From: Bdellovibrionales bacterium
GTDB taxonomy: Bacteria > Patescibacteriota > JACMRA01
Length of the DNA stretch: 64,000 bases
Reading direction: 5' to 3'
NCBI GenBank assembly: GCA_044378055.1
Contig: JBILXY010000002.1
Location: forward strand, 27,122-91,121
Of this stretch, positions 1 through 64,000 are shown piece after piece; the first letter of the stretch is position 1, and the number at the start of each line of letters is the position of its first letter. A model generated the notes under the pieces. It did not search any database. It saw only the letters and a list, made by a program, of their open reading frames with translations, and was not told the DNA's origin. The translations under genes and the position numbers were made by a program.

Positions 1-1
1 C

Positions 2-3000
2 AACTCGGTACGGTTTAGTTACGGAAATTTTGACGACCCCTTGAACAGGCCAAGTACAGCCGATATTTTATTCACCCTAACAGTTACCGACACACCATTT
101 GCCGATGGAGTTAATTTAGTTAACCAGGTTCGTTCCAATGTTGGAACCACCAATTCGGTAGGCCAAGTAGCCGATGCTATAGTTCCTGTTATTCTTTCAT
201 TGCCTGGATTAAACACTACCAAAGGCATAGTTTCCAGCGATGTTCCTGCAGCAGTTTATACACCGGTAACCAGAGGGCCTGTTACTTTCAACAACCCAGG
301 TGGTGCAAGTTGTACTTTAGCCAATCACAGATTTACTGGAACAATTAATTCAACTAACAGAACCGCAACACCAATCACAAGTAACATAAGCGGTTTAGAC
401 GCAGGCGATTTAGTAACCATGGTAACTACTGTTGAAAATACTGGTCTTGGGCCAAAAGGAGCCTTTAATGTTACTTTAAACGATGTTTTACCAGCAGGGC
501 TTACAATTCCAACAGGAGGATTAAATTTATGTGTTACCAACGGGGCCGGAACTCCATTAGCCTTTACCCCTGTAAACCCATTAGATACAAACCCATGGGT
601 ACAAAGTGGAATTAGGTTGACCGACCCAAGTGGAATTCAAGGCGCAATTTCAGCTTTTGATGCCACAAGTGGAACAAATATTGTGGTTATAAGTTATGAC
701 TTAGCTGTTGCAACTTCCGCTTCACCTAGGCAGGTATTAACGAACCAAAGCATTCTTTCTAATTATACTGCTTCTGCTGCTGGGCCAAACTTTCTTTCTT
801 CTTCCTTAACCGATTCAGCTAGTGTAACTTTAAGGGCTGGAACAACTGCCAAATCAATTCTTGGCACTAACCAAGCTAGTACTGCTGGTTTAAATGTAGC
901 CATTGGTGAACAAGTTCAATATAGGGTGGTGGTTACTGTTCCAGAAGGAACCTCGGCAAGTTCAACTATTGTGGACACATTGGATTCTGGGCTTGCTTTT
1001 GTTTCTGTAGATTCAATTACTTCCAGTTCAACCGATTTAACAACCAGTATAGTTGGTGGTTATCCAACAGTTTTAGCTAACCGGGTTGTTTCAAGTAGCG
1101 GGGCTGGCGCGACCAATGCTGGAAGAGTTCTAACTTTAAACTTTGGTACTTTAACCAATGTGAACACCAATAATGCCGTAGCAGAAACCATTACCATTGA
1201 TTATACAGTTGTGGTTATAAATACCGCAGGAGCCGTTCGTGGAACTAACTTAAATAACTCTGTTGTTTATAACTGGAATAATGGTTCTGCCCAAAGTTTA
1301 GCGACCGTTTCAGCAACCAATGTTGTAGTTGTAGAGCCAACTTTATTAACCAGCAAAACTGCCAGCGTGGCCACTGGAGACGCCAATGATATTATTACTT
1401 ACACCGTTACAGTAAACCATTCCGGAGCTTCAAACTTAGCAGCATCAGAGGTCAGCTTAAGCGATATTATTCCTGCTGGAATTACTTACCAAACTGGAAC
1501 TTTAGCCTATTTTTCAGGTGCTGTTCCAACTACTTTAACCGAAGCTAGCGGAACTATTACGGCCACCTGGACAACATTCCCGCTTGCAACAACTTCTGTG
1601 TTTAGATTCCAAGCTATAGTAAATACCAATGTAAATCCTTCACAACTTATTGCCAATGTGGCCAACACCCAGTGGACTTCTTTACCAGGAATAATTTCCA
1701 CCACTCAATCCACTTTCAACACCTTAGCCACAGAAAGAACAGGAAATGTAGGTGATGTTGGAGGTGCTGCAAACAATTACAGGGCTGCAGGAACTGCCAA
1801 CTTTACTGTACTTGGAACTATTCCTTTAAAAACTATTGTTACCACTTCCGAAAGCTTCACTGGAAATGTAGCTGGTGTGGAAAGATTAGCAGTTGGTGAA
1901 ATTGTAAGATACAGAATGGCCATTCGTGTACCTGAAGGAATTACCCCGGCTCTTGTTTTAACCGATAACCTGCCAGCTGGGCTTACCTTTATTAATGATG
2001 GAACTGCACTTTATGCCACAAGTTCAAACGGAGGTGTGGTTTCAAGCGTAGGTGCTTTGGCTGTTGGTTGTGATCAAGTAGGTTCTAGCAATGCAATTAC
2101 TGCCACTTGTGCTATTCCGGGTGGAAATATTACTGGAAGCCCATTTAACGATGGAACTGACCCAAGTTTTGTGCTTGGAAGCATTACTAATACCGATAAT
2201 GATGTTAATGAAGAATTCGTTATTGTGGAATTTAATGCTTTAGTTTCCAATGTGGCTGGTAACCAAGCCTTCAACCAAACTACTTCGGCAGTTACAAATA
2301 CAACTTTAGCTAACACTTTCCAAAGCTTTATTAATACATCTACTCTGGTTGGAACTTCAACAGCCCTTAACATTCAAGTGGCAGAACCATTGATTAATAA
2401 TTTGGCTGAATCTTTAGTAGTTGTTCCTACCGATGCTGGTGATCCGATTGAATATAATATTACTTTCAGTAACACTGCCACTGGAAATAATGCATCCCCA
2501 GCTTTTGATTTAACTTTGGTTGACCAACTAAGTTCTAACTTTGATTTGTTAACTGTTACCGTAACTTCTAAACCTGGATACACCAATGTAACCGACAATT
2601 CTGTTACCCCAACTGGACTTGCAAGCTTAGTTTTTGATAGATTAAACCCAGGTGATTCAATTACAGTAAGAATAACCGGACAAGTTATAAGTGCCTTTAA
2701 CCTTGGTGGTAATTTACAAAGCAATCCAAGTTTAAGATACACTTCCCTACCTGGAACTGGAACTGCTTCTAACCCAACTGGTTCTGTTACCCCAATTAGC
2801 CCTGCAACTTCAACTGAAAGAACTGGAACAACCTTGCCAGCTCAAAACGATTATCAGACTTTTGCTTCCTTTAATATTCCAACAGGTACAAATATTGGTG
2901 TCGATAAAATTACACCTGCAATCACCAGTTATACCATTGGTGAACAGCCAGTTTTCGACATTAGAGTTAACCTGCAAGAAGGTGTTATAAACAGTGTGAG

Positions 3001-6000
3001 GGTGAGAGACACCCTACCGGTTGGTTTGGATTTGGTTAGTTATCAGGTAATTACAACCGCGGCTGCAAGTTCAGGGGCTTTAAGCCAAGATTTTGCAGGA
3101 ACTTTAAACCCAGAAACTTTATCAGTATCAGGTCAAAATGCTACTTGGAATTTTGGTAATGTTAATGTAACCTCGGATAATATTAATACAAACAATACAT
3201 TTATAATTAGAGTTACCACCAGAGTTAACAATTTACCTTCCAACATTAATAATTTTGTGCTGGTTAATAATTCCAGTGTAATTTATCAAAACCCTACCAC
3301 CTTGCTTGATGTTACCGTAGTTGATCCTACCCCTGTAAGTATTACAGTTTTAGAACCAGTGATGAGTATTACCAAGGTGTTCAGCCCATCCAGCGCTGCA
3401 CCAAACGATGTCGTAAATATTACATTAACTGCCACAAATAGCGGGGGATCTACTTCTTTCGAAACTAATATTCAAGATTTAGTTAACACAAGTTCCCACT
3501 TTACAAATGTCACCCCAATTACCACCCCAGTAGGATTTACATACTCAACTGCTCCTAGTGGCGGCAATACAATGGTAACTTACACAGGTGGAAATATTCC
3601 TGCCGGTCAGAACAGAGTGTTTGTATTTTCAGCTCAAGTTCAAAGCACATTAGCGGGAGGGCAAACAATTAATAACTCGGCTTCTATAACCCAATCTACT
3701 ACTCTTTCCGGTGTTTCAGCTTTTGAAAGATTAGAACCAGTTGTTAGTGGAAATGCCAACTTAGTTATTCAAGTTCCAGATTTAGTTTTAACCAAAACTG
3801 ATGCTCAAACTACAGTAATTCCAGGTCAAAACCTAGTTTATAACCTTACTGTTACCAATAGCGGAACATACAGGGCAGATAATGTTACAATTACTGAAAA
3901 CCTTCCTGCCAATACAACTTTTAGCGCCACAAACAGTTTACCAGATGTCTGGAGCGGAACAGGACCATACACCATAAATATTGGAACTTTAAACCCAGGA
4001 CAGACCAGAATTGTAAGATTTGCAGTTCAAGTAAATGCTTCAGTACCAAGCGGAGTAACCAGCCTTACCAACAATGCCAGCGTAGTTGATGATGGAACCC
4101 ATGGGGCAGATTTAACCCCTCTAAATAACCAAGCTACGGATGTTGATGTTTTAAATGCCACCCCAGATTTAACCATAACCAAAACCGACGGAAATGTAAC
4201 TGTAACTACTGGAGACTTGATTACCTATACTTTGGGATACAATAATGCGGGCAATCAAAATGCCACTGGTGTGGTAATTTCTGAAACCGTTCCTGCCAAT
4301 ACCACCTTCAATTCTGCCGGCTCAACATCGGGCTGGAGTTGTACTAATGGGGCAATCGCTGGAAGTGTTTGTAACTTTACCATAGGAAACCTTTCGGTAG
4401 GTACAAGCGGTTCTGTAAACTTCGCCGTAACCACCAATGCTACAATACCTGCTGGCGTAAATAATATAACCAACACTGCCACAATTACCGATGATGGAAC
4501 TAATGGAATTGACCCTACCCCCGTAAACAACCAAGCCACTGAACCTACCCCAATTACCGCCACCCCAGATATTGTAATTACCAAAACTGATGGCCAAACT
4601 ACTGTTCTACCAAGCCAAACTTTAACTTATACTTTAACAATTTCAAATGTTGGTAACCAAGGGGCATCAGGAGTGGTAATATCAGATACTTTGCCTGCTG
4701 GAATGAACTATAATTCTTCTTCAAATGCTGGTGTTCCAAGCGGACAAACAATTACATGGCCAACAATTTCACTGGCTGCTGGTGCTGTTATAACTAGAAC
4801 TGTTACAGTTACATTAAACAGTAATTTCCCTTCTGGAGTAAATAGTTTAACCAACAACGCCGCTGCTAATGATGATGGAACAAACGGAGCTGATCCTACC
4901 CCATTGAATAATGCAACTACTGATGTTGATACTTTAAATGCAGCCCCAGATTTAAGAATTACCAAAACTGATGGCGGCGCAACCCCTGTTCCAGGCAATA
5001 ACCTTATTTATACTTTAAATTACGATAATATCGGCAACCAAAACGCCACCGGTGTAGTTATAACCGAGACTGTTCCTAATGATACTACTTTCAGTACAAC
5101 AGGATCTAGTGTTGGTTGGAGCTGTGCTAATGGTGCTGTGGCTGGAACAACTTGTTCGTTTAATGTTGGAAACTTTAATGTTGGAGCTACTGGAAGTATT
5201 ACATTTGCTGTTTTAGTAGATAATCCTTTGCCTAGTGGTGTTGATACAATTACCAATACTGTTTCTATTGCTGATGATGGTACTAATGGTGTGGATCAGA
5301 ATTTAGCCGATAACCAAGCAACCGAAACAACCCCAGTTATTGCCGCCCCAGAAATTTCCATAACCAAAACCGATGGTAAAACCAATTTGGATCCTGACGA
5401 ATTAAATACTTACACTTTAACCATCACCAACAATGGTAATCAAGATGCTACCGGAGTGGTTATTACCGACACATTGCCTCTTTCACTTGGCTATCTAACT
5501 TCAAGCGATTCAGGTGTATTTGCAAGCCCTACAATAACTTGGCCAACTATAACCTTGGCAGCAGGCCAAACAGTAACAAGAACAGTGGATGTTGTGGTTG
5601 CAGATTCTGCCCCAATTCCTGCCGGTCTTGAAACTATAAGAAACGAAGCTTCAGCTAATGATGATGGAACAAACGGAGCCGACCCTATTCCAGCCAATAA
5701 CATAACCGAGGATATTGACACCATAACTGGTTTACCAGACTTAAGAATTACCAAAACAGATAACCAAACTACTGCTACACCAAATCAGCTGGTTATTTAC
5801 AATCTTAATGTTCAAAACACAGGTAATCAAAATGCTTCGGGGGTTATTGTAACTGAAACTGTTCCTGCTGGAAGTACTTTTGTGGCTTCATCAAGCACTC
5901 CAGGCTGGGTTTGTGCTGGCGGAGGAATTGCAGGAAGCACTTGTACATTTAGCCTTGGTGGTTTAAACGGAGGAAGCTCTGCGCCACTAGATTTTGCCGT

Positions 6001-7462
6001 GCAAACAGATACAACAATTAGCGTTCCAAGTTTAATTAACACAACCACAGTAGCCGATGACGGTTTAGGCGGAATTGATGCAACCCCATTGAACAATACA
6101 TCAACTGATACAGATAATTTCCTTGGTAATCCTGATATATCTGTAACTAAAGACGACCTTTTGACTATAGCAAACCCAGGACAAATTTTACCTTACAGCA
6201 TAACTGTTACCAATTTAGGAAATGTTATTTCCACAGGTATTTCCGTGATAGACACAATTCCAGTACAAACTAACTTTGTAAGTGCTTCAAATTCAGGAAC
6301 TTACAACCCAACTGGAAGAACAGTTTCTTGGAACATACCAACTTTAACCCCAGGTCAAAGTGTAATTTTCACAACCAACATCCAAGTAAATAGTTTAATA
6401 CCGGCTGGAATTGATAATCTTTCCAACACTGTTGCTGTAATCGATGATGGAACCCATGGTGTTGATTTAGATTTAAGTAATAATAACGCCGAAGATATTG
6501 ACTTTTTGCAAGCAAGGCCAGAGTTAGAAATTATAAAAACCAGTAACCAAGCTTCAGCCTTCCCTAATGAAATATACATTTACCAACTAAATTATGCTAA
6601 CATAGGCGACCAAGGCAGCACTGGGGTTGTAATAACCGAAACTGTTCCAAATTATTCTACATTTAGCACGACAGGATCTTCCTCAGGTTGGAGCTGTAAT
6701 AACGGCGATATTGCAGGCACAACTTGTACTTATAATGTTGGAGGCTTGGCAGCTACCGAAACCGGTTTAATAACCTTCGCAGTAAGGCTTAATAGCACAG
6801 TTCCAACTGGTATTACCGAGTTAATTAACGAAGTTGAAATTGCTGACGATGGAAACAACGGAAATGAACCAATTTTGGCTAATAACTTCTCTTCACTGAC
6901 TACCCCAATTCCTAAGGTTGATTTGGAAATTATAAAAACTGTTGATAAAACCTCAGTTAGTTTACAAGAAGAACTAACCTACAACTTTATTTACAGAAAC
7001 TTAGGCCCTGATATTGCTACAAATGTTGTAATGTCAGATTTACTTCCTGCAGGCTTCCAGTTCATAAGTGCCAGCCAGAACAATTTGCCAATCACCGTTC
7101 AACTTTCAGATGGTGGAAACGGCAGAACCTTAATTCAGTACCAATTAGGTGCACTGCAACCTGGCTTTGAAGGAACACTTTCAGTTCGAACCAAAATTAT
7201 TAACCCAAGTGCTGGCCAAATTGAAAATCAGGTGACTATTCAATCACGCGAAGTAGATCCTGAAGTTTCCAACAACAGAAGTTCAGCTTTTGTTGAGGTA
7301 ATAATTCCAGGGCAAGGACCAAATTACAACAAATATGTTGTCCGTACCGGAGGAGAATTTTACTCAGGCCTAACAATGCTTATTCTAGCCCTAGTAAGCG
7401 GAGTATATCTACTAAGCTTCCAACCAAATTCCAAGAGAAAAACGGTAGAAGAAAAAGTTTAA
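2..7462 (+). CDS. Giant cell-surface/adhesin-like protein, 5'-partial (2,486 codons in the window), built from DUF11-type 'conserved repeat domain' modules. It ends in a C-terminal sorting-signal-like membrane anchor.
   Basis: The frame is open from nt 2, with no stop upstream of the TTG at 41 used by the ORF track, so the gene probably starts left of the window. A recurring signature is seen: P[DE]LxITKTDG..PGxxLxYTLxxxNxGNQxATGVVIxxTLP...DDGTNGxDPxPxNN. Composition is Thr/Asn/Val-rich. The C-terminus reads VVRTGG-EFYSG-LTMLILALVSGVYLLSF-QPNSKRK. Confidence 0.85.
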   Translation, partial: NSVRFSYGNFDDPLNRPSTADILFTLTVTDTPFADGVNLVNQVRSNVGTTNSVGQVADAIVPVILSLPGLNTTKGIVSSDVPAAVYTPVTRGPVTFNNPGGASCTLANHRFTGTINSTNRTATPITSNISGLDAGDLVTMVTTVENTGLGPKGAFNVTLNDVLPAGLTIPTGGLNLCVTNGAGTPLAFTPVNPLDTNPWVQSGIRLTDPSGIQGAISAFDATSGTNIVVISYDLAVATSASPRQVLTNQSILSNYTASAAGPNFLSSSLTDSASVTLRAGTTAKSILGTNQASTAGLNVAIGEQVQYRVVVTVPEGTSASSTIVDTLDSGLAFVSVDSITSSSTDLTTSIVGGYPTVLANRVVSSSGAGATNAGRVLTLNFGTLTNVNTNNAVAETITIDYTVVVINTAGAVRGTNLNNSVVYNWNNGSAQSLATVSATNVVVVEPTLLTSKTASVATGDANDIITYTVTVNHSGASNLAASEVSLSDIIPAGITYQTGTLAYFSGAVPTTLTEASGTITATWTTFPLATTSVFRFQAIVNTNVNPSQLIANVANTQWTSLPGIISTTQSTFNTLATERTGNVGDVGGAANNYRAAGTANFTVLGTIPLKTIVTTSESFTGNVAGVERLAVGEIVRYRMAIRVPEGITPALVLTDNLPAGLTFINDGTALYATSSNGGVVSSVGALAVGCDQVGSSNAITATCAIPGGNITGSPFNDGTDPSFVLGSITNTDNDVNEEFVIVEFNALVSNVAGNQAFNQTTSAVTNTTLANTFQSFINTSTLVGTSTALNIQVAEPLINNLAESLVVVPTDAGDPIEYNITFSNTATGNNASPAFDLTLVDQLSSNFDLLTVTVTSKPGYTNVTDNSVTPTGLASLVFDRLNPGDSITVRITGQVISAFNLGGNLQSNPSLRYTSLPGTGTASNPTGSVTPISPATSTERTGTTLPAQNDYQTFASFNIPTGTNIGVDKITPAITSYTIGEQPVFDIRVNLQEGVINSVRVRDTLPVGLDLVSYQVITTAAASSGALSQDFAGTLNPETLSVSGQNATWNFGNVNVTSDNINTNNTFIIRVTTRVNNLPSNINNFVLVNNSSVIYQNPTTLLDVTVVDPTPVSITVLEPVMSITKVFSPSSAAPNDVVNITLTATNSGGSTSFETNIQDLVNTSSHFTNVTPITTPVGFTYSTAPSGGNTMVTYTGGNIPAGQNRVFVFSAQVQSTLAGGQTINNSASITQSTTLSGVSAFERLEPVVSGNANLVIQVPDLVLTKTDAQTTVIPGQNLVYNLTVTNSGTYRADNVTITENLPANTTFSATNSLPDVWSGTGPYTINIGTLNPGQTRIVRFAVQVNASVPSGVTSLTNNASVVDDGTHGADLTPLNNQATDVDVLNATPDLTITKTDGNVTVTTGDLITYTLGYNNAGNQNATGVVISETVPANTTFNSAGSTSGWSCTNGAIAGSVCNFTIGNLSVGTSGSVNFAVTTNATIPAGVNNITNTATITDDGTNGIDPTPVNNQATEPTPITATPDIVITKTDGQTTVLPSQTLTYTLTISNVGNQGASGVVISDTLPAGMNYNSSSNAGVPSGQTITWPTISLAAGAVITRTVTVTLNSNFPSGVNSLTNNAAANDDGTNGADPTPLNNATTDVDTLNAAPDLRITKTDGGATPVPGNNLIYTLNYDNIGNQNATGVVITETVPNDTTFSTTGSSVGWSCANGAVAGTTCSFNVGNFNVGATGSITFAVLVDNPLPSGVDTITNTVSIADDGTNGVDQNLADNQATETTPVIAAPEISITKTDGKTNLDPDELNTYTLTITNNGNQDATGVVITDTLPLSLGYLTSSDSGVFASPTITWPTITLAAGQTVTRTVDVVVADSAPIPAGLETIRNEASANDDGTNGADPIPANNITEDIDTITGLPDLRITKTDNQTTATPNQLVIYNLNVQNTGNQNASGVIVTETVPAGSTFVASSSTPGWVCAGGGIAGSTCTFSLGGLNGGSSAPLDFAVQTDTTISVPSLINTTTVADDGLGGIDATPLNNTSTDTDNFLGNPDISVTKDDLLTIANPGQILPYSITVTNLGNVISTGISVIDTIPVQTNFVSASNSGTYNPTGRTVSWNIPTLTPGQSVIFTTNIQVNSLIPAGIDNLSNTVAVIDDGTHGVDLDLSNNNAEDIDFLQARPELEIIKTSNQASAFPNEIYIYQLNYANIGDQGSTGVVITETVPNYSTFSTTGSSSGWSCNNGDIAGTTCTYNVGGLAATETGLITFAVRLNSTVPTGITELINEVEIADDGNNGNEPILANNFSSLTTPIPKVDLEIIKTVDKTSVSLQEELTYNFIYRNLGPDIATNVVMSDLLPAGFQFISASQNNLPITVQLSDGGNGRTLIQYQLGALQPGFEGTLSVRTKIINPSAGQIENQVTIQSREVDPEVSNNRSSAFVEVIIPGQGPNYNKYVVRTGGEFYSGLTMLILALVSGVYLLSFQPNSKRKTVEEKV
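3775..7290 (+). repeat. In-frame tandem array of 9 DUF11-like units inside the giant gene.
   Basis: Unit starts (PDL/PDI/PEL..TKTDG) are at 3775, 4163, 4565, 4946, 5348, 5735, 6131, 6518 and 6914, giving spacings of 381-402 nt. Two unit types alternate. One carries GWSCxxGxxAGxxC; the other carries TITWPTIxLAAG. Confidence 0.85.
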
Positions 7463-7473
7463 CCCAAATGCAG

Positions 7474-7492
7474 GGGAATGCTTGCCATTCCC
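7474..7492. repeat. GC-rich hairpin GGGAATG-CTTGC-CATTCCC. It belongs to the 'GGG..CTTG..CCC' family also seen at 38853, 39074, 39147 and 56607.
   Basis: A perfect 7-bp stem lies 12 nt after the stop of the giant gene. It is not followed by a T-tract, so it is not a canonical terminator. Confidence 0.6.
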
Positions 7493-7553
7493 GTTGAGGG
7501 CCGTAGCGTCGAACGCGGATCGACATGGATCGACATGAAAAAAAACGAGGCCC

Positions 7554-7594
7554 ATTCTCCCTTGTAAAGGGAGGTGCCCAACGGGCGGAGGGTT
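7554..7594 (+). repeat. Two-hairpin GC-rich repeat, family B copy.
   Basis: Sequence ATTCTCCCTTGTAAAGGGAGGTGCCCAACGGGCGGAGGGTT. Hairpin 1 is CTCCCTT/AAGGGAG, hairpin 2 is GCCC-AAC-GGGC, and a G-rich tail follows. Confidence 0.7.
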
Positions 7595-7643
7595 AGAAGC
7601 GTAGGCAAAGGGAAGTTGGAGGGTTATTGGCAAAACTGACACC

Positions 7644-7689
7644 AATTCCCCCTTGAGAAGGGGGTGGCAACCGCAGGTTGACGGGGGTT
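7644..7689 (+). repeat. Two-hairpin GC-rich repeat, family B copy.
   Basis: Sequence AATTCCCCCTTGAGAAGGGGGTGGCAACCGCAGGTTGACGGGGGTT. Hairpin 1 is CCCCCTT/AAGGGGG, hairpin 2 is CAACC-GCA-GGTTG, and the tail is GACGGGGG. Confidence 0.75.
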
Positions 7690-7711
7690 AAAAAAACTCC
7701 CCTTGCGGGGA
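7689..7711 (-). terminator. Intrinsic terminator downstream of tRNA-Thr.
   Basis: The minus strand reads TCCCC-GCAA-GGGGA followed by GTTTTTTTAA, 12 nt after the tRNA 3' end. Confidence 0.7.
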
Positions 7712-7722
7712 ATTAAAATTTC

Positions 7723-7798
7723 TGGAGCCAACAATCGGATTCGAACCGATGACCTTTTCCTTACCATGGAAATGCTCTACCGACTGAGCTATGTTGGC
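7723..7798 (-). tRNA. tRNA-Thr (anticodon GGU), CCA encoded.
   Basis: Manual cloverleaf on the minus strand. Acceptor GCCAACA/TGTTGGC; D arm GCTC-AGTCGGTA-GAGC; anticodon arm TTTCC-ATGGTAA-GGAAA; T arm ATCGG-TTCGAAT-CCGAT; discriminator T followed by CCA. Confidence 0.9.
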
Positions 7799-7892
7799 GT
7801 CTGTTTCATTAAAAAAAGAAGTTAGCAGGCTTTTTGTCAAGCTAATCCCTTTGAGTATACTAGGAGGCTGGGCTACTTATCGTGAACTTGAG

Positions 7893-7924
7893 CTACACTG
7901 TCATCCTGAATTTATTTCAGGATC
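7893..7924 (+). repeat. Hairpin repeat, family C (CTACACTGTCATCCTGAA-loop-TTCAGGAT).
   Basis: ATCCTGAA-TTTAT-TTCAGGAT forms an 8-bp stem. The same arms recur at 8037-8048, 56658-56687 and 56697-56711. This element generates the spurious ORF 7791..7985 (peptide ...HCHPEFISGS...). Confidence 0.7.
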
Positions 7925-8004
7925 TAAAACTGTAAACGACAGTAGCATTGGAAACTTGCCAATTTCTGCCACCCTACACATGTAAACTAATTCATCATCA
8001 CAAT

Positions 8005-8026
8005 GGAGACTGGGAGTCTCCGCTAC
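8005..8026 (+). repeat. REP-like element, family A: GGAGACT-GGG-AGTCTCC + GCTAC.
   Basis: A perfect 7-bp palindrome plus a CTAC tail (GTAG on the opposite strand). Near-identical copies lie at 9987, 10561 and 18913. Confidence 0.8.
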
Positions 8027-8129
8027 AGCCTCGCTTTCATCCTGAATTATACACCAAAAAATTTACCCTTGCCATATATCAAAATGAAATTAAATAAGAA
8101 ACTAGGTTAGTATTATATAGGAGAAGCTA

Positions 8130-8657
8130 ATGTTAGATTGTTTAGGATGGATACGTAGTCTATTTACCTTTGGCTTGTGCTTGTTGATTTTTTCCTCATG
8201 TGCAACAGCCCTGTTTTTTAAACCTACACCACAACCACAGCCGAACGTGGCTATAGAAACACAGCAAGAAAGATTGAATACAAAAGAATCCAGTAAAAAC
8301 CTTACAACAAAAGGCGATATTTATAAGGAAAAAACTATAAAGATTTTGGATTCCGAAGGTAAACCCATTCGCGATGGAAATACTCCAGGTGCTATTTTAT
8401 TTATCGAGGTAAGCCAGAATCTATATCTTGGAGAAACAGCAGAAACAGCGAGATTCATTAAATACTTGCCAGGCGATGATCCGAGCTGGGTTTCAGACGG
8501 ACGAAAAACTTTACCTTACTCTGAACTTGGCAGATATTATAGAAACAAAGATGAGTTGCTTGCGGTTCAAACTTTAATATGTGCGAAGCAAAAAAGGACA
8601 TATGACGAAAATGGCTATTACATTTACGAACCGAAACCAGTTGCTTGCCCAAATTAG
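8130..8657 (+). CDS. Hypothetical secreted protein or lipoprotein.
   Basis: 175-aa ORF with an N-terminal hydrophobic segment ending LLIFSSC (lipobox-like). No family recognised. Confidence 0.5.
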   Translation: MLDCLGWIRSLFTFGLCLLIFSSCATALFFKPTPQPQPNVAIETQQERLNTKESSKNLTTKGDIYKEKTIKILDSEGKPIRDGNTPGAILFIEVSQNLYLGETAETARFIKYLPGDDPSWVSDGRKTLPYSELGRYYRNKDELLAVQTLICAKQKRTYDENGYYIYEPKPVACPN

Positions 8658-8772
8658 TTTTAATTATGAGCAAAATTACAACCCCTGTACAACACAGGGT
8701 TTTATCATGCCCAATTTCAGAACATTTATTTTACTTGCCAAAGCTAAAATTCTTAGAAAGAGTAAAGCACAT

Positions 8773-9954
8773 ATGCAACTTTGGAAATTTGTTCTAGCCG
8801 GAATAACAGGAGATTTGGCCAAGAAAAAGATTTTACCTGCCCTAGCCCAATTCGCTATAAATAATCAAACCGAAGTTCAAATTGAATTAATTGGTTATTC
8901 CCGAAGCTTACCTGACCAAGCTGAAATTAATCTTATACTAAACCAAGCCAGTGTCGGCGAACACAAATTAAGCAAAATTGAATACATTCAAGGTGAATAC
9001 ACCGATCCTAATTTAGTCACCAATTTCACAAATCAGCTAAATGAAAATCAAAGATTGGTAATTTATCTTGCTGTTCCACCATTAACTTACTTGGATATTA
9101 TCGGAAATTCATCTTCAATCCAACACAAACAAGCCGATATAATTATTGAAAAACCTTTTGGCCAAAACAAACAAGAAGCTGAGCAATTGCTAGATTTAAT
9201 TAATAATCAAGGTTTAGAAAACCAGGTTCATTTCTTTGATCATTATTTGTTCAAAAACCCTGCCATGCTTAGTAAGGCGGACAAAACTAATTTAAGCTTT
9301 TTAAAAGACAAATGGCCCTCTGCAATTACAATCAAAGTTATTGAAGAAGAAGGGGTTCTAAACCGTGGCGGTTATTACAACTCTATTGGGGCTTTAAAAG
9401 ACATGTGGCCTCACATTCACAATTTATCTAAATTAATTTTCACCAGCCTTCCCATTAAGCCAAGTGTAAAGCCTTGTAACTATGAATGGAGCAAAGTTTT
9501 ATTTGCCCAATACGATAACTATACCATAGATGTTAATTTGGAAAATTCTAACACTGAAACTTTCTTCAGCCTAAAAGGAAATGTAAAATATAATCGCCGT
9601 GCTATACCCATAGATATTGTTTGTGGGAAAAAACTTGGGAAGAAAGAAACCATTATTGAAATTAATTTTGAAGATGAAACTAAACTAATCTGGACTTTTT
9701 ATCCACATCCTTCCTTACAAATTATTAGTCCAGAAATAAATTTCACCCTAAACTTGGAAAGAAATAACAATTTAGATCACACTAACCTATTTTTGAATCT
9801 ATTAGACAACGACCTTTCAAAATTTGTTACACCTGCCAATATTCACCACATCTGGGATACTTACGCCGACATTTTAAAATTGTGGAAAAAACAAAAACAA
9901 GAGGTTCAATATTATAATTACAGTAACTGGACAGAACTAGTTGAAATTAATTAA
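8773..9954 (+). CDS. zwf: Glucose-6-phosphate 1-dehydrogenase-like protein (divergent).
   Basis: FVLAGITGDLAKKKILPAL (compare GATGDLAxRKLxPAL), IIIEKPFG (EKPxG) and FFDHYLFK (compare RIDHYLGK). I placed the start at ATG 8773 (M65 of the track ORF). The 8581 start would overlap the upstream gene. Confidence 0.7.
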   Translation: MQLWKFVLAGITGDLAKKKILPALAQFAINNQTEVQIELIGYSRSLPDQAEINLILNQASVGEHKLSKIEYIQGEYTDPNLVTNFTNQLNENQRLVIYLAVPPLTYLDIIGNSSSIQHKQADIIIEKPFGQNKQEAEQLLDLINNQGLENQVHFFDHYLFKNPAMLSKADKTNLSFLKDKWPSAITIKVIEEEGVLNRGGYYNSIGALKDMWPHIHNLSKLIFTSLPIKPSVKPCNYEWSKVLFAQYDNYTIDVNLENSNTETFFSLKGNVKYNRRAIPIDIVCGKKLGKKETIIEINFEDETKLIWTFYPHPSLQIISPEINFTLNLERNNNLDHTNLFLNLLDNDLSKFVTPANIHHIWDTYADILKLWKKQKQEVQYYNYSNWTELVEIN

Positions 9955-9986
9955 GGTAGTCTGGAGCTTGGAGATGTTGCCATAAT

Positions 9987-10008
9987 GGAGACTGGGAGTC
10001 TCCGCTAC
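9987..10008 (+). repeat. REP-like element, family A.
   Basis: GGAGACTGGGAGTCTCCGCTAC, 33 nt after the zwf-like stop and 18 nt before the next start codon. Confidence 0.8.
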
Positions 10009-10025
10009 ACATTCAAAACCACAAT

Positions 10026-10547
10026 ATGCCTTTTCAAACTAAAATTACCCTTATACTACTTCAAACCCTAGACGGTTTCATAGCTAAAAACCAAAACGAC
10101 AATTTAGACTGGGGCAGCAGCGAAGATAAAAAGCTTTTTGCTGAAAGAACCAAGAAAATTGGCTTAATGATTTGTGGAAGTAACACTTACCTTAAAATGA
10201 GTCCGGAAAGTTTTGAAGATAGAAAAACCATTGTGGTAACTTCAAGACCAGAGGAAATAGATAAACAGGTTGAAAATGTAGAATTTTTTACCGGCTCACC
10301 GGCAGAATTAAAAGCCAAACTTTCTGATGAGGGTATTGCTGAAGCTGCTCTTGTTGGTGGTGGTAAATTGAACAATGCTTTTTTACAGGAAAATTTAGTT
10401 GATGAAATTTACATAAGCCTAGCTCCGGTACTTTTTGGCACAGGCGTGAGAGGTTACGGCGAAAACCAACTATTTAATAAATTTGAATTAATCTCGAATG
10501 AAATTATCAGCCCCAGCCTAATTCTTTTACATTACCAGAAAATCTAA
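10026..10547 (+). CDS. RibD C-terminal-domain / dihydrofolate-reductase-like reductase.
   Basis: LLQTLDGFIAKNQNDNLDWGSSEDKKLF ... LVGGGKLNNAFLQENLVDEIYISLAPVLFGTG matches the RibD_C fold pattern. Confidence 0.65.
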   Translation: MPFQTKITLILLQTLDGFIAKNQNDNLDWGSSEDKKLFAERTKKIGLMICGSNTYLKMSPESFEDRKTIVVTSRPEEIDKQVENVEFFTGSPAELKAKLSDEGIAEAALVGGGKLNNAFLQENLVDEIYISLAPVLFGTGVRGYGENQLFNKFELISNEIISPSLILLHYQKI

Positions 10548-10560
10548 GGCGATACTTTTT

Positions 10561-10582
10561 GGAGACTAGGAGTCTCCGCTAC
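10561..10582 (+). repeat. REP-like element, family A (one loop substitution).
   Basis: GGAGACTAGGAGTCTCCGCTAC, 14 nt after the stop at 10547. Confidence 0.8.
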
Positions 10583-10656
10583 GGGCATACAAACCAAGAG
10601 TTACGGTCATGCAAACCAAGATTGACAAGCAACCCTGATTCAATCAAACCATTCTT

Positions 10657-10986
10657 ATGGAAAACTTAAAACTAACTTCAGAACAAATCCACTCCCAGCT
10701 TAAACTTCTGCCAGACTGGGCCGATATCGACGAGCTTAAAATTAACAAAACCTTTAAATTTACCAATTTTGTTGAAGCCCTATCTTTTATCAACCAAGTT
10801 GGAAGCCTGGCCGAAACCGCCAAACATCACCCAGATATTCACGTTTATTACAACCAAGTAGTTTTTGAATTATGGACCCACGATGTTCAAGGTTTATCAG
10901 ATAAAGATTTCGATTTAGCGATTAAAATTGAAGAACTTTACACCAATTTCATCGCAGAAGAAAAAACCCTAGAAACGGATTACTAA
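10657..10986 (+). CDS. phhB: Pterin-4a-carbinolamine dehydratase (PCD/DCoH).
   Basis: 109 aa. INKTFKFTNFVEALSFINQVGSLAETAKHHPDIHVYYNQVVFELWTHD is the characteristic PCD core. Confidence 0.75.
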   Translation: MENLKLTSEQIHSQLKLLPDWADIDELKINKTFKFTNFVEALSFINQVGSLAETAKHHPDIHVYYNQVVFELWTHDVQGLSDKDFDLAIKIEELYTNFIAEEKTLETDY

Positions 10987-11020
10987 AATTCCCCTTTTGA
11001 GGAGTGGATTCAAAGAGGTG
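10987..11020 (+). repeat. Degenerate or deleted family B repeat copy.
   Basis: AATTCCCCTTTTGAGGAGTGGATTCAAAGAGGTG starts directly after the stop codon. It aligns to the 63407 copy with an internal deletion. Confidence 0.45.
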
Positions 11021-11092
11021 CTAGTCATCTCTTTTTTCTTGTCCAAATTCTTTATTTTTGACTAAAACTGAACTGCTAAATAAATTTAAATT

Positions 11093-12901
11093 ATGATCAA
11101 TAGGCCCTTGTTGCAAATTAAAGACTTACACAAATCCTTCGGACTGAAGAAAATATTTACCGACGCCAATTTAGTTATTACCGAAAACCAAAAGATTGGA
11201 GTAATTGGCAGAAATGGGGCTGGAAAAACCACACTTTTTAAAATGATTATGGGCCTTGATGAGCCAGACTTAGGTGAAATTCAACATTATCCATACATGC
11301 GTTTAGGATATATCGAGCAAAACGATCCGTTTTTACCTGGTGAAACTGTTATAGATTTCCTTGAAAGATATACCAAAAAACCCACTTGGGAATGTGCCAA
11401 AGTTGCCAGCCGTTTCCAACTTAAAAAAGATAGATTAGAAAAACCAGTAACCGATTTATCTGGAGGTTTCCAAATGAGGGTAAAACTAACTGCCACCCTA
11501 CTTTTCGAACCAAATTTGTTGTTATTGGATGAGCCTACCAACTATTTAGATTTATCAACTTTAATTTTGCTAGAGAAATTTTTATTAGATTTTAAGGGAA
11601 CTGTAATGGTAATTACCCACGACAGAGAATTTATAAAGAAAACCTGCAATTCTACGCTTGATGTTGGTCATGGTCAGCTTTTTTTGCATAACGAAGGTTT
11701 GGAAGAATATTTAGAATACAAGCAAGAACAAGAAGAATTGGCTAAAAGTGTTAATGAAAACATCGAGAAGAAACAGAAACAACTTCAAACTTTCGTTGAT
11801 AAATTTGGTGCTAAAGCCAGTAAAGCCAAATCTGCCCAGTCTAAAATGCGTCAGATTGATAAATTAGATACTAAAAAAATTGGTATAGCCACAGCTTTTT
11901 CTAATGTTAGAATGCATATTCCCACCGTTGAAAACAAACAAGGCGACGCTTTGGAATGTGTAAATATAGATATTGGTTACCCAGGAAAAGTGGTGGTAAA
12001 AGGTATTGATGTTCGGGTTGAACGCGGTAAAAAAGTGGCTATTTTAGGGGATAACGGACAAGGAAAAAGTACTTTCATGAAAACCATCATGAATGAAATT
12101 CCAACTATGAAAGGTGAAGTTGCTTGGAAAAAAGGTTTGAAATTAGGGTTTTATAATCAGCATTTAAGTGCCAGTTTGAATCCAGATGAAACTGTTTTTG
12201 GTTTTGCATCCAAGAAAGCTGAAGGAAATTCCAGTATGGACGAAGTTTTTAGAATTTTAGGAAACTTTTTATTTACAAGGAATGATTATGAAAAAACTGC
12301 TTCGGTTTTAAGTGGAGGGGAAAAAGCCAGACTTTGCTTGGCTGGAATATTTTTAGGTAAAGCCGATGTATATTTATTGGATGAACCTACAAACCATTTA
12401 GATTTTGAAACCGTGGAAGCTTTAGGCGCTGCTTTGGGTAATTTTAATGGAACAGTTTTTGTAATTTCCCATAATCGAACTTTCGTAAGCTTAATTGCCA
12501 ATGAAATTATTGAAATTAAAGACGGAGGATTGAAAAGAATTTTAGGAAGCTACCAAGATTATGTTTGGAATTTAGAACAACAAGCCGATTTGGAAAATGC
12601 CTCAAATAAAAAAGCTGATACCGAGGAAGCTGCGGCGAAGTTTGATGTAACAGGGGCTGGTGGAAGTGGCAAAACAGAAAATGGACAGGTTTCGTCGAGC
12701 GGTGGCGGAAATATGAGTAAAGAAGTTCGCAAAAAACTTTTTGAAATGAACAAAGAACTGAAAAAAGCCGAAAGAAAAATGCAAAACCTGCAAAGCTTAA
12801 TAGAAAGCGAACAAAACGACGATTCAACAAAAGCCAAGTTAGCAGATGCTGAAATTGTTTGGCTAGAATTAAAAGATCAGATTGAGAAGTTGCAAGGGTA
12901 A
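11093..12901 (+). CDS. ABC-F family ATPase (translation-factor type, no transmembrane domain).
   Basis: Two ABC cassettes. The first has GRNGAGKTTLFK / LSGGFQMRV / LLLDEPTNYLD. The second has GDNGQGKSTFMK / LSGGEKARL / LLDEPTNHLD. The C-terminus is a charged coiled coil. Confidence 0.85.
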   Translation: MINRPLLQIKDLHKSFGLKKIFTDANLVITENQKIGVIGRNGAGKTTLFKMIMGLDEPDLGEIQHYPYMRLGYIEQNDPFLPGETVIDFLERYTKKPTWECAKVASRFQLKKDRLEKPVTDLSGGFQMRVKLTATLLFEPNLLLLDEPTNYLDLSTLILLEKFLLDFKGTVMVITHDREFIKKTCNSTLDVGHGQLFLHNEGLEEYLEYKQEQEELAKSVNENIEKKQKQLQTFVDKFGAKASKAKSAQSKMRQIDKLDTKKIGIATAFSNVRMHIPTVENKQGDALECVNIDIGYPGKVVVKGIDVRVERGKKVAILGDNGQGKSTFMKTIMNEIPTMKGEVAWKKGLKLGFYNQHLSASLNPDETVFGFASKKAEGNSSMDEVFRILGNFLFTRNDYEKTASVLSGGEKARLCLAGIFLGKADVYLLDEPTNHLDFETVEALGAALGNFNGTVFVISHNRTFVSLIANEIIEIKDGGLKRILGSYQDYVWNLEQQADLENASNKKADTEEAAAKFDVTGAGGSGKTENGQVSSSGGGNMSKEVRKKLFEMNKELKKAERKMQNLQSLIESEQNDDSTKAKLADAEIVWLELKDQIEKLQG

Positions 12902-12965
12902 TTGACTAAGTCTATTTTATATGCAAAAAAATAAAATGATTTGTAAATAAATTGGATTAAAAACA

Positions 12966-13250
12966 ATGAGTAGTCACTTAGTTGTGTATCAAGATTCTAG
13001 TAAACCCGATGCTAATACCTTATCACTTTTTGCATTGATCGAAGGTTCGATTGGAAACCCTTTATATAGATTAGTTGAAAGAAACCATCCTTTGGAAACT
13101 TTAATTAACTGTGCTTATACACAAGCTATCCATTTGGGTCGAGGTGACTTGAAGGAAATGGCTAACAATTGCCAACAAAATTTGCATCACATCGACTGCA
13201 CAGAGCTTGACTACTTGGTAGTTGATTCTATAGTATATGATGACGATTAA
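12966..13250 (+). CDS. Orphan hypothetical protein (94 aa).
   Basis: ORF followed by its own hairpin and T-tract. No family recognised. Confidence 0.4.
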   Translation: MSSHLVVYQDSSKPDANTLSLFALIEGSIGNPLYRLVERNHPLETLINCAYTQAIHLGRGDLKEMANNCQQNLHHIDCTELDYLVVDSIVYDDD

Positions 13251-13258
13251 CACGCACT

Positions 13259-13285
13259 AACTAGCTTTAAGCTAGTTTATTTATT
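13259..13285 (+). terminator. Intrinsic terminator.
   Basis: AACTAGC-TTTAA-GCTAGTT followed by TATTTATT, between convergent genes. Confidence 0.55.
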
Positions 13286-13303
13286 GCCACTTAAACAGCT
13301 TAA

Positions 13304-15100
13304 CTACATCCCAAGCAAAACCAACCCTGCGTACCACAAAGGCCATTGGGGTTTTGGGATATTGTTTTTTTCTAGCCAGGTTTGTGGGTTTTCTAAATTT
13401 ATTCTATTATCTTCCCCTTCCAAAACTTTCTGAATTATTTCCTGATTAGGTTTTAAATTAAACTGGTTACTAAGTTCTAAGATATTTTGAATTAATTTTT
13501 TAGCGTCAAAAGATCCATCAACAAGAATACAAGGCACTGGGTTTGCGTTATGTTCGGTGTCTGTGGTTTTACCACCGCTAGTAAGCCCTACCATTTCAAT
13601 ATTTCCATGATCGGCCGTAATAAGCATTTTATGATTTCCCTTTTCTACAGCTTTAACCAATCGGCCGATTTCAACATCCAAAGCTTCCATACTTTCTATT
13701 GAAGCTGGAATATTCCCGGTGTGGCCAAGCATATCCGGATTGGCGTAATTTACGATAATATAATCATATTTTCCAAGGCCATTTTCAAGAATATAGTCTG
13801 TGATTTCCTTGGCTTTCATCTCTGGTTTTTCCGCGTGACTATGAACTTTATTTGAATTAATTACATGCCAAGTTTCACCTTCCCACTTTTTGTTTTGCCC
13901 ACCGTTAAAGAAATAAGTTACATGGTTGTACTTTTCAGTTTCTGCAATATGTAACTGAGTTTTTCCTTCGCTACTTAGCACACTAGACATTGGGTTTGAA
14001 ACTGCCTGATTTTTAAAAATTGGATAATATTGCCCTTCTTTAAAAGTTTCTGGATTAAAGTTTTTCGGAATAATCTTTGATGAAATATCCAAGTTGGACT
14101 TTAAGAATATTTCTTGTTCAATTCCGTAACTATTATTAGCTAAAATTGTTAAATTTAAATTAAATTCCTGGTTTAAATGGCATAAAACCGTTGAAAACTC
14201 CTTCATTCTATCGGTTCTAAAGTTCATTAACCAAACTGTGTCAGTCTTTTGTATATAAAAATAACCAACCGCAGAAATCATTTCATCAAATTTGTTATCA
14301 TTATAATTTAGACTGCATACTTGCTTTAATTCCAAGTCAATGGATTTTAAATCTATAAGTTCAGATTTTAACTTTTCTGTTGGATGAATTTCATTTTGTA
14401 TTTTATATTCAGAAAGCAGATATTCATTTACATTTTCCAATTTGGAAAAATCAAACATTGCAGCCATACCTTCAATTACCCTGCCCCAGTTATTATCTCT
14501 ATCCATGGTATAAAAACGACCGCCAACCGAACCCAAAAATATTTTGTCCTGATAAGGCTTTAATTGATTTTCAAAAGTATTAGTAAAATAATTCCAAGTT
14601 GAAACTAAGCTTGTTCTATCAGAATCACGCCCATCAGTTATAATATGTAGAACAATTTTTTCTGCTCCAGAAAGCCCTGCACTAGCAATAGAGGCAGCCC
14701 AATGCCTTAAATCAGAATGGATTGTACCAGTTGAAAACAAACCGACCAGGTGCACAGTTTTGCTTTGGCTTTTAGAAAGTTTCATTTTTAAAAACAATTT
14801 TGGGTCGAAAATTTGATCAGGCCAAGCTTTATTTAAGGTAAAATTTTCCTCCGAGCTTTTGGTTATTTGATAACTTAATTGCTTTATTAAACCTAATCCA
14901 CCTAAATTCATATGCCCCACTTCACTATTTCCAACCAAACCACTTTCTTGCCCAACACAATCTCCATCCGAGTTTAAAGTTGTCCACCAATAATTTTTAA
15001 GCAAATACCTAATATTGGGCATTTTTGCCATACTTACAACATTATTCTGGGAAGTTTCCGCCAAACCAAATCCATCTAAAACACATAAAATTTTTGTCAT
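13304..15100 (-). CDS. gpmI: 2,3-bisphosphoglycerate-independent phosphoglycerate mutase, with internal insertions and a C-terminal extension.
   Basis: LCVLDGFGLA, NSEVGHMNLGG, ANPDMLGHTGN and TADHGN motifs of iPGM. At 598 aa it is longer than typical iPGMs. Confidence 0.85.
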   Translation of the reverse strand: MTKILCVLDGFGLAETSQNNVVSMAKMPNIRYLLKNYWWTTLNSDGDCVGQESGLVGNSEVGHMNLGGLGLIKQLSYQITKSSEENFTLNKAWPDQIFDPKLFLKMKLSKSQSKTVHLVGLFSTGTIHSDLRHWAASIASAGLSGAEKIVLHIITDGRDSDRTSLVSTWNYFTNTFENQLKPYQDKIFLGSVGGRFYTMDRDNNWGRVIEGMAAMFDFSKLENVNEYLLSEYKIQNEIHPTEKLKSELIDLKSIDLELKQVCSLNYNDNKFDEMISAVGYFYIQKTDTVWLMNFRTDRMKEFSTVLCHLNQEFNLNLTILANNSYGIEQEIFLKSNLDISSKIIPKNFNPETFKEGQYYPIFKNQAVSNPMSSVLSSEGKTQLHIAETEKYNHVTYFFNGGQNKKWEGETWHVINSNKVHSHAEKPEMKAKEITDYILENGLGKYDYIIVNYANPDMLGHTGNIPASIESMEALDVEIGRLVKAVEKGNHKMLITADHGNIEMVGLTSGGKTTDTEHNANPVPCILVDGSFDAKKLIQNILELSNQFNLKPNQEIIQKVLEGEDNRINLENPQTWLEKNNIPKPQWPLWYAGLVLLGM

Positions 15101-15239
15101 ATTTTTTTCAATTCCTTCCTATTGTACCCCATTAAAAAGTAAAGGTCAAAGTAGAGGTGTTTTTCACAATCGCCAAGGCCAAAGCGCCAGCAAACTTGCC
15201 ACATTTACAATTAACACTAAAATTCAAATTACCTAACCT

Positions 15240-15938
15240 ATGTTATATGTTATTCCCACCCCAGTTGGTAATTTAGAAGATATTACAATCCGTGCTAAAC
15301 GAATTCTAAGTGAAGCAAAAATCTTACTTTGCGAAGACCCTCGTTCAACTGCTATCCTTTTAAAATTGCTAGATGTAAAAAGTGATCAAAGATTAATTCA
15401 ACTAAGTAAAAAACAAGAAATTAACTTTAAGGGTATTGAGGAAGTGATATCCGAGTTAAAAAAGCATGTTGCTGATGAAAAAGATTACATTATTGGCCTT
15501 GTTTGCGATGCTGGTACACCAGGAATTTCAGATCCTGGAAAAGTTGTAATTCAAAAACTTTGGGAAAATAATTTAGAATTTACTGTACTTCCAGGGGCAA
15601 CCAGCCTTATTCCGGCAGTTGTAGCTTCAGGTATGCTAACCAAAGATTGGTGTTTTAAAGGTTTCCTTCCAATAAAAAAAGGTAGGCAAACAATGTGGAA
15701 GGAAATAACCCAAAGCCAGGTGGCCAGTGTAATTTTCGAATCTGTTCATCGTATGGAAAAAACTATTTTGGAGATGAAAGAGTATCTTCCCCCTAACCGT
15801 CTTGTTTTTTTTGCAAGGGAAATTTCCAAATTACACGAAACCTATTGGCGCGGCAAGATTGAGGATTTGAGTATAGATAGGGTTAAACTAAAAGGTGAGT
15901 TTGTCTTGGTGGTAGGAGGGGTTGAGGATATAGCCTAA
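15240..15938 (+). CDS. rsmI: 16S rRNA (cytidine1402-2'-O)-methyltransferase.
   Basis: LYVIPTPVGNLEDITIRAKRIL..LCEDPRSTAILLK and DAGTPGISDPG. Confidence 0.85.
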   Translation: MLYVIPTPVGNLEDITIRAKRILSEAKILLCEDPRSTAILLKLLDVKSDQRLIQLSKKQEINFKGIEEVISELKKHVADEKDYIIGLVCDAGTPGISDPGKVVIQKLWENNLEFTVLPGATSLIPAVVASGMLTKDWCFKGFLPIKKGRQTMWKEITQSQVASVIFESVHRMEKTILEMKEYLPPNRLVFFAREISKLHETYWRGKIEDLSIDRVKLKGEFVLVVGGVEDIA

Positions 15939-15967
15939 TTTTTTACAATGGGTTTTATTCTTTCTAC

Positions 15968-16000
15968 CAAAAAAATATCGGTCAAAATGCATGACCGATA
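15968..16000 (-). terminator. Intrinsic terminator of the 85-aa orphan gene.
   Basis: TATCGGTCA-7 nt-TGACCGATA (9-bp stem) followed on the minus strand by TTTTTTT. Confidence 0.65.
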
Positions 16001-16013
16001 CAGCAACCTGTTC

Positions 16014-16271
16014 CTATAGCAGAGTGATTCTCATATAAAACTTAGTGATTTTTTCGTCCGAATTTACGAATTTATACCAGTACTCGTATATACAAGTCTT
16101 AAGTTGGTACATATCACCTCTATTGAGGCCTTCCAATTCTGCAACTTCAACGTCACTTAGGTCAACAATGCTATCAAATGTAAGTGATTCAGGAACTTCT
16201 AAAGAATCCCCAGTATATGCATTAATCTGAAAAACCATACTCAACCTATACTCAATCGCTACTGAAATCAA
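16014..16271 (-). CDS. Orphan hypothetical protein (85 aa).
   Basis: ORF with its own terminator. No family recognised. Confidence 0.4.
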   Translation of the reverse strand: MISVAIEYRLSMVFQINAYTGDSLEVPESLTFDSIVDLSDVEVAELEGLNRGDMYQLKTCIYEYWYKFVNSDEKITKFYMRITLL

Positions 16272-16332
16272 TTAATACAGAATTTTCACACTCTGTAAAC
16301 AGCAATTTTAAATTATTCCATCAAGCAAATTT

Positions 16333-17151
16333 CTACCTTAAAACTATAGAATTCTTGTCTAAATAATTTACTGCCCAGCGTAAATCTAGGAATCTGGCTT
16401 CTCTATCTAAGGGTTTAGGGTAATCTAAATCTATAATTCTTTCAGAACCAGCCACAAAACCACTGAAATTGAATACCCCAATTCCAACCACACTTTGCCT
16501 GGAATCACGGACCAAAAATAGGATATCTACTTTTTCAATAAAGAATTCTGTGTTGTTTTTAAAGATAGCTGAAATTTTAATTTTATTGGTACCTGGTTGC
16601 TGAATAATCTGGTCATTCCTGATTTGAATATCTGGCTTTTTTTGATTATTGTTTGCGTTAGGATTATAGAAAACTTTCTGAGTGGTTGGTTCTTCAATTA
16701 AAGTAAGCTTAACAGCACTTGGGTCGGCGGAATTTAAAGTTAGATACTTTACTTCTTCAGGCAATAAATAGCTGGAAAACTTTTGTTGATCTAATAAAGT
16801 TCCGTCTTTCGATGTAATTTGCAAAGTATAAACCCAAGGAAAATAACCTGTAGTTGAATTTTCTTTGTTATTTACCGAAATATACAAGGCTTTTTCACCA
16901 GAAGCCAATGGAACAATTTCAGTTTCGCTTACCTGATAATTAGCCTGGTTAAGGTCTTTTGGGATAACTTCATTTTTGGAATCAAACCAAGTATTTCTAA
17001 ATAAATTAGCCGAGGCAGAGCCGCCAAAATAGACAGGAGCAAGTAAAACCAAACATATTCCGGCAAAAATTATTATCCCTCTTCGCACCCCTCCTTGAAA
17101 AGCAATTGAGAGATTTTCTACACGATATTGTAATGTATCAAGTTGGCTCAT
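16333..17151 (-). CDS. Hypothetical membrane-anchored protein.
   Basis: One N-terminal transmembrane segment (IIIFAGICLVLLAPVYF). The start lies 1 nt downstream of the glgP stop, so it is likely co-transcribed. Confidence 0.55.
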   Translation of the reverse strand: MSQLDTLQYRVENLSIAFQGGVRRGIIIFAGICLVLLAPVYFGGSASANLFRNTWFDSKNEVIPKDLNQANYQVSETEIVPLASGEKALYISVNNKENSTTGYFPWVYTLQITSKDGTLLDQQKFSSYLLPEEVKYLTLNSADPSAVKLTLIEEPTTQKVFYNPNANNNQKKPDIQIRNDQIIQQPGTNKIKISAIFKNNTEFFIEKVDILFLVRDSRQSVVGIGVFNFSGFVAGSERIIDLDYPKPLDREARFLDLRWAVNYLDKNSIVLR

Positions 17152-17152
17152 A

Positions 17153-18808
17153 TTATATTAGATAGGCTTTTATTAAATATTCATTTAACATTCTGTTTGT
17201 GTTGAAATGACTGGCGTTAATAGCAATGCAATTTTTTTGAATTTTTAGCCAACTTTCAAAATCATTTTTATACATAGGCAGAATTATTTCTTCAAGTTTG
17301 AAATATAAATCATGTAATTGTGCATCCGCCAATTTTCCTTCATCCATTTCATTTTCACCCAAAGCCCAGCCAGTAACACCCTCAGTCCAGCCTTCAACCC
17401 ACCAGCCATCTAAAGTTGAAATGTTTGGCACGCCGTTTAAAGATGCTTTCATACCACTAGTTCCAGAAGCTTCAATTGGAACAACAGGGTTGTTTAGCCA
17501 AATATCAACGCCAGCAGTCATCAAACTTCCAATTTCAATATTATAGTTAGGAAGGTAAACAATTTTCAAAAACGACTCTTCCTTTTTACTTGCCTGATAA
17601 ATCTTTTTAATGAAGTTTTCACCCTCAGGTTCATTTGGATAAGCTTTTCCTGAAAAAATAATTTGTAACCCACCAAACTTTTTGGCTATTTTTTCCAGTT
17701 TATCTATGTCAGTTAGGATGAAATCTGCCCTTTTATAACCTACCATTCTTCTGGCGAAACCTATGGTAAATATTTTTTTATCTAATTTTATATTTACAGT
17801 GTTCTGAACATAGTCCAATAAGTTTTCCTTAGCTTCGGCGTGAGCCCAGGCAATTTCCTGCGGCGAAACAACAGCACAAAGCTTAAGGTTTTCTGGTGAA
17901 CTTTTCCAGTTCAAAACATATCTTGAAAATAAACTTTCAAAAGGTTTGGAAACCCAAGTATTAACATGAATACCGTTTGTTATAGCATCAATTTTGTATT
18001 CTGGATACATTTGGCTTGTTACTAGATTATGCCTTTTGGAAACTCCATTACTAAATTTTGCACTGAACAATGCTAAATCAGTCATGTTCATAGAACCTTC
18101 TTGCCATAAATTATCTGGAAGATAGGAAAAATATTCCCCAAGCGTAGATTGCAAAACTTCTTTAGAATAATGGGTGTGAGCAGTTGCCAACGGTGTATGA
18201 GTTGTAAACACCACTCTTTTCTTAACTTCACTCCACATTGCTAATTGTTTCTTTAATTCTAAAGCAGCAAATATAGAGTGGCTTTCGTTGCAGTGGTAAT
18301 TTTGAATATTTTTATGACCAAGAAGTTCTAAAACTTGCACCCCACCAACTCCAAGCAACATTTCTTGTGCGATTCTAACCGACTTATTGGCTGGATAAAC
18401 ATGGCTTGATATCTCTCTCATTTCTGTTGAGTTTTCGGGAAGATCTGCATCCAAAAAATATATTGGAACTTCGTGGCCACCAACCCCAATTACTTCATAT
18501 TTCCATACTTTAAAGGTAACTTTTTGACCACTTATTAACAGTGAATGTTGAATGTTTGTTGGCATTAAATAATCTTCATATTTCCAAACATCATCAGATT
18601 CAATTTGTTCACCTGTTTCAGAAATTTCCTGTTTAAACCAACCATTTTTATACAAAATTGAAACCCCAAACATATTTACACCAAGATCTGCTGCCGATTT
18701 AATAGTATCACCAGCTAAAATGCCCAAACCCCCGCAATAGGTTTTCATTTCACTTTTAATCCCAAATTCAAGGCATAAATAAGCAACGCTAGTTGGTAAA
18801 ATGGACAT
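17153..18808 (-). CDS. glgP: Alpha-glucan (glycogen/maltodextrin) phosphorylase, GT35.
   Basis: GGLGILAGDTIKSAADLG near the N-terminus, and the PLP-lysine region EASGTSGMKA. Confidence 0.8.
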   Translation of the reverse strand: MSILPTSVAYLCLEFGIKSEMKTYCGGLGILAGDTIKSAADLGVNMFGVSILYKNGWFKQEISETGEQIESDDVWKYEDYLMPTNIQHSLLISGQKVTFKVWKYEVIGVGGHEVPIYFLDADLPENSTEMREISSHVYPANKSVRIAQEMLLGVGGVQVLELLGHKNIQNYHCNESHSIFAALELKKQLAMWSEVKKRVVFTTHTPLATAHTHYSKEVLQSTLGEYFSYLPDNLWQEGSMNMTDLALFSAKFSNGVSKRHNLVTSQMYPEYKIDAITNGIHVNTWVSKPFESLFSRYVLNWKSSPENLKLCAVVSPQEIAWAHAEAKENLLDYVQNTVNIKLDKKIFTIGFARRMVGYKRADFILTDIDKLEKIAKKFGGLQIIFSGKAYPNEPEGENFIKKIYQASKKEESFLKIVYLPNYNIEIGSLMTAGVDIWLNNPVVPIEASGTSGMKASLNGVPNISTLDGWWVEGWTEGVTGWALGENEMDEGKLADAQLHDLYFKLEEIILPMYKNDFESWLKIQKNCIAINASHFNTNRMLNEYLIKAYLI

Positions 18809-18912
18809 ATATATGTTATTTTAGTTCGTATATTAAATTTTGTCTAAAGATTATTTTAAATTAGAATGAGAGATATTCAGACACGATAATGTCAACACTA
18901 TCATACTAAACT

Positions 18913-18934
18913 TGAAGACTGGGAGTCTCCGCTA
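18913..18934 (+). repeat. REP-like element, family A (one stem substitution).
   Basis: GAAGACTGGGAGTCTCCGCTAC, 11 nt beyond the stop of the minus-strand GT26-Nudix gene. Confidence 0.75.
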
Positions 18935-18944
18935 CTGACGATTT

Positions 18945-20483
18945 CTATCTATCCTCGTGCATTTTTTGCCAAATAAACTTTTCCCATAAAATTCTTTTAT
19001 CAGCACTTAACACTGAACTTATATCGCTAACTGGCCACCATTTCGCTCTCTGGTTTTCCCAGTTGGTTTTAGGGTGAAGATCTGAACCAATATACTGAAT
19101 TAATTGAACATAATTGATAGTTCTATTATATTTAGCTCCCCATAAAATGTATCTTATTAAAGAGAGTGAAGACATTTCAACCCCCACTTCAACCGGCTTA
19201 CCAATTGGAATTAAATCGGAATAAGCCAAATTTGTTTCTTCAGTAGCTTCTCTAAGGGCTGCGAAAGCTAACTCTTCACCTTTTTCAATTTCGCCTTGAA
19301 CCATGCTCCAGCCTGTGTCTGAAGGTAAGATATTGTAACGCTCGACAAGCAAGAAAGGACTTGTGGCTGAAATATTTACTTGGTTTTGAATCGAAAATGA
19401 ACGATGTATAGCTGCATGCACAGTTTCTCTGGCTTCCCCCTTTTGCATAAATTCCTGCAAAGTTGTCCAAAACCACAAGGTTACAATTGAATCTATAATT
19501 CTAACTCTTCTGTATGGCTGATTATAAAACCGGAAAAGCCATTCCAAACCAATAGATTGCAAAAACTTTGGCGCCTCAGTTTGTTTAGCCCCACCACCTA
19601 AATGATCAACAGCAGCCCCAATTCCTGTAGCTAATGTAAAACTGATCTCTTTATCATTGCACAAATTATCTATAAAAAATTCTTGTTTACCACTTCCACC
19701 TCCAAAACAGGTTAGAATTAAATCTGGCTTTTCTTTGCGAATAAATTCCTTGGCTTCAAACAAATCTGGAAATACTTGGAACAAATTATTACTTGTTACC
19801 AACACTTTCTGGTTAGAAATTAAACTAAGTACCTTATCTACTAAATTACTTGCTGGTCTTTTGGTCACAACTGGCTGAATATCCCTCATCAAGTTAGATT
19901 TTGTATCTTTGGTCCAAGTGACCAGATTAATATCTGGAAATAGTTTGGAAACTAAATTTTTGGTTACCTCGTCGCTGTTTGAATTGCCTCCCAAAATAAC
20001 CGTCTTCCATTTCTTTTCTTCTGCAATTTTAAACAAATCATAAACCAAATCACGACCTAAAATTGTTTGATTCCTGGTTCTTGCAGTAAAATTAATTTTT
20101 AAAATTAAACTGAATAAACCTGAAAAAAGGTTAATGACCAACTCTAAAACAAAGAAAATAAGAAAAATTGGTAACCTAAAAATTATTGGCCAATTTATAA
20201 TAAATTGCGAGTAAACTGTTGGTAAAGTACTAATCTTCATTGTTCTCCACATGGCCCAGTGTAAACCTTTTCCATCAATAGCAGTAATATTAGCTCGGTT
20301 TAAAACCTCTTTGTAAGAAGGGTTTCGGTTAGCCCGAAGCAAAAATTCACTATAGAAAAAATACAAACTGGTTTTACTACCTTCTTTTAAATTTTTAATT
20401 TCGTTTTTTAAGGAAATTTTACTTATTTGTGGAAGTTTTACCCCCATAAGCAAAGGAATTGGCATGACAAATTTTTGATTCAA
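18945..20483 (-). CDS. WecB/TagA/CpsF (GT26) glycosyltransferase fused to a C-terminal Nudix hydrolase domain.
   Basis: The GT26 core shows ITAIDGKGLHWAM, ILGGNSN, LILTCFGGGSGKQEFF and GIGAAVDHLGGGAKQTEAPKFLQSIGLEWLFRFYNQPYRRVRI. The Nudix box is GEIEKGEELAFAALREATEETNL (Gx5Ex7REUxEExxU). A hydrophobic insert (PIFLIFFVLELVINLFSGLFSLIL) lies near the N-terminus. Confidence 0.8.
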   Translation of the reverse strand: MNQKFVMPIPLLMGVKLPQISKISLKNEIKNLKEGSKTSLYFFYSEFLLRANRNPSYKEVLNRANITAIDGKGLHWAMWRTMKISTLPTVYSQFIINWPIIFRLPIFLIFFVLELVINLFSGLFSLILKINFTARTRNQTILGRDLVYDLFKIAEEKKWKTVILGGNSNSDEVTKNLVSKLFPDINLVTWTKDTKSNLMRDIQPVVTKRPASNLVDKVLSLISNQKVLVTSNNLFQVFPDLFEAKEFIRKEKPDLILTCFGGGSGKQEFFIDNLCNDKEISFTLATGIGAAVDHLGGGAKQTEAPKFLQSIGLEWLFRFYNQPYRRVRIIDSIVTLWFWTTLQEFMQKGEARETVHAAIHRSFSIQNQVNISATSPFLLVERYNILPSDTGWSMVQGEIEKGEELAFAALREATEETNLAYSDLIPIGKPVEVGVEMSSLSLIRYILWGAKYNRTINYVQLIQYIGSDLHPKTNWENQRAKWWPVSDISSVLSADKRILWEKFIWQKMHEDR

Positions 20484-20526
20484 GATGCTTGGAAAGTCAA
20501 GCCGGTGAAAATGATTCAGATTTGAT

Positions 20527-22059
20527 TTACTTATCCAAATCCAAAATCCAGGCTGCTAAGCTTCTTACGCTTTGCCCTGTTGCTCCATCTACTTCAAGAT
20601 TGTTGTGGTTCTTATTCCAAACGCTTCCGGCAATATCTAAGTGAGCCCAAGCATAGGCTTTAGGTTCTTTAATATTCAGCTTTGAATTTCTAAAATTTCT
20701 TTGATCCACGAAATGACTTAAGAACAAACCTGCAGTTAAATGCCCAGCCATAGGACCAATTTTACTGGTATTAACAAACTGCCCAACTTTTCCCTTTACT
20801 TCTTTTCTTAAAACTTCTGGCAAAGGTGTGTGCACTGTTTTTTCTCCTTCTTGAATAAAAGTTGCCTCCAATGTACTAATCAATCTGTAATCATTTCCCA
20901 TCATAGCTGTGTAATGTTCAGAAACTGATCTTACTGCGGCACCGGTTAAAGTTGCGGTGTCAATAATGTAATCTGGATCTTGCAGCGTTGCTAAGGTTAA
21001 AGCATCAGCCAAAGTTAATCTTCCTTCAGCGTCTGTGTTCCAAATTTCTACAGTCTGACCAGAATATGTGGTTAAAACATCGTCGCTTTTATAGCTTGCA
21101 CCATCTACCATATTCTCAACCCAGGCTGAAATCCAGTGGACTTCAGTATTTTGCAAATCCATATCAGACAAAGTTTTCATAACACCAAACATTGTGGCAC
21201 TTCCACCCATATCTACTTTCATAGTCTTCATAAACCCACCCACTTTAATATCCAAACCTCCGGAATCATAGGTTACGCCTTTTCCAACCAAACATACCTT
21301 GTTTTTCACTTCACCTTTTGGTTTAATTATTACATGGACCATAGTTGGGTTGTGCCTGCTAGATCTGCCTACAAATGTAATTCCTTCCATCCCTAGTTCT
21401 TGCATTTTGTCGTAATCAATATGTTTAATTTCCACAGAGGCGTTGTCTCCCAATTCTTTTTTAACAAGCGGTGGCAAAGTTGTAGGGTTAATATTTTCAG
21501 GAATATCATCTACCAAACTTCTGGTTAAAGTAATACCGTCATTAAGAGCCTTAAAATTGGAGATGAATTCATCAGTAACCAAAGTGTTTAATTCAGAATC
21601 AAAGTAAACCGAAATTTGCTTGTTCTTAGCTTCCTTTTCAGGTAAATAAGTATCTAAATTCCAGCTAGCCTGAGAAATTCCCAACACTAAATCGAACAAA
21701 TTTTTGGAAAACTTACCAAAGGAATTAGGTGTTTGTTCAGCAAAAATGCTGTGATTATTTAAAACCAAAGCTGTGAGGCTGTAACCTGCAATTTTATTAT
21801 ATATTTTTGCTCCTAAATTGTATAAATTAATTTTATAAAACGGATCAATGGTTTTTTGCTTGGCTTCGAAAGTTAAACCTACAAATAAGGTACTGCTTTC
21901 TGGAAAAACTGCTATTTCTGCATATTTTCCTGTAAATTTAATGTTTTTAAAAGTTTGTTGAATTCCGGTATCCAAATTTTCAAGTTCAGCTGATGTTAAA
22001 AATTTAATGTTCCAAGTTGTATTTTCTTGTGGTGTAGTATTCGTAATAATTGTTAACAT
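20527..22059 (-). CDS. pepA: Leucyl aminopeptidase (M17).
   Basis: VGKGVTYDSGGLDIK and NTDAEGRLTLAD. Confidence 0.85.
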   Translation of the reverse strand: MLTIITNTTPQENTTWNIKFLTSAELENLDTGIQQTFKNIKFTGKYAEIAVFPESSTLFVGLTFEAKQKTIDPFYKINLYNLGAKIYNKIAGYSLTALVLNNHSIFAEQTPNSFGKFSKNLFDLVLGISQASWNLDTYLPEKEAKNKQISVYFDSELNTLVTDEFISNFKALNDGITLTRSLVDDIPENINPTTLPPLVKKELGDNASVEIKHIDYDKMQELGMEGITFVGRSSRHNPTMVHVIIKPKGEVKNKVCLVGKGVTYDSGGLDIKVGGFMKTMKVDMGGSATMFGVMKTLSDMDLQNTEVHWISAWVENMVDGASYKSDDVLTTYSGQTVEIWNTDAEGRLTLADALTLATLQDPDYIIDTATLTGAAVRSVSEHYTAMMGNDYRLISTLEATFIQEGEKTVHTPLPEVLRKEVKGKVGQFVNTSKIGPMAGHLTAGLFLSHFVDQRNFRNSKLNIKEPKAYAWAHLDIAGSVWNKNHNNLEVDGATGQSVRSLAAWILDLDK

Positions 22060-22186
22060 AATCTATTAAGTAGAGGGATAGAAAAAAACCCTTGTTTAGT
22101 CAACCATTTAAGAAAAAAGGGGGATTCGCCTAAAAAAAATAGCTTAATAATTTAAGCTAAGTTCTAGTTTTTTCATTTGAAAGTAA

Positions 22187-22528
22187 TTAGTTAAAAACAA
22201 CTTCAAAGAGGTTAAGCTGGATTTCTTGGCCTTCATAGATAGTTGAAAGTACTTCTCCATCAGGCAAACAACAAACGTTTGAGATTGTATCGCCTGTCTT
22301 GAACATATAAATGTCGGAATTGGCTGTAGGCAAATGTCTTGTAAAGACAAATGGCAAGACAATCGATTCATTAAATGGTACAGGTGTTCGCACAAATTCT
22401 TCATCTATGGAGGAGGCTTCCTGTGCTGGAACTCTGAAATATCCAGTAACTGGATTGTTTAAATCTATTACGGTATGTCCACCATTTACTGAGTGGACTT
22501 TTTTTAAATCATGTATACTAGATGGCAT
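22187..22528 (-). CDS. Orphan hypothetical protein (113 aa).
   Basis: The longest ORF at this locus. A second frame (22144..22404) overlaps it. No family recognised. Confidence 0.35.
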   Translation of the reverse strand: MPSSIHDLKKVHSVNGGHTVIDLNNPVTGYFRVPAQEASSIDEEFVRTPVPFNESIVLPFVFTRHLPTANSDIYMFKTGDTISNVCCLPDGEVLSTIYEGQEIQLNLFEVVFN

Positions 22529-22633
22529 AAATCCAAAATCTCCAACTTAATTGCACTACAACTTATGGCACACTTTTTGAATAAGCGCAAGATCTAATAT
22601 ATTATACAGAATTAAGCCCAAAATAAGTCGCCC

Positions 22634-23704
22634 TTACCCTTTCCCCTCTTCCTTCTTAGAAAATACTTTTTGGTGTAAATCTCTTATTTGCCAGTCGCTT
22701 ACATGGGTGTAAATTTGAGTGGTGGAAATGTTGGAGTGTCCTAAAAGTGTCTGAACTGAGCGTAAATCTCCTCCTTCGGTTAAAATTTTAGTGGCAAAAC
22801 TGTGACGAAGTGTGTGAGGTGTTATGTGTTTGTAAATTCCTAAACGGTTAGCATAACTTTGTAACATCATTTGCACCATTCTGGAAGTTAAAGGCTTTTG
22901 TTTCTTCAAATCTTTGGTCCTATTTTTACTGAATGAAATAAACAACCATGGGTTTTCGTCGTTTCCTCTTAAATGCAGGTATTCGTGGATTGCTTCCACT
23001 GCCACAGGGGCCAAAAAAGCCGAACGAACTTTACCACCTTTACCCTGAATTAAAAGCTGATTCTCGGAAATTCTATCATTTTTAGACAAGTTTTCTTCTG
23101 GAATAATTTCTTCATTCTCTAAATTATTCTGGTCTTGCAAATCGCTAGATTCAATGGCTAGACTATCTTCTGTCCTTTTAGAATAATCTGTTGGAATTTG
23201 TGCCTTTTTTAAACTAAGCAGTTCCGACAAACGCAGTCCAGAGCCAAATAGTGTTAGCACAATAGCTTGGTTTCTTTTTTTCTGAACATCAGCCACCTTG
23301 TGTGAATCTTGAATAATTACTTGAACCAGTTTTTGAACTTCAGCGTCGCTTAAAAATTCAATTTTTCTCATTCTAGTTTTAGGTAATTCAAGCCGGTCTG
23401 GAGAAAGCACCAAAGCCCCATTTTTAATTAAAAATTTTAGAAAAGAACGCAAAACCACAATCTGATAGGCCTGGGTTTTCAAACTAATTTTGTCCCCTCG
23501 AATAGATTCTTGCTTGTTCAAAAATACCCTATACCTATTTACAGTATCCATATCAATCTGATTTGTTCTAACAATTCCAGTTTTATCTAAAAACTTTTCA
23601 AATCTCTCCATAGTAGCCCTGTAATTTCTTACAGTATTAAGTGAATACTGCTTGGTTAGTTCGCAATAAAGCAAAAAATCCTCCATATCTCTTTTGAACG
23701 ACAT
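22634..23704 (-). CDS. Tyrosine site-specific recombinase (XerC/XerD type) with an acidic/Asn-rich insertion.
   Basis: The C-terminal catalytic region is HTLRHSFATKILTEGGDLRSVQTLLGHSNISTTQIYTHV. An insertion of roughly 50 aa (TEDSLAIESSDLQDQNNLENEEIIPEENLSKNDRISENQ) precedes GKGGKVR. Confidence 0.8.
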   Translation of the reverse strand: MSFKRDMEDFLLYCELTKQYSLNTVRNYRATMERFEKFLDKTGIVRTNQIDMDTVNRYRVFLNKQESIRGDKISLKTQAYQIVVLRSFLKFLIKNGALVLSPDRLELPKTRMRKIEFLSDAEVQKLVQVIIQDSHKVADVQKKRNQAIVLTLFGSGLRLSELLSLKKAQIPTDYSKRTEDSLAIESSDLQDQNNLENEEIIPEENLSKNDRISENQLLIQGKGGKVRSAFLAPVAVEAIHEYLHLRGNDENPWLFISFSKNRTKDLKKQKPLTSRMVQMMLQSYANRLGIYKHITPHTLRHSFATKILTEGGDLRSVQTLLGHSNISTTQIYTHVSDWQIRDLHQKVFSKKEEGKG

Positions 23705-23748
23705 AATAATGATTAACTAAAATGACTTCGTATAAATGTCAAACTTTT

Positions 23749-24924
23749 TTAGCTATCTCTTGCAATAAGGTAAGCAGACATATCTCTGATAAATGTTATT
23801 CCATTATTATCTTTATCAAAGGAAGAATAAATTATATCCAAAGCTTCTGCGTTTTCTTTTTGACACCTATCTTTTATTTGATCGACCACTCCACTTTCAA
23901 TCATTTTTTGTTTAAGCTGATCAATTTCTGAATTGGAAATATTTGCATTACCAAGTTGTTCTTTAAGTATTAGTCTTTCCTCATCATTTAACTGATTATA
24001 ATAAGTGGACATCATTAAAGTTCTTTTTCCTTCAACAATATCAGCTTTGCTTGGCTTACCTGTTTTATTTTCATCACCAAACAAACTAATTATATCATCA
24101 GTAAGCTGATAAACTAAACCAATTTTTTCACCAGCAATGTTAAAAGAGGCAATTTGGGAATCTGAAGCGCCAGCCAAAGTTGCCCCAAGTAAAAGTGGCT
24201 TCTGAATTGAATAATTTCCAGACTTCAAGATTAACATATGTTCAATGTTGGCAGGATCTAAAGTATCAAAATCGGCCATTCCAACCCCATAACAATCGTC
24301 TAGCTGGCCTGAGATAAGTTCAAATTGCATTTGATAAAACAGGGTTTTCATAGCATCTACGGCTGGGGAAGAGGGCAATTTACCAATTACTTCCTGTGAA
24401 AGCATGTAGGCGAAATCTCCGGCTAGAATTGTTGCCCCCAAAGCAAAATGATTTGCTCTATTTTCTAGATTCTTATGGAGACCAGGATGATTATCTAACA
24501 AATCTTGCTTAAAATAATCTTGGTAAAAACTTTGAACCGTTGGCGAACCTCTGCGGGTTAAAGATTCATCAATAATATCGTCGTGAATTAGGGCGAAGGT
24601 GTGAAACAATTCCAATGCAATTCCAACTTGAATTATTGTTTCCATTTCTTGCTTGTTTGGGGCTTTTCCTGAGGCAAGAAAACCAAAATAAGTTAGTGCA
24701 GGTCTAATTCTTTTTCCAGCGGATTTAACTTCTAAAATAACCCGGTAAATTTCTTTAAGATTTATTTCTGCAGTTGGGTTTATATGTGATGCTTGCTGAA
24801 TTTTGTTAAGCAAAAATATGCTTAGTTGATTGTCGAAATTGGTTTTAAAATCAATCAGCTGTTCCTTAAAGTTCATAAGTATTGAATATTCTACAAAATT
24901 GGGGTAAAGGGTGTTCCTTGTCAA
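23749..24924 (-). CDS. Polyprenyl diphosphate synthase (trans-IPPS family).
   Basis: First Asp-rich motif LIHDDIIDES and second Asp-rich motif QLTDDIISLFGD. An alternative start is at 24876 (MNFKEQL). Confidence 0.8.
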   Translation of the reverse strand: MTRNTLYPNFVEYSILMNFKEQLIDFKTNFDNQLSIFLLNKIQQASHINPTAEINLKEIYRVILEVKSAGKRIRPALTYFGFLASGKAPNKQEMETIIQVGIALELFHTFALIHDDIIDESLTRRGSPTVQSFYQDYFKQDLLDNHPGLHKNLENRANHFALGATILAGDFAYMLSQEVIGKLPSSPAVDAMKTLFYQMQFELISGQLDDCYGVGMADFDTLDPANIEHMLILKSGNYSIQKPLLLGATLAGASDSQIASFNIAGEKIGLVYQLTDDIISLFGDENKTGKPSKADIVEGKRTLMMSTYYNQLNDEERLILKEQLGNANISNSEIDQLKQKMIESGVVDQIKDRCQKENAEALDIIYSSFDKDNNGITFIRDMSAYLIARDS

Positions 24925-24936
24925 TTTAATCTTTCA

Positions 24937-24967
24937 AATAAAAAATCCGACAAACAATCTGTCGGAT
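24937..24967 (-). terminator. Intrinsic terminator.
   Basis: ATCCGACA-7 nt-TGTCGGAT (8-bp stem) followed on the minus strand by TTTTTTATTT. Confidence 0.7.
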
Positions 24968-24980
24968 CAAAATTAGCAGA

Positions 24981-25184
24981 CTATTCTACAAACCAACAAA
25001 TACCAAAGACAATAAAGAAACAAATTAGAGATCCAAGCCCCTGTTGTATTTCAAATATTTTAATGGCTTCTGAAATCGATATTGCGGTGGAATATCCACT
25101 TAGCCCTTTTGCCAAAAGAGCAATCGAGAATCCAAGAAATCCAAAGGCAATTATATACAAAATATCGCGATAACTAATTTGCAT
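24981..25184 (-). CDS. Small membrane protein (67 aa, 2 predicted TM).
   Basis: Hydrophobic ORF with its own terminator. Confidence 0.45.
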   Translation of the reverse strand: MQISYRDILYIIAFGFLGFSIALLAKGLSGYSTAISISEAIKIFEIQQGLGSLICFFIVFGICWFVE

Positions 25185-25350
25185 TTATTCCTCCAAAATG
25201 ATCTTATTATTTAATAATCTCTAAAATATATCATAGTCAAATTATCCCTTCTCTATGTTGATTTAAAATAGATTATAAAAAAGCCTGAATAATCATTATT
25301 TCATAAGTTTCAAACAACCTTGATTTGTTGAGTAATGTCTAAATTTAGCA

Positions 25351-25374
25351 ACGAAAAAGGTCTCTTGTGAGACC
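25351..25374 (-). terminator. Intrinsic terminator.
   Basis: GGTCTC-ACAA-GAGACC followed by TTTTTCGTT on the minus strand. Confidence 0.65.
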
Positions 25375-25398
25375 ATAGATAGTGATGCTTGTTAAAGC

Positions 25399-25611
25399 CT
25401 AGTTTATATTCCACCTTGTCTTATTTTCAGAAAGTAAGATTGTGAACGCTAAAACGCCGGGCAGCAAGGTAAACGCCGAGAAGCAGCAAAATGCAAATTT
25501 TAGGTTGATGTCTTGAGTTGTAAAAGCTGAAATCCAAGCGACAGCGCCTGTCAACGATGCTAATATAGCACTTAGTAAGAAGAATGTACGGCCATTACAT
25601 GGATTTTTCAT
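25399..25611 (-). CDS. Small membrane protein (70 aa).
   Basis: Two hydrophobic segments, with a terminator downstream. Confidence 0.45.
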   Translation of the reverse strand: MKNPCNGRTFFLLSAILASLTGAVAWISAFTTQDINLKFAFCCFSAFTLLPGVLAFTILLSENKTRWNIN

Positions 25612-25667
25612 GAAAATCTCTCTTATTGCATGTGCGCTTTTACCCTTGGTTATAACCTAACTTTTCG

Positions 25668-27041
25668 TCAAATAAATGCTAGTACAACCATTACGCCATA
25701 AAATATAACACAAGCTAAAACAGACAATATATTAAACATTCTAGGCTTAGTTTCATTGGGTAAGCTTAAGTTTAATTTCAGCAAAAATATTGGATATAAA
25801 GCCATAATAAAAGCAGATGTGGTAGCAGAAATTTGTAATAAACCTGCTGGTTGATTAAACCCAGGAATAATAGCAGTAAACAGCAAAATAACCATTCCTA
25901 TAACCGCAGATAACTGACTTAATCTTTCAGATTTGAATTTAGAAAAAACCTTTGAGCCGGTATTTTTAAGAAGCCTGCCGGTGGCATCTAAAATAGTCAT
26001 CTGTGCCATGAAGAACAGAAGAAAAATTCCCAAAGCCCAAGCAAAGCCTGCTCCAAAAGTTAATTGATTTAATTTATCTACTTGAAAAGTTAAAATGCCA
26101 AAACCAACTTTATTTGAACCAGGAAGTAAAACTGCTGAAATAATGGCGATTAGAAATATTCCTACAAAATTTCCCAGATAAAATAAAATGAAGTGTTCCT
26201 TCCAAATTAAACTCCACCAATTTTTAAAGTTATTAACACTTTCTTCATTCCAAACTATATTCAAATCAGCTGAAGTTTCCCGATTTACAATGTTACTCTG
26301 TTTTGTAGATAAAGAATTACCAACAAGAGATTGTTCATTCTTCATTATTAATTCTTCATTATTAATTTCTAATTGCTGATTGATTCCGTAACCTTTCTTT
26401 GAAACCCAGTCGCTTTGCACTAAATTCAAAACACCAGCCACTCCACCAAAGGCCAACGCCGAGACAAAAGTAATCCTATCATTATTTTTAGGCCACCAAC
26501 CACTTTCAAAGTTAAATTTAATATTTGCTAAATCTGGGGAAAGCCGAATTAAGGTGTATATACCTATAGTTAAAATAATTAACAGCCCGAACCTAGCAAT
26601 ATTTTCCAAAATTTGGTAACTTTTTTTACTCTGCCAAATTAAGATCTGAAACCCAAGTAAAACCAAAGCAAACCAAGCTCCGTAACTGCCAAAGCCAATT
26701 GTATAGGCAAAAATATTTCCAGCAATAGAAATCCAAGCTGGCCAGGCAAGACTAATAATAATTCCAAAAATGAACAATGGCCCCAGCCAAGAATGTCTGT
26801 CAATCATGCCTTTTAAGGTATTTTTTCCAGTTACAATAGAGTATCTTTCAATTTCCAAATTTACCATGAACTGCAAGAACAAAATTAATGGAACTGCCCA
26901 CAAAATGGTTAAAGAATATCTACCAACTAAATCTGGCCATAAAAGCATTTCACCACCATTAAGGCTTAAAGCCACAAAAATAATAGAAGGACCAAGTAGT
27001 TGCCACAAAGTTTTTTTAGCCGCAGGAAAAATCATAGACAA
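25668..27041 (-). CDS. Nramp-related multipass membrane transporter (divergent).
   Basis: The N-terminus GPSIIFVALSLNGGEMLLWPDLVGRYSLTILW...LQFMVNLEIERYSIVTGKN parallels Nramp GPGxLxSxAxxDPGNxxTxxxAGAxxGYxLLW...QxxxxRLGxVTGK. The DPGN metal-binding motif is replaced by LNGGE. Confidence 0.45.
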   Translation of the reverse strand: MSMIFPAAKKTLWQLLGPSIIFVALSLNGGEMLLWPDLVGRYSLTILWAVPLILFLQFMVNLEIERYSIVTGKNTLKGMIDRHSWLGPLFIFGIIISLAWPAWISIAGNIFAYTIGFGSYGAWFALVLLGFQILIWQSKKSYQILENIARFGLLIILTIGIYTLIRLSPDLANIKFNFESGWWPKNNDRITFVSALAFGGVAGVLNLVQSDWVSKKGYGINQQLEINNEELIMKNEQSLVGNSLSTKQSNIVNRETSADLNIVWNEESVNNFKNWWSLIWKEHFILFYLGNFVGIFLIAIISAVLLPGSNKVGFGILTFQVDKLNQLTFGAGFAWALGIFLLFFMAQMTILDATGRLLKNTGSKVFSKFKSERLSQLSAVIGMVILLFTAIIPGFNQPAGLLQISATTSAFIMALYPIFLLKLNLSLPNETKPRMFNILSVLACVIFYGVMVVLAFI

Positions 27042-27110
27042 ATTGTACTCAACTCAAGAATTTTGGTAAAGTTACTTTACAAACCAAGTAAGTAAATTCA
27101 ACAAGATATT

Positions 27111-28193
27111 ATGAAAAAAGTACTTATCTTCCTTTTGATTATAATTATAGTTGCAATATCCATAATTGCCCTTTATAGATTTAAAAATAAAGAGGAAACC
27201 AACTCGCGAAACTTTTCCAACACTACTTTAAATAACTCAGGCACTTCTGGTACAAATAATGCAGTGCAAAACGATACTTACACCCAAAAACTAATTGACC
27301 AAGTTAAAACTGGTGGATCGACCACAGGAAAGGGTACTGCCTTGAAAATTGATGTTTCAGGAACAATCCGCGATTACATTTTATATCTACCACCAAATTT
27401 TAATAAACTGGAGAAGCTGCCGCTAGTGTTTGAACTTCACGGTGGAGAAGGAGATATGAATAAAATGCAAAATTATTCTAACTTTAACGACATCGCCTCT
27501 AAACATGGTTTTGCAGTAGTTTACCCAAATTCGCTAGATGGAAACTGGAACGACGGTCGTTTGAATCAAGCTGATATTAAGAACAAATTGGGCGACGATG
27601 TTGGTTTTATTTCCAGTCTAATTGATTCTTTGGTTCAAAATGCTAAAATAGACCCTGATAAAGTTTATGCAACTGGTATTTCTAATGGAGGTTTCATGAC
27701 CCAAAAATTAGCTTGCGATATTGGTAATAAACTGACAGCTATCGGCCCAATTGCAACCGCAGTACCAACCAACTATGTTACAGATTGTAAGCCTGCAAAA
27801 CCTATTCCTATAATTTGGTTTCAAGGTACAACCGACCCATTAATTCCTTTTAATGGTGGCGATTTAGTTACTAAAAGCTTATTTGGAAATTCGACTAGAA
27901 AAGGTACTGTTCTTTCTTCCCAAGATTCTTTAAAATTCTGGATGGATAATAATGGTGTCTCTGGAAGCCCAGTTATAACACAATTAACTGACCTAGATAA
28001 AAATGACTCTAGCGATATTACACACTTTTCATATTCCTCCAGTAGAAATGCTCCTATTGAATTTTACAAAGTAAACGGCGGAGGCCACAGCGTGCCTGGT
28101 TTAATTCAGTATTTACCCAAAATTATTATTGGAAATGTGAATGGTGATGTTAAAGCCGAAGAACTAATCTGGCAATTTTTCCAGCAGTATTAA
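27111..28193 (+). CDS. Secreted esterase of the PHB-depolymerase/LpqC family.
   Basis: N-terminal TM/signal segment, LPLVFELHGGEGD, VVYPNSLDGNWNDGR, and the nucleophile elbow GISNGG. Confidence 0.7.
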   Translation: MKKVLIFLLIIIIVAISIIALYRFKNKEETNSRNFSNTTLNNSGTSGTNNAVQNDTYTQKLIDQVKTGGSTTGKGTALKIDVSGTIRDYILYLPPNFNKLEKLPLVFELHGGEGDMNKMQNYSNFNDIASKHGFAVVYPNSLDGNWNDGRLNQADIKNKLGDDVGFISSLIDSLVQNAKIDPDKVYATGISNGGFMTQKLACDIGNKLTAIGPIATAVPTNYVTDCKPAKPIPIIWFQGTTDPLIPFNGGDLVTKSLFGNSTRKGTVLSSQDSLKFWMDNNGVSGSPVITQLTDLDKNDSSDITHFSYSSSRNAPIEFYKVNGGGHSVPGLIQYLPKIIIGNVNGDVKAEELIWQFFQQY

Positions 28194-28278
28194 GAATAAT
28201 ACAATCTAAGCAAAGTTACACCCAAATTAAGCTTACCCGCCTTCAACATTTTTCCTGTGTTGGGGTTTAAGTTTTAAA

Positions 28279-29529
28279 TTAGCCTCCGATTGTTGAAGTA
28301 ATAATTCTTGTATAAAGCCTATTATCAGAACCTCTTGCAGATTGAACGCTTCCGCTTAAAATTCCTGGATTATATTCAGGAGTATGTTCTTCAACAGATA
28401 TGTTATTATTTAGAGTAATTCCAGTGTCTTGTACCCAGTTTAAACCAGTTGCAAAACCAAAACTTGTAGAAGTTGAATTTGGATTTTCTACAGCGTATAG
28501 CTTTTTATCAACACCCATTACATAAGCACGCATTGCATAATTTGTTCCGCAACCCAGGTTTATAGAAAGTGCAGTAGATGGTTTATCTGCAGCTTTTAAA
28601 CTGCCTAATCTTACCCAGTTGGTCCAAGTAAGGCCGTCATCAGAATTTCTAAAGTAAATACCTAAATCTGTACCCCTTACAAATTGCATAACTTTGCCAC
28701 TTATAGAAGTACCCACATTATCAGTATCAATTCCTGGGAAAGTGCTTGGTTCGTCTAAAATAGTAATTCCTCCACTATTTCTTGCCCAAGTAGACCAGGT
28801 AGTTGCGTCTGTTGTATATCTACTATACAATCCGTTGTCTGTTCCTCTAGCGAACTGAATTAATGTGCCGTTACGCTCGAATTGCTCGGTTCTTGATGCT
28901 AAAGTAATTGAACCCCCTCTTACCCAATTAGTCCAGCTTGTTCCGTCAGTACTTACTCTGGTATAAAGTCCATTGTCTGTTCCGTGACCTGTTTGAACTA
29001 ATTTTTGATCAAATGTCATGGTTGAAGAGTTGTAAACTTGGAAATGTGAAACAGTTGGTTTTGATTTCAAAGTTATAGCTCCGCCTCTTACCCAGTTTGT
29101 CCAGGTTGTTCCGTTTGTAGATGTTCTAGTGTACAAAGCATTATCTGTTCCATATGCTGTTAAAACAAAAATCTTAGTAGAACCACTAGTTGTTTGGAAA
29201 CCAATTACTTCTGGTTCTGTTTTAATTGTAATTCCATTTCCTTCTTGCCAGTTAGACCAATTACTTTCAGAAACTGTAAGTTGACTTGCTATTCTTGTAT
29301 AAAGTCTATTGTCTGTTCCTCTAATAGCTTGAATTAAAATTTGAGGAGTTGATGATGAGCCAGGAAGGGTTGCAAAAGAAGCTGGTGAACTTATTGTTGC
29401 CGAATTAGCCTGCCAAGGACCAACATAGGTGCAGGTGTTAAAAGCCGCTGCATTGGCTTGAATATTTGGGGATATTAATGTTGCACTTATTAATAAAAGT
29501 GTACTAAACAATTTTGTAACATTTTTCAT
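28279..29529 (-). CDS. Secreted seven-blade beta-propeller repeat protein (Asp-box/PLL-tectonin-like repeats), paralog 1.
   Basis: Signal peptide. Seven repeats of RGTDNxLYTR...(S/T)xDGxTWTNW..GGxIT...P. The last blade (SARGSDNRLYTRI) sits at the extreme C-terminus, consistent with velcro closure. Confidence 0.65.
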   Translation of the reverse strand: MKNVTKLFSTLLLISATLISPNIQANAAAFNTCTYVGPWQANSATISSPASFATLPGSSSTPQILIQAIRGTDNRLYTRIASQLTVSESNWSNWQEGNGITIKTEPEVIGFQTTSGSTKIFVLTAYGTDNALYTRTSTNGTTWTNWVRGGAITLKSKPTVSHFQVYNSSTMTFDQKLVQTGHGTDNGLYTRVSTDGTSWTNWVRGGSITLASRTEQFERNGTLIQFARGTDNGLYSRYTTDATTWSTWARNSGGITILDEPSTFPGIDTDNVGTSISGKVMQFVRGTDLGIYFRNSDDGLTWTNWVRLGSLKAADKPSTALSINLGCGTNYAMRAYVMGVDKKLYAVENPNSTSTSFGFATGLNWVQDTGITLNNNISVEEHTPEYNPGILSGSVQSARGSDNRLYTRIITSTIGG

Positions 29530-29601
29530 GTACTTGTGATAAGAGCATGGATTTATGCTTCTGTCAAAACATTCAGAATCATAAAAATAGATTGTAAATA
29601 C

Positions 29602-29622
29602 AGATAAAACCCCCGAAGGGGC
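29602..29622 (-). terminator. Weak intrinsic terminator.
   Basis: CCCC-TTCG-GGGG followed by GTTTTATCTG on the minus strand, downstream of the 29653 stop. Confidence 0.45.
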
Positions 29623-29652
29623 TATTAGTTTGAAAAAATTAATAATATTTAA

Positions 29653-30936
29653 TTATCCAACAACATTCGAAGTAATTATTCTGGTATACAATTTGTTATC
29701 AGTACCACGAGCAGACTGCACATTTTGAGATTGATCGTTACCTATTACAGAAAAGAATGTAATATAATCTACCACTGAGATATTATTACCTAGGCTAATA
29801 TTAGTATCAACCTCCCAATCTAAACCATCACTAAACCCAAAACTACTTGACTGAGAGCTGGTATTTTCAACAGCATATAGTTTTTTGTCTATACCTTTAA
29901 CATAAACTCTATTGGCATAGGCAGATCCACAATTCCGATTTATTGTACTTACAGCCTCGGGTCTTGCATCGGCGAGTAAATTACCAAGTCTAAACCAATT
30001 TGACCAATTCAAAGCATCCACCGAGCTACGAAAATATATTCCTTTGTCTGTACCTCTAACGAACTGGAGAATTTTTCCTTGAATGGGCTGACCCAAGTTG
30101 TTTGAATCTGTAGCAAGATAAGTAACAGGCTGATCTAAAACAGTTATACCACCACTATTTCTAACCCAAGCAGACCAATTTATGGCATCAGTAGTATTTC
30201 TACTATATAAGCCATTATCTGTTCCTCTGGCGAATTGCACTAATGTATAACCATCGATACTGCTGCCTGCCAAATATTCTTCAGTCGAAGAAGCGATAGT
30301 GATTGTTCCTGCTCTTTCCCAAGGTGTCCAAGTTATACCATCTAAGGTTCTTCGTGTATATAAACCATTATCAGTGCCGTATGCAGTTTGTACTAATCTT
30401 TGTTCAAAAACTGAAGTATCCGAATTAAAAACTTGTATTTCATTAAAAGAAGGCTTCTCTTTAATTGTAATCGAACCTCCTCTAATCCAAGGTGTCCATG
30501 TTAAACCGTTTGATGATGTTCTTGTGTACAGTCCATTATCAGTTCCAAAGGCCGACATTACAAAAATCAACCCAGAAGTGCTGGATAAAACAAATATTTC
30601 TGGCTCTTCTTTAACTGTAATTCCAGCCCCTTCCTGCCATGCTGTAAAATCGCTCTCAGATAAAATATTCGGACTGGTTGTAATTCTTGTGTACAATCTG
30701 TTATCTGTCCCTCTTATAGCCTGCAATAGTGATTGTGGGTCCACGACATCTGGAAGAACTGAGAATGCAACAGGAGAGCTAATTGTGGCAGTACTGGAAA
30801 ACCACTGCCCTACTGAAACACAAGAATTGTAAGCAGCAGCTTTTAATTGAACATTTGGGATTACGAAGGTTGTTGCTATAAATAAAGCAGAAAATAATTT
30901 TACACTTAAATTTTTCATACAAGCTGTCAAAATCAC
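29653..30936 (-). CDS. Secreted seven-blade beta-propeller repeat protein, paralog 2.
   Basis: Alignable along its whole length with the 28279..29529 product. It shows the same RGTDNxLYTR / DGxTWTPW repeats and the same C-terminal SARGTDNKLYTRIITS. Confidence 0.65.
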   Translation of the reverse strand: MILTACMKNLSVKLFSALFIATTFVIPNVQLKAAAYNSCVSVGQWFSSTATISSPVAFSVLPDVVDPQSLLQAIRGTDNRLYTRITTSPNILSESDFTAWQEGAGITVKEEPEIFVLSSTSGLIFVMSAFGTDNGLYTRTSSNGLTWTPWIRGGSITIKEKPSFNEIQVFNSDTSVFEQRLVQTAYGTDNGLYTRRTLDGITWTPWERAGTITIASSTEEYLAGSSIDGYTLVQFARGTDNGLYSRNTTDAINWSAWVRNSGGITVLDQPVTYLATDSNNLGQPIQGKILQFVRGTDKGIYFRSSVDALNWSNWFRLGNLLADARPEAVSTINRNCGSAYANRVYVKGIDKKLYAVENTSSQSSSFGFSDGLDWEVDTNISLGNNISVVDYITFFSVIGNDQSQNVQSARGTDNKLYTRIITSNVVG

Positions 30937-31045
30937 TTATTATTTGAAGTCAAGTTTGGTAATTACAAGTTAACAAGATTTAGCATAAAACATAAACACG
31001 CTCCGCATATAGAAAATACCTTTCAGCAATTCCAAAACCGCACTA

Positions 31046-32845
31046 CTAACCACCATCAACATTTTTTCTATCTACTTCGGTAAGTTTAATTGTAACAGGC
31101 GTTCCTTGAAAATTAAACTGCTTACGAACTACATTTTCCAAAAACCTTACATAAGACCAATGCACTGTAGTTTTATCTTTAATTAAAAGTTCAAAAGTTG
31201 GTGGTTTAGATTTTGAATAAACCAAGTCGTAAATTACCGCTTTTTTCTTATTGGCCACTTTATTTGGTGGTTTTTTCTTCATTAAGAAGTTAAATAACTT
31301 TCTAACATCGGCTTTATCAATTTGCTTTTCACGGTTGGCGATAGATTCATCTATTTTATTCCATATTTGCCACAAATTTGTTCCTTCTTTAGCCGAAACC
31401 CAAACGAAATCGTCTAGTTTTAAGAACACAAATTTATGTAGGAAATCACGGATGAATTTCTTCTTCTGCTCTTCATCAATTAAGTCGGCTTTGTTGGCTA
31501 TTACCACAATACCCTTTTTGGCCTCTCTGCAAATTCCAGCCACAACTTGATCTTGATGGCTTACCGGCAAGGATGCATCTACAATTAAACAAATTACATC
31601 GGCTTGGTAGGCAGCTTCTACAGTTCTAAAAGTAGCAAAAGTTTCAGCCCCAGTGGTTCTTTGTCCTGGCTTTCTTATTCCGGTGGAATCTAGTAAAATA
31701 TATTCCTTTTCAATCCATTCGTATTTTGGCTTTGTGGTTTCGACTTCTACTTTATTTTGCTTCGAACTCTTTTTTCCACTGGCGATTACTTCCTCTGGTA
31801 ATTCTACTACATCATCATTTTCATCTTCCAACTCTTCCAACAATTCTTCAGAAACATTATCAATTTCAGTAGTTTCATCATTATCGAGTAAGTCATCTTC
31901 CAAGTCTTCCAAGTCTAATTCTGATTTATCGAGCAACTCTTCGTCATCTAAATCCAAATTTTCCACAGGTTCCACAATTTCAGTCTTCACCATTCTTTTC
32001 AAAACCATGTCATTTACACTTAAAGTAGTTCCAGGAATATCAGTAACAATTTGAACTTCTTGCCCTATCATAGCATTGAACAAAGAACTTTTTCCAACAT
32101 TCGGTTTTCCAATCAACAAAATTTTAGGGCTTCTTTTTTCCTGCTCTTCAAATTCCAAGTTATCTGGATCAATCGGGGTTTCTTCCATCACAACTTCATA
32201 CAAACCAGGACCATTAGCATCATTTTCACGGGTTACATAATAAGATCCGTCGTTTAGCTTTTTAACAATTCCAGCCTTAGCCCTTTTCTTCTTTTTTGTA
32301 TCAATAATTCTCATCGGCTCTTCAGGAGATTTTTCAAAACCCATAGCCAAACACTTTTCTACCAAAGCATCAAGCAAATCGTTTACGCCGTAACTGTTGG
32401 TTGAACTTACATTAACAAAAGCAAAACCACCCAGCCTTGCGTAATCGGAAATACTTTTTTCCAGGTTTGGATCATCAACCTTGTTAATTACTATCATGAA
32501 GGGTTTTCCGGCCTTCCAAATTTTAGATAAAACTTTCTGGGAAATATTTTCAGGATTCTGTCTTCTATCAATAACCCAAACCAGAATATCGGCCATGGCA
32601 ATTGCTCCGAAAGAGCGAACTTGAATTTCCTTCTGAATTTTATCTTCAGGATCTGGAACCAAACCACCAGTATCAACAAATTGCATGTACATGTTGTCCC
32701 ACTCGGTTTCCGACCAGTTTAAATCTCGGGTTGTGTGTTCTTCTTTGGCAGTAATAGCTTTTTTAGTACCGCAAATTCTATTAAGCAGGGTACTTTTACC
32801 AGAATTAGGCAAACCAATTAAAGCAATGGTAGGTATTCGTTTCAT
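31046..32845 (-). CDS. der: Ribosome-biogenesis GTPase Der/EngA with a large acidic insertion in the second G domain.
   Basis: GD1 has GLPNSGKSTLLN, GD2 has GKPNVGKSSLFN, and the KH-like C-terminus is present. An Asp/Glu-rich insert of roughly 90 aa lies between the GD2 G2 motif (PGTT) and G3 motif (DSTG). Confidence 0.85.
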   Translation of the reverse strand: MKRIPTIALIGLPNSGKSTLLNRICGTKKAITAKEEHTTRDLNWSETEWDNMYMQFVDTGGLVPDPEDKIQKEIQVRSFGAIAMADILVWVIDRRQNPENISQKVLSKIWKAGKPFMIVINKVDDPNLEKSISDYARLGGFAFVNVSSTNSYGVNDLLDALVEKCLAMGFEKSPEEPMRIIDTKKKKRAKAGIVKKLNDGSYYVTRENDANGPGLYEVVMEETPIDPDNLEFEEQEKRSPKILLIGKPNVGKSSLFNAMIGQEVQIVTDIPGTTLSVNDMVLKRMVKTEIVEPVENLDLDDEELLDKSELDLEDLEDDLLDNDETTEIDNVSEELLEELEDENDDVVELPEEVIASGKKSSKQNKVEVETTKPKYEWIEKEYILLDSTGIRKPGQRTTGAETFATFRTVEAAYQADVICLIVDASLPVSHQDQVVAGICREAKKGIVVIANKADLIDEEQKKKFIRDFLHKFVFLKLDDFVWVSAKEGTNLWQIWNKIDESIANREKQIDKADVRKLFNFLMKKKPPNKVANKKKAVIYDLVYSKSKPPTFELLIKDKTTVHWSYVRFLENVVRKQFNFQGTPVTIKLTEVDRKNVDGG

Positions 32846-33091
32846 AAAACAATCAAATCTGCAAGTTCAGGCTTTGTCAAAAGAATCAAATAATTAGACA
32901 GTTTATCCAAGTTAATTGCGGTGAGTGATTACAATTAACCAGATTTTGTGAGCTAAGTCATCGTGAAACAGTTTTCAGGGTATAAGCCTCTAGAACAAAA
33001 TAAATCTGAGAACTTTAAAAGCAGATATTTGACTTCAACAAATATTTATGAAAAAATTATTTTAGTTTATATTATCATGGTTTAAAACTCA

Positions 33092-33538
33092 ATGGATATA
33101 GATTTATCAGATACCCTGATTGCATTACTATTTTTTTGTGATGTTCGCGATGAAAAACAAGTTATGGGCATTAACATGATAGATTTAATGTCCGATATTA
33201 CAGTGCCTCCAACAACCGTATATCACAAATCTAGCAACTTAAGGCTAGTAATTTCAATAGAAAAAGCCTGCAAAGTTGATGGTTTAATTAACTTAGCAGA
33301 GGAAAGTTATCTGGAAGTTTATCAAACACCTAGTGATTTAAAGCTAGATGTTTTAGTTACAATGATTAATTCATTGTTTCTTTACTCAAAAATGGGTAGC
33401 AATATATTGGACATAACTGATCCTTATGTTTTTAGAACTATCTTCGACATTTTCGACATGTTCTGTGAATATATGGATTCGTTAGAGTATAATGAGTTTG
33501 AACATCACAAACTAAAGTGGGCTGAAGTATGCTCATAA
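33092..33538 (+). CDS. Orphan hypothetical protein (148 aa) occupying the position where the lepA G domain would be expected.
   Basis: ORF with its own terminator. No similarity to a GTPase domain is visible. Confidence 0.4.
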   Translation: MDIDLSDTLIALLFFCDVRDEKQVMGINMIDLMSDITVPPTTVYHKSSNLRLVISIEKACKVDGLINLAEESYLEVYQTPSDLKLDVLVTMINSLFLYSKMGSNILDITDPYVFRTIFDIFDMFCEYMDSLEYNEFEHHKLKWAEVCS

Positions 33539-33547
33539 AAAATAATC

Positions 33548-33576
33548 GCCTAGCTAACCCTAGGCCTTTTTATTTG
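33548..33576 (+). terminator. Intrinsic terminator.
   Basis: GCCTAG-CTAACC-CTAGGC followed by CTTTTTATTTG. Confidence 0.65.
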
Positions 33577-33613
33577 CCTAAAATTAATTAAGATTGCAAT
33601 ATTTAAATTAACT

Positions 33614-34834
33614 ATGCTGAAGGCTTTAATTTTTGATTCTTTTTTCGATAAACATCGTGGGGTTATTGCTTTCATTCGTTTATTTAATGGGGAAATAAAG
33701 GCAGGTGACAGTATCTATTTCTTGCAATCTAGCACTAAAATTACAGTTTTAGAAGTTGGGGTTTTCAAACCAGAAATGCAACCAATTTCAAGTTTAAGCA
33801 GTGGTGAGGTTGGTTATTTGGTTACAGGTTTAAAAGAATTAGAAAAGGTTAAAGTTGGCGATACAGTCAGCAGCAAAGATGACCAGAGCTTGGCACTTCA
33901 CGGCTATAAAGAAGTAACTCCAAAAGTTTTTTCCAGTCTTTTCCCAACCAACGCCGATGATTATCCTAAACTTCGCGATGCGGTGGCTAAATTAAAGCTT
34001 AGTGATGCTTCCTTAATGTACGAAACAGAGAATATTCCTGCCCTTGGTTTTGGTTTTAGATGTGGTTTTTTAGGCCTTTTACATATGGATATTGTGCAAG
34101 AAAGATTAAGCAGGGAATTCGATTTAGATTTGGTTTTAACTACCCCTTCTGTAGAATACGAAATTGAGGAAAATAATGGCAGTAAATACACAATTCATAC
34201 CCCAGCTTTGCTTCCTGACCCCAGTAAAATTCGCCACATTTCAGAACCTTGGATTAAGATGGAAATTTTAACTCCTGATATTTACATTGGAAAAATTATC
34301 GAATTAATAACCAACAAACGCGGTACTTATACTTCAATGTCAGCTCTAGCAGCCGATCAAGTTCAAATAACTGCAGATTTACCGCTTGCCGAAATGATTG
34401 TAGATTTTTACGACGAATTAAAGTCTTGCACCAAGGGTTTTGCCACTATGTCTTACGATTTGGTTGGCTTTCAGCAAAGCGACTTGGTTAAAATTGATAT
34501 TCTGGTAAACAAGAAAATTGTTGATCCTTTATCAGTAATGTGCCACAGGGCTAATGCTGAAACCAAAGGAAGAGAAATTTGTGAAAAGCTAAAAGAACTA
34601 ATTCCAAGGCAGCAATTCGATATTTCAATTCAAGCTTCAATCGGCGCAAGAGTTATTGCAAGGGAAACAATCAAACCTTTTAGAAAAGATGTAACTGCCA
34701 AACTTTACGGCGGCGACCCTACCCGAAGAATGAAGCTGCTGGATAAACAAAAGGAAGGGAAGAAGAAAATGAAAATGGTTGGAAATGTAGAAATTCCCCA
34801 ATCAGCCTTCCTAAATGTGTTAAAGAAAAGTTAA
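33614..34834 (+). CDS. lepA: Elongation factor 4 (LepA) domains II through the C-terminal domain only. The N-terminal GTPase domain is absent, so this is a truncated gene or possible pseudogene.
   Basis: The product is collinear with E. coli LepA from about residue 190 (PLQALIIDSWFD, versus MLKALIFDSFFD here) to the C-terminus. Shared stretches include ALGFGFRCGFLGLLHM, LIPRQQFDI.IQA.IG and KQKEGKKKMK. No G1-G4 motifs appear upstream in any frame. Confidence 0.8.
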   Translation: MLKALIFDSFFDKHRGVIAFIRLFNGEIKAGDSIYFLQSSTKITVLEVGVFKPEMQPISSLSSGEVGYLVTGLKELEKVKVGDTVSSKDDQSLALHGYKEVTPKVFSSLFPTNADDYPKLRDAVAKLKLSDASLMYETENIPALGFGFRCGFLGLLHMDIVQERLSREFDLDLVLTTPSVEYEIEENNGSKYTIHTPALLPDPSKIRHISEPWIKMEILTPDIYIGKIIELITNKRGTYTSMSALAADQVQITADLPLAEMIVDFYDELKSCTKGFATMSYDLVGFQQSDLVKIDILVNKKIVDPLSVMCHRANAETKGREICEKLKELIPRQQFDISIQASIGARVIARETIKPFRKDVTAKLYGGDPTRRMKLLDKQKEGKKKMKMVGNVEIPQSAFLNVLKKS

Positions 34835-36657
34835 AAATACCCTCTCCAGGCTATAATTGAAGCCTTGGTTACTTCGCCAAAATAACCTGTTGAACCACCT
34901 GCAAAGTTGAACTTACCTGCACTTTTCATACAGTCTTGCAGCTGTTTAACTCGGTTACTTTGTTCTCCAAAATTCCAAGCCTGGCCTTTTAAATCTTCAC
35001 ATGAAAAATCTGGGGTTGAATTGCCCTTTAATCTGGAAAAAGCTTCAGAAGTTACAGGGCCAAAATAACCAGTATCACTTGGCCAGTTAAACAAACCGGC
35101 TGTTCTTAAACATTTTTGCAATTCCAGCACATCGTTATTTCTATCCCCAATTTTAAAGTTTTTAGATTTGAAAGAATCACAACCAGAAACCGGTGTTAGT
35201 GAAGCTGGAGGGGTGGCTGGAGGTGTAGAATCTTGACCAACCCAATTCTTCAAAGCTGCCGAAGTTATTGGGCCGAAATAGCCTGTATCGGTTGGGAATT
35301 GAAATAATCCAGCTGCCCTTAAACAACCTTGCAAAAGCTTAACCCTGTTTCCAATCTCCCCATCATCAAATTTTTGACTTTTCAAAGATTCACAACTTGT
35401 ATCTTCCTCAGCAACTTCTTGCTTTGGCTCAGAAGGTGTGGTGGTGGTTTTAGCTAATTTTCTGGCTGCATCAGTAATTGGGCCATAATAGCCAGTATTA
35501 CTTGGCCAATTAAACAAGCCAATATTTCGCAAACATTGCTGTAAAGACTTAATGTCTTCACTAACATCGCCAATAGTATATTCAGAATCAATTAATTCTT
35601 TGCACTTAGCATTGTTATCTGCCTGACTTATTCCCAGTTTTTTATCTCTAATAAAGTTCTTTAATGCTTGATCAGTAATTACACCATACATTCCAGTTAT
35701 TTCTCGGTTTAAATAATACCCTTGTTGTCTTAAAAATCTTTGCAGAAGCTTAATATTATCATTATTTTGGCCTAAACTGTATTGAACTTGAATAATATCT
35801 TTAACTGAATCAAAACTAATCTGATCACCTGTATTTACATTAACTTGGATATCTTTTCCTACCAAATTTTTAGCATCTAAATCAGCTTTAGAATAAGTAT
35901 TAGTATCTACTCCCCAACCATTAGAAACTATGATTGCCCACAAATTATAATTTCCCCAATAAACATGTGGTGTATATCTGTAATTTGCAGCAGTAGCAGC
36001 ATTAGTTAAGAAAATATTGTATTCGTCTAAAGTGGTAATTGTGTTATTTACATGGTAAGGTGCTACCATTGAACTTCTAGTTATAGCTAAATTGAAGTTG
36101 AATTGAAGTTGGTAAGCTGCCCAATTCACTTGATTGGCAAAACCAAAGTATTCAGTAGCACAAACCGAAGTATCTGGGCAACCATAACCCATGGCAGTTC
36201 TAATTCTTCTTTCAGGATCTGCATTTGTATCATAACCACTTAAACTTAAAAGGGATTGCTCTTTTTCTAAGTAGGCTAAAATTAATCCTGGGTTTAAATT
36301 TGGAACAACACCCCACTTGCTGCTTGATTGACCCCTAGCTGCAGCAAAAATGTAATAACTTGCCCGCTTTCCCTGTTCAGTATAATTTTTTAAAGGTGAG
36401 TTAACACTATTTAAATAATCTTGAACTTTAGCCTCGTTATCAAAAACCTTGGTCGAACTAAAAGTTTGATCACTAATAATAAAATTTGGATCGAAAATTG
36501 GAGTGTTTGAATTTACCCCCAAAACGGTGTCTGTTGATTTTGCAATTTTATTAATATCAACTTTAGAGCTGTAAAAATTATATACAGCAACTGAAGCTAA
36601 AATTAAATTAAAAAGTATTAAAGCAAAGGTGAATTGTAACAGATTCTTCCGGTTCAT
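34831..36657 (-). CDS. Secreted cell-wall-associated protein with five PG_binding_1 repeats.
   Basis: An N-terminal TM/signal segment is followed by an unassigned domain of roughly 280 aa. Five repeats then follow of LQxCLRxxGLFxxPxxTGYFGPxTxxA. Confidence 0.7.
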   Translation of the reverse strand: MNRKNLLQFTFALILFNLILASVAVYNFYSSKVDINKIAKSTDTVLGVNSNTPIFDPNFIISDQTFSSTKVFDNEAKVQDYLNSVNSPLKNYTEQGKRASYYIFAAARGQSSSKWGVVPNLNPGLILAYLEKEQSLLSLSGYDTNADPERRIRTAMGYGCPDTSVCATEYFGFANQVNWAAYQLQFNFNLAITRSSMVAPYHVNNTITTLDEYNIFLTNAATAANYRYTPHVYWGNYNLWAIIVSNGWGVDTNTYSKADLDAKNLVGKDIQVNVNTGDQISFDSVKDIIQVQYSLGQNNDNIKLLQRFLRQQGYYLNREITGMYGVITDQALKNFIRDKKLGISQADNNAKCKELIDSEYTIGDVSEDIKSLQQCLRNIGLFNWPSNTGYYGPITDAARKLAKTTTTPSEPKQEVAEEDTSCESLKSQKFDDGEIGNRVKLLQGCLRAAGLFQFPTDTGYFGPITSAALKNWVGQDSTPPATPPASLTPVSGCDSFKSKNFKIGDRNNDVLELQKCLRTAGLFNWPSDTGYFGPVTSEAFSRLKGNSTPDFSCEDLKGQAWNFGEQSNRVKQLQDCMKSAGKFNFAGGSTGYFGEVTKASIIAWRGYF

Positions 36658-36737
36658 TTTTATTTTTGTTTAGGTTTTATGCAAAATCGTTGCAATCTTA
36701 GTTATTATAACCCTAAAAACTTAATTTGGCAAAATTT

Positions 36738-38201
36738 TTATTGATTGTGCCTACTAAAAATAATTACGAAAGGTGTTTTCATTAAAATCCACAAATCTAG
36801 CCAAAAACTCCAGTTTTCTAAGTAGTGTACATCCAGCAAAACTTCGCCTTCAAAATCTAGATCACTTCTGCCATTTACTTGGGCAAGCCCAGTAATTCCT
36901 GGCTTAATATTCAAGACCTTCATGTGATGTGATTTATATTTAGCAACCTCTCTTGGTTGATGTGGTCTTGGGCCTACTAAAGACATACTTCCAAGTAAAA
37001 CATTTATAAATTGTGGCAATTCATCTATACTATATTTTTCGATGAAGGCTCCTACTTTAGTTTGTCTAGGGTCATCTTTAATTTTATAAAGAATATCATC
37101 ACGCATATTACTTTTCTTAATCAGCTCTGCTTCTAATTCCAAAGCTTTAACAGAATTAGGATCGCTTTCCGAGGTATTAAATTCTTGATAGTACCTTCTA
37201 AATTTCCACAATTTAAAAACCTTACCATCCGGCCCAATCCTTTCGCTAAAGTATATCACCATACCGGCCGATTCTAAACGAATAGCAATAGCAGTAATTA
37301 TTAAAATTGGCGAAGTAATGATAAGTAAAAATAAGCTGGCAACAATATCAAAAAGTCTTTTCCAAACCAACATCCAACCATCTAAATTTGTATGCTTCAA
37401 TCTTAAGAAAAAAGTATTTTGAATTTTCTGAAATTCCGTTCCAAAAGCTCCAAATCTTTCAACACCAGTTGGATGCACCAAAAAATCCACTTTATTTAAC
37501 TCGGCTAAACTTGCCAATTTGGTTTCAAGCTCATGGTTGCTGGAAAATAAATAAATTTCTGAAATATTTCCAAACTTTATTAGGTCGCTAATAGCAGTAA
37601 AAGAGTTTGTGTTTAATTCTGCATAAGTATAAATTAAGGCCACCTCTGCTTTGTTAGCCAGCCATTTCCCAATTTCAGCATTATTTTTTCCAACTAAAAT
37701 AACCTTACTTTTTAAGTAGCCTAATTTATACAAAAGCTGTTCTATCGCCCACACCCCAAGCCTTGCTAAAACTACACAATACAGAGTTACAAACCCCCCT
37801 GTTCCTAATATAAATCTGCTGATTGGAACACCTTCAGGCAGTGTATCACGATTAAATTCGTTGAAGAAAAAGAAGGTAATAATCGCCAACAAAACCGAAA
37901 ATATTCCCAAGAATAATTGAAAAAAAGTGGCAATCCAATTTTGCTTTCTATTGACTTCGTATAATCCAAGAAGGCTATAAATTACTATTACAGCCAAAGC
38001 CAAAGCTATGGATAAATAAAAGTAATCTAATCTTTCAATTTGTTTGGTTCCAGAAAGTTGAAAACCCAACAAAGTATCTTCATTAAACCACCTGTATCTG
38101 ATTAAATAAACCAAGCCTGCCCCAAATACAATGCTTAAAAAGTCTAATATGGGCTGAAAGGTTATCCTCCAAATATTTTTTGTTTCAGAATTACTAAACA
38201 T
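36738..38201 (-). CDS. Polyprenyl-phosphate sugar phosphotransferase (WbaP/EpsB 'bacterial sugar transferase' family).
   Basis: Several N-terminal TM segments. C-terminal KRLFDIVASLFLLIITSPILIITAIAIRLES, FKLWKFRRY and DELPQFINVLLGSMSLVGPRP. Confidence 0.85.
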   Translation of the reverse strand: MFSNSETKNIWRITFQPILDFLSIVFGAGLVYLIRYRWFNEDTLLGFQLSGTKQIERLDYFYLSIALALAVIVIYSLLGLYEVNRKQNWIATFFQLFLGIFSVLLAIITFFFFNEFNRDTLPEGVPISRFILGTGGFVTLYCVVLARLGVWAIEQLLYKLGYLKSKVILVGKNNAEIGKWLANKAEVALIYTYAELNTNSFTAISDLIKFGNISEIYLFSSNHELETKLASLAELNKVDFLVHPTGVERFGAFGTEFQKIQNTFFLRLKHTNLDGWMLVWKRLFDIVASLFLLIITSPILIITAIAIRLESAGMVIYFSERIGPDGKVFKLWKFRRYYQEFNTSESDPNSVKALELEAELIKKSNMRDDILYKIKDDPRQTKVGAFIEKYSIDELPQFINVLLGSMSLVGPRPHQPREVAKYKSHHMKVLNIKPGITGLAQVNGRSDLDFEGEVLLDVHYLENWSFWLDLWILMKTPFVIIFSRHNQ

Positions 38202-38202
38202 T

Positions 38203-38577
38203 TTATTGAATCATGCTTTGTAGAAAAACTAAAAGCCAGGCCAGTCCAAAATATGTTCCAATAGAAGATGCAAACAATAAGACTATACTAAATAATAACT
38301 CGTACTTACCTTTTAAGAAACCAAGCTTAGCCCAAAACTTTGCCAAAACTTTGTCGGCAAAAAGTATGCAGCCTGTAAATAAACCAAAAACAATTACAGA
38401 GAGCGCAATTACAGAGGCAAGTTCATTAAAACTGTTTACGAAGGAGGTTAAATGTAATAGTCGAACCAGTGTAACAAATAACATACTTATTCCAACAAAA
38501 ACAATTCCAAAAATCCAAAGCGAAATGGATAGCACGAAATAGTTAAAACTTAAACTAATTTTATTATTTTCTGGCAT
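38203..38577 (-). CDS. Small membrane protein (124 aa, about 4 TM).
   Basis: Hydrophobic ORF whose stop lies 1 nt upstream of the sugar-transferase start (same strand). Confidence 0.5.
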   Translation of the reverse strand: MPENNKISLSFNYFVLSISLWIFGIVFVGISMLFVTLVRLLHLTSFVNSFNELASVIALSVIVFGLFTGCILFADKVLAKFWAKLGFLKGKYELLFSIVLLFASSIGTYFGLAWLLVFLQSMIQ

Positions 38578-38726
38578 TTGTATGAAAAGTATAGTTGGTG
38601 GTGGAATTTGTCAACCTGAAAAACAAACAAAGGGATTTATTTATAAGAGTCTAAAATAGTGGCAGAAATGTTTTTGACAAGCGCATAAAGTCCAATTTTA
38701 ACTACTACATTAATTTAGAGCAAAAT

Positions 38727-39341
38727 ATGGCTATAAAACAAACACGCAAATCAAATCGTCTTCCATTTAAATCAATTTATACATCCAACAATTCCTTTTT
38801 TATTACCATGTGTGTGGAAGGGAGGATTTGTTGTTTGTCTAAAATATTTGATGGGAAGGCAAGCCTTACCCCTACGGGTAAAATTGTTGAGGAATCTTGG
38901 TTATCTTTGACCAATTTGGTAAATGATATTCAACTTGATGAATTTGTGATTATGCCAAATCATTTTCACGGAATTATTACTTTTTTCGACCCACCAACAT
39001 TTAAAAATTCAGAAAGATTGGTTGATTTATCCCAAATAATGGCCATATTTAAATCTAAAACAACAAATTTAATCCGTAGGGGAATGCCTTCGGCTTCCCG
39101 AGATAACCGAAGAATTTTGACTGCCCAAGACAACATGGTTTGTAACGGGAAGGCAAGCCTTACCCCTACGAATATACCGAAATTTCAATGGCAGAAATCT
39201 TTTTATGATCATGTTATACGGGATGAAACAGATTTGCTTCGGGTTCGAGAATATATTTTTAATAACCCTTTACAGTGGGAACTGGATATTCTTAATCCAA
39301 AAAATGAGGATGAATACCAAAGATGGTTAATTGCAAAATAA
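38727..39341 (+). CDS. IS200/IS605-type HUH-Y1 transposase of the REP-associated (RAYT-like, COG1943) kind.
   Basis: HUH motif in MPNHFHGII and catalytic Tyr context WQKSFYDHVIRDE. The N-terminus NRLPFKSIYTSNNSFFITMCVEGR is typical of the family. No terminal inverted repeats or second transposase ORF are present. Confidence 0.75.
   Translation: MAIKQTRKSNRLPFKSIYTSNNSFFITMCVEGRICCLSKIFDGKASLTPTGKIVEESWLSLTNLVNDIQLDEFVIMPNHFHGIITFFDPPTFKNSERLVDLSQIMAIFKSKTTNLIRRGMPSASRDNRRILTAQDNMVCNGKASLTPTNIPKFQWQKSFYDHVIRDETDLLRVREYIFNNPLQWELDILNPKNEDEYQRWLIAK
38853..38876 (+). repeat. GC-rich palindromic element inside the RAYT ORF (copy a).
   Basis: GGGAAGGCAAGCCTTACCCCTACG, identical over 24 nt to 39147-39170. 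It ends in CTAC. Confidence 0.8.
39074..39098 (-). repeat. GC-rich palindromic element inside the RAYT ORF (copy b, inverted).
   Basis: CGTAGGGGAATGCCTTCGGCTTCCC, an imperfect reverse complement of copies a and c. It begins (C)GTAG. Confidence 0.7.
39147..39170 (+). repeat. GC-rich palindromic element inside the RAYT ORF (copy c).
   Basis: GGGAAGGCAAGCCTTACCCCTACG. It forms an inverted pair with copy b, separated by 48 nt. Confidence 0.8.
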
Positions 39342-39419
39342 GAAAAAAGATAGAAGTAAAGAATACCAAAATCTAAGCGATATGAACCTAAGAAAATTTT
39401 AAAACACTGTGATTACCCC

Positions 39420-39764
39420 CTACCCAATTCTAACTTCAACTTGAAGATTGGAGTGTTTTTCTTTTAATTTTTCTTCGAACACGCCAATATTGGTTTTTAG
39501 AAAAGCTAGCAAAGTTCTGTTTTCTGATTGAATTTTAATGTTTAAGTCGCTCAATTCCTCGGTCTGTTTCACAAAAACTTGAATTTGTTCAATGTCTTGT
39601 TTATCTAAACCCAGGCTTTCTAAAACCGTGTTAATATCTTCCCTAACTGTGAAATTAAGAAAGGCAAGTTGCTTTAACTTGCCAAACCCGCTTTGTTTTA
39701 TTTTTTCGCCTAATGTTCCTAATTTTGAAAGCTTGGACACTTTTAATATATTAAACTTGTACAA
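39420..39764 (-). CDS. Hypothetical protein (114 aa).
   Basis: The ORF start overlaps the 3' end of the RNase J gene by 14 nt on the same strand. Confidence 0.45.
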   Translation of the reverse strand: MYKFNILKVSKLSKLGTLGEKIKQSGFGKLKQLAFLNFTVREDINTVLESLGLDKQDIEQIQVFVKQTEELSDLNIKIQSENRTLLAFLKTNIGVFEEKLKEKHSNLQVEVRIG

Positions 39765-41946
39765 TAACTGGAATAATCATCGGTTCTTTTTCAGTTTTAG
39801 CTGAAATAAAGTCTTTAGCGATATTCCTTACTTGCTGTCTCATTTCGGTCCAATAAGTTTTAGATTCAGGATCAACTTTGATGCCAGGGAATTTAGCTCT
39901 TATTTCATCTCTAATAAGATCGAACAAATCTACACTGGTTTTCATGTAAACGAAACCTCTGCTGATAAGTTCTGGGCCACCAACCAAGTTCTTTTGTTTG
40001 TTAACCAGAAGTACAACTATAACGCTTCCTTGGGTGCTCATTTGTCTTCTTTCTTCTAAAACAACTTCAGAAACTGCCCCTACTCCTGTTCCATCCACTA
40101 GAAGATAGCTTTCGGTAATTACATCTTCAGTTAAGGCAACTTCTTTGGAACGCAGCTCAATAATTCTACCGTTTTCGCCAATTAAACAGTGATCGGCTGG
40201 AATTCCTACTCCGGCTCCTAATTCGCCAACTTTCTTCAACATGAAGTGATTTCCGTGAATTGGTTGTAAATAATCTGGTCTTGTTAAAGCAAACAATAAT
40301 TTCAAATCTTCCTGGCAAGCGTGACCAGAAACATGTAACTGGAATTCCTTTGGAGAATAAACAGTAACACCTTTCCTAGATAGTTGAGCAATAAGATGCT
40401 GAATTGAATCTTCGTTACCTGGAATAGTTGTGGAAGAGAAGATAACTGCATCTCCACCTTGAAGACGAATTTGATCATGCTCATCACGGGACATTCTGCT
40501 TAGACCTGCTAATTCTTCACCTTGTGAACCTGTTGCTAAAACACAAACTTGATTGTCTGGTAATTTAGCAATATCTTTCATTTCAACAATCATTCCTTGT
40601 GGAACTTTTAGGTATCCAAGTTCAAAACAAGCTTTGAAGTTAGTAATCATGGATCTGCCAACTAAAGCAAGCTTCCTATTATTTTTTACACAGGCGTCGA
40701 TAACTAGTTGAGCTCTTGAAATACTGGAAGCAAAGGTTGTGAAAATTATTCTACCTTCACATTCAGCAAAGATTTTAGAAATAGTTTTACCAATTTCCTT
40801 TTCAGAGATCTGGTAACCAGGCTTCATTACACCTAAAGAATCGGTTAAAAGTAATCTAACTCCTTCGTCTCCGAATTTAGCTAATTTTCCGTAATCACTT
40901 AACTGTCCATCAATAGGGGTATTATCAAATTTCCAATCTGTTGCGTAAATAATTCTTCCCATTGGGGTGTCGATACAAAGACCAACTACATCTGGGATTG
41001 AGTGATTTAATCTAAAGAATTGGAACTTGAATACACCTAAAGTTAATGGTTGTTCTAAGTTGATAATTTTAGCTACAATTTTGTCGGCTAAATCAAATTC
41101 TTGAAGTCTATTTTTTAACAAGGCCAAAGTTAGTGGCATGCTAAAAATTGGGATTGGCCCTAATTTAGGCAAAATATATGGCGCTGCACCGATATGGTCT
41201 AAATGTCCGTGAGTATAAATAATACCGCGAATTTTGTGCCTGTTTTGCTCGATATATCCAGTATCAGGAATAATGTAATCTACACCTGGGAATCTTTCAC
41301 CTCCTCCGAAGCCTAGGCCTGAATCTACTAATACAATGTCGTCACCGCATTCAATGGCTGTCATGTTCATTCCAACTTCATTTACCCCACCAAGTGGAAT
41401 AAGTCTTACAATGTTTCCTTCTGGAAAAACTGGAATAGAGTTAGTTTGAATTAACGGGCCAGTATTGAAAGAAGCTGATACAGTAGCATGTCCAAGATTG
41501 CCTTTGGTTAACATTCCTGTACCTCTGCTTTGTTTGCTGGAAGAATAAGACTTACTTTTTCCATTAAGGAAATCAAGGTTTTGGGTTTGGCTATTTTCTT
41601 CTCTTCTAGCCATGTATTGTGGCCTTTGCGCTGTTACAGATTGAGTTTTTGGATCTGTATTAACAGGTCTTCTGTTGTTCCTTCTTGGGGAATTATTTCC
41701 AGAATTCTGACGATTTGAACCATTAGAATTTCCATTGTTGGGGTTATTCATTGGCTTAAAATTGTTTATTCTTGGGATAGAGTTTACTTTCTCAGAATTA
41801 ACTGGATTGTTGGTATTTCTTGAGGTGTTACCGTTACCTGTGTTTTTATTTTCGCCCAAATTTAAAGGAGGAAAATTAATAAGATTTTCGTTTATCATAT
41901 AGATATTTTTTTGATTATTTAATAATCTCAGTTCTAAAGTATTCAT
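39751..41946 (-). CDS. rnj: Ribonuclease J (metallo-beta-lactamase/beta-CASP) with an Asn-rich N-terminal extension of roughly 180 aa.
   Basis: The canonical core starts at VRLIPLGGVNEVGMNM. The HxHxDH motif is THGHLDHIGA. The N-terminal extension is rich in N/S/P/R. Confidence 0.85.
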   Translation of the reverse strand: MNTLELRLLNNQKNIYMINENLINFPPLNLGENKNTGNGNTSRNTNNPVNSEKVNSIPRINNFKPMNNPNNGNSNGSNRQNSGNNSPRRNNRRPVNTDPKTQSVTAQRPQYMARREENSQTQNLDFLNGKSKSYSSSKQSRGTGMLTKGNLGHATVSASFNTGPLIQTNSIPVFPEGNIVRLIPLGGVNEVGMNMTAIECGDDIVLVDSGLGFGGGERFPGVDYIIPDTGYIEQNRHKIRGIIYTHGHLDHIGAAPYILPKLGPIPIFSMPLTLALLKNRLQEFDLADKIVAKIINLEQPLTLGVFKFQFFRLNHSIPDVVGLCIDTPMGRIIYATDWKFDNTPIDGQLSDYGKLAKFGDEGVRLLLTDSLGVMKPGYQISEKEIGKTISKIFAECEGRIIFTTFASSISRAQLVIDACVKNNRKLALVGRSMITNFKACFELGYLKVPQGMIVEMKDIAKLPDNQVCVLATGSQGEELAGLSRMSRDEHDQIRLQGGDAVIFSSTTIPGNEDSIQHLIAQLSRKGVTVYSPKEFQLHVSGHACQEDLKLLFALTRPDYLQPIHGNHFMLKKVGELGAGVGIPADHCLIGENGRIIELRSKEVALTEDVITESYLLVDGTGVGAVSEVVLEERRQMSTQGSVIVVLLVNKQKNLVGGPELISRGFVYMKTSVDLFDLIRDEIRAKFPGIKVDPESKTYWTEMRQQVRNIAKDFISAKTEKEPMIIPVIVQV

Positions 41947-42099
41947 AAAAATTATGAATCTGAACTTCGAACCAGAGAAAAATGTATATTTGTAAGATTT
42001 ATGCTGAACATAAACTTTAGTTCTTTAAAACTACACTTTCGTCTGCTACTAAGTTTTCCAGCTGGGAATAAATTGAATTTAAATTGATTTATATTTTTG

Positions 42100-42174
42100 T
42101 GGTGCCGAAGGTCAGAATCGGACTGACGACACGAGGCTCTTCAGGCCACTGCTCTACCACTGAGCTACTTCGGC
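42100..42174 (-). tRNA. tRNA-Phe (anticodon GAA), CCA encoded, with an atypical T-loop.
   Basis: Manual cloverleaf on the minus strand. Acceptor GCCGAAG/CTTCGGC; D arm GCTC-AGTGGTA-GAGC; anticodon arm GTGGC-CTGAAGA-GCCTC; T arm GTCAG-TCCGATT-CTGAC; discriminator A followed by CCA. Confidence 0.8.
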
Positions 42175-42226
42175 AAAATTCCAACTATGTTAAGTTAAGA
42201 ATAATGTTATTTTTATTTTATGTAAA

Positions 42227-42586
42227 CTATTTCGAGTGAAGATTCTGAAAAAGCTTTCTTACAGTTGGTAAGATTTGGTTTTCCATCTCTGTCAAATCTA
42301 ATTTTAAAAATTTAGGATCTTTTACCTGAATTACGCAATTTAAACTATTTGGAAGTCTATCTTGAAACTGCAGATTAGAGAAAATTGCATGAATTTTTCT
42401 ACGAAGCCTATTTCTTCTATTAGATCTTCTTAGAACTTTTTTGGAAATCACTACTAAAAGTTTAAACTCGGTGTTTGTGGACGGACTTAAACAAGTTTGA
42501 AATAACTTATTGCTGTCTCTATATTTTGTCCTGTAAGCGGATTTAATCTCTTTTTCTAGGCGAATTCTGTTTGTTCTAGGAAGCAC
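42227..42586 (-). CDS. rnpA: RNase P protein component.
   Basis: Basic 119-aa protein immediately downstream of rpmH, the conserved rpmH-rnpA order. Arg-rich motif RRSNRRNRLRRKI. Confidence 0.65.
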   Translation of the reverse strand: MLPRTNRIRLEKEIKSAYRTKYRDSNKLFQTCLSPSTNTEFKLLVVISKKVLRRSNRRNRLRRKIHAIFSNLQFQDRLPNSLNCVIQVKDPKFLKLDLTEMENQILPTVRKLFQNLHSK

Positions 42587-42596
42587 TTTTTAAAGC

Positions 42597-42740
42597 TTAT
42601 TTTGATGATGCTTGAAAAGTCAAAGCCCACCTTCCTTTAGCCCTTCGGCTTTTTAAAATGTGGGGTGCATTTTTTAATCTGGCACGAAATCCAGCTTTTC
42701 TTGCTCTTTGCCTCTTTTTTGGCTGATAAGTAACAGACAT
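42597..42740 (-). CDS. rpmH: 50S ribosomal protein L34 (not in the supplied ORF track; 47 aa).
   Basis: The manual minus-strand translation is MSVTYQPKKRQRARKAGFRARLKNAPHILKSRRAKGRWALTFQASSK. This matches the L34 pattern M.xTYQPxxxxRxxxxGFRxRMxxxxGxxxxxxRRxKGR. Confidence 0.85.
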   Translation of the reverse strand: MSVTYQPKKRQRARKAGFRARLKNAPHILKSRRAKGRWALTFQASSK

Positions 42741-42748
42741 TTGAATTT

Positions 42749-42777
42749 ACAATATTCAAGTTGAACTTTCCTGTCAA
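42749..42777 (-). promoter_or_regulatory. Candidate sigma70-type promoter of rpmH with leaderless geometry.
   Basis: The minus strand reads TTGACA-17 nt-TATTGT, then 8 nt to the ATG of rpmH. Confidence 0.45.
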
Positions 42778-42837
42778 GTATTATAACGATTAGGCTTGAT
42801 AGCTGATTATGCTTTAATGCCTTAATATAGCTTAAAT

Positions 42838-43125
42838 TTGCCTTTTAAGGAAAAGTGTGTATTTATTAGTTGGAAAACCGTATTTTATAGAAGTGGGGGT
42901 AACACAGTGGAAGGTATTGCGATTGGATTTTGTGTTATTGGTTTTTTATTTTCAGCTCTATTCGCTATCATCTGTATATCAGATGATTCGACATTTGCAC
43001 TGGGGCTGGCAGTTCTTGCAGTTGCCTTCGGTTTGGCTGGATTTAACCAGCTTTTATTTGGATTAATATTGGGATTACTGTCTTTGGGGATAATGATCTC
43101 ACCTCATATAATCAAACGGTTGTAA
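42838..43125 (+). CDS. Small membrane protein (start uncertain; the track uses TTG).
   Basis: Hydrophobic ORF with 2-3 TM segments. Confidence 0.4.
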   Translation: MPFKEKCVFISWKTVFYRSGGNTVEGIAIGFCVIGFLFSALFAIICISDDSTFALGLAVLAVAFGLAGFNQLLFGLILGLLSLGIMISPHIIKRL

Positions 43126-43189
43126 ACTTAGTTACTATACCCACTTCAAGTGGGTCTTTCTTTGCCCAAAATTTCCTACCTTTATCCTC

Positions 43190-43681
43190 TTGCCATTTAG
43201 AAAAATATATGCACTGCTTAAATATTGTGGATTATTAATGAAAAGGAGATCAGGTATGCAGTTTCCAACTTTTGGGTATGGTTTTATCATTGACTTGCTA
43301 TTTCTCGTTGGATTTTTGATGATCGCGTTTGGCTGGCTGTTTGAACGCAGAAATCCATTGCTGTACGCTGGCATTATTATAATTTATATAAGCGGATTTA
43401 GTTGGTCCGTAATAGTAGGTAGCAGTGTTGGTATACTCCCTGTCACAGTATATAGCTGTGTCTTCTACATAGCCATATTCTTTGCCTTTAAAATTAAGGC
43501 GACCAGGGTGTATTTCGGTTTAGGTATAATTATTACGAACATTTGTATAATGTTTTTTTCCAGCTTAAAAAAGCAACAAGCTGATATCCTTATTCAGTAC
43601 ATTCTTCCTGTAATAATGTGTATGCTTATTGCAAGTATAATTCTAAGGCTTATTCAAAAAACTCTGAGGAGGTGGAGATAA
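43190..43681 (+). CDS. Membrane protein (163 aa, about 5 TM).
   Basis: Hydrophobic ORF. Its stop abuts the next start at 43682. Confidence 0.5.
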   Translation: MPFRKIYALLKYCGLLMKRRSGMQFPTFGYGFIIDLLFLVGFLMIAFGWLFERRNPLLYAGIIIIYISGFSWSVIVGSSVGILPVTVYSCVFYIAIFFAFKIKATRVYFGLGIIITNICIMFFSSLKKQQADILIQYILPVIMCMLIASIILRLIQKTLRRWR

Positions 43682-43894
43682 ATGGATATTAACCTTGTTT
43701 TGGCAGTCATCCTAGCCTGCATCTTTGCGGTACTAGGAATCATTTCATTTCAAAACAATTTGAATGGAATTGGATGGATATTTATAATTGCTGCAGGCAT
43801 CTGCATTCTATGCAAAGATTTTTTCTTGCTAGTAATTGCAGGATGTTCGATTATAGTTTTAGTATATTTTCTAGCCAAATCATATAAAGGTTAG
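43682..43894 (+). CDS. Small membrane protein (70 aa).
   Basis: Two TM segments. A strong terminator follows. Confidence 0.5.
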   Translation: MDINLVLAVILACIFAVLGIISFQNNLNGIGWIFIIAAGICILCKDFFLLVIAGCSIIVLVYFLAKSYKG

Positions 43895-43916
43895 CAAAGA
43901 ATTATTCACTAAAACC

Positions 43917-43944
43917 GCCCCGAATTTACGGGGCTTTATTTTTT
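43917..43944 (+). terminator. Intrinsic terminator.
   Basis: GCCCCG-AATTTA-CGGGGC followed by TTTATTTTTT. Confidence 0.8.
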
Positions 43945-43965
43945 GGTAAAATTACAAATTTCCAA

Positions 43966-45021
43966 TTAGTTTGCGTACCAATCCCATGGGTTTATGTTGG
44001 GTGTTGTTTTGCCTGTTTCAACCACAACCTCCAAAATTGTAGTGTGAAAACTTGCTGGAACATCAACCCCTTGGCATTCTTTACCAGGATAGCCTATCAT
44101 CATACAATCCTTTACATATTTATTATAATAAACTAAAGAAGGCCATTCCTGAAGCATACCCTTAGCATCTAGAACACCTTTCACATACACATTATACTTT
44201 CCAGGATCAACAGCAATGAAATAAGTTTGGCCACTTGTGTCTATGCACTTTTCGGCTGCTGAAACCAAATTTTTAGCGCAAAGCCTTTGATTAGGAACAA
44301 ATTCTGAAGGGTAAGTTAGCCCGCCGGAAATACCAGTTTTAGCAGTGGAAGAAGAACCATCGGTAATTTGTAAATTATCTGAAATAGACCAACCCTTGCT
44401 TCCGTCTGTCCAACTTACTTGATACCAAGTGTACTTTCCGCCCAAACATTCTTTTTCAATAGGGCCGCCTAGTAATTCGCCGGTTGAATCCCATTTTTGC
44501 AAGTTTCCAGTAATTGTTTCGCAAGGATTTATTCTAACATTCACCCCTGTTCCCTTCGAACCGTTGGCAATACTTTTTACCGCTTTTTTAGTTACTACAG
44601 GAACTTCAGGTTTAGCATCTGTGATTTTAGTTGGAACTTTAACTAATTCGGTGAAAGTTTCCCCTTCGGCAGTTTTACACTGATTAGGATTTTTTGTTAT
44701 TGTGGATGAAGTGATAGCAGCGCATTCTTCGTAAGTAGAAGCCTTACTTTCTTTTTTAGTGTCAGCAGTATTAGAGTTTGAACTAGAGCCAGGTTTATCC
44801 CTATTTTGAAACATGGCATAAGCCCCTGCCCCAACCCCTGCCGCAATTAGCATGCAGCCAATTATTACAGCAACCCACACAGGCCAAGAAATTGAAGCTA
44901 TACCACTTTCAGGCTGATGAATTTCAGGCATGGAAGCCCCAAAATTAGGTTGTGGATTATAATTTCCAGTATCTTGTTGGTTGTTATTAATATCAGGATT
45001 GTTAGGATTATTTTCAGACAT
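43966..45021 (-). CDS. Membrane-anchored protein with an SH3b-like domain.
   Basis: A Pro/Asn-rich N-terminus and one TM segment (WPVWVAVIIGCMLIAAGVGAGAYAMF). The segment GVNVRINPCETITGNL...YTWYQVSWTDGSKGWSISDNLQI resembles bacterial SH3. Confidence 0.5.
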   Translation of the reverse strand: MSENNPNNPDINNNQQDTGNYNPQPNFGASMPEIHQPESGIASISWPVWVAVIIGCMLIAAGVGAGAYAMFQNRDKPGSSSNSNTADTKKESKASTYEECAAITSSTITKNPNQCKTAEGETFTELVKVPTKITDAKPEVPVVTKKAVKSIANGSKGTGVNVRINPCETITGNLQKWDSTGELLGGPIEKECLGGKYTWYQVSWTDGSKGWSISDNLQITDGSSSTAKTGISGGLTYPSEFVPNQRLCAKNLVSAAEKCIDTSGQTYFIAVDPGKYNVYVKGVLDAKGMLQEWPSLVYYNKYVKDCMMIGYPGKECQGVDVPASFHTTILEVVVETGKTTPNINPWDWYAN

Positions 45022-45160
45022 GGAAAGATGAAGTTTAGATCAGCAAATATTTGTAGCTACTTCATTTAAAACTTATTTCAAAAAGTCAAACTAACTATTG
45101 CTATTTAAATAAATTTGTGTATAATTTAAAAAGGTTTCTGAATTTCTACTAAATCTATAA

Positions 45161-45391
45161 TTGGTAAGCCAAATGAACATTGAAACAATTTTTAGTGTGC
45201 TGTTAGCCATAATTGCGATGGCGTTGCTGTATGGAGCTACACAAAAAGTATCGCCAAAAAAATGGATGCTTTGGATTGAAATTCCAGTAGCCATTGCTAT
45301 CTGTGGGGCGCTTTCGTTAAACTGGCCAATTTGGCTGTGCTTGCTGATTCTCGACTTCATACTAGCAATTTGCGTGTATAGTCTAGAATAG
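45161..45391 (+). CDS. Small membrane protein (76 aa).
   Basis: I preferred this over the overlapping antisense ORF 45091..45360. It is hydrophobic with 2-3 TM segments and is followed by a hairpin terminator. Confidence 0.4.
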   Translation: MVSQMNIETIFSVLLAIIAMALLYGATQKVSPKKWMLWIEIPVAIAICGALSLNWPIWLCLLILDFILAICVYSLE

Positions 45392-45418
45392 TATATTTAT
45401 GTTTTCCAAATAAAAAGT

Positions 45419-45466
45419 CCTCTCTGATTAAAAGCAACCTAGCCTTTCAGAGAGGCAATTTTTTTT
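45419..45466. terminator. Bidirectional terminator hairpin between convergent genes.
   Basis: CCTCTCTGA-19 nt-TCAGAGAGG (9-bp stem). T-tracts lie on both strands (CAATTTTTTTT on plus, ACTTTTTA on minus). Confidence 0.6.
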
Positions 45467-45468
45467 GC

Positions 45469-47112
45469 TTAATTTTGCTTAACCCAAAATGAATATCTTC
45501 CGCTTACCTGTTCTTCTAAAATATAATTTTGTGGAAGATAGGCCAATAACTTCTTGGACAGGCTAGATTGTGAATCGATTAAAATTAATTTTGTGTTCTT
45601 TTCTACTAAAAGTTTGTATAGCCCCTCTTCGTTAATTCCTATTAAAGGGTGATAATCTACCACATATTTATAGGCATTCAATCTTCCTGAAAGAGGATAA
45701 ATTTCTGGCATTGTTGAAGCTATAAAAATTTTATCGTTATCGGAGGTGTATTTTTGGACTGTGGGGACCAGAAGGCGGGTTTTATCTACTGTGTTTGGGT
45801 CGAAACTTCTTTGCCAATTTGCTAGGCTTTGCTGACCTGTTATAACTGAATTAAAACCATTTATCCCCCAGTATTTATCAATATTAAAATAGTTTAAAAC
45901 CCCACTTCCACCTGTAAAATTGCTTAGCAGAATTTGGAAGAAAACGAGACCTGCCAAAACCGAGGCTAGTTTCGATGTAAAGTTTAAATTTGAGTGTTTC
46001 GCCAAACTTATAATCCAAACTATAAAAATGGCTGTAATTGGCAATATTTGTTGTAGATAATGGGGATAACTTCGTTCGGCAATAAACACACTAAAAGTGG
46101 CAATACTTAACCAGTTAATAATTATAAATCCATTTTTACCTAAATTATATTTCTGAAATTGACCTTGCAAGAAAGCGTAAAGTGTAGCTAAAAATACAGC
46201 GATGACGAGGAAAAACCTGAAATATAAAGCTTTAATTGGAACAATGAAACCTAGTAAAACTGGATAGGAATTTTCTGGAAGATAGTAAGTGTTGTTATAT
46301 TGCCAAACCGCAAACCAAAACTGATTAAAATAGCCACTGGCAAAATAGACTAAGCCAATTAAAACTGGCAGAAAAACCGAGGAAATTAGAATAATTCCCA
46401 AAGAAATCCAAACTTTTTTATTTTGAATAAATTGAATAGTTTTAGGGTAAATTTCTGAAACTGAATTGATGGTTTTTACCAACCAAACCGTGTACAAAAT
46501 TACAATTAACCAAGCTATTTCAGCCAGTGCCGGAATTTTAGTAAGAATAGCAAGGCTAAAAGATAAACCGCCAGCTATTAAGTTAAGGTATATTTTGGAG
46601 AACTTATTAGCTTCGATTTCCTCGGTAAAGTTTGATAATTTTGAAATTTGTGGAGCGATGAAGTAAAAACCAAGCAAAACCAAAGGTACAAACAAGTTTT
46701 CGCCATTAAATATGGTAACTTCAAAATATACAGCTTGAAGGGCGATTGATACAAAAAATGCGACTTGGGATAATTTTTCCCCAAAATTAAATACATTTTT
46801 AGATATTTTATAAACCAGGAAACAAATCAGGAAACCAAGGAGGAAGTTTAGCACCCGAAGTGGCCACAATTCCATTCCAAACAACCAAACAGAGAGAGAA
46901 TAAACAATATAAATTAGCGGTGGTTTATTATCCCAAGCCCCAACATAAAGCCACTCCCCGCCCTTTACTATGCTTTGAGCAACAGCTAGATAATAATTTT
47001 CATCACCATACCAAAAAGTTTCAAAAAAAGATGGTAATCTGAAGAACAAAAGCGTAAAAAAACCAATAACTAAAAACCTAAATTCCATTAAAATATTTTT
47101 AAAAAGATTCAT
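45469..47112 (-). CDS. GT-C fold membrane glycosyltransferase (ArnT/PMT, GT39/GT83-like).
   Basis: At least 10 TM segments. The first extracytoplasmic loop carries WYGDENYYLAVAQSI (DExY-type motif), and a soluble C-terminal domain follows. Confidence 0.6.
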   Translation of the reverse strand: MNLFKNILMEFRFLVIGFFTLLFFRLPSFFETFWYGDENYYLAVAQSIVKGGEWLYVGAWDNKPPLIYIVYSLSVWLFGMELWPLRVLNFLLGFLICFLVYKISKNVFNFGEKLSQVAFFVSIALQAVYFEVTIFNGENLFVPLVLLGFYFIAPQISKLSNFTEEIEANKFSKIYLNLIAGGLSFSLAILTKIPALAEIAWLIVILYTVWLVKTINSVSEIYPKTIQFIQNKKVWISLGIILISSVFLPVLIGLVYFASGYFNQFWFAVWQYNNTYYLPENSYPVLLGFIVPIKALYFRFFLVIAVFLATLYAFLQGQFQKYNLGKNGFIIINWLSIATFSVFIAERSYPHYLQQILPITAIFIVWIISLAKHSNLNFTSKLASVLAGLVFFQILLSNFTGGSGVLNYFNIDKYWGINGFNSVITGQQSLANWQRSFDPNTVDKTRLLVPTVQKYTSDNDKIFIASTMPEIYPLSGRLNAYKYVVDYHPLIGINEEGLYKLLVEKNTKLILIDSQSSLSKKLLAYLPQNYILEEQVSGRYSFWVKQN

Positions 47113-47227
47113 GCTTCAGTATTGAAATAATTGAGAATTGAAGTCAATAAACTAGGACTTCATATCAACGACTTATAATTTGGAGCAAAGAAAAAAACCA
47201 TCCATTTGGACAGTTTCTGGTTTAATA

Positions 47228-47476
47228 TTAAGTTGTATTTTTAACCTTTACACTTTTTGGTCTTACCAATGCTAAATTTACTGGCAACTCTTCTTGAGTT
47301 TTATTAGTATAAGCACGATCGAATCTCTCGCCGCTCGAATCAAAAATTTCTTTACATGCTCGACATTGAAAAGTGTTTGTTATTCTACACATTTGAAATA
47401 AGCTACAATAACTCGAATTCCCTCCACAATTTTGCTCTGAAATATGAGGAGTTTCAGCATCTCTATGTTGACCCAT
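47228..47476 (-). CDS. Small Cys-rich hypothetical protein (82 aa).
   Basis: CGGNSSYC...CRITNTFQCRAC pattern, possibly a zinc ribbon. Confidence 0.35.
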   Translation of the reverse strand: MGQHRDAETPHISEQNCGGNSSYCSLFQMCRITNTFQCRACKEIFDSSGERFDRAYTNKTQEELPVNLALVRPKSVKVKNTT

Positions 47477-47607
47477 TTTTTATCCTTCTTGCTAAATTAT
47501 TTTAATGCTGTTTGATAAGCAGTTATTAACCAATAGCAAAAATTTGTGGCTAGTCAAATTTACTTCCTTTTGACAAAACTAGGGGTATTTTGGAAAGCTG
47601 AATTGTT

Positions 47608-48336
47608 ATGAACAAATATGTGCTTGGAATTGTAATTCCCACCTATAAAGAAAGTGAGAATATTTCAGATTTACTTGAAAAAATTGCTGATGAAGTTAAA
47701 AAAGATGAAATTAGTACCTTGGTTTTGGTTATGGATGATAATTCCCCAGACGGAACCGCGGATTTAGCCAAGGCAAGTGCTGCCAAACTTAACAGTGAAG
47801 ATTTTACAATCGAAGTTAAAGTTCGCCCTGGTAAAATGGGCCTTGCTTCAGCTTATATACAAGGTTTTGAACATATTAAAGACAGAGTGGATTTTCTTCA
47901 AGAAATGGACGCAGATTTTTCCCATAATCCAAAATATTTAAAAGAATTAGTTCATCAAGCTAAAGCAGGATATGACTATGTAATTGGTTCGCGAAATATT
48001 CCTGGTGGAAGCGTGGTTGGTTGGGGCCCTGTGCGAAATATGGTAAGCAAGCTTGGTTCATTGTATTCAAAAATAATTTTAGGCGTAAACATTAACGATT
48101 TTACTGGTGGATTCAACCTTTATAACACAAAAGTTTTTGATAAACTAGATTTAAAAAGCATCAAAGCCGAAGGCTATTTATTCCAAATTGAAATGAAATA
48201 TAGGGCCGCTAAGCTTGGTTTTAAATTTACCGAAATTCCTATTGTTTTTGTTGATAGGCAGAAGGGAAAAAGCAAGTTTAATAAAAAGATTGTATTGGAA
48301 GCTTTGCTGGGTGTAATTAGACTAAGGACCAGTTAA
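47608..48336 (+). CDS. Polyprenyl-phosphate mannose/glucose synthase (Dpm1/GtrB-like GT2).
   Basis: IVIPTYKESENI, MDDNSPDGT, and MDADFSHNP (DxD region). Confidence 0.8.
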   Translation: MNKYVLGIVIPTYKESENISDLLEKIADEVKKDEISTLVLVMDDNSPDGTADLAKASAAKLNSEDFTIEVKVRPGKMGLASAYIQGFEHIKDRVDFLQEMDADFSHNPKYLKELVHQAKAGYDYVIGSRNIPGGSVVGWGPVRNMVSKLGSLYSKIILGVNINDFTGGFNLYNTKVFDKLDLKSIKAEGYLFQIEMKYRAAKLGFKFTEIPIVFVDRQKGKSKFNKKIVLEALLGVIRLRTS

Positions 48337-48337
48337 T

Positions 48338-48808
48338 ATGTTTACTGGCGAAGTTTACAGACTATTTATTTTTGTAGTTTTGGCGGGAGTAAGAACTTTG
48401 TTAGAACTGGGATTGTGGAAATTCCTAGTGGTGATTGGTGAAAAATCTGAAAAAATTACTAGTTTTCTTAGCTTAATTAGATTAAATATTTATGCTTTCT
48501 CTCACGGAGTTTCTTTTATAGCCTCGGTTATTGCTAGTTATTTTTTGAATAGATACATTACCTTTTCTGATACAAACCAGTTAACAAACCCTGAACTTGT
48601 TACAAAGTTTGTAGTTGTAAGTGTTATAACTTTGGTTATTTCGGTTTGGTTGATTAACTTTTTAACTTCTGAAAAGTTTATTTTAGAAAAAGTAAAACTG
48701 TTTGATCTGGTTAACAAACACTGGCCTTTATTAGCCAAGATTGGAACCATAGGGGTTACCATGCTGATTAATTATTTTGGCTACAGGTGGTTTGTTTTTC
48801 TTGTTTAA
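48338..48808 (+). CDS. GtrA-family membrane protein.
   Basis: 156 aa with 4 TM segments. It starts 1 nt after the GT2 stop, the classic GtrB-GtrA pairing. Confidence 0.55.
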   Translation: MFTGEVYRLFIFVVLAGVRTLLELGLWKFLVVIGEKSEKITSFLSLIRLNIYAFSHGVSFIASVIASYFLNRYITFSDTNQLTNPELVTKFVVVSVITLVISVWLINFLTSEKFILEKVKLFDLVNKHWPLLAKIGTIGVTMLINYFGYRWFVFLV

Positions 48809-48901
48809 CTGTTGGATTTAATTTTGGAGGGTAAATAAATGTCTAATCTTTGGGCATAATTTTTTCTTTACATGTTAAACTTAAACATGCTTATTTAATT
48901 T

Positions 48902-49582
48902 ATGGGAAAATCACTCATTTCTATAAATAATTTGAACAAATCCTTTACACTTCAAAAGGAAATTTCACCACTTGGCAGCAGAAAAATTAATGTACTTCAG
49001 AATTTTAATTTTCAATCAGACAAACCAGATATTATCGGCTTAATTGGAGAAAAAAATTCAGGCAAAACTACATTGTTTAAAATATTAATTGGTTGCATCC
49101 CACCTTGCAGTGGCGAAGTTAATGTACTTGGTTTAAAGCCAAACTTTAGAGACACAAAATACTCTACACAAATTGGTTTTGTTAGTGGTCTTAAATTTAC
49201 AGATTCCACCTTACCTATACAAGAATCCTTAACACTTTTGGCATATTTGCTGAATATTCCAGAGGTTGAATTTACAAAAAGATGCATGAAATTAATCAAC
49301 GATTTCCAATTTAACCAGCTATTAAACATCCCAATTAACCAGCTTAATAATATGGAAAAAATACAATTTGAATTAATTTGTGCCCTAATACACAACCCTA
49401 AAATAGTATTTATAGACAATATAATTGATGACTTAAATTCACAGATTTTAGAAAAGGTGAAGTCTTTAATTTTAGAATATCATAAAAAGGAAAAAACCAG
49501 CTTTATCATATTCAGCCAAAACAAAGATAAGATAGATAACATCTGCCAGAATTTGGTTCAAATAAAACAAAATGAGTTTTAA
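48902..49582 (+). CDS. ABC-type ATPase with degenerate signature motifs.
   Basis: Walker A is GEKNSGKTTLFK. The signature is degraded to NNMEKIQ and Walker B to IVFIDNIIDDL. Confidence 0.6.
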   Translation: MGKSLISINNLNKSFTLQKEISPLGSRKINVLQNFNFQSDKPDIIGLIGEKNSGKTTLFKILIGCIPPCSGEVNVLGLKPNFRDTKYSTQIGFVSGLKFTDSTLPIQESLTLLAYLLNIPEVEFTKRCMKLINDFQFNQLLNIPINQLNNMEKIQFELICALIHNPKIVFIDNIIDDLNSQILEKVKSLILEYHKKEKTSFIIFSQNKDKIDNICQNLVQIKQNEF

Positions 49583-49619
49583 ATTGACTTTTTAGCTAGT
49601 CTTGCCTTAGCTTAAGAAC

Positions 49620-50639
49620 ATGAGCAATAATTATGTGGATTACCGATCTTTTCTTATGGCCAATGTGGAGACTATGCTTCAAGCAGCCTCTACTTTAAGG
49701 CAGTCGGCTGGAATTGAAAGTGAAGATTTATTTGGAGCTGAAAGTGATGATCAAAATACCGGCAAAACAGATATTCAATGGATACAAAAAGCAGAAAATT
49801 TATCTCCATTTCAAGTTTTGCTGAAAGAAAAAGACAGTTTAGGATTATTCGTATCGGGAAATCCTTTGGATGAATACCAACATATTCTCGAATGGGTTCA
49901 GGAAACAGCCGCAAGAGACGATATACATCTGATTTTAATTACTAAAATTCGCAAAATATTTACCAAAGCCGGACAAATGATGTTCGCCCTGCAAATTACT
50001 ATGTACAATGCCGAAGTTGAAGGTGTTATCTTCCCTAAAAAAGCCATGGATCTTTCACCAAGATTAGCCGAAGGGGAACTTTTCTGGGTTCGTGGAAAAA
50101 TAAGCGTTCCAAAAAAACGAGACACCAAACAAAAACCTTTACCATCGACTCCGATTGCTGATGCAAATGAAGATTTAGATACCTCTAGCGAGGGGAATGT
50201 TGAGCAGCCTATTTCTGAAACTGTTGAGGAAGTTAAGGAATACGATGAATTACCAAAACTATTAATCGACAATTTAGTTCCATTCCAAGAAGGCGCTCTG
50301 GCCGTTTTAGCCGATGAAGACATAAGAATTTCAATTAATCGCGAGAAACTTTTTAAATCTGTAAACTGGGAAAAGCTTAAAGTAGATCCAAATTCTTTCC
50401 ATGAAAATTTCGGAGAAAGTAACAATAAAAGAGTGCCTGAAGATAAATCTGGAAAACCCAAGTTGATTAAATTAACCAAAGATGTCGGGGCAAGTGCTTT
50501 AATGGAGGTAAAACAAAATTTGAAAAAAACCCCAGAAACTGGAACTATTGAAGTTGAAGTTTGGGTTGAAAACTTGGGTGAGTTGAAAAAGGTAAAAGGC
50601 CAATTCTGGCTTCCTGAATCTATCGCCAAAAATTATTAG
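49620..50639 (+). CDS. dnaE: Stand-alone C-terminal fragment of DNA polymerase III alpha (OB-fold plus C-terminal tail). The PHP and polymerase-core regions are absent.
   Basis: YRSFLMANVETMLQAAS...DLFG...KEKDSLGLFVSGNPLDEY...IFTKAGQMMFALQITMYNAEVEGVIFPK...LFWVRGKIS is collinear with the last ~260 residues of E. coli DnaE (RAQLMASLDDAL...ETLGLYLTGHPINQY...). The upstream gene is an unrelated ABC ATPase. Confidence 0.7.
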   Translation: MSNNYVDYRSFLMANVETMLQAASTLRQSAGIESEDLFGAESDDQNTGKTDIQWIQKAENLSPFQVLLKEKDSLGLFVSGNPLDEYQHILEWVQETAARDDIHLILITKIRKIFTKAGQMMFALQITMYNAEVEGVIFPKKAMDLSPRLAEGELFWVRGKISVPKKRDTKQKPLPSTPIADANEDLDTSSEGNVEQPISETVEEVKEYDELPKLLIDNLVPFQEGALAVLADEDIRISINREKLFKSVNWEKLKVDPNSFHENFGESNNKRVPEDKSGKPKLIKLTKDVGASALMEVKQNLKKTPETGTIEVEVWVENLGELKKVKGQFWLPESIAKNY

Positions 50640-50704
50640 GTGTTAGATTTGTTTTCATCTGTTTGCCTTGCTAAAATATTGCTTTTGTATAACTTTTAAA
50701 ATAC

Positions 50705-51730
50705 ATGATTCCAATTACAATTTTAACAGGTTTTCTAGGTAGCGGTAAGACAACTTTAGTAAACAAAATTATTCAAGATAACCCAAAATTAAAGTTTGGT
50801 TTAATTATTAACGAATTTGGCAGTGAAGGTATCGATGGGCAATTAGTTGAAACCAGTGGTGAGGAGTTGGTTGAGATGTCGAATGGTTGTTTGTGCTGCA
50901 TTGTAAGAAAAGATTTACAGGAAGCAGTTCTAAAGCTTGCCGAACAAAAAATTGATTACATTATTATTGAAGCTTCCGGACTTGCTGAACCAAAACCTGT
51001 GGCACAAACTTTTGCTATGGAAAATTTGGAAGAGAAAGTTCAGCTCGATGCAGTTGTAGCTGTTTTAGATTGCGAAAACTATAATTTAACCAGCGAAACT
51101 TATCAGGTTGCCGTGGAACAAATTGAATTTGCCGATATTGTTATTTTAAATAAGCTGGATAATATTGATGAAAAAAGACTTGCTACTTTTTATACATTGG
51201 TTAAACAAATTAATTCCGATGCAGTTATTCTTGAAAACAAACCAGATTCTTTCCACACTTCTTTATTGATAGATGCTGGAAAATGGAGCGTTGAAAGATT
51301 GGAAGCTTTAGAAGATGAGGAAGACGATCACGACCATTCAGAACATGATCACCATGAACACAATCACGACGATGACCACGGTCATTCAGGCCATCATCAC
51401 GATCATGCACATCATCACGGACATGAACACGATGAAGTTGATGAGGTTGTGTTTACTACAACAATTCCTTTAGATCCAGGTAAACTTGATGATTGGTTAA
51501 TTAACCACTTCCCAAAAAATGTAGTTAGAGCCAAAGGTTTAATAAATATTCAGCTTTCTGAAACAGACACTAAAATGTTTTTGTTCCAAATGATTGGTGC
51601 TAAAAGATTGTTAGATCATTTTCAGCCAAAAAAAGAAATTGATCAGCATACAACAAGATTAGTTTTAATTGGAAAAAATTTGAATAAAGAAGAGATTTTA
51701 AATAATTTAAATCTGGTTTTAGGTCTTTAG
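50705..51730 (+). CDS. COG0523 (CobW/ZigA/YeiR-type) metallochaperone GTPase with a His-rich tract.
   Basis: GFLGSGKTTLVN, the CxCC motif (GCLCCIV), and a His/Asp-rich stretch DHDHSEHDHHEHNHDDDHGHSGHHHDHAHHHGHEHDE. Confidence 0.85.
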   Translation: MIPITILTGFLGSGKTTLVNKIIQDNPKLKFGLIINEFGSEGIDGQLVETSGEELVEMSNGCLCCIVRKDLQEAVLKLAEQKIDYIIIEASGLAEPKPVAQTFAMENLEEKVQLDAVVAVLDCENYNLTSETYQVAVEQIEFADIVILNKLDNIDEKRLATFYTLVKQINSDAVILENKPDSFHTSLLIDAGKWSVERLEALEDEEDDHDHSEHDHHEHNHDDDHGHSGHHHDHAHHHGHEHDEVDEVVFTTTIPLDPGKLDDWLINHFPKNVVRAKGLINIQLSETDTKMFLFQMIGAKRLLDHFQPKKEIDQHTTRLVLIGKNLNKEEILNNLNLVLGL

Positions 51731-51771
51731 AATAACACTTTCGCCAAATATATTCAACTTGTTAAAATTAC

Positions 51772-51799
51772 TTGACACTTAACAAAAAAAGTGTAAGAT
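51772..51799 (+). promoter_or_regulatory. Candidate promoter in front of a short leader region.
   Basis: TTGACA-16 nt-TAAGAT. An ATG (mini-ORF MFFWDR) starts 7 nt after the -10 element. Confidence 0.4.
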
Positions 51800-51866
51800 T
51801 AAAATATGTTCTTTTGGGATAGGTAAGATATAACGATGGCCTATTTCAAAAAGCATGATGAAGTTT

Positions 51867-51899
51867 CAGAGTCCCGCAAGGGACTTTGTTTATTTGTTT
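51867..51899 (+). terminator. Intrinsic terminator or attenuator hairpin upstream of chorismate mutase.
   Basis: CAGAGTCCC-GCAA-GGGACTTTG (9 bp including one G-T pair; GNRA loop) followed by TTTATTTGTTTGG. Confidence 0.7.
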
Positions 51900-51943
51900 G
51901 GAGATATTGACGGATTGCTTAAACTGTTTCAAAAATAATCAAC

Positions 51944-52246
51944 ATGCCCATTTCAATTCAAGATTCAAACAAACTAGTTCAAGAAATAGATTTACAAATT
52001 CTAGATTTACTACAAAAAAGATTTGAAATTACTAATCAGGTTGCAGAAATTAGCGAGATAGACAAGAAAACTGTTGAAAAGGGAATCAAAGAATATCAAT
52101 TGAATCTTATTCATACTGCCAAAACTAAAGGCTTAAGAAGAACTTTAATCCGCAAAATATTTCGCTCAATTCAGCAGGATGCGCAGTACAGTTTAAATAA
52201 AAAAGTTAAAAAGTTAGCTGCAGAAAACGAATCAGCTAAGATTTAA
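51944..52246 (+). CDS. Chorismate mutase, AroQ (type II) class, monofunctional.
   Basis: 100 aa, all-helical. EIDLQILDLLQKRFEITNQVAEI resembles the CM_2 N-terminal helix (R..ID.ID..ll.Ll..R). The C-terminus is IRKIFRSIQQDA. Confidence 0.5.
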   Translation: MPISIQDSNKLVQEIDLQILDLLQKRFEITNQVAEISEIDKKTVEKGIKEYQLNLIHTAKTKGLRRTLIRKIFRSIQQDAQYSLNKKVKKLAAENESAKI

Positions 52247-52251
52247 AATGG

Positions 52252-52857
52252 CTAGAGGCTAACAAAGAAACTTTGGCCAATATATACTCCATAAACTACT
52301 ATTGCAATACTGGATAAAAGTAAAAGAAATCCGGCGATAGCAGATAATAATGAAACTAGACCATCTTTTGTTACAATTCCAAGTGCAACCATTAAAACAA
52401 TTAACGAAGATAAAGAGTTTATTATTGGCAAAGGAATAATCATTACTATTGAAGCTGCTAAAATACCCAAACCGAGCAAAGGTTTAGAAAATTTAGAATT
52501 TGTTACCCACCCTAACCTAGGTTTTATAACTAATTCAACCCACCCTAAAAGCTTGGTCATGGCTTTAAAAAAACCACCGTCTGGTTTGAAAGGTAATTTC
52601 CTATTGTTTATAAAATTTGGAAGTCTGAACTCTTCCTTGTTTAAAATTAAGCTGAAAGAAAGAAAAATACAGGCGATGGCGAAAGGTGTATTAATTCCAG
52701 GCGGAGTAAAAGGCAAAGCAATTGGTAAGGCTAATAAAGCAATTATAACGGCGGAAGAACGATAACCAAAGTGAGTTGTAAAATCGGAGATACGAACAAC
52801 ACCATCTGCGGATTCTTTCTGAATAATTTCTTGAATTTCTTGTGATACTTTTAACAT
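52252..52857 (-). CDS. ExoD-family membrane protein.
   Basis: VVRISDFTTHFGYRSSAVIIALLALPIALPFTPPGINTPFAI... matches the ExoD N-terminal pattern, followed by TM segments. Confidence 0.6.
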   Translation of the reverse strand: MLKVSQEIQEIIQKESADGVVRISDFTTHFGYRSSAVIIALLALPIALPFTPPGINTPFAIACIFLSFSLILNKEEFRLPNFINNRKLPFKPDGGFFKAMTKLLGWVELVIKPRLGWVTNSKFSKPLLGLGILAASIVMIIPLPIINSLSSLIVLMVALGIVTKDGLVSLLSAIAGFLLLLSSIAIVVYGVYIGQSFFVSL

Positions 52858-52941
52858 AATTTTATTTAATTAAGGATTATTAGAATTTAAAAAACCGGTC
52901 AATAAAAAACCCTTCAAGATTATGAAGGATAATGGAAAAAA

Positions 52942-53478
52942 CTAATGTTTCTGAAGCTTTATTCCATAATATATTTGGTTTTTTTGGCCATCTAAAGTAA
53001 CATAACAATTTATTTGCAATTCAGTCTTACCAATTGAACCAACTGATCTTTGAAAAACAAATTTTGCTTCGCCTTCAACACCAAGGGTATTGATTGTAAG
53101 TTTGTTTGTATTAAGATAAAGTGATTCAATTCTTGATCGACGAGCCCTAATTAGACTAGCGTCGTTTGAATGCCAACCAGCAACATCGTTGAGGCTATCC
53201 CAATTAATTATTGCAGATTCATGGTCGATGCATTCCAATGATTCAAAGTTGAACCAATTTTGAAATGCCTTTCCTTCCGATGTAACAAACTCAATATAAA
53301 AACCTTGGTCAATTGTTAATTCATCTTGTTCATGTTTATCAGAGTAGATTAATTGAAAATAAATAAACTGAAGAAATAGTTCTGGCGTTTGAAACTTAAT
53401 ATCCCAGTTGATATTTGAAAGCTCATTTAAGAATTGAATGACATTAGGTGTTATTACTATCTTATTTCTTTGTATCAC
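52942..53478 (-). CDS. Orphan hypothetical protein (178 aa).
   Basis: ORF only. No signal peptide and no recognisable motif. Confidence 0.45.
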   Translation of the reverse strand: MIQRNKIVITPNVIQFLNELSNINWDIKFQTPELFLQFIYFQLIYSDKHEQDELTIDQGFYIEFVTSEGKAFQNWFNFESLECIDHESAIINWDSLNDVAGWHSNDASLIRARRSRIESLYLNTNKLTINTLGVEGEAKFVFQRSVGSIGKTELQINCYVTLDGQKNQIYYGIKLQKH

Positions 53479-53539
53479 AAAAAAAATTTACCCTCGGCTA
53501 TCTACACTAAACTTGTTAAAGTTATTTAAAACTTTGTAA

Positions 53540-53567
53540 AGAAAAATTCCCACTTTTTAGGTGGGAA
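53540..53567 (-). terminator. Intrinsic terminator.
   Basis: TTCCCAC-7 nt-GTGGGAA followed by TTTTTC on the minus strand, 12 nt after the stop at 53579. Confidence 0.6.
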
Positions 53568-53578
53568 AAGTGTAAGCT

Positions 53579-54025
53579 TCATGACTTTTTTACAATTTTC
53601 ATATTTTCAGAAATTCTTTTGAAAATCTCATGAACCTTGATTATGCTTAGCTCATCTAGGCTAATTTGGTATAGATTTCTGAAACCAAGCGAAGTTTCGA
53701 AATCTAAACAGAGTGAAAATTCTCCTTTTGAAGTAGAAACGTAAAGTTTGAATTGTTGATTCTCGGATGAAATAGTCATCCATAAATCGAGCATATTCAA
53801 CCTCTCAACCTTGGCTATGATAACTGATTCGTCTTCTGTAGTGACTTTTAAATAGCCACTTCCAGTATAAACATTAATCATGAATATTTCACATGAATCA
53901 CGATTATTATAAACTAATTTTACTTGAATTTGGTCTCTACTTACTAGATAAGTGCAAGTATAGCAATATACCTTCTGATTTACACTTAGAAACAATTTTC
54001 CAATGCAACTTTCCATATTATTCAC
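53579..54025 (-). CDS. Orphan hypothetical protein (148 aa).
   Basis: ORF with its own terminator. No family recognised. Confidence 0.45.
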   Translation of the reverse strand: MNNMESCIGKLFLSVNQKVYCYTCTYLVSRDQIQVKLVYNNRDSCEIFMINVYTGSGYLKVTTEDESVIIAKVERLNMLDLWMTISSENQQFKLYVSTSKGEFSLCLDFETSLGFRNLYQISLDELSIIKVHEIFKRISENMKIVKKS

Positions 54026-54140
54026 TGAAACAACAATTTAATAAATTCAGTATTTTCAGGTATTGTAAAGTAGGTTTTTACTGAAATTGACAAACAATCA
54101 ACTTGTTTAGAAAGTATCTTAACATTTTATCTGCTACAAT

Positions 54141-55895
54141 ATGAATAATTTAGACTTTTCCGCCTTCCTAAATTCCGAAATTAAAACTGATTCGGGCTTT
54201 CAATTTGGTAAAATTCCTGCTTCCAAAACTGCCATCGATTTAGTTTTTATTCACGATCCCAAAACCAAAATAACAATTTATACAGCTGTTAGTGCTAGTC
54301 AGTATCCTTTTCAATCTGTGTTAGCTTTTGCCGGAGCTAGATATTCCCGGGCGGATGGTATTATTTCAATTCTTTCCCAAATTCAAGAAAGCAATACAAA
54401 TGCCGATAAAAAACTTGGAAACATTGTAAATAATTACGGTCATTCAAGTGTGGCTGAAATGGCCAATATTCCTATTTACATTGAAGGTTTAACCAAATTT
54501 CAAAGCGAACGATTGTTTCATTTAAGTGCCATTTATTCTGGCCAAGAAAGATCAAGCCGGTACCAGAAATTAGATGGAATGCAACCAGTTAGCTTAGGCA
54601 AATATTTTAGAGAAGGCGAAACTTTAAATAATGAAAATATGGATGATGAAGGCCTATTTAGCGATGCAGGTCTATTTAACCAAACTACAGAAGACAACTT
54701 TTTGTACACAGAGTTTGAAAATATTCAGAGATTAGCCAAAGCAAATTATTTAGAATTTTTCCAAAAAACCCAAGATTTTTATATTAACCACTTTAGTATC
54801 GATACAAACAGTAAAAAGGAAATGAACACTGTTATAAGCCGAAGCTTAGATACTGCCAGGTATTTTCTACCGCTTGGTGCCATGCATACCACTTCTATGG
54901 CCTTGTTTACCAACGCCCGGGAATGGTCTAGGCTGATAGGGCAATTACAAAGTAAAACAGATTTAGAGGCTATAAATATTGCAGCCATGCTTAAACATCT
55001 TCTTGCTCCAACCGAGGAAATAGCATTGCAGCTGAATTATACCCCTGAAGCTGCGGAATTAATTCGTTATACAAGTGCCGATGAAATTACTGGAGACAAT
55101 CTTCAAACTTTGCAAAATTATTTAGAAACCTTGGAAACTTTTCAGAAATTGGTTGATTCAAACTTTAATGAAATTAAATTTATCAATGCCGAGGCAACTT
55201 TATTCGGAGATAAATTAAGCTCTGGGGGGAAGCTGATTTTGCAGAATATTCTTTGTTTATACCCCACCCTAAATATTGCAAAATTATCTGTTTGGTTGCA
55301 AAGTTTAAGCAAGAACGAAGCAGAAAAGCTTGGTACTATTTGTTTCCAGAATTTTAATCATCACAGACAAATTGGTCAGCCACTTTCAACTAATCAAGTT
55401 AGTTTTGAACTTAAAACCGATTTTGGGGCCATGATGGATTTAAACCGGCACAGAGCTTGGGGCAGATTTAACCCAATTTTTAACTATCTAAACTTTTCAA
55501 CCGACTTGATTAAAAATGGTTTTGTTTTGCCTCTTTATCTAACGGAGATTCCAGAAATGAAAGCAATAAAAGATGAGTTTGAGAAAAGAATGCTTGAATA
55601 TTATAAACAAGTGGAAATATTCTGGAATGATGCTTCGCAAGTTGAAAATTTCCCAAAACAAGCTCTGATTGATTTATTACCCCTAGCCCACAACGCCAAT
55701 ATTTTAATGCACGCTTCAGCCAAGGAAATTGATTATATGACCAAACTTAGGGTAAGGCCAGGAGGACATATAAATTACCGTTTTTTGGTTTACCAAATGC
55801 AGCAAGAAGTAATCAAAGCCGACCCATTCTTCAGACCCCAGGAACTTACAAAACCAGATTCCAACTCCAAAGCAGAATTCATGGATAGAAGTTAG
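54141..55895 (+). CDS. Long ThyX-like (flavin-dependent thymidylate synthase family) protein, apparently a tandem duplication of the ThyX fold.
   Basis: The first half has SERLFHLSAIYSGQERSSRYQ, where S.RY is kept and RHR is degraded to FHL. The second half has MDLNRHRAWGRF, where RHR is kept and no S.RY follows. LRVRPGGHINYRF lies near the C-terminus. Confidence 0.5.
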   Translation: MNNLDFSAFLNSEIKTDSGFQFGKIPASKTAIDLVFIHDPKTKITIYTAVSASQYPFQSVLAFAGARYSRADGIISILSQIQESNTNADKKLGNIVNNYGHSSVAEMANIPIYIEGLTKFQSERLFHLSAIYSGQERSSRYQKLDGMQPVSLGKYFREGETLNNENMDDEGLFSDAGLFNQTTEDNFLYTEFENIQRLAKANYLEFFQKTQDFYINHFSIDTNSKKEMNTVISRSLDTARYFLPLGAMHTTSMALFTNAREWSRLIGQLQSKTDLEAINIAAMLKHLLAPTEEIALQLNYTPEAAELIRYTSADEITGDNLQTLQNYLETLETFQKLVDSNFNEIKFINAEATLFGDKLSSGGKLILQNILCLYPTLNIAKLSVWLQSLSKNEAEKLGTICFQNFNHHRQIGQPLSTNQVSFELKTDFGAMMDLNRHRAWGRFNPIFNYLNFSTDLIKNGFVLPLYLTEIPEMKAIKDEFEKRMLEYYKQVEIFWNDASQVENFPKQALIDLLPLAHNANILMHASAKEIDYMTKLRVRPGGHINYRFLVYQMQQEVIKADPFFRPQELTKPDSNSKAEFMDRS

Positions 55896-55963
55896 AGAAA
55901 GTTCAAACAAAATGATACTTTGATATAAAAACGAGTACAAGTTAAACCTATTGCGAAACTAAA

Positions 55964-56049
55964 AATTCCCCTCTTGAGGCACTGGTACAGTTCGGGTTTC
56001 CCGAACGACATGAGTGTCCGAAGGGTGGCAGTCGCAGACTGACGGGGTG
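55964..56049 (+). repeat. Family B repeat copy interrupted by a ~44-nt nested GC-rich insertion.
   Basis: AATTCCCCTCTTGAGG[CACTGGTACAGTTCGGGTTTCCCGAACGACATGAGTGTCCGAAG]GGTGGCAGTCGCAGACTGACGGGGTG. Hairpin 2 is CAGTC-GCA-GACTG. The insert carries its own hairpin GTTCGGG-TTT-CCCGAAC. Confidence 0.7.
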
Positions 56050-56156
56050 TTTTTCATAATGATAAGCTATCACATTCACTCTAATAAGAAAATTAGCGAG
56101 CTTAACAACAACTCCCCCAATAAAAAATCACCCTCAGTTAAAAGGGTAATTCGCCG

Positions 56157-56540
56157 TTATGTTAATTCTACCATTGAAAGAACTGTGGCTTCAATCTGCA
56201 CATTTTCAGTATCCTGATCAATGTTGCTGTCAAGAATAAAACAAGCATTAAAAAAGAAATTGTCTTTAACAGAAAGGGAATTGGGTGTAACAAGCAAATC
56301 AAACACCACCCTTCTCAGCTGAACTAATCCTTCTGTTGCCTGAATATTAAAAAGTTCTGGAAGAATTAGCTCCCAAAAAGTGTTATCAGGCTCTTCTTCA
56401 TAAAAATTTAAAACTCCAACCAAAGTGTAAATTTGACGAAGCAGGGTAACTAAATAACCTTTTTCAGTATTTTGACTTTGTAGGAACACTTCTATTTCAA
56501 TTATAACTCGTCTATCTTGGGTAAAAACCATGGTTTGCAC
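56157..56540 (-). CDS. Orphan hypothetical protein (127 aa).
   Basis: ORF only, flanked on both sides by repeat islands. Confidence 0.4.
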   Translation of the reverse strand: MQTMVFTQDRRVIIEIEVFLQSQNTEKGYLVTLLRQIYTLVGVLNFYEEEPDNTFWELILPELFNIQATEGLVQLRRVVFDLLVTPNSLSVKDNFFFNACFILDSNIDQDTENVQIEATVLSMVELT

Positions 56541-56606
56541 TCCGCTTCATTACCATTTTATTAATTCACAGAAATTACAGTAAGTCAAAATTTTATCCCC
56601 AAACCA

Positions 56607-56650
56607 CCGTAGGGGCGTAGCTTGCTAGCCCAGGGCCTGACTGCCACTAC
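56607..56650 (+). repeat. GC-rich GTAG-hairpin element, related to the palindromes inside the RAYT ORF.
   Basis: CCGTAGGGGCGTAGCTTGCTAGCCCAGGGCCTGACTGCCACTAC. It shares CGTAGGGG...CTTG...CCC with 39074-39098 and ends in CTAC. Confidence 0.55.
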
Positions 56651-56657
56651 ACATTTT

Positions 56658-56711
56658 GGATCCTGAAACCTTTTTCAGGATGACAGTATCGCGAAGTTCA
56701 GGATGACAGTG
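56658..56711 (-). repeat. Family C hairpin repeat plus an extra half-copy.
   Basis: GGATCCTGAAA-CCTT-TTTCAGGATGACAGT is followed by a second TTCAGGATGACAGTG. This is the reverse complement of CACTGTCATCCTGAA at 7896-7910. Confidence 0.7.
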
Positions 56712-56762
56712 CCGAGAAATTCTAGATTTTAGCGCCTTCATCTTCACGATACCAACAACGCC

Positions 56763-58493
56763 CTACCCCTTCCTCCAAAGCCCGTATCCCCATGGATAAT
56801 CGTCTATTTGGAAACCTAATTTATCTATTTCTTTTCTTAATTCATCACTTTTTTGAAAATCTTTTTCAGCCCTTGCCTTCAATCTTTCTTCGGCTAATTC
56901 TTCAGACTTTTGGTATTTGGAAAGCAATTTGTCTTCCGAAGTTTTATCTATATTAAACAAACCTAAATTCAACAGATTTAAATCAAACTGAGCAACAATA
57001 TCATAAATCCCAGGGTCGATAAATTGCGCTTTGGTAGCTAGGTTAGATAATTCTGAAAGTTTAGCCTGATATTCTTCCAAAAACTTGGCTGTGTCTAAGT
57101 TATTACAAAGTATTTCAAGCCATTCTTTTTTAAGATCCGTAGAGGAAACCGCCTGCTTTCCATGTGAAGTGGATGTTGAGGCGACACTCGGGTCGTCGTT
57201 GGCAGTCAATTCACCTAAACTTGAAATATACGAACTTATTTTAGCCGCGTCTTTTCTTAAATTATATAATCTGTTTTGGGCCTGAGCCATTTTATCCCAA
57301 GTAAAATTCATCTGATCTTGGTAATTGTGTTCAAACATTAACAATTTGTAAGCCAGCGGATCGAAACCTTTTTCAATAATATCCCACATGGTATAGCTAT
57401 TTCCAAGGCTTTTACTCATTTTTCCGCCATCAATTAAAAGGTGTTCAAAATGCACCCAATATTTAGACAAATGAAAACCCAAAGCTTCAGATTGGATTAT
57501 TTCATTCTTATGATGAATGGGAATATGCTCAATTCCCCCGGTGTGTAAATCAATTTCGTATGATGGAGAGATGGCTTTTGAAAATAGCTTATTCGGGTTT
57601 GAAAAACGCTTCTGTCCAATTATTTCGCTGATCATAGCTACACATTCGCTGTGCCAACCTGGGCAACCCCATTTAAAATCTATGGCTGTTGGATAAATAA
57701 GCTTAAAAACTTCGTCAGCTTTCATTTTTGCGAAAATTGCTGGTGGCCTTCCCTGCTCTATTTCTTGATTAAAACTGTCTGAACCAATTCCTAATTCTTC
57801 AGATATTTCCAAGAAAATATTTTTAGGCTGCTGAAAATCTGTAAACCTCCATTTTTGTAGTGAATTTTCATCAACAAATTTCCACAAAGCAAAATCAGCA
57901 GAGTTTTTTAAGTTGTTTACAATATGCCTTCCTGTATAGTTGCTATCGTTTTTAGAGTTTGAATTATCCTGCTCATCTTCCCTGCTATCATAATAAATTC
58001 CATCTTCCAATAAATAGGCTTTTCCGATTTTCAATAATTCCAAAGCTAAGATCATCTGCTCTTGAATGTAATCGGTGGCCATTGGCATCATTTTTCCTGC
58101 CGGCAAATTTAAACCAAGTTTTGAAGCCTGTTGTAAATAATCAGATAAATAAAAATCTATTATTTCTTTCACAGTTTTTCCATCTTTTTTCGCAGCTTTT
58201 TCCACCTTGTCTTCTGAATTAGAAACATTTTGACCATCATCACCATCGGCTACTAAATGCCCTACATCAGTGATATTTAAAACCCAATCAACTTGCCAGC
58301 TTGCCAGTTTAGCCAGTTTTGCAACTGTATCATTAAACCAAGCAGCCCGCATGTTTCCAATGTGCTGGTAACTATAAATTGTAGGGCCGCAAGAATATAA
58401 TTTTAAGGTATTAGGAACAACAGTTTCTTCTGGTTTTATATGAACAAATTCTTTCTTATAACTATCAAAAAGAGTAATAGGCAATGGCTGCAT
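56763..58493 (-). CDS. cysS: Cysteinyl-tRNA synthetase (with insertions).
   Basis: LYSCGPTIYSYQHIGNMR (HIGH-type motif), KMSKSLGN (KMSKS), and WGCPGWHSEC. Confidence 0.85.
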   Translation of the reverse strand: MQPLPITLFDSYKKEFVHIKPEETVVPNTLKLYSCGPTIYSYQHIGNMRAAWFNDTVAKLAKLASWQVDWVLNITDVGHLVADGDDGQNVSNSEDKVEKAAKKDGKTVKEIIDFYLSDYLQQASKLGLNLPAGKMMPMATDYIQEQMILALELLKIGKAYLLEDGIYYDSREDEQDNSNSKNDSNYTGRHIVNNLKNSADFALWKFVDENSLQKWRFTDFQQPKNIFLEISEELGIGSDSFNQEIEQGRPPAIFAKMKADEVFKLIYPTAIDFKWGCPGWHSECVAMISEIIGQKRFSNPNKLFSKAISPSYEIDLHTGGIEHIPIHHKNEIIQSEALGFHLSKYWVHFEHLLIDGGKMSKSLGNSYTMWDIIEKGFDPLAYKLLMFEHNYQDQMNFTWDKMAQAQNRLYNLRKDAAKISSYISSLGELTANDDPSVASTSTSHGKQAVSSTDLKKEWLEILCNNLDTAKFLEEYQAKLSELSNLATKAQFIDPGIYDIVAQFDLNLLNLGLFNIDKTSEDKLLSKYQKSEELAEERLKARAEKDFQKSDELRKEIDKLGFQIDDYPWGYGLWRKG

Positions 58494-58585
58494 ACTTTGA
58501 ACTTACAAATATATTAAGAAATTGGGCAAGAAAAAAATTCAGACGGTATTTTGACATTAAATCCTATGACTCCTTTATTCAAATT

Positions 58586-59929
58586 ATGAACTGGTTAAAA
58601 TTCCAAAAGTGGCAATATATTTTTATTTTTGTATTTTTATTTTTTGTCGCGATAAGTATTGCAGCTTATAACAACAGTCCGGTTTTGTTTTGGGGCTGGG
58701 AAGGTGAATTATATTGGAGGTTTTATACCTATGTATCTCGGGGTGAAATGCCTTTTATTAACTTTTTTATAGAATACCCGCCTTTTGCTGCCTATTTTAT
58801 TGCCATTCCTGCCCTATTTAGCAGAAGCTTCAGCCAATTACAGTTTCTAAGTTTTTTCGCCAGCATTTCAGCAATTTTGGCTTTATCAGCCCCATTTATT
58901 TTCAATTGGACTTTTTCTAAAATTCAAAACGGAAGCGACGCGATTAACAGAGCCTCGGCAACTTTGCTTTCAATTTACCTTTTACTTTTAATTCCAAATT
59001 TCACCTTACTTACCACCAGATACGATGTTTTCCCAGCCTTTTTTAGTTTTCTTGGAATATGTTTATATTTGATTAGTTTAAAGCGAAGTAAATGGATTTG
59101 GTCATTTTCTGCCTATCTTATTCTAGCAATCGCAACCTTCATTAAAATTTATCCTATCTTAATTATTGTTTTGCTTGTTTTACTGGATATTTGGAGAAGA
59201 AAATGGTTGAACATTGGCACAGCTTTAGTAGCCTTGGTTTTAATAAGCTTACCAACCGCCTACTTCGTAATTAATGGACAGCAAAATTTCCAATCTTTCA
59301 TACAATACCAAACTGCTTCTCGTGATTTACAAATTGAAAGTATCTGGGCCAGTGTTGCTTTTGGTTTAGAAAAAATAAACTTAGTCGAGAAGAGCGTAAT
59401 TCAACTACAAAGTGGCTCTATGGAGCTTACAAATGCCTATGCTAAATCATTAGCAAGACAAAATTTACTTATTATTGCCTTCATTCTGGCAATATCCTTT
59501 CTTGCCCTAATATTTAAGCTAAAACCCTGGAAAGATAAAACTAGTTGGAGTTTGAACGAAATTAAACAAATTAAATTTAGAATACCCACACAAGATGAAA
59601 TAATAAGATTAACTGTGATTGGCAGCCTATTTTTAATCACCACTTTCATGCTTTGGAACAAAGTTTTCTCGCCGCAGTATTTATTGTGGGTAATACTTTT
59701 ACTACCCCTGCTTGGGCTGCTTGAATATTCCAGAAAAGAATTGATGAATATTGGAATTGGCTGGTTCTTAATTTCCTTGCTTACCTTGATTATTTATCCT
59801 TTAAGCTATGGGGCCTTAACAGCAACCCAAACCGTCATGGTTATTATTTTAATTTGCAGAAACCTGCTTATTTTAGCCTGGTGGTGGTGGCTAATAAAAG
59901 AATTGATAACCAAACCAACAACAAATTAG
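58586..59929 (+). CDS. GT-C-like integral membrane glycosyltransferase (DUF2029/GT87-like).
   Basis: At least 10 TM segments, with YPPFAAYFIAIP in the first loop region. I placed the start at ATG 58586 (MNWLKF). The 58484 start would overlap the divergent cysS start. Confidence 0.5.
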   Translation: MNWLKFQKWQYIFIFVFLFFVAISIAAYNNSPVLFWGWEGELYWRFYTYVSRGEMPFINFFIEYPPFAAYFIAIPALFSRSFSQLQFLSFFASISAILALSAPFIFNWTFSKIQNGSDAINRASATLLSIYLLLLIPNFTLLTTRYDVFPAFFSFLGICLYLISLKRSKWIWSFSAYLILAIATFIKIYPILIIVLLVLLDIWRRKWLNIGTALVALVLISLPTAYFVINGQQNFQSFIQYQTASRDLQIESIWASVAFGLEKINLVEKSVIQLQSGSMELTNAYAKSLARQNLLIIAFILAISFLALIFKLKPWKDKTSWSLNEIKQIKFRIPTQDEIIRLTVIGSLFLITTFMLWNKVFSPQYLLWVILLLPLLGLLEYSRKELMNIGIGWFLISLLTLIIYPLSYGALTATQTVMVIILICRNLLILAWWWWLIKELITKPTTN

Positions 59930-61119
59930 AGTTGCATTACTTGGTAAAAATCCACATCGCCATCTCTATAAATTAAAATAACCTGGCCACTTAATCTGTC
60001 TAAATAGCCTCCAATAATATTTCTATCATCTCTTGTTGGATCTACATTATATTCTTCCAAAGTTTTTGCGGTTTCAGAATTTAATAAACTTATCTTGGTA
60101 TCTTGACCGGCTGAAAGTATTAAATTGGTGTCATCTATTGGCATAAACATTACCACAGATTTAGTATGGGTGGTTTTAAAATCTTTTAATTTATTAAGAA
60201 ATGCTTGATCCCAAACTTCAACTTGCACCACTTCCCTTTCAAGATTTGTTAGTTTAGATAAATTAACTGGCACTTGTTCTTTTCCCATCTTTAGAATAAA
60301 ATTTTTGTCTTTAAAATGCATAATATCCACCAAAGAACCAGATAAGGTTTTGCTGAATTTTTCTAAACCGCTGGCACTATAAAATAGCAAATCATTAGTG
60401 CCTTTATTGTTAAAAACTATGGTGTCTTTGTCTTCCGTAAAATACATACTTGTAGATTTAGGAATTTCAAACGAGTTTTCAACTTTACCATTTTCAATGT
60501 TCCAAGAAACTACTATTGAGTTTTTGTTATCATTAATATACAAAGCCCATATTTGCTTATTTTCAGGCCAATATTTTATCTTTTGTAAAACATGGTTTAG
60601 TGAAGATTCTAAAAGAGCAGAGCTTTGCAAACTAGTATTTTTAGTTCCAGTTTTAATAGCAGTAGGAATATCTTGTTTCATTTCCAATTTGGCAGCTTCT
60701 TGTTTGTTCATAAACCAATATGTATTTTTTTCAAGATCAAGTGATTTACTTCCCTTCACTAAATCCCAAGCTTGGCTTTGTGCTGGAATAGGATTCCCTT
60801 CCTGATATACATTTAATAACAATTTCAAATAATCATCAGCTTCATAAAAATCTATTGCAGAAGTGTTTGAATTTACATCCAAAGCGGCTTTGTATGAACT
60901 TGCTTCAATAATTTTTAAATAACTTCTTGATGGTGTTGAATTATAGTTGAATAATTCACCTGAAAATGGAAGAAAAATGTTGGAAATATTAATTTTAGAA
61001 CCACCAAATGTGGTATAAATTGCCAAAGATAAAACAACAAAGGCAAATAAAATTATGGCCATCAATAGTTTATTTAATACTGAAGGACTTTCCAAATGTT
61101 TCGGGGTGTTTACTATCAT
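59926..61119 (-). CDS. Hypothetical membrane-anchored extracytoplasmic protein.
   Basis: A single N-terminal TM segment (LLMAIILFAFVVLSLAIYTTF). The rest is unassigned. It is divergent from the heliorhodopsin gene. Confidence 0.5.
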   Translation of the reverse strand: MIVNTPKHLESPSVLNKLLMAIILFAFVVLSLAIYTTFGGSKINISNIFLPFSGELFNYNSTPSRSYLKIIEASSYKAALDVNSNTSAIDFYEADDYLKLLLNVYQEGNPIPAQSQAWDLVKGSKSLDLEKNTYWFMNKQEAAKLEMKQDIPTAIKTGTKNTSLQSSALLESSLNHVLQKIKYWPENKQIWALYINDNKNSIVVSWNIENGKVENSFEIPKSTSMYFTEDKDTIVFNNKGTNDLLFYSASGLEKFSKTLSGSLVDIMHFKDKNFILKMGKEQVPVNLSKLTNLEREVVQVEVWDQAFLNKLKDFKTTHTKSVVMFMPIDDTNLILSAGQDTKISLLNSETAKTLEEYNVDPTRDDRNIIGGYLDRLSGQVILIYRDGDVDFYQVMQL

Positions 61120-61231
61120 TGTTAGATTTTAATAATTTGCAAGATTATAATATTATATTTAGTATTTGTCATCTTCTAATAAATTATTCATAATATCCAC
61201 AATCAAATTAAGAGTGAAATATTTTTCTTAT

Positions 61232-62005
61232 ATGTCCGAAGTTAAATTAAGCAGAAAAAAAATAGAGGATATGAAAATCTTCCAGGTAGGAGTAGGGCTT
61301 ATCTTGCTGATAGAAAGCTTGGTAATTTGGCTATTAAGTTCCACTTTTACCCTACCTGTTACAACCACCTATTTTGAATCTAGCGGTGTTGGTAATTCCT
61401 TAGCACATGTTACCAGAGAAATATTCAGGGTTCAAACCGCCCATATATTGGTAATTTTTCTTTTAGTGCCATCAATTATGCACTTAATCATTGCCCTACC
61501 AGGTGTTTTTCCCAAATACAGACAATTGATTGAAAATAAATTTAATCCACTTCGTTGGTTAGAATATAGTATTACCGCCCCCTTGATGATTGTTTTACTG
61601 GCCATGTTAAGCGGAATATTCGATTTTTCAACCATAATTTTACTTTTCGCCGTTTCAGTAAGTATGTTGCTTTTTGGTGCAAACATGGAGGTAATCAACC
61701 GAAAACTTGAAAAAGTACAATGGTCTTCCTTTATTTTTGGATCTATCTTTGGAATTGTACCTTGGATAATTATTTGGATGCATATTTCAGGAGCAAGAGA
61801 TATTAGTTTAATTCCATATTATACCTTAATTGCCTTCTTCTCTTTACTAGCCTTCTTTGCTTTTTTTCCGCTTAACATGTTTCTTTACTACAAAAAAATT
61901 GGCCCATGGAAAGACTATGAATTTGTAGAAACCTGCTTTGTAATTCTAAGTTTATGCAGTAAATCAGCCTTAGCCTGGCAAGTATTTATTGGTTTAATGG
62001 GGTAG
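61232..62005 (+). CDS. Heliorhodopsin (7-TM retinal protein).
   Basis: FNPLRWLEYSITAPLMIVLLAMLSGIFDFSTIILLFAVSVSMLLFG and VILSLCSKSALAWQVFIG match heliorhodopsin 48C12 (NIFRWVEYSLSSSVMIVLIAQICG..., IVLSLVAKSALAWQIFSG). Both the Schiff-base Lys and the counterion Glu are present. I placed the start at ATG 61232 (MSEVKL). Confidence 0.85.
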   Translation: MSEVKLSRKKIEDMKIFQVGVGLILLIESLVIWLLSSTFTLPVTTTYFESSGVGNSLAHVTREIFRVQTAHILVIFLLVPSIMHLIIALPGVFPKYRQLIENKFNPLRWLEYSITAPLMIVLLAMLSGIFDFSTIILLFAVSVSMLLFGANMEVINRKLEKVQWSSFIFGSIFGIVPWIIIWMHISGARDISLIPYYTLIAFFSLLAFFAFFPLNMFLYYKKIGPWKDYEFVETCFVILSLCSKSALAWQVFIGLMG

Positions 62006-62563
62006 ATCGGCGGTGGGTTTTTTCATGTTGCTTACATCAATGCTGGCGATATATTCTTTAATGGCTGAAGCACCTTTCTTCATTAAAGCCGAAGCTTGTA
62101 ATATTTTTGGTGCACCGTAAACATTTGGTAACAAATTAATAAACTTCCCCCACTCTGCAATATTAGCAGCAAATTCTTTAGCTTTGGCTTTATCTGTTTT
62201 CGTAAAAATAACACTGAAAGGAACCTTGTTTTCCACCAACCAAACTAAAAATTCCTTATCTATTTTAACCGGAGGAATGGAGCTATCTATAAGAACAAAA
62301 AGATGAGTAAACAAATTATCTTCAAAAAATAATTCCAACATAATTTTATCCCAAATCTCGCGTTTTTTACCATCAACTGCAGCATAACCGTAACCAGGCA
62401 TATCTACCAAATCAAATTTTCCGTTTAGTTTAAACAAATCATGTTTCCTGGTTTTTCCAGGATGTTTAGAAGTTTTAGCAACATTTTGACCAAGAATATA
62501 ATTTATCAAACTAGACTTTCCAACATTAGACCGACCAATAAAGGCAATTTTAAACTGTGGCAT
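61994..62563 (-). CDS. engB: Ribosome-biogenesis GTPase YsxC/EngB.
   Basis: IAFIGRSNVGKSSLINYILGQ, DMPGYGYA, and FTKTDK (NKxD-like). Confidence 0.85.
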   Translation of the reverse strand: MPQFKIAFIGRSNVGKSSLINYILGQNVAKTSKHPGKTRKHDLFKLNGKFDLVDMPGYGYAAVDGKKREIWDKIMLELFFEDNLFTHLFVLIDSSIPPVKIDKEFLVWLVENKVPFSVIFTKTDKAKAKEFAANIAEWGKFINLLPNVYGAPKILQASALMKKGASAIKEYIASIDVSNMKKPTADLPH

Positions 62564-62566
62564 GTT

Positions 62567-63121
62567 TTAACCGTGGTGGATTATTTGGTTTAGGGCAAGA
62601 GCTGATAATTTCCTTACGGTATTTATATTTCTAGCAGTAATTTGAGTATACAATTTAGAGCCAATAAACTTTGGCACCATGCCTTGGTCATAGTTTACCC
62701 TTAGTATATTCCAAACCAAAGCCCCCGGCACATAAATTAAATTTTCTTTTTCAGGATCATGCTTTAATTCTTTCAAAACCTCAGGCGAATCAATTTCTGG
62801 TGGTAAAAACATAACATCCGTCTTCATTTCTTCATTATTCAGCCATTCTAAATTGATGGAACTACATATTTCTTCAAGCTTTGAAGTTGATAGCACCAAC
62901 ACTTTAACCTGAATACCAAACACTTCTTTAATTTTGTCTTGAATTATCTCAACTAACTTGTTGGTCGAGGGATTATCACTTTCAAACAAAACATTACCTG
63001 AATTTATATATGTTTTAACAGCATTGAAGCCTAATAGGCCAAAAATTTCAGCCAAAGTCTTCATATCTACTTTATTATTTCCTCCTACATTTATCCCCCT
63101 AATCAGTGCTATATAATACAT
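62567..63121 (-). CDS. DUF1697-family protein.
   Basis: MYYIALIRGINVGGNNKVDMKTLAEIF...TYINSGNVLF is the characteristic DUF1697 N-terminus. Confidence 0.7.
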   Translation of the reverse strand: MYYIALIRGINVGGNNKVDMKTLAEIFGLLGFNAVKTYINSGNVLFESDNPSTNKLVEIIQDKIKEVFGIQVKVLVLSTSKLEEICSSINLEWLNNEEMKTDVMFLPPEIDSPEVLKELKHDPEKENLIYVPGALVWNILRVNYDQGMVPKFIGSKLYTQITARNINTVRKLSALALNQIIHHG

Positions 63122-63216
63122 AAATAATAATATTTACTACGAATTTTTGTTTTTCTTCAACTTACAAGTACCTTTTGCTTAACTTTAGGAGTATTTAAAA
63201 TTTATTAGTTAATCTC

Positions 63217-63258
63217 AATCCACCTCTTGAGGGGTGGCAGGCAAAGCCTGACGGGGTG
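63217..63258 (+). repeat. Two-hairpin GC-rich repeat, family B copy.
   Basis: AATCCACCTCTTGAGGGGTGGCAGGCAAAGCCTGACGGGGTG. Hairpin 2 is CAGGC-AAA-GCCTG. Confidence 0.75.
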
Positions 63259-63314
63259 GGCTTAACTCATAGAATTTTCAGAATTTGAATCGGTGGATTT
63301 AACCCGTGAATTAT

Positions 63315-63356
63315 CCACCTCCCCCACTTCGTGGGTACTCCTCAAAGAGGAGAATT
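63315..63356 (-). repeat. Two-hairpin GC-rich repeat, family B copy in reverse orientation.
   Basis: The minus strand reads AATTCTCCTCTTTGAGGAGTACCCACGAAGTGGGGGAGGTGG. Hairpin 2 is CCCAC-GAA-GTGGG. Confidence 0.7.
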
Positions 63357-63406
63357 TCAATGAACTGTAATTTTAGGAAACATTTTAAAATCAAACTTTA
63401 CTGAGC

Positions 63407-63450
63407 TTCCCCTCTTGAGGGGTGGCAAATTCAAAGAATTTGACGGGGTG
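63407..63450 (+). repeat. Two-hairpin GC-rich repeat, family B copy.
   Basis: TTCCCCTCTTGAGGGGTGGCAAATTCAAAGAATTTGACGGGGTG. Hairpin 2 is AAATTC-AAA-GAATTT. It lies 11 nt beyond the stop of the 63461 gene. Confidence 0.75.
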
Positions 63451-63460
63451 GACTTTTTCC

Positions 63461-63877
63461 CTACCGCACCAACCCAGGCCTCTTTTCCGCTTCCAACAAA
63501 ACCTTCTTCAACACATCTAAATTTACATCTTCCAGTTTTTTAATATTAATACAACTTTTCCCAACCTTCACCTTACCAAGTTCTTTAGCATGCATTTCAG
63601 CAATATATTCACCGTTATTTAAAGCACAAACATATAGGCTAATATAGTTTTTCTGACTGGCAAGCGAAATTATAGGCCACGAAAGGGTTTCTTTTTTAGA
63701 ATTAAGATAAGTAAAAGAACCAAAACCTATCATATTGCTAGCAAAATACGGCTTGAAGGCAGGCAAAGTTTGGGTTATGAAATTATATAGAAAATTAAAC
63801 ATTTCCTTGCGCCCTGCGGGTACGGATGCTATATAGTCTGGGATGTTTGTGGCTTTGGTGGGTTTGAACATGTTCAT
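63461..63877 (-). CDS. DUF1801 (YdhG-like) domain protein.
   Basis: IPDYIASVPAGRKEMFNFLYNFITQTLPAFKPYFASNMIGFGSF resembles the DUF1801 N-terminal pattern. Confidence 0.55.
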   Translation of the reverse strand: MNMFKPTKATNIPDYIASVPAGRKEMFNFLYNFITQTLPAFKPYFASNMIGFGSFTYLNSKKETLSWPIISLASQKNYISLYVCALNNGEYIAEMHAKELGKVKVGKSCINIKKLEDVNLDVLKKVLLEAEKRPGLVR

Positions 63878-63888
63878 AGGGAGTAGTT

Positions 63889-64000
63889 TTAACTATTTGT
63901 CATTCCTAAAGTTTCGCCATTTTTATTCTTCCATTTGTCTAAACCATTCACACTGTAACCTGTAGCAAATCTTGCGGCCATTGAGGGGCTTTTTAACAAA
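63889..64000 (-). CDS. 3' end of an unidentified gene (partial, runs off the window).
   Basis: The minus-strand frame is open to the window edge and ends ...ARFATGYSVNGLDKWKNKNGETLGMTNS*. Confidence 0.3.
   Translation of the reverse strand, partial: LLKSPSMAARFATGYSVNGLDKWKNKNGETLGMTNS

Follow-up and report, generated by a model that had tools for sequence, protein, structure and literature searches.

The copy of a family-B repeat at 55966-56049 of the analysed window (a stretch of DNA of 64,000 nt) carries 44 extra nucleotides, which we take, on balance, to represent a discrete module of about 45 nt with hairpin structure, here called alpha. The module resides in loop 1 of repeats resembling the BoxC/PIT/TM intrastrand-triplex elements and appears to be gained, lost or copied there as a unit. 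At least five scaffold families contain both copies with the whole of alpha and copies with none of it, and the module reassorts with hairpin 2 as well as with the type of scaffold. Its strong matches are confined to loop 1, its stems covary across genera, and its occupancy differs between close relatives. The copy at 55966-56049 itself is inherited, not freshly inserted; presence or absence of the module at one exact position, together with the differences in occupancy, supports its turnover or mobility. The scaffold is of a known (though unexplained) kind of repeat, whereas the modular variant with alpha in loop 1 is new.

The split copy and its parts

The window belongs to a 1.0-Mb assembly of 34% GC in 34 contigs (G000), whose CysRS homologues are labelled Patescibacteria, Parcubacteria and SR1. 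The element starts 70 nt 3' of the stop codon of a thyX-like gene, and the neighbouring genes are convergent. The thyX-like gene (54141-55895, plus strand) encodes 584 aa, about twice the usual length, and two stretches of its product match the Thy1 (ThyX) family. The sequence at 55966-56049 reads TTCCCCTCTTGAGG, followed by 44 nt (CACTGG...CCGAAG, 55980-56023; CACTGGTACAGTTCGGGTTTCCCGAACGACATGAGTGTCCGAAG) and then by GGTGGCAGTCGCAGACTGACGGGGTG. Its parts are as follows.

55953..55965, plus strand: conserved 5' leader GCGAAACTAAAAA, common to many family-B copies
55966..55973, plus strand: arm A (TTCCCCTC), pyrimidine arm of hairpin 1, whose partner in short forms is GAGGGG
55974..55979, plus strand: TTGAGG, which by alignment to short copies is the short-form loop TTGA and the first two G of arm B
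55980..56023, plus strand: the 44-nt insert, the alpha module, with recurrent copies (64.5 bits with the covariance model R2)
55978-55983 with 56013-56018, plus strand: outer stem of alpha, GGCACT/AGTGTC
55984-55990, plus strand: conserved GGTACAG of alpha
55990..56006, plus strand: apical hairpin of alpha, GTTCGGG-TTT-CCCGAAC, which is predicted to fold and has compensatory changes in 6 of 7 pairs across genera
56006-56009, plus strand: conserved CGAC of alpha
56020..56027, plus strand: GAAGGGTG, remainder of arm B (purine arm)
56029..56041, plus strand: hairpin 2, CAGTC-GCA-GACTG, a variable cassette, with the same hairpin 2 in five genome copies
56044..56049, plus strand: arm C, GGGGTG, mirror of arm B (GAGGGG, A read as T), candidate third strand
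56050..56054, plus strand: T-run, a 'T-type' 3' end

The covariance model R1, whose 16 rows include four long forms with the insert excised by hand and which served for detection only, matches the window at 55963-56052 (G000:C6:83084-83173) with 49.9 bits. About ten family-B copies have (G)CGAAACTAAAAA or ACTAAAAA directly 5' of TTCCCC. Arm B contains GGG in the split copy and in its orthologue, and GGGG in other copies. It should be added that the words flanking the apical hairpin of alpha (55984-56014) mirror each other (GGTACAG / GACATG(A)G), an echo of the mirror arms of the scaffold.

An earlier note on this DNA had described a family-B copy split by about 44 nt, and this description holds: deletion of 55980-56023 yields the exact canonical 40-nt short form, and the flanks align to more than 13 uninterrupted copies in the genome (e.g., C7:25567, C12:13752, and C4:7794), the last of which is a short form with the same hairpin 2 as the split copy and without the insert. 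The hairpin that the note had seen within the insert is present at 55990-56006 and is also predicted by single-strand folding. The proposed kinship of the insert with the stretch 7505-7540 (a CGAACG...GACATGA segment) did not stand up, since the best local alignment, 10 of 11 nt, is at chance level, being attained in 3% of shuffles and in 14% of the GC-rich windows of the genome. The stretch 7505-7540 is part of a different repeat, a GTAG-tagged REP-like unit which, its tandem 10-mer included, is kept in a relative's contig. A small ORF on the minus strand of the element (ATG...TAG, MKNTPS...QEGNF) was considered and found unlikely: only about half of the copies have CAT and CTA at a suitable distance, there is no ribosome-binding site, and the start codon is missing in many copies.

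Scaffold repeats of the triplex type

The whole-genome search gave about 26 copies of family B in G000, and a covariance model gave 24 matches. The common short form, of about 40 nt, is TTCCCCTC-TTGA-GGGGTGGC-[hairpin 2]-GACGGGGTG, often preceded by GCGAAACTAAAAA, so that the order of parts is pyrimidine arm, purine arm, variable hairpin 2 and mirror purine arm. Hairpin 1 is a Watson-Crick stem, CCCCTC / GAGGGG in short copies and CCCCT(C) / (GA)AGGG(G) in the copy under study, where alpha splits it. The third arm, GGGGTG, is neither a repeat nor a complement of GAGGGG; it is its mirror. The same rule holds in copies whose arms differ in sequence: GAGGGG is followed by GGGGTG, AAGGGGG by GGGGGTT, AAGGGAGG by GGAGGGTT, and GAAGGAGG by GGTGGAAA, the last pair in a family of another genome, G016, with the arms TTCCTCC / GAAGGAGG / GGTGGAAA. 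Genome-wide, 40 loci with a mirror third arm were counted; the reversed genome has 12, and a third arm in direct repeat was found at 20. Further copies within the window are listed below.

7553-7600: mirror-arm copy, TCTCCCTT / AAGGGAGG / GGAGGGTT
7646..7689, plus strand: uninterrupted variant copy B', CCCCCTT / AAGGGGG / hairpin 2 CAACC-GCA-GGTTG / GGGGGTT, 100% conserved in the relative's contig L009
10989..11013 (C6:38110), plus strand: remnant copy without hairpin 2 (TTCCCCTTTTGAGGAGTGGATTC); at this place L009 contains a complete alpha-long copy and about 330 nt more
63219..63258, plus strand: short-form family-B copy
63407..63450, plus strand: short-form family-B copy with hairpin 2 AAATTC-AAAG-AATTT, which is seen with alpha in the relative's contig L012

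The segment forming loop 2 is about 16-21 nt long and includes a hairpin of 11-17 nt, and loop 1 of the split copy measures about 48 nt. The loops of hairpin 2 are mostly C-GNA-G, a very stable mini-hairpin motif of DNA. Both loops accept other modules: delta, a conserved 46-nt module, replaces hairpin 2 three times in G000 and occurs in G001 and G017 as well, and loop 1 in G012 hosts two unrelated modules, beta and gamma. One family-B copy of G000 outside the window (C8:11921-12042) has alpha in loop 1 and delta in place of hairpin 2. Of 26 genomes belonging to the same taxonomic family, 17 contain family B, which is missing from all 35 genomes of other families.

The first island of the window (7465-7720) was compared with L009 (1-350). 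Where G000 has a family-A triplex copy, L009 has a GTAG-type REP hairpin, and a further REP is found only in L009; in the B' copy and the tRNA-Thr flank the two agree at 100%. In G016, dozens of contigs start or stop about 27-57 nt from copies of one repeat, and the repeats thus fragment the assemblies.

The positions and 3' ends of the copies bear on whether the element works as RNA, i.e., as a 3'-UTR structure or as an intrinsic terminator or stabiliser of the upstream thyX, with alpha only lengthening a stem. We consider this improbable. It is true that 17 of 23 copies in G000 lie just 3' of a co-directional ORF, often between convergent genes, and that the split copy, 70 nt past the thyX stop, is co-oriented with thyX and has TTTTT at its 3' end; RNA folding, moreover, predicts that CCCC would pair with the 3' GGGG ahead of the U-run. 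However, the 23 family-B copies of G000 have two types of 3' end, GGGGTGTTTnCCAT and GGGGTGGAT, with a T-run in about half of the copies and GGAT in the rest. The terminator scan makes no call at the split copy, and this result and the inconsistent T-runs make a simple terminator unlikely. No match to Rfam was obtained at the gathering threshold in the window, and none even at E <= 1 in 55850-56150. The third arm mirrors arm B and is not the complement of arm A, and in family A base-pairing with arm A is not possible. RNA is reported not to form purine-motif triplexes, and no terminator activity was reported for PIT elements (PMC4666352). Copies of the repeats also stand in frame within genes and as inverted pairs around DUF559 genes.

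Distribution and structure of alpha

G000 contains six copies of alpha1 and a degenerate one, each flanked by the TTGA and the GGGG of a scaffold of family B or B', and the addition of three alpha3 copies in family C and one alpha2 copy in family A brings the total to about 11 scaffolds. Alpha with up to three mismatches was found in one other genome among 60 relatives (G009, of a different genus) and in the same context. When the exact core pattern was searched in one genome per species (185,579 species), only G009 matched, and the JGI metagenomes contributed eight alpha copies on seven contigs, all in the same composite context. The alpha of G009 matches at 35 of 36 nt, and the one stretch of flanking gene that was aligned is about 67% identical.

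Matches to the alpha covariance model (R2) occur in genomes of five genera of the family (f1) and in none of 134 genomes from other families of the phylum. This search also placed alpha-type modules in loop 1 of family C, of family-A-like scaffolds and of several families of G023; the family-C scaffold (TACCCCT-GGTAAG..AGGGGTC..GGGGGTAG) with such a module has three copies in G000 and six in G001. All strong matches lie in loop 1 of triplex-type scaffolds. Two matches stand outside any scaffold, and both are weak, i.e., G014:C15 (26 bits, a solo alpha2-like module) and G025:C121 (21 bits). The search for the insert as an independent element, which the earlier note had suggested, found it never free-standing in G000. 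An alpha2-type module of G000 outside the window (C8:81476-81522) lies in loop 1 of family A in an orientation inverted relative to all other cases.

The 14 alpha1 copies have a mean pairwise identity of 93%, yet they are accompanied by 12 different hairpin-2 sequences. Diverged alphas (in G016, G022, G003, and G009) keep GGTACAG or GTGCAG 5' and CGAC 3' of the apical hairpin, and covariation of the stem is pronounced: both sides change in 11 of 13 pairs, a value reached by 0 of 500 shuffles, with 2-6 in slid controls. The DNA folding energy is modestly better than that of shuffles (z = -1.95), as calculated by nearest-neighbour folding, which ignores triplets. In predicted folds, alpha forms a coaxial extension of hairpin 1 and does not disturb the three arms, and this would account for its being tolerated at this place. 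The outer stem, GGCACT/AGTGTC, can be read as 6-bp terminal inverted repeats. The words that flank alpha are imperfect (GAGG/GAAG, GAA/GAA, AAG/AAG), and such a flanking duplication could simply mean that the base of arm B requires purines.

As to its origin, alpha might have arisen by partial duplication of the 3' half of the repeat itself (arm B, hairpin 2, and arm C) and not be foreign. The two seem to share a layout of GGT-RC-A(G), a hairpin, (C/T)GAC and a G-rich word; the alpha2 of G009 and G003 reads GTGCAG-hairpin-CGACCTACGGGGCAC as compared with GGTGGCA-hairpin-TGACGGGGTG of the scaffold, and the apical hairpin lies between mirror words, as in the scaffold. However, the apparent likeness is short, and the G-run is lost in alpha1. 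We find such a duplication decidedly improbable, and it would concern the origin only, leaving the later reassortment unexplained.

Reassortment and occupancy at orthologous loci

Alpha is separable from the other parts of the repeat. Four types of hairpin 2 (CAGTCGCAGACTG, CTCTGAAAGAG, AAATTCAAAGAATTT, and delta) occur both with and without it. In G023, a family of 47 copies with an invariant hairpin 2 was sampled for 30 copies, among which 24 were short, five carried alpha at an identical position and one carried another module. Two alpha haplotypes were distinguished in this genome, CCGTA..TACGG/CGACGCA and TCGTA..TACGA/CGACACA; they differ by a compensatory change in the stem and a linked change in the bulge, and each is found in several scaffold families with different arms. 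Loss alone is insufficient to produce this distribution, which calls for some exchange or insertion. The three alpha subtypes of G000, in contrast, follow the scaffold family, a pattern that resembles long co-residence more than a recent invasion.

Orthologous loci were compared by means of relatives' contigs with 83-96% identity to G000, in which six loci with alpha were aligned; all of these sequences are short-read assemblies. The orthologue of 55966-56049 was found in the contig L015, with flanks 93% identical over 1.3 kb and 97-100% identical within ±100 nt of the element. Arm A, alpha and arm B, the rare GGG included, are identical to those of G000, and the only difference is in hairpin 2, CTCC-GTA-GGAG (11 nt) instead of CAGTC-GCA-GACTG (13 nt). 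The two hairpins are unrelated and both are perfectly paired, while the other approximately 70 nt are identical. The identical hairpin 1 and alpha mean that the composite was inherited at this locus and that hairpin 2 is a swappable cassette; because variants of hairpin 2 recur in other copies and in other genera, replacement from another copy is the simplest reading.

The intact and interrupted alleles that the earlier note had proposed to look for in related genomes do exist, as orthologous loci differ in alpha occupancy. At C11:5981, G000 has the short form and L013 has alpha, and hairpin 2 and about 45 nt of the 3' flank differ too. At C8:65070, alpha is present in L010 and L011, and the copy of G000 is 5'-truncated with a short-type junction, TTGAGGGG, and only one loop base separates its hairpin 2 from that of L010. 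As alpha occurs in the more distant L010 and also in the closer L011, parsimony suggests its loss in G000. At C6:40016 and C12:58727 nothing comparable exists in G000 and relatives have alpha (L009 and L012 are among the carriers at remnant or empty loci). Occupancy of G000 by alpha at one of the six loci points to fast turnover. In L012, an extra segment of 1.4 kb contains two ORFs for membrane proteins, has no DUF559 and shows no clean insertion. The genome G001 of the same genus has thyX with neighbours differing from those of G000, and in genomes of the genus g16 the genes are 65-74% identical and the intergenic DNA is unalignable.

These comparisons bear on a reading in which alpha is an ancestral, integral domain of the repeat, with short forms produced only by repeated precise deletion (slippage between GA(R)G/GAA words) and with no insertion ever having occurred. 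Hairpins between short direct repeats are known hot spots of deletion; removal of alpha leaves a perfect short form, the parsimonious event at C8:65070 is a loss in G000, and the subtypes of alpha follow the scaffold family in this genome. On the other hand, the two haplotypes spread over several scaffold families in G023 are impossible to obtain by loss alone, one copy of alpha is inverted, and the loops of 3-6 nt in TM-ECO (PMC4666352) make the short form look like the general ancestral design. We regard exclusive deletion from an ancestral long form as rather unlikely.

It could also be supposed that the mosaic patterns are assembly artefacts, i.e., repeat-induced chimeras in metagenome assemblies, as all of the data come from short-read MAGs or contigs, assemblies break at repeats and many contigs of G016 end in one. 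Nevertheless, assemblies made independently (G000, G009, and those of four different JGI metagenomes) contain the same composite, and the unique flanks on either side of the locus are collinear with L015 over 1.7 kb. We give this explanation hardly any credence.

With the preferred reading of alpha as a discrete module, the inference of the earlier note that a nested insertion implies mobility is upheld in part. The 44 nt do represent a discrete unit, found at one exact position in several repeat families, reassorting among them and differing in occupancy between relatives. What did not hold is the picture of an independent element jumping into this particular copy, since the same composite is present in the orthologue L015 and in the other genus represented by G009.

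Comparison with known repeats

The closest counterparts of the scaffold are the BoxC, PIT and TM-ECO intrastrand-triplex repeats (Bergler 1992, Hoyne & Maher 2000, cited in Holder et al. 2015 (PMC4666352)). In sequence, the repeats described here share with them a C-rich arm, a complementary G-rich arm and a second G-rich arm mirroring the first (putative triplets G.G-C, T/A.A-T). They are likewise multi-copy and mostly intergenic, with loci variable between strains; TM loci, too, sit in variable regions (PMC4666352). No partner protein is in print for those elements either. The TM-ECO consensus, CCCTCNCCC-N3-6-GGGNGAGGG-N3-GGGNGAGGG, has arms of 9 nt, a first loop of 3-6 nt and a second of 3 nt (PMC4666352). 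The arms here, in contrast, are of 6-8 nt (CCCCTC), differ in sequence from the 9-nt CCCTCNCCC and depart from this consensus. Loop 2 is a whole, always paired hairpin of variable sequence instead of 3 nt, beyond the short-loop limit, and loop 1 may hold the conserved hairpin of about 45 nt (alpha), beta or gamma. The ITxF search for triplexes permitted loops of 1-6 nt only (PMC4666352) and would thus miss all of these repeats.

Several other classes of elements offer partial parallels. REP/BIME and REPIN-RAYT sequences are also short GC-rich hairpins with conserved unpaired flanking bases and mosaic modules, stand at the 3' ends of genes and are thought to act as folded single strands. In alpha, by contrast, GGTACAG or GTGCAG precedes the hairpin and CGAC follows it, in place of GTAG; the module is single and does not form inverted doublets, has its strong matches only inside the loop of another repeat, and is not accompanied in G000 by a Y1_Tnp hit (Pfam PF01797, no match at E <= 0.001). 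The element-in-element structure, the dimorphism of long and short forms and the copies readable in frame inside genes recall nested MITEs, ERIC with internal inserts, pneumococcal BOX and Rickettsia RPE. Unlike MITEs, alpha has no strong free-standing copies and no clear terminal inverted repeats or target duplications, and its target is a single site within a folded repeat instead of a sequence word that recurs throughout the genome. Integron attC sites and IS200/IS605 ends are similar in being recognised as folded single strands that tolerate a variable centre and keep conserved flanks. The element was rejected as a member of either class, having no R/L-box (GTTRRRY) core, no cassette arrays or integrase and no TnpA/TnpB gene nearby.

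Possible mechanism and significance

We suggest that the repeats act as folded single-stranded DNA, for which the mirror arms, the stable C-GNA-G loops and the restriction of purine-motif triplexes to molecules other than RNA all argue. Alpha would then be gained, lost or copied at the single-stranded tip of the folded hairpin while the DNA is single-stranded. Its gain might be due to insertion targeted by structure or to template switching from one copy to another, and its loss to slippage between the short flanking words GA(R)G / GAA. The composite as a whole may be spread by the scaffold's own spreader, a candidate for which is a DUF559 (Vsr-like) nuclease cassette. Against this account, recurrent precise loss from alpha-bearing ancestors would lead to the same dimorphism, and the inverted and the solo alpha are single instances, the solo one being weak-scoring.

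Still more tentatively, alpha may be a 'rider', i.e., a mobile non-coding hairpin whose sole target is the single-stranded apex of another folded repeat, a structure-recognised parasite of a parasite. We treat this as a possible, though not the favoured, form of the explanation. If it were true, the loops of the triplex scaffold would be a landing pad that collects modules (alpha, beta and gamma in loop 1, and delta at hairpin 2).

In the 30 years since intrastrand-triplex repeats of the BoxC/PIT/TM kind became known, no function, partner enzyme or means of spreading has, to our knowledge, been assigned to them. In the lineage analysed here, triplex repeats are modular, with conserved accessory hairpins in both loops and an accessory module that reassorts between scaffolds, and hairpin 2 was swapped at one locus with the rest of the element identical. 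The short and alpha-long forms and the variants of hairpin 2 are concrete substrates for assays of recognition by the candidate DUF559 nuclease or another enzyme, and alpha and the hairpin-2 variants can be used as natural markers of exchange. Searches for triplex motifs that are in print allow loops no longer than 6-10 nt and overlook entire sub-classes of such elements. For the annotation of Patescibacteria, these repeats account for part of the hyper-variable intergenic 'islands' and for some odd in-frame inserts in genes.

DUF559 genes and other candidate enzymes

A DUF559 hit was obtained in 13 of the 17 genomes with family B and in two of the nine without it; the genomes are related and incomplete, and the co-occurrence is only suggestive. 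Among the best 150 of 293 R1 matches, at least five DUF559 genes are bracketed by inverted family-B copies (in G009:C2, G009:C33, G024:C71, G017:C47, and G003:C100), and at the DUF559 gene of G025:C140 one flanking copy is among the matches listed. In the case of G009:C2, the copy at the 3' end of the DUF559 gene is an alpha-bearing long form. No enzyme tied to alpha was found in G000, where the only DUF559 gene (C11:22128-22436) adjoins a family-C short form without alpha.

The locus of G009:C2 (L008, JBIKIW010000063.1, 1-4300) is a type I restriction-modification locus. Within its hsdS-like ORF, family-B copies are translated in frame (PLLRGGTxGDGVD), and its DUF559 ORF (973-1776, minus strand) lies between inverted family-B copies, with a reading frame that crosses the alpha-long copy. 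As regards cysS, located in the window at 56763-58493 (minus strand), some CysRS homologues of relatives contain an embedded DUF559 (P0058 and P0088) or RayT/Y1_Tnp (P0070 and P0101) domain, and these domains look like mobile cassettes read in frame inside cysS.

Follow-up and report, generated by a model that had tools for sequence, protein, structure and literature searches.

The window, the whole stretch of DNA analysed here (64 kb), comes from a low-GC genome whose housekeeping genes are divergent and which encodes a heliorhodopsin. It carries seven copies of a structured repeat, referred to below as modules c1 to c7, all of which had been pointed out in a first-pass annotation and are present in the sequence; the six stems given there for hairpin 2, each with a 3-nt loop, also read precisely as listed. 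A module of this family is about 44 nt long and consists, in this order, of AATT, a pyrimidine arm, a short loop and a purine arm (together hairpin 1, with 6-7-nt stems, CCCCTC(C)/(G)GAGGGG), TGG, hairpin 2, an optional AC and a G-rich tail, GGGGTG(G). TGG, hairpin 2 and AC make up a connector of 17-25 nt.

Module c1 (7554-7594, + strand; right-end type) starts with ATT (7554-7556), followed by hairpin 1 with the arms CTCCCTT/AAGGGAG (7557-7573), hairpin 2, GCCC-AAC-GGGC (7576-7586), and the tail GGAGGGTT (7587-7594), in which GAGGGTT is the mirror of the arm AAGGGAG. Its DNA fold has -9.3 kcal/mol (z -2.95), and the segment is missing in the related strain L220, where 31 other bases are in place. 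Module c2 (7644-7689, +; left-end type), which is unchanged in L220, consists of AATT (7644-7647), hairpin 1, CCCCCTT-GAG-AAGGGGG (7648-7664), TGG, hairpin 2, CAACC-GCA-GGTTG (7668-7680), AC and the tail GGGGGTT (7683-7689), which mirrors the arm AAGGGGG; the covariance model R1 matches it at 7644-7688 (+) with 36.4 bits (E 1e-9), and its DNA-fold z is -2.73. In the truncated module c3 (10987-11022, +) only the 5' arm and the loop of hairpin 1 are left, R1 gives 15.7 bits (E 0.01) and there is no DNA fold (z 0.02). The copy had been described, at 10987-11020, as degenerate. It is present and does not fold, but L220 has a full-length 88-nt module and some 420 nt more at this site, and c3 is the stump of a full module, cut by a deletion of about 420 nt relative to that strain.

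Module c4 (55964-56051, +) belongs to an 88-nt sub-family. AATT (55964-55967) and the 5' arm of hairpin 1 (55968-55973) are followed by an extra, hairpin-bearing segment of about 43 nt (about 55980-56022) that lies inside the 3' arm of hairpin 1, and then by TGG, hairpin 2, CAGTC-GCA-GACTG (56029-56041), AC and the tail GGGGTG (56044-56049). R1 scores it at 29.5 bits unfiltered (55996-56051, +) and at 39.6 bits with default filters (55964-56051). In the related strain L211 the c4 locus has near-identical flanks and CTCC-GTA-GGAG as hairpin 2. The 'insertion' in hairpin 1 is a heritable trait of this sub-family, and the 88-nt form is found again in L220, at the c3 locus of that related strain.

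The remaining copies are clustered. Module c5 (63217-63260, +; left-end type) has (C)CACCTC-TT-GAGGGG as hairpin 1 (63220-63234), TGG, hairpin 2, CAGGC-AAA-GCCTG (63238-63250), AC and the tail GGGGTGG (63253-63259). It is 97% identical to modules that flank DUF559 genes at three other loci (L076, L125 and L127). Module c6 (63314-63356, - strand; right-end type) reads AATT (63356-63353), hairpin 1, CTCCTC-TTT-GAGGAG (63352-63338), TA, hairpin 2, CCCAC-GAA-GTGGG (63335-63323), and the tail GGAGGTGGA (63322-63314), in which GAGGTG mirrors the arm GAGGAG; R1 gives 22.4 bits, the DNA-fold z is -2.88 and the module is 93% identical to one in L130. Together, c5 and c6 form a tail-to-tail pair of left-end and right-end modules (63217-63356, unstranded) around a 53-nt core, a unit that is missing from the related strain L215. 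Module c7 (63405-63452, +; left-end type) follows with hairpin 1, CCCCTC-TT-GAGGGG (63409-63422), TGG, hairpin 2, CAAATTC-AAA-GAATTTG (63426-63442), AC and the tail GGGGTGGA (63445-63452). It scores 51.7 bits (DNA-fold z -2.65) and is about 95.6% identical, including hairpin 2, to DUF559-flanking modules from Cloacimonadota (L072) and Patescibacteria (L097). In the related strains L215 and L218 the c7 orthologue has CAACC-GAA-GGTTG as hairpin 2, and the DNA beyond it is rearranged.

Model R1 was seeded with 34 copies from other genomes and the window copy 63217-63260, so that the score of c5 (60.2 bits, E 8.5e-18), one of the 35 seed sequences, is partly circular. Six of the seven copies are recovered (E about 1e-2 to 1e-17), and an unfiltered scan of the 64-kb window gives nothing over noise beyond these six; c1, which has the same architecture, is too divergent to be detected. 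DNA folding yields two hairpins and a free tail for four of the five full copies (z -2.65 to -2.95), while c5, with its variant 5' arm, folds differently (z -1.87). An assembly artefact had been raised as an objection. The cluster at 63122-63460 is identical at every base in five independent assemblies and is therefore no such artefact. Same-strain assemblies are all identical for presence or absence at 63.2-63.45 kb, polymorphism being found only in a more distant strain. Across related strains, modules of the window have been gained, truncated or given another hairpin 2, and their sites are points of rearrangement and replacement.

The copies belong to a genuine repeat family, as the first-pass annotation had proposed, and this family is widespread. 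A flank-anchored scan of species genomes gave at least 119 stretches, 11 of which, all high-GC loci, are chance matches rejected by the covariance model. The others lie in Patescibacteria, Thermotogaceae, Bacillota, Kapabacteria/Ignavibacteria, Chlamydiota, Nitrospirota, Verrucomicrobiota, Cloacimonadota, Planctomycetota, Fibrobacteria and Bacteroidota. R1 finds 181 matches in the 737 kb of flank-anchored loci, and 106 of 115 genome copies lie outside long ORFs. Near-identical modules occur in more than 10 phyla, with about 95-97% identity between different phyla, hairpin 2 included, and bases for which the scan did not select are conserved as well (ATTCCCCT upstream, TGGA downstream). The flank motif ACTGAGCT of the window is common to copies in Paceibacteria and Parcubacteria MAGs. 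Phage carriage is limited to a single match in 2.9 million viral contigs. At gathering and at permissive thresholds, Rfam gives two tRNAs only in the window, with no intron family, and the best sub-threshold matches for 63150-63500 (whalefall-1, miRNA) are noise (E 0.2-9). A literature search with sequence strings returned primers and the V5 tag only.

Comparisons of filled and empty sites place the module boundaries exactly at AATT...GGTGG, also for modules gained inside coding regions, and reveal no target-site duplication. A comparison of L113 with L120 had hinted that AATT itself is such a duplication; a second insertion, in hsdR, assigns AATT to the module.

Hairpin 1 is invariant across modules, while hairpin 2, as had been claimed, is conserved in structure alone. 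Among 128 distinct modules, all five pairs of hairpin 2 show changes on both sides, 95.5% of the cells are paired, and the covariation score of 0.249, compared with 0.058 for shuffled alignments, is reached by none of 500 shuffles. In an independent set of 77 distinct inner segments, anchored by their flanks only, 77% form a mismatch-free stem of 4 bp or more, compared with 4.9% of shuffles. The stems, at least 45 distinct ones in more than 10 phyla, are mostly 4-6 bp long (range 4-7 bp) and start with C-G and then A-T, and the loops are mostly 3-4 nt. Most loops are of the form C-GNA-G, the classic stable minihairpin loop of DNA. The same hairpin-2 variants recur across phyla, and near-identical strains differ by the replacement of the entire hairpin 2, a block of 11-17 nt, in unchanged flanks. 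The compensatory variation described before is real as covariation, but it is not only stepwise.

The tail, which had been described as conserved, is not merely so: being a mirror repeat of hairpin 1, it changes together with it. In 242 of 252 modules a perfect pyrimidine/purine hairpin precedes a G-rich block, and this block mirrors the purine arm, with G opposite G and T or A opposite A. In 183 unique modules the tail matches 98.1% of the purine-arm positions; the match is complete in 89.6% of them, compared with 62% (maximum 68%) for permuted tails, and none of 1000 permutations reaches this value. Where the arms are informative (61 modules, 17 arm classes), 388 of 402 positions agree with the mirror rule, and in 49 modules the agreement is complete. 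Reading the tail as a direct repeat of the 3' arm plus linker gives a full match in 11 of these 61, and an alternative Watson-Crick pairing of the tail with the 5' arm of hairpin 1, as in an attenuator-like switch, in one; both readings are rejected. A G-quadruplex would require hairpin 1 to be melted and leaves the A-to-T correspondences unexplained. The tail pattern is the signature of an intrastrand purine-motif DNA triplex; a related motif, TMECO/BoxC, has been shown to form a triplex in vitro (Holder et al., PMC4666352). The modules most likely fold as single-stranded DNA into a hairpin that is clasped by a third strand, with a variable second hairpin. Hairpin 1 would form once a module becomes single-stranded, the tail would fold back antiparallel onto the purine arm to give a triple helix (G.G:C and T.A:T or A.A:T triads), and hairpin 2 would be the compact connector, free in its sequence.

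The DUF559 family is very large and, to our knowledge, its role is not known. The modules bracket a gene of this family, which codes for a Vsr-like PD-(D/E)XK nuclease, and form the inverted ends of a cassette of about 0.5 kb. All-against-all clustering of 935 ORFs from the 119 loci identifies DUF559 as the sole recurrent family that overlaps the elements; the other clusters are ABC ATPases, histidine kinases and the like. In a reciprocal test, modules are present at 78 of 80 metagenome loci that were picked by DUF559 protein similarity alone (247 matches in 261 kb), and 47 of the 80 have inward-facing modules within 150 nt on both sides. The left and the right module of a cassette also have rare hairpin-1 variants in common. 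The cassette proteins consist of the nuclease domain only, match Pfam DUF559 at E 1e-20 to 1e-24 and have invariant D68, E79, D81 and H85. Their PDB relative, 3HRL (E 4e-16), is the sole solved DUF559 structure and an uncharacterised structural-genomics entry. The proteins are 52-79% identical across phyla, which, like the cross-phylum identity of the modules, indicates horizontal spread as a unit.

The window contains no DUF559 gene, neither near one of its copies nor elsewhere. The c5+c6 pair has the geometry of the 47 two-sided DUF559 loci and also that of module doublets, spaced 5-10 nt, at loci in Nomurabacteria and Paceibacteria. It is DUF559 cassette geometry without the gene, an ORF-less, MITE-like unit. 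Its 53-nt core has no detectable similarity to DUF559 cassettes, and a search of the spacers of the window cluster for remnants of a DUF559 gene found no similarity either.

Distant phyla have the cassette in common, and it is often found as an in-frame insertion in restriction-modification genes. For 23 of the 80 cassettes the location is inside a larger gene, and all 23 hosts are restriction-modification genes. Eight of them encode HsdR, and in the five HsdR loci inspected the cassette immediately precedes helicase motif I. The host frame stays open across the whole cassette, and the frame in which the modules are translated differs between hosts; hence, there are no conserved intein residues. 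Similar behaviour is known from the EDxHD/Vsr-like homing endonuclease I-Bth0305I (PMC3239194), also a small Vsr-fold nuclease with an invariant D, E-x-D and H, and from homing endonucleases that occupy the same site in homologous conserved genes. Likewise, the 'ShiLan' HNH insertions in phage methylase genes keep the host frame open without an intron or intein (PMC11855218). In contrast to homing endonucleases, the nuclease described here is in frame with its host without any intron or intein, and its cassette has structured inverted end modules, which also proliferate by themselves in intergenic DNA.

It had been stated that the repeats are not assignable to a named family. They can be placed: the family is a variant of the BoxC/PIT/TMECO triplex repeats in which hairpin 2 serves as a structured connector, and it makes up the ends of DUF559 cassettes. 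The literature on these triplex motifs reportedly includes work by Bergler in 1992 and by Hoyne and Maher in 2000. As in those repeats, one strand holds a C-rich arm, its G-rich pairing partner and then another G-rich block, the mirror of that partner; the elements are GC-rich, highly conserved, multi-copy and intergenic, have no strand bias, and occupy sites associated with rearrangement. Canonical triplex motifs, too, lie beside DUF559 genes, in E. coli as well as in other Enterobacteriaceae and in Neisseriaceae. In E. coli K-12 the DUF559 gene ycjD adjoins BoxC; the alternative allele of the E. coli fabI-ycjD-sapF polymorphism is a different island and not an empty site. In Enterobacter, Klebsiella and Franconibacter triplex motifs lie by DUF559 genes at three different chromosomal sites, and the same holds for DUF559 genes in Neisseriaceae (Neisseria, Uruburuella). 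DUF559 loci of independent lineages contain 28 Y-R-R' motifs in all, compared with 0.2 in shuffles. In the Enterobacteriaceae and Neisseriaceae motifs the second loops are 1-3 nt long. TMECO has 9-nt stems and a second loop of 3 nt, CCCTCNCCC-N3-6-GGGNGAGGG-N3-GGGNGAGGG, whereas the modules described here have stems of 6-7 nt and, in place of that loop, the 17-25-nt connector with its structure-conserved hairpin, which exceeds the loop limits of published triplex searches (1-6 nt in ITxF, 0-10 nt in Hoyne et al.). The hosts also differ, being mostly non-proteobacterial and AT-rich here, and so does the role as inverted ends of a gene cassette; published work on BoxC/PIT/TMECO describes no associated mobility or nuclease gene (PMC4666352).

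We hypothesize, with moderate confidence in the explanation as a whole, that the modules are DNA-level structured inverted terminal repeats of the DUF559 cassette, that their turnover is driven by the nuclease, and that the window copies are ORF-less derivatives, namely solo ends, one left/right pair, a member of the 88-nt sub-family and a deletion stump. The modules are identified as cassette ends by association. The DUF559 nuclease would recognise or cleave the folded or extruded module, and the break would then be repaired or recombined from other copies. Such repair would allow the gene to spread between pairs of modules. It would also insert or remove modules precisely at their boundaries with no target duplication, exchange hairpin 2 in one block and turn module sites into hot spots of rearrangement. 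No transposase-like chemistry is evident. The role of DUF559 is putative, and the direction could be the reverse, with DUF559 genes homing into pre-existing modules.

An unlikely alternative is that the modules are DNA structures maintained by the host, structural or recombination hot-spot elements as has been proposed for TMECO, and that DUF559 is a dedicated repair or processing nuclease for the triplex or hairpin, encoded beside its substrate and spread by riding on restriction-modification islands. TMECO sites are tied to rearrangements and no mobility genes were found with them (Holder et al., PMC4666352), which fits this proposal, as do the rearranged and replaced sites of the window. 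The same is true of the Enterobacteriaceae, in which the motifs are located on one side only of a single-copy DUF559 gene. However, the cross-phylum identity of modules and proteins speaks for horizontal spread as a unit, modules have been gained within coding regions with exact boundaries, and tandem arrays and ORF-less left/right pairs resemble selfish amplification. Also, the in-frame invasion of restriction-modification genes in 23 of 23 cases is hard to square with a host function.

The block replacement of hairpin 2 has a bearing on a second alternative, in which its complementarity is an unselected by-product of mutation, through template switching in quasi-palindromes or gene conversion from one copy to another. 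Stepwise compensation would not yield such a pattern. Replacement in blocks moves variants around, but leaves unexplained why all of them are perfect short hairpins of similar size with compact loops, over at least 45 stems and more than 10 phyla. Degenerate copies without pairing are rare and look like decaying relics. We consider an origin as a by-product very unlikely.

GC-rich hairpin islands in AT-rich genomes, single or in tandem and some of them in frame, are also represented by the mobile GC clusters of yeast mitochondria and the Rickettsia palindromic elements; we know of no mirror or triplex rule and no DUF559 partner described for these, and the organisms and sequences are different. 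Also comparable are the CGTC REPs, a super-family in which Neisseria dRS3 and Rickettsia RPE-4/6 are placed (PMC3733652). The bracket around hairpin 2, TGG-stem-loop-stem-GACG, is the reverse complement of their CGTC-stem-loop-stem-CCA, and on the reverse strand type A copies read ...CCC-CGTC-[hairpin 2]-G-CCA-CCCC..., with both the CGTC tag and the CCA tail. Like the modules, CGTC REPs form inverted dimers and clusters, are inserted in frame within genes and have hosts that include Thermotogae, Chlorobi and Bacteroidetes; hairpin 1 of the modules, moreover, begins with ATTCCC, as dRS3 does. CGTC REPs differ in having one stem of 8-9 bp that begins with AT pairs and a loop of 4-5 nt, whereas the tagged hairpin described here has 4-7 bp and a 3-4-nt loop and is part of a larger hairpin-plus-triplex module. 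This likeness, together with the occurrence of short GC-rich hairpins as intergenic solos, inverted doublets and clusters without target-site duplications, would suit REP/REPIN-like elements moved on single-stranded hairpins by an HUH tyrosine transposase (RAYT or IS200/IS605-type), with DUF559 as a passenger. We regard this as highly improbable: no Y1-transposase-like family recurs beside the modules in 119 loci (about 0.9 Mb), the flanked gene is DUF559 (78 of 80 loci), the GTAG tag is absent, and CGTC REPs themselves have 'no dedicated transposase' (Di Nocera et al., PMC3733652). With REPIN-RAYT systems and MITEs the modules have in common that they are short structured repeats found as singlets and inverted doublets, that ORF-less derivatives far outnumber the coding relative flanked by the same repeats and, for MITEs, that ORF-less left/right pairs (63217-63356 and the doublets) match the ends and geometry of the DUF559 cassette. 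They differ from both in that the flanked gene encodes a PD-(D/E)XK (Vsr-like) nuclease and not an HUH or DDE transposase. REPIN-RAYT systems are described as mostly inherited vertically in the RAREFAN preprint; the modules described here are nearly unchanged between phyla.

An RNA element selected in the transcript, whether it acts as a small RNA, stabilises the 3' UTR, terminates transcription or mimics a Shine-Dalgarno sequence, would account for compensatory variation in hairpin 2, for several copies just past stop codons and for tails that resemble Shine-Dalgarno sequences, the left one being located in some cassettes (L199, L146) 4-6 nt before the DUF559 start codon, but it is barely credible, since Rfam gives no match even at permissive thresholds, intergenic copies favour neither orientation with respect to their neighbouring genes (17 co-directional, 23 antisense), the modules function as inverted pairs and have no consistent T-run, and the tail follows a mirror and not a Watson-Crick rule, purine-motif triplexes being stated not to form in RNA (Holder et al., PMC4666352). 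Selection on structure, proposed before for RNA or single-stranded DNA alike, can thus be retained, but with DNA much more likely than RNA as the folded strand because of the lack of orientation bias, the inverted pairs, the varied reading frames within genes and the triplex-rule tail.

Returning to the modules as terminal repeats of the DUF559 cassette, a broader proposal can be made more tentatively, and we rate it as possible rather than probable. DUF559 cassettes may constitute an unrecognised class of prokaryotic mobile elements, in which a Vsr-like nuclease gene is carried between predicted triplex-forming inverted modules. The BoxC/PIT/TMECO repeats, and possibly the CGTC REPs too, would then be the ORF-less modules of this class. 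Such elements would move by structure-specific cleavage and recombination without a transposase, and would prefer restriction-modification genes, which they enter in frame.

Intrastrand-triplex repeats and CGTC REPs have been catalogued for decades, and two systematic studies describe no partner enzyme and no agreed function for them (PMC4666352, PMC3733652). With DUF559, the orphan BoxC/triplex repeats gain a first candidate partner enzyme, and repeats and protein are joined by mutually independent searches, from repeat to protein and from protein to repeat. As the link, which extends over more than 10 phyla, is also found in E. coli K-12, where ycjD lies beside BoxC, it is testable in a model organism. 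Annotation pipelines should mask the modules, since these create spurious ORFs and odd peptide insertions. The modules would also represent a conserved natural DNA fold, a predicted hairpin with a third strand and a connector hairpin, that is backed by a rarely tested type of covariation, and they delimit a nuclease cassette that invades restriction-modification genes with the reading frame kept.

The first-pass annotation had described seven copies of a GC-rich, two-hairpin repeat, and all seven are present where it placed them and with the layout it gave, namely AATT, hairpin 1 (pyrimidine arm, loop, purine arm), TGG, hairpin 2 and a G-rich tail (c1, 7554–7594; c2, 7644–7689; c3, 10987–11022; c4, 55964–56051; c5, 63217–63260; c6, 63314–63356, minus strand; c7, 63405–63452). 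A covariance model of this module, seeded with 34 copies from other genomes and c5, recovered six of them in an unfiltered run on the window (E 8.5e-18 to 1e-2) and matched nothing else there; c1 is too divergent for the model, yet has the same parts. In DNA folding, four of the five full window copies form two hairpins and a free tail (z −2.65 to −2.95), the full copy c5, with a variant 5′ arm, adopts a different fold (z −1.87) and no fold forms for the degenerate copy at 10987. The cluster at 63.1–63.5 kb is identical in five independent assemblies and is therefore not the assembly artefact considered earlier, and no Rfam family matches the repeat at gathering or permissive thresholds. An orphan second tail copy, GGAGGGTT, lies 24 nt past c1 (7618–7625). 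Within the 3′ arm of hairpin 1, c4 carries a ~43-nt segment with its own hairpin (55980–56022; GTTCGGG-TTT-CCCGAAC), as does a related strain (L220:4345–4390); its occurrence at two separate loci in related strains marks this 88-nt form as a sub-family that propagates and not a one-off insertion. A further hairpin at 7690–7722 (minus strand; CTCCCC-TTGC-GGGGAG, then T7) is not a module and resembles the intrinsic terminator of tRNA-Thr (7723–7798, minus strand). The thyX ORF (54141–55895) encodes 584 aa, with the ThyX model match limited to residues 63–286, and a heliorhodopsin gene (61166–62005) lies two genes from the module cluster.

Hairpin 2 is conserved in structure and not in sequence. 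Among 77 distinct inner segments, anchored on their flanks alone, 45 different 5′ arms occur, and perfect stems of 4 bp or more are present in 77% of the segments compared with 4.9% (maximum 13%) of shuffles. Hairpin 1 does not vary (four C-G pairs and U-A) in 128 distinct modules whose loci were picked by a neighbouring protein. In these modules hairpin 2 shows double changes at all five pairs and is paired in 95.5% of cells; its covariation score is 0.249, compared with 0.058 for shuffles (0/500 reach 0.249), and pairing falls to 53–63% in slid registers; the earlier claim that it varies while staying paired is thus borne out. The commonest loops, GAA, GTA, GCA and GGA closed by C-G, are of the classic, very stable DNA minihairpin type.

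The tail obeys a mirror rule: it repeats the 3′ (purine) arm in reverse order, with G opposite G and T (or A) opposite A. The arm GAGGGG is matched by the tail GGGGTG, GGAGGGG by GGGGTGG, GAAGGGG by GGGGTAG, AGAGGGG by GGGGTGT, GAGGAG by GAGGTG and, in the window, AAGGGAG by GAGGGTT (c1) and AAGGGGG by GGGGGTT (c2). The rule holds at 98.1% of arm positions in 183 unique modules, and the match is complete in 89.6% of these against 62% (maximum 68%) with tails permuted (0/1000). Among 61 modules of 17 arm classes whose arms separate the models, pairing of the tail as an alternative Watson-Crick partner of the 5′ arm is complete in one and a direct repeat of the 3′ arm in 11, whereas 49 obey the mirror rule throughout. 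A pyrimidine arm, loop, purine arm, connector and antiparallel third strand are exactly what an intrastrand purine-motif triple helix needs. We hypothesize that the tail would lie along the purine arm as a third strand, in antiparallel orientation, and that the module probably forms such a triplex; only the shape of hairpin 2 would then matter, because it would serve as the connector.

The module stands beside a known class, BoxC (1992), the PIT elements (2000) and TMECO, with the common form CCCTCNCCC-N3-6-GGGNGAGGG-N3-GGGNGAGGG (Holder et al. 2015, PMC4666352). TMECO, with 3610 copies in 262 proteobacterial genomes, formed a triplex in vitro, is intergenic without strand bias and is linked to rearrangements, with no mobility genes associated (PMC4666352). 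In contrast, the window module has shorter stems, different hosts and a structured second 'loop' of 17–25 nt, which exceeds the loop limits of published searches. Hairpin 2 and its flanks (TGG...GACG) also mimic the CGTC...CCA tag of the CGTC-REP super-family, which 'lacks a dedicated transposase' (PMC3733652), but the stem and loop sizes of hairpin 2 do not fit.

The family is very widely distributed and highly conserved. A scan of one genome per species, with a pattern fixing only part of hairpin 1 and part of the tail, returned at least 119 stretches, and the model finds 181 copies in 737 kb of pattern-found loci; eleven high-GC loci among the pattern matches are chance and were rejected by the model. 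Near-invariant bases extend beyond the search pattern (ATTCCCCT upstream, TGGA downstream). Hosts among the matches listed are Patescibacteria (Nomura-, Pacei-, Parcu- and 'Saccharibacteria' MAGs), Kapabacteria/Ignavibacteria, Simkania, Nitrospirota, Limisphaerales, Cloacimonadota, Brocadia, Fibrobacteria, one Thermotogaceae MAG, one Bacillota MAG and a cultured Pedobacter, while 2.9 million viral contigs gave one module match only. In the Thermotogaceae MAG (e.g. loci L003, L007, L008 and L030), the module is nested in an inverted repeat of greater length (ACAAGCATTTGTAA...module...TTTTTGTAAATGCTTAT) and belongs to a larger palindromic unit particular to this lineage.

Selection on structure had been attributed to RNA or single-stranded DNA, and of these DNA is favoured. 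Neither orientation is preferred among intergenic copies when these are compared with the genes on either side (17 co-directional and 23 antisense, with 6 more between convergent and 8 between divergent genes), and 106 of 115 genome copies lie outside long ORFs; combined with the use of inverted pairs, the mirror rule and the loop types, these counts favour a DNA-level element. According to Holder et al. (2015, PMC4666352), RNA does not form purine-motif triplexes.

The candidate partner gene of the modules is DUF559, a family of Vsr-like PD-(D/E)XK nucleases. When all ORFs of the 119 element-anchored loci were clustered, one small protein family, DUF559 (Pfam E 1e-20 to 1e-24), overlapped modules; these proteins, which share 52–79% identity across phyla, come from Cloacimonadota, Fibrobacteria, Brocadia and several Patescibacteria. 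The association runs both ways, as 80 of 540 relatives, metagenome loci picked by DUF559 protein similarity alone, contain 247 modules in 261 kb, with at least one module in 78/80 loci and one at most 150 nt upstream of the DUF559 gene in 72/77 testable loci. A canonical cassette of left module, DUF559 gene and oppositely oriented right module, tails inward, is found in 47/80. Left modules tend towards TGG-CAGNC-GNA-GNCTG-AC and right modules towards TG-CCC-loop-GGG-C, and rare hairpin-1 variants are common to both ends of one cassette. The 64-kb window contains no DUF559 gene, and its segment 63217–63356 is a left/right module pair without a gene. In some cassettes (L199, L146) only 4–6 nt separate the left-module tail (GGGGTGGT) from the start codon of DUF559 (ATG or TTG), and the tail could therefore double as a ribosome-binding site; in one frame of type A modules, the hairpin-1 loop provides the DUF559 stop codon (…KFPS-stop).

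The DUF559 link extends to the classic triplex motifs. In E. coli K-12, sapF and fabI (envM) flank the DUF559 gene ycjD, and we take this interval to be the site of the original description of BoxC; a degenerate motif overlaps the 3′ end of ycjD, and a complete BoxC/TMECO copy follows ~150 nt downstream. Enterobacter asburiae, Klebsiella quasipneumoniae and Franconibacter have DUF559 genes at three different chromosomal sites, each with a Y-R-R′ motif overlapping the 3′ end, and in Neisseria sicca and Uruburuella arrays of such motifs lie downstream. Taken together, these loci contain 28 motifs, compared with an expectation of 0.2 from shuffles. No paper in the literature searched ties DUF559 or ycjD to BoxC or triplex repeats. 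In one survey, 'DUF559 domain-containing protein' is 14-fold enriched among predicted inversion targets (PMC9881135), which fits genes flanked by inverted repeats. The E. coli fabI-ycjD-sapF interval is dimorphic (L209; K-12 1351.0–1351.8 kb), with the K-12 form in 3346/5426 complete genomes; the other form diverges ~40 nt before the BoxC copy and has a TetR/RND island instead.

Cassettes also reside in frame within restriction-modification genes. With a frame open for at least 90 codons on each side, 23/80 loci carry in-frame cassettes, and the host is a restriction-modification gene in 23/23. Pfam matches, several per host being possible, are to HsdR (8), N6_N4 methylase (5), HsdS (4), Eco57I-type (4), type ISP (3), N6_Mtase (3) and MmeI-type (2) families, and a type III mod gene of a Cloacimonadota MAG is an additional case. 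The HsdR insertion site is the same in the five loci inspected, the loop just before helicase motif I, and the HsdR-embedded cassettes inspected show no intein or intron signature. Flanking modules are read in different frames in different hosts (NSPPLEGW... or IPLLRGG...) and are therefore DNA features, not protein motifs. One hsdR gene holds eight tandem 42-nt right-type modules in frame (14 codons each; L147:2338–2673); at L148 a module is duplicated and the downstream hsdR part is readable only in a different frame. A second nuclease family uses the same niche: in a metagenome hsdR gene, a 282-nt GIY-YIG domain (L173:2411–2692) follows the DUF559 cassette directly, in frame and in the same HsdR loop, and is missing from the homologous L181 and L166 genes.

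Polymorphisms fall at module boundaries. Filled-versus-empty comparisons among the loci revealed a single additional module (L113 vs L120), an additional one in tandem (L166 vs L181) and two tandem modules in frame at a second hsdR site (L183 vs L166, L196 and L173), the last with exact boundaries (AATT...GGGGTGG) and no target duplication. Every window site is altered in closely related strains, which answers the earlier call for presence/absence comparison: c5 and c6 are missing, the whole c1 segment (7554–7634) is replaced by 31 other bases in L220, and c3 is what a ~420-nt deletion has left of a full 88-nt module. At c4, the flanks and the unusual hairpin-1 insert are the same in a related strain and hairpin 2 differs entirely (CAGTC-GCA-GACTG vs CTCC-GTA-GGAG). 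At c7, the tail and hairpin 1 are the same, hairpin 2 differs (CAAATTC-AAA-GAATTTG vs CAACC-GAA-GGTTG) and the DNA beyond is rearranged. Since c7 is also ~95.6% identical, hairpin 2 included, to DUF559-adjoining modules in two other phyla, hairpin-2 variants are inherited and exchanged as blocks. Of the compensatory variation proposed earlier, the pairing stands, but point mutation is not the only way in which the variants arise.

Other local variation was seen in the same comparisons. A second small hairpin downstream of c4 (~56128–56150; ACCCT...AGGGT) has four loop differences from a related strain, against just two or three in the ~250 nt around it; hairpin loops look like local mutation hot spots. 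Beside the module cluster, a DUF1697 gene (62567–63121) gives way in L215/L218 to a pair of small genes on the minus strand (100 and 92 aa), with an Mrr-like restriction gene upstream of DUF1801; this region is a variable island with a module at its boundary. An unrelated 754-bp element (L044:494–1247 vs L071), whose flanks are 99% identical in two MAGs, ends in perfect terminal inverted repeats (GGGTCTCCCACAGAATATG...) and has TAAGTTT on both sides, consistent with a target duplication, and looks like a classical transposon insertion polymorphism.

The main alternative keeps the structure and the association and takes DUF559 for a nuclease of the host, serving to process troublesome structures, and not for the engine of a selfish element. 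We favour the reading that DUF559 would recognise or cut the module, and that this activity would drive both spread and rearrangement.
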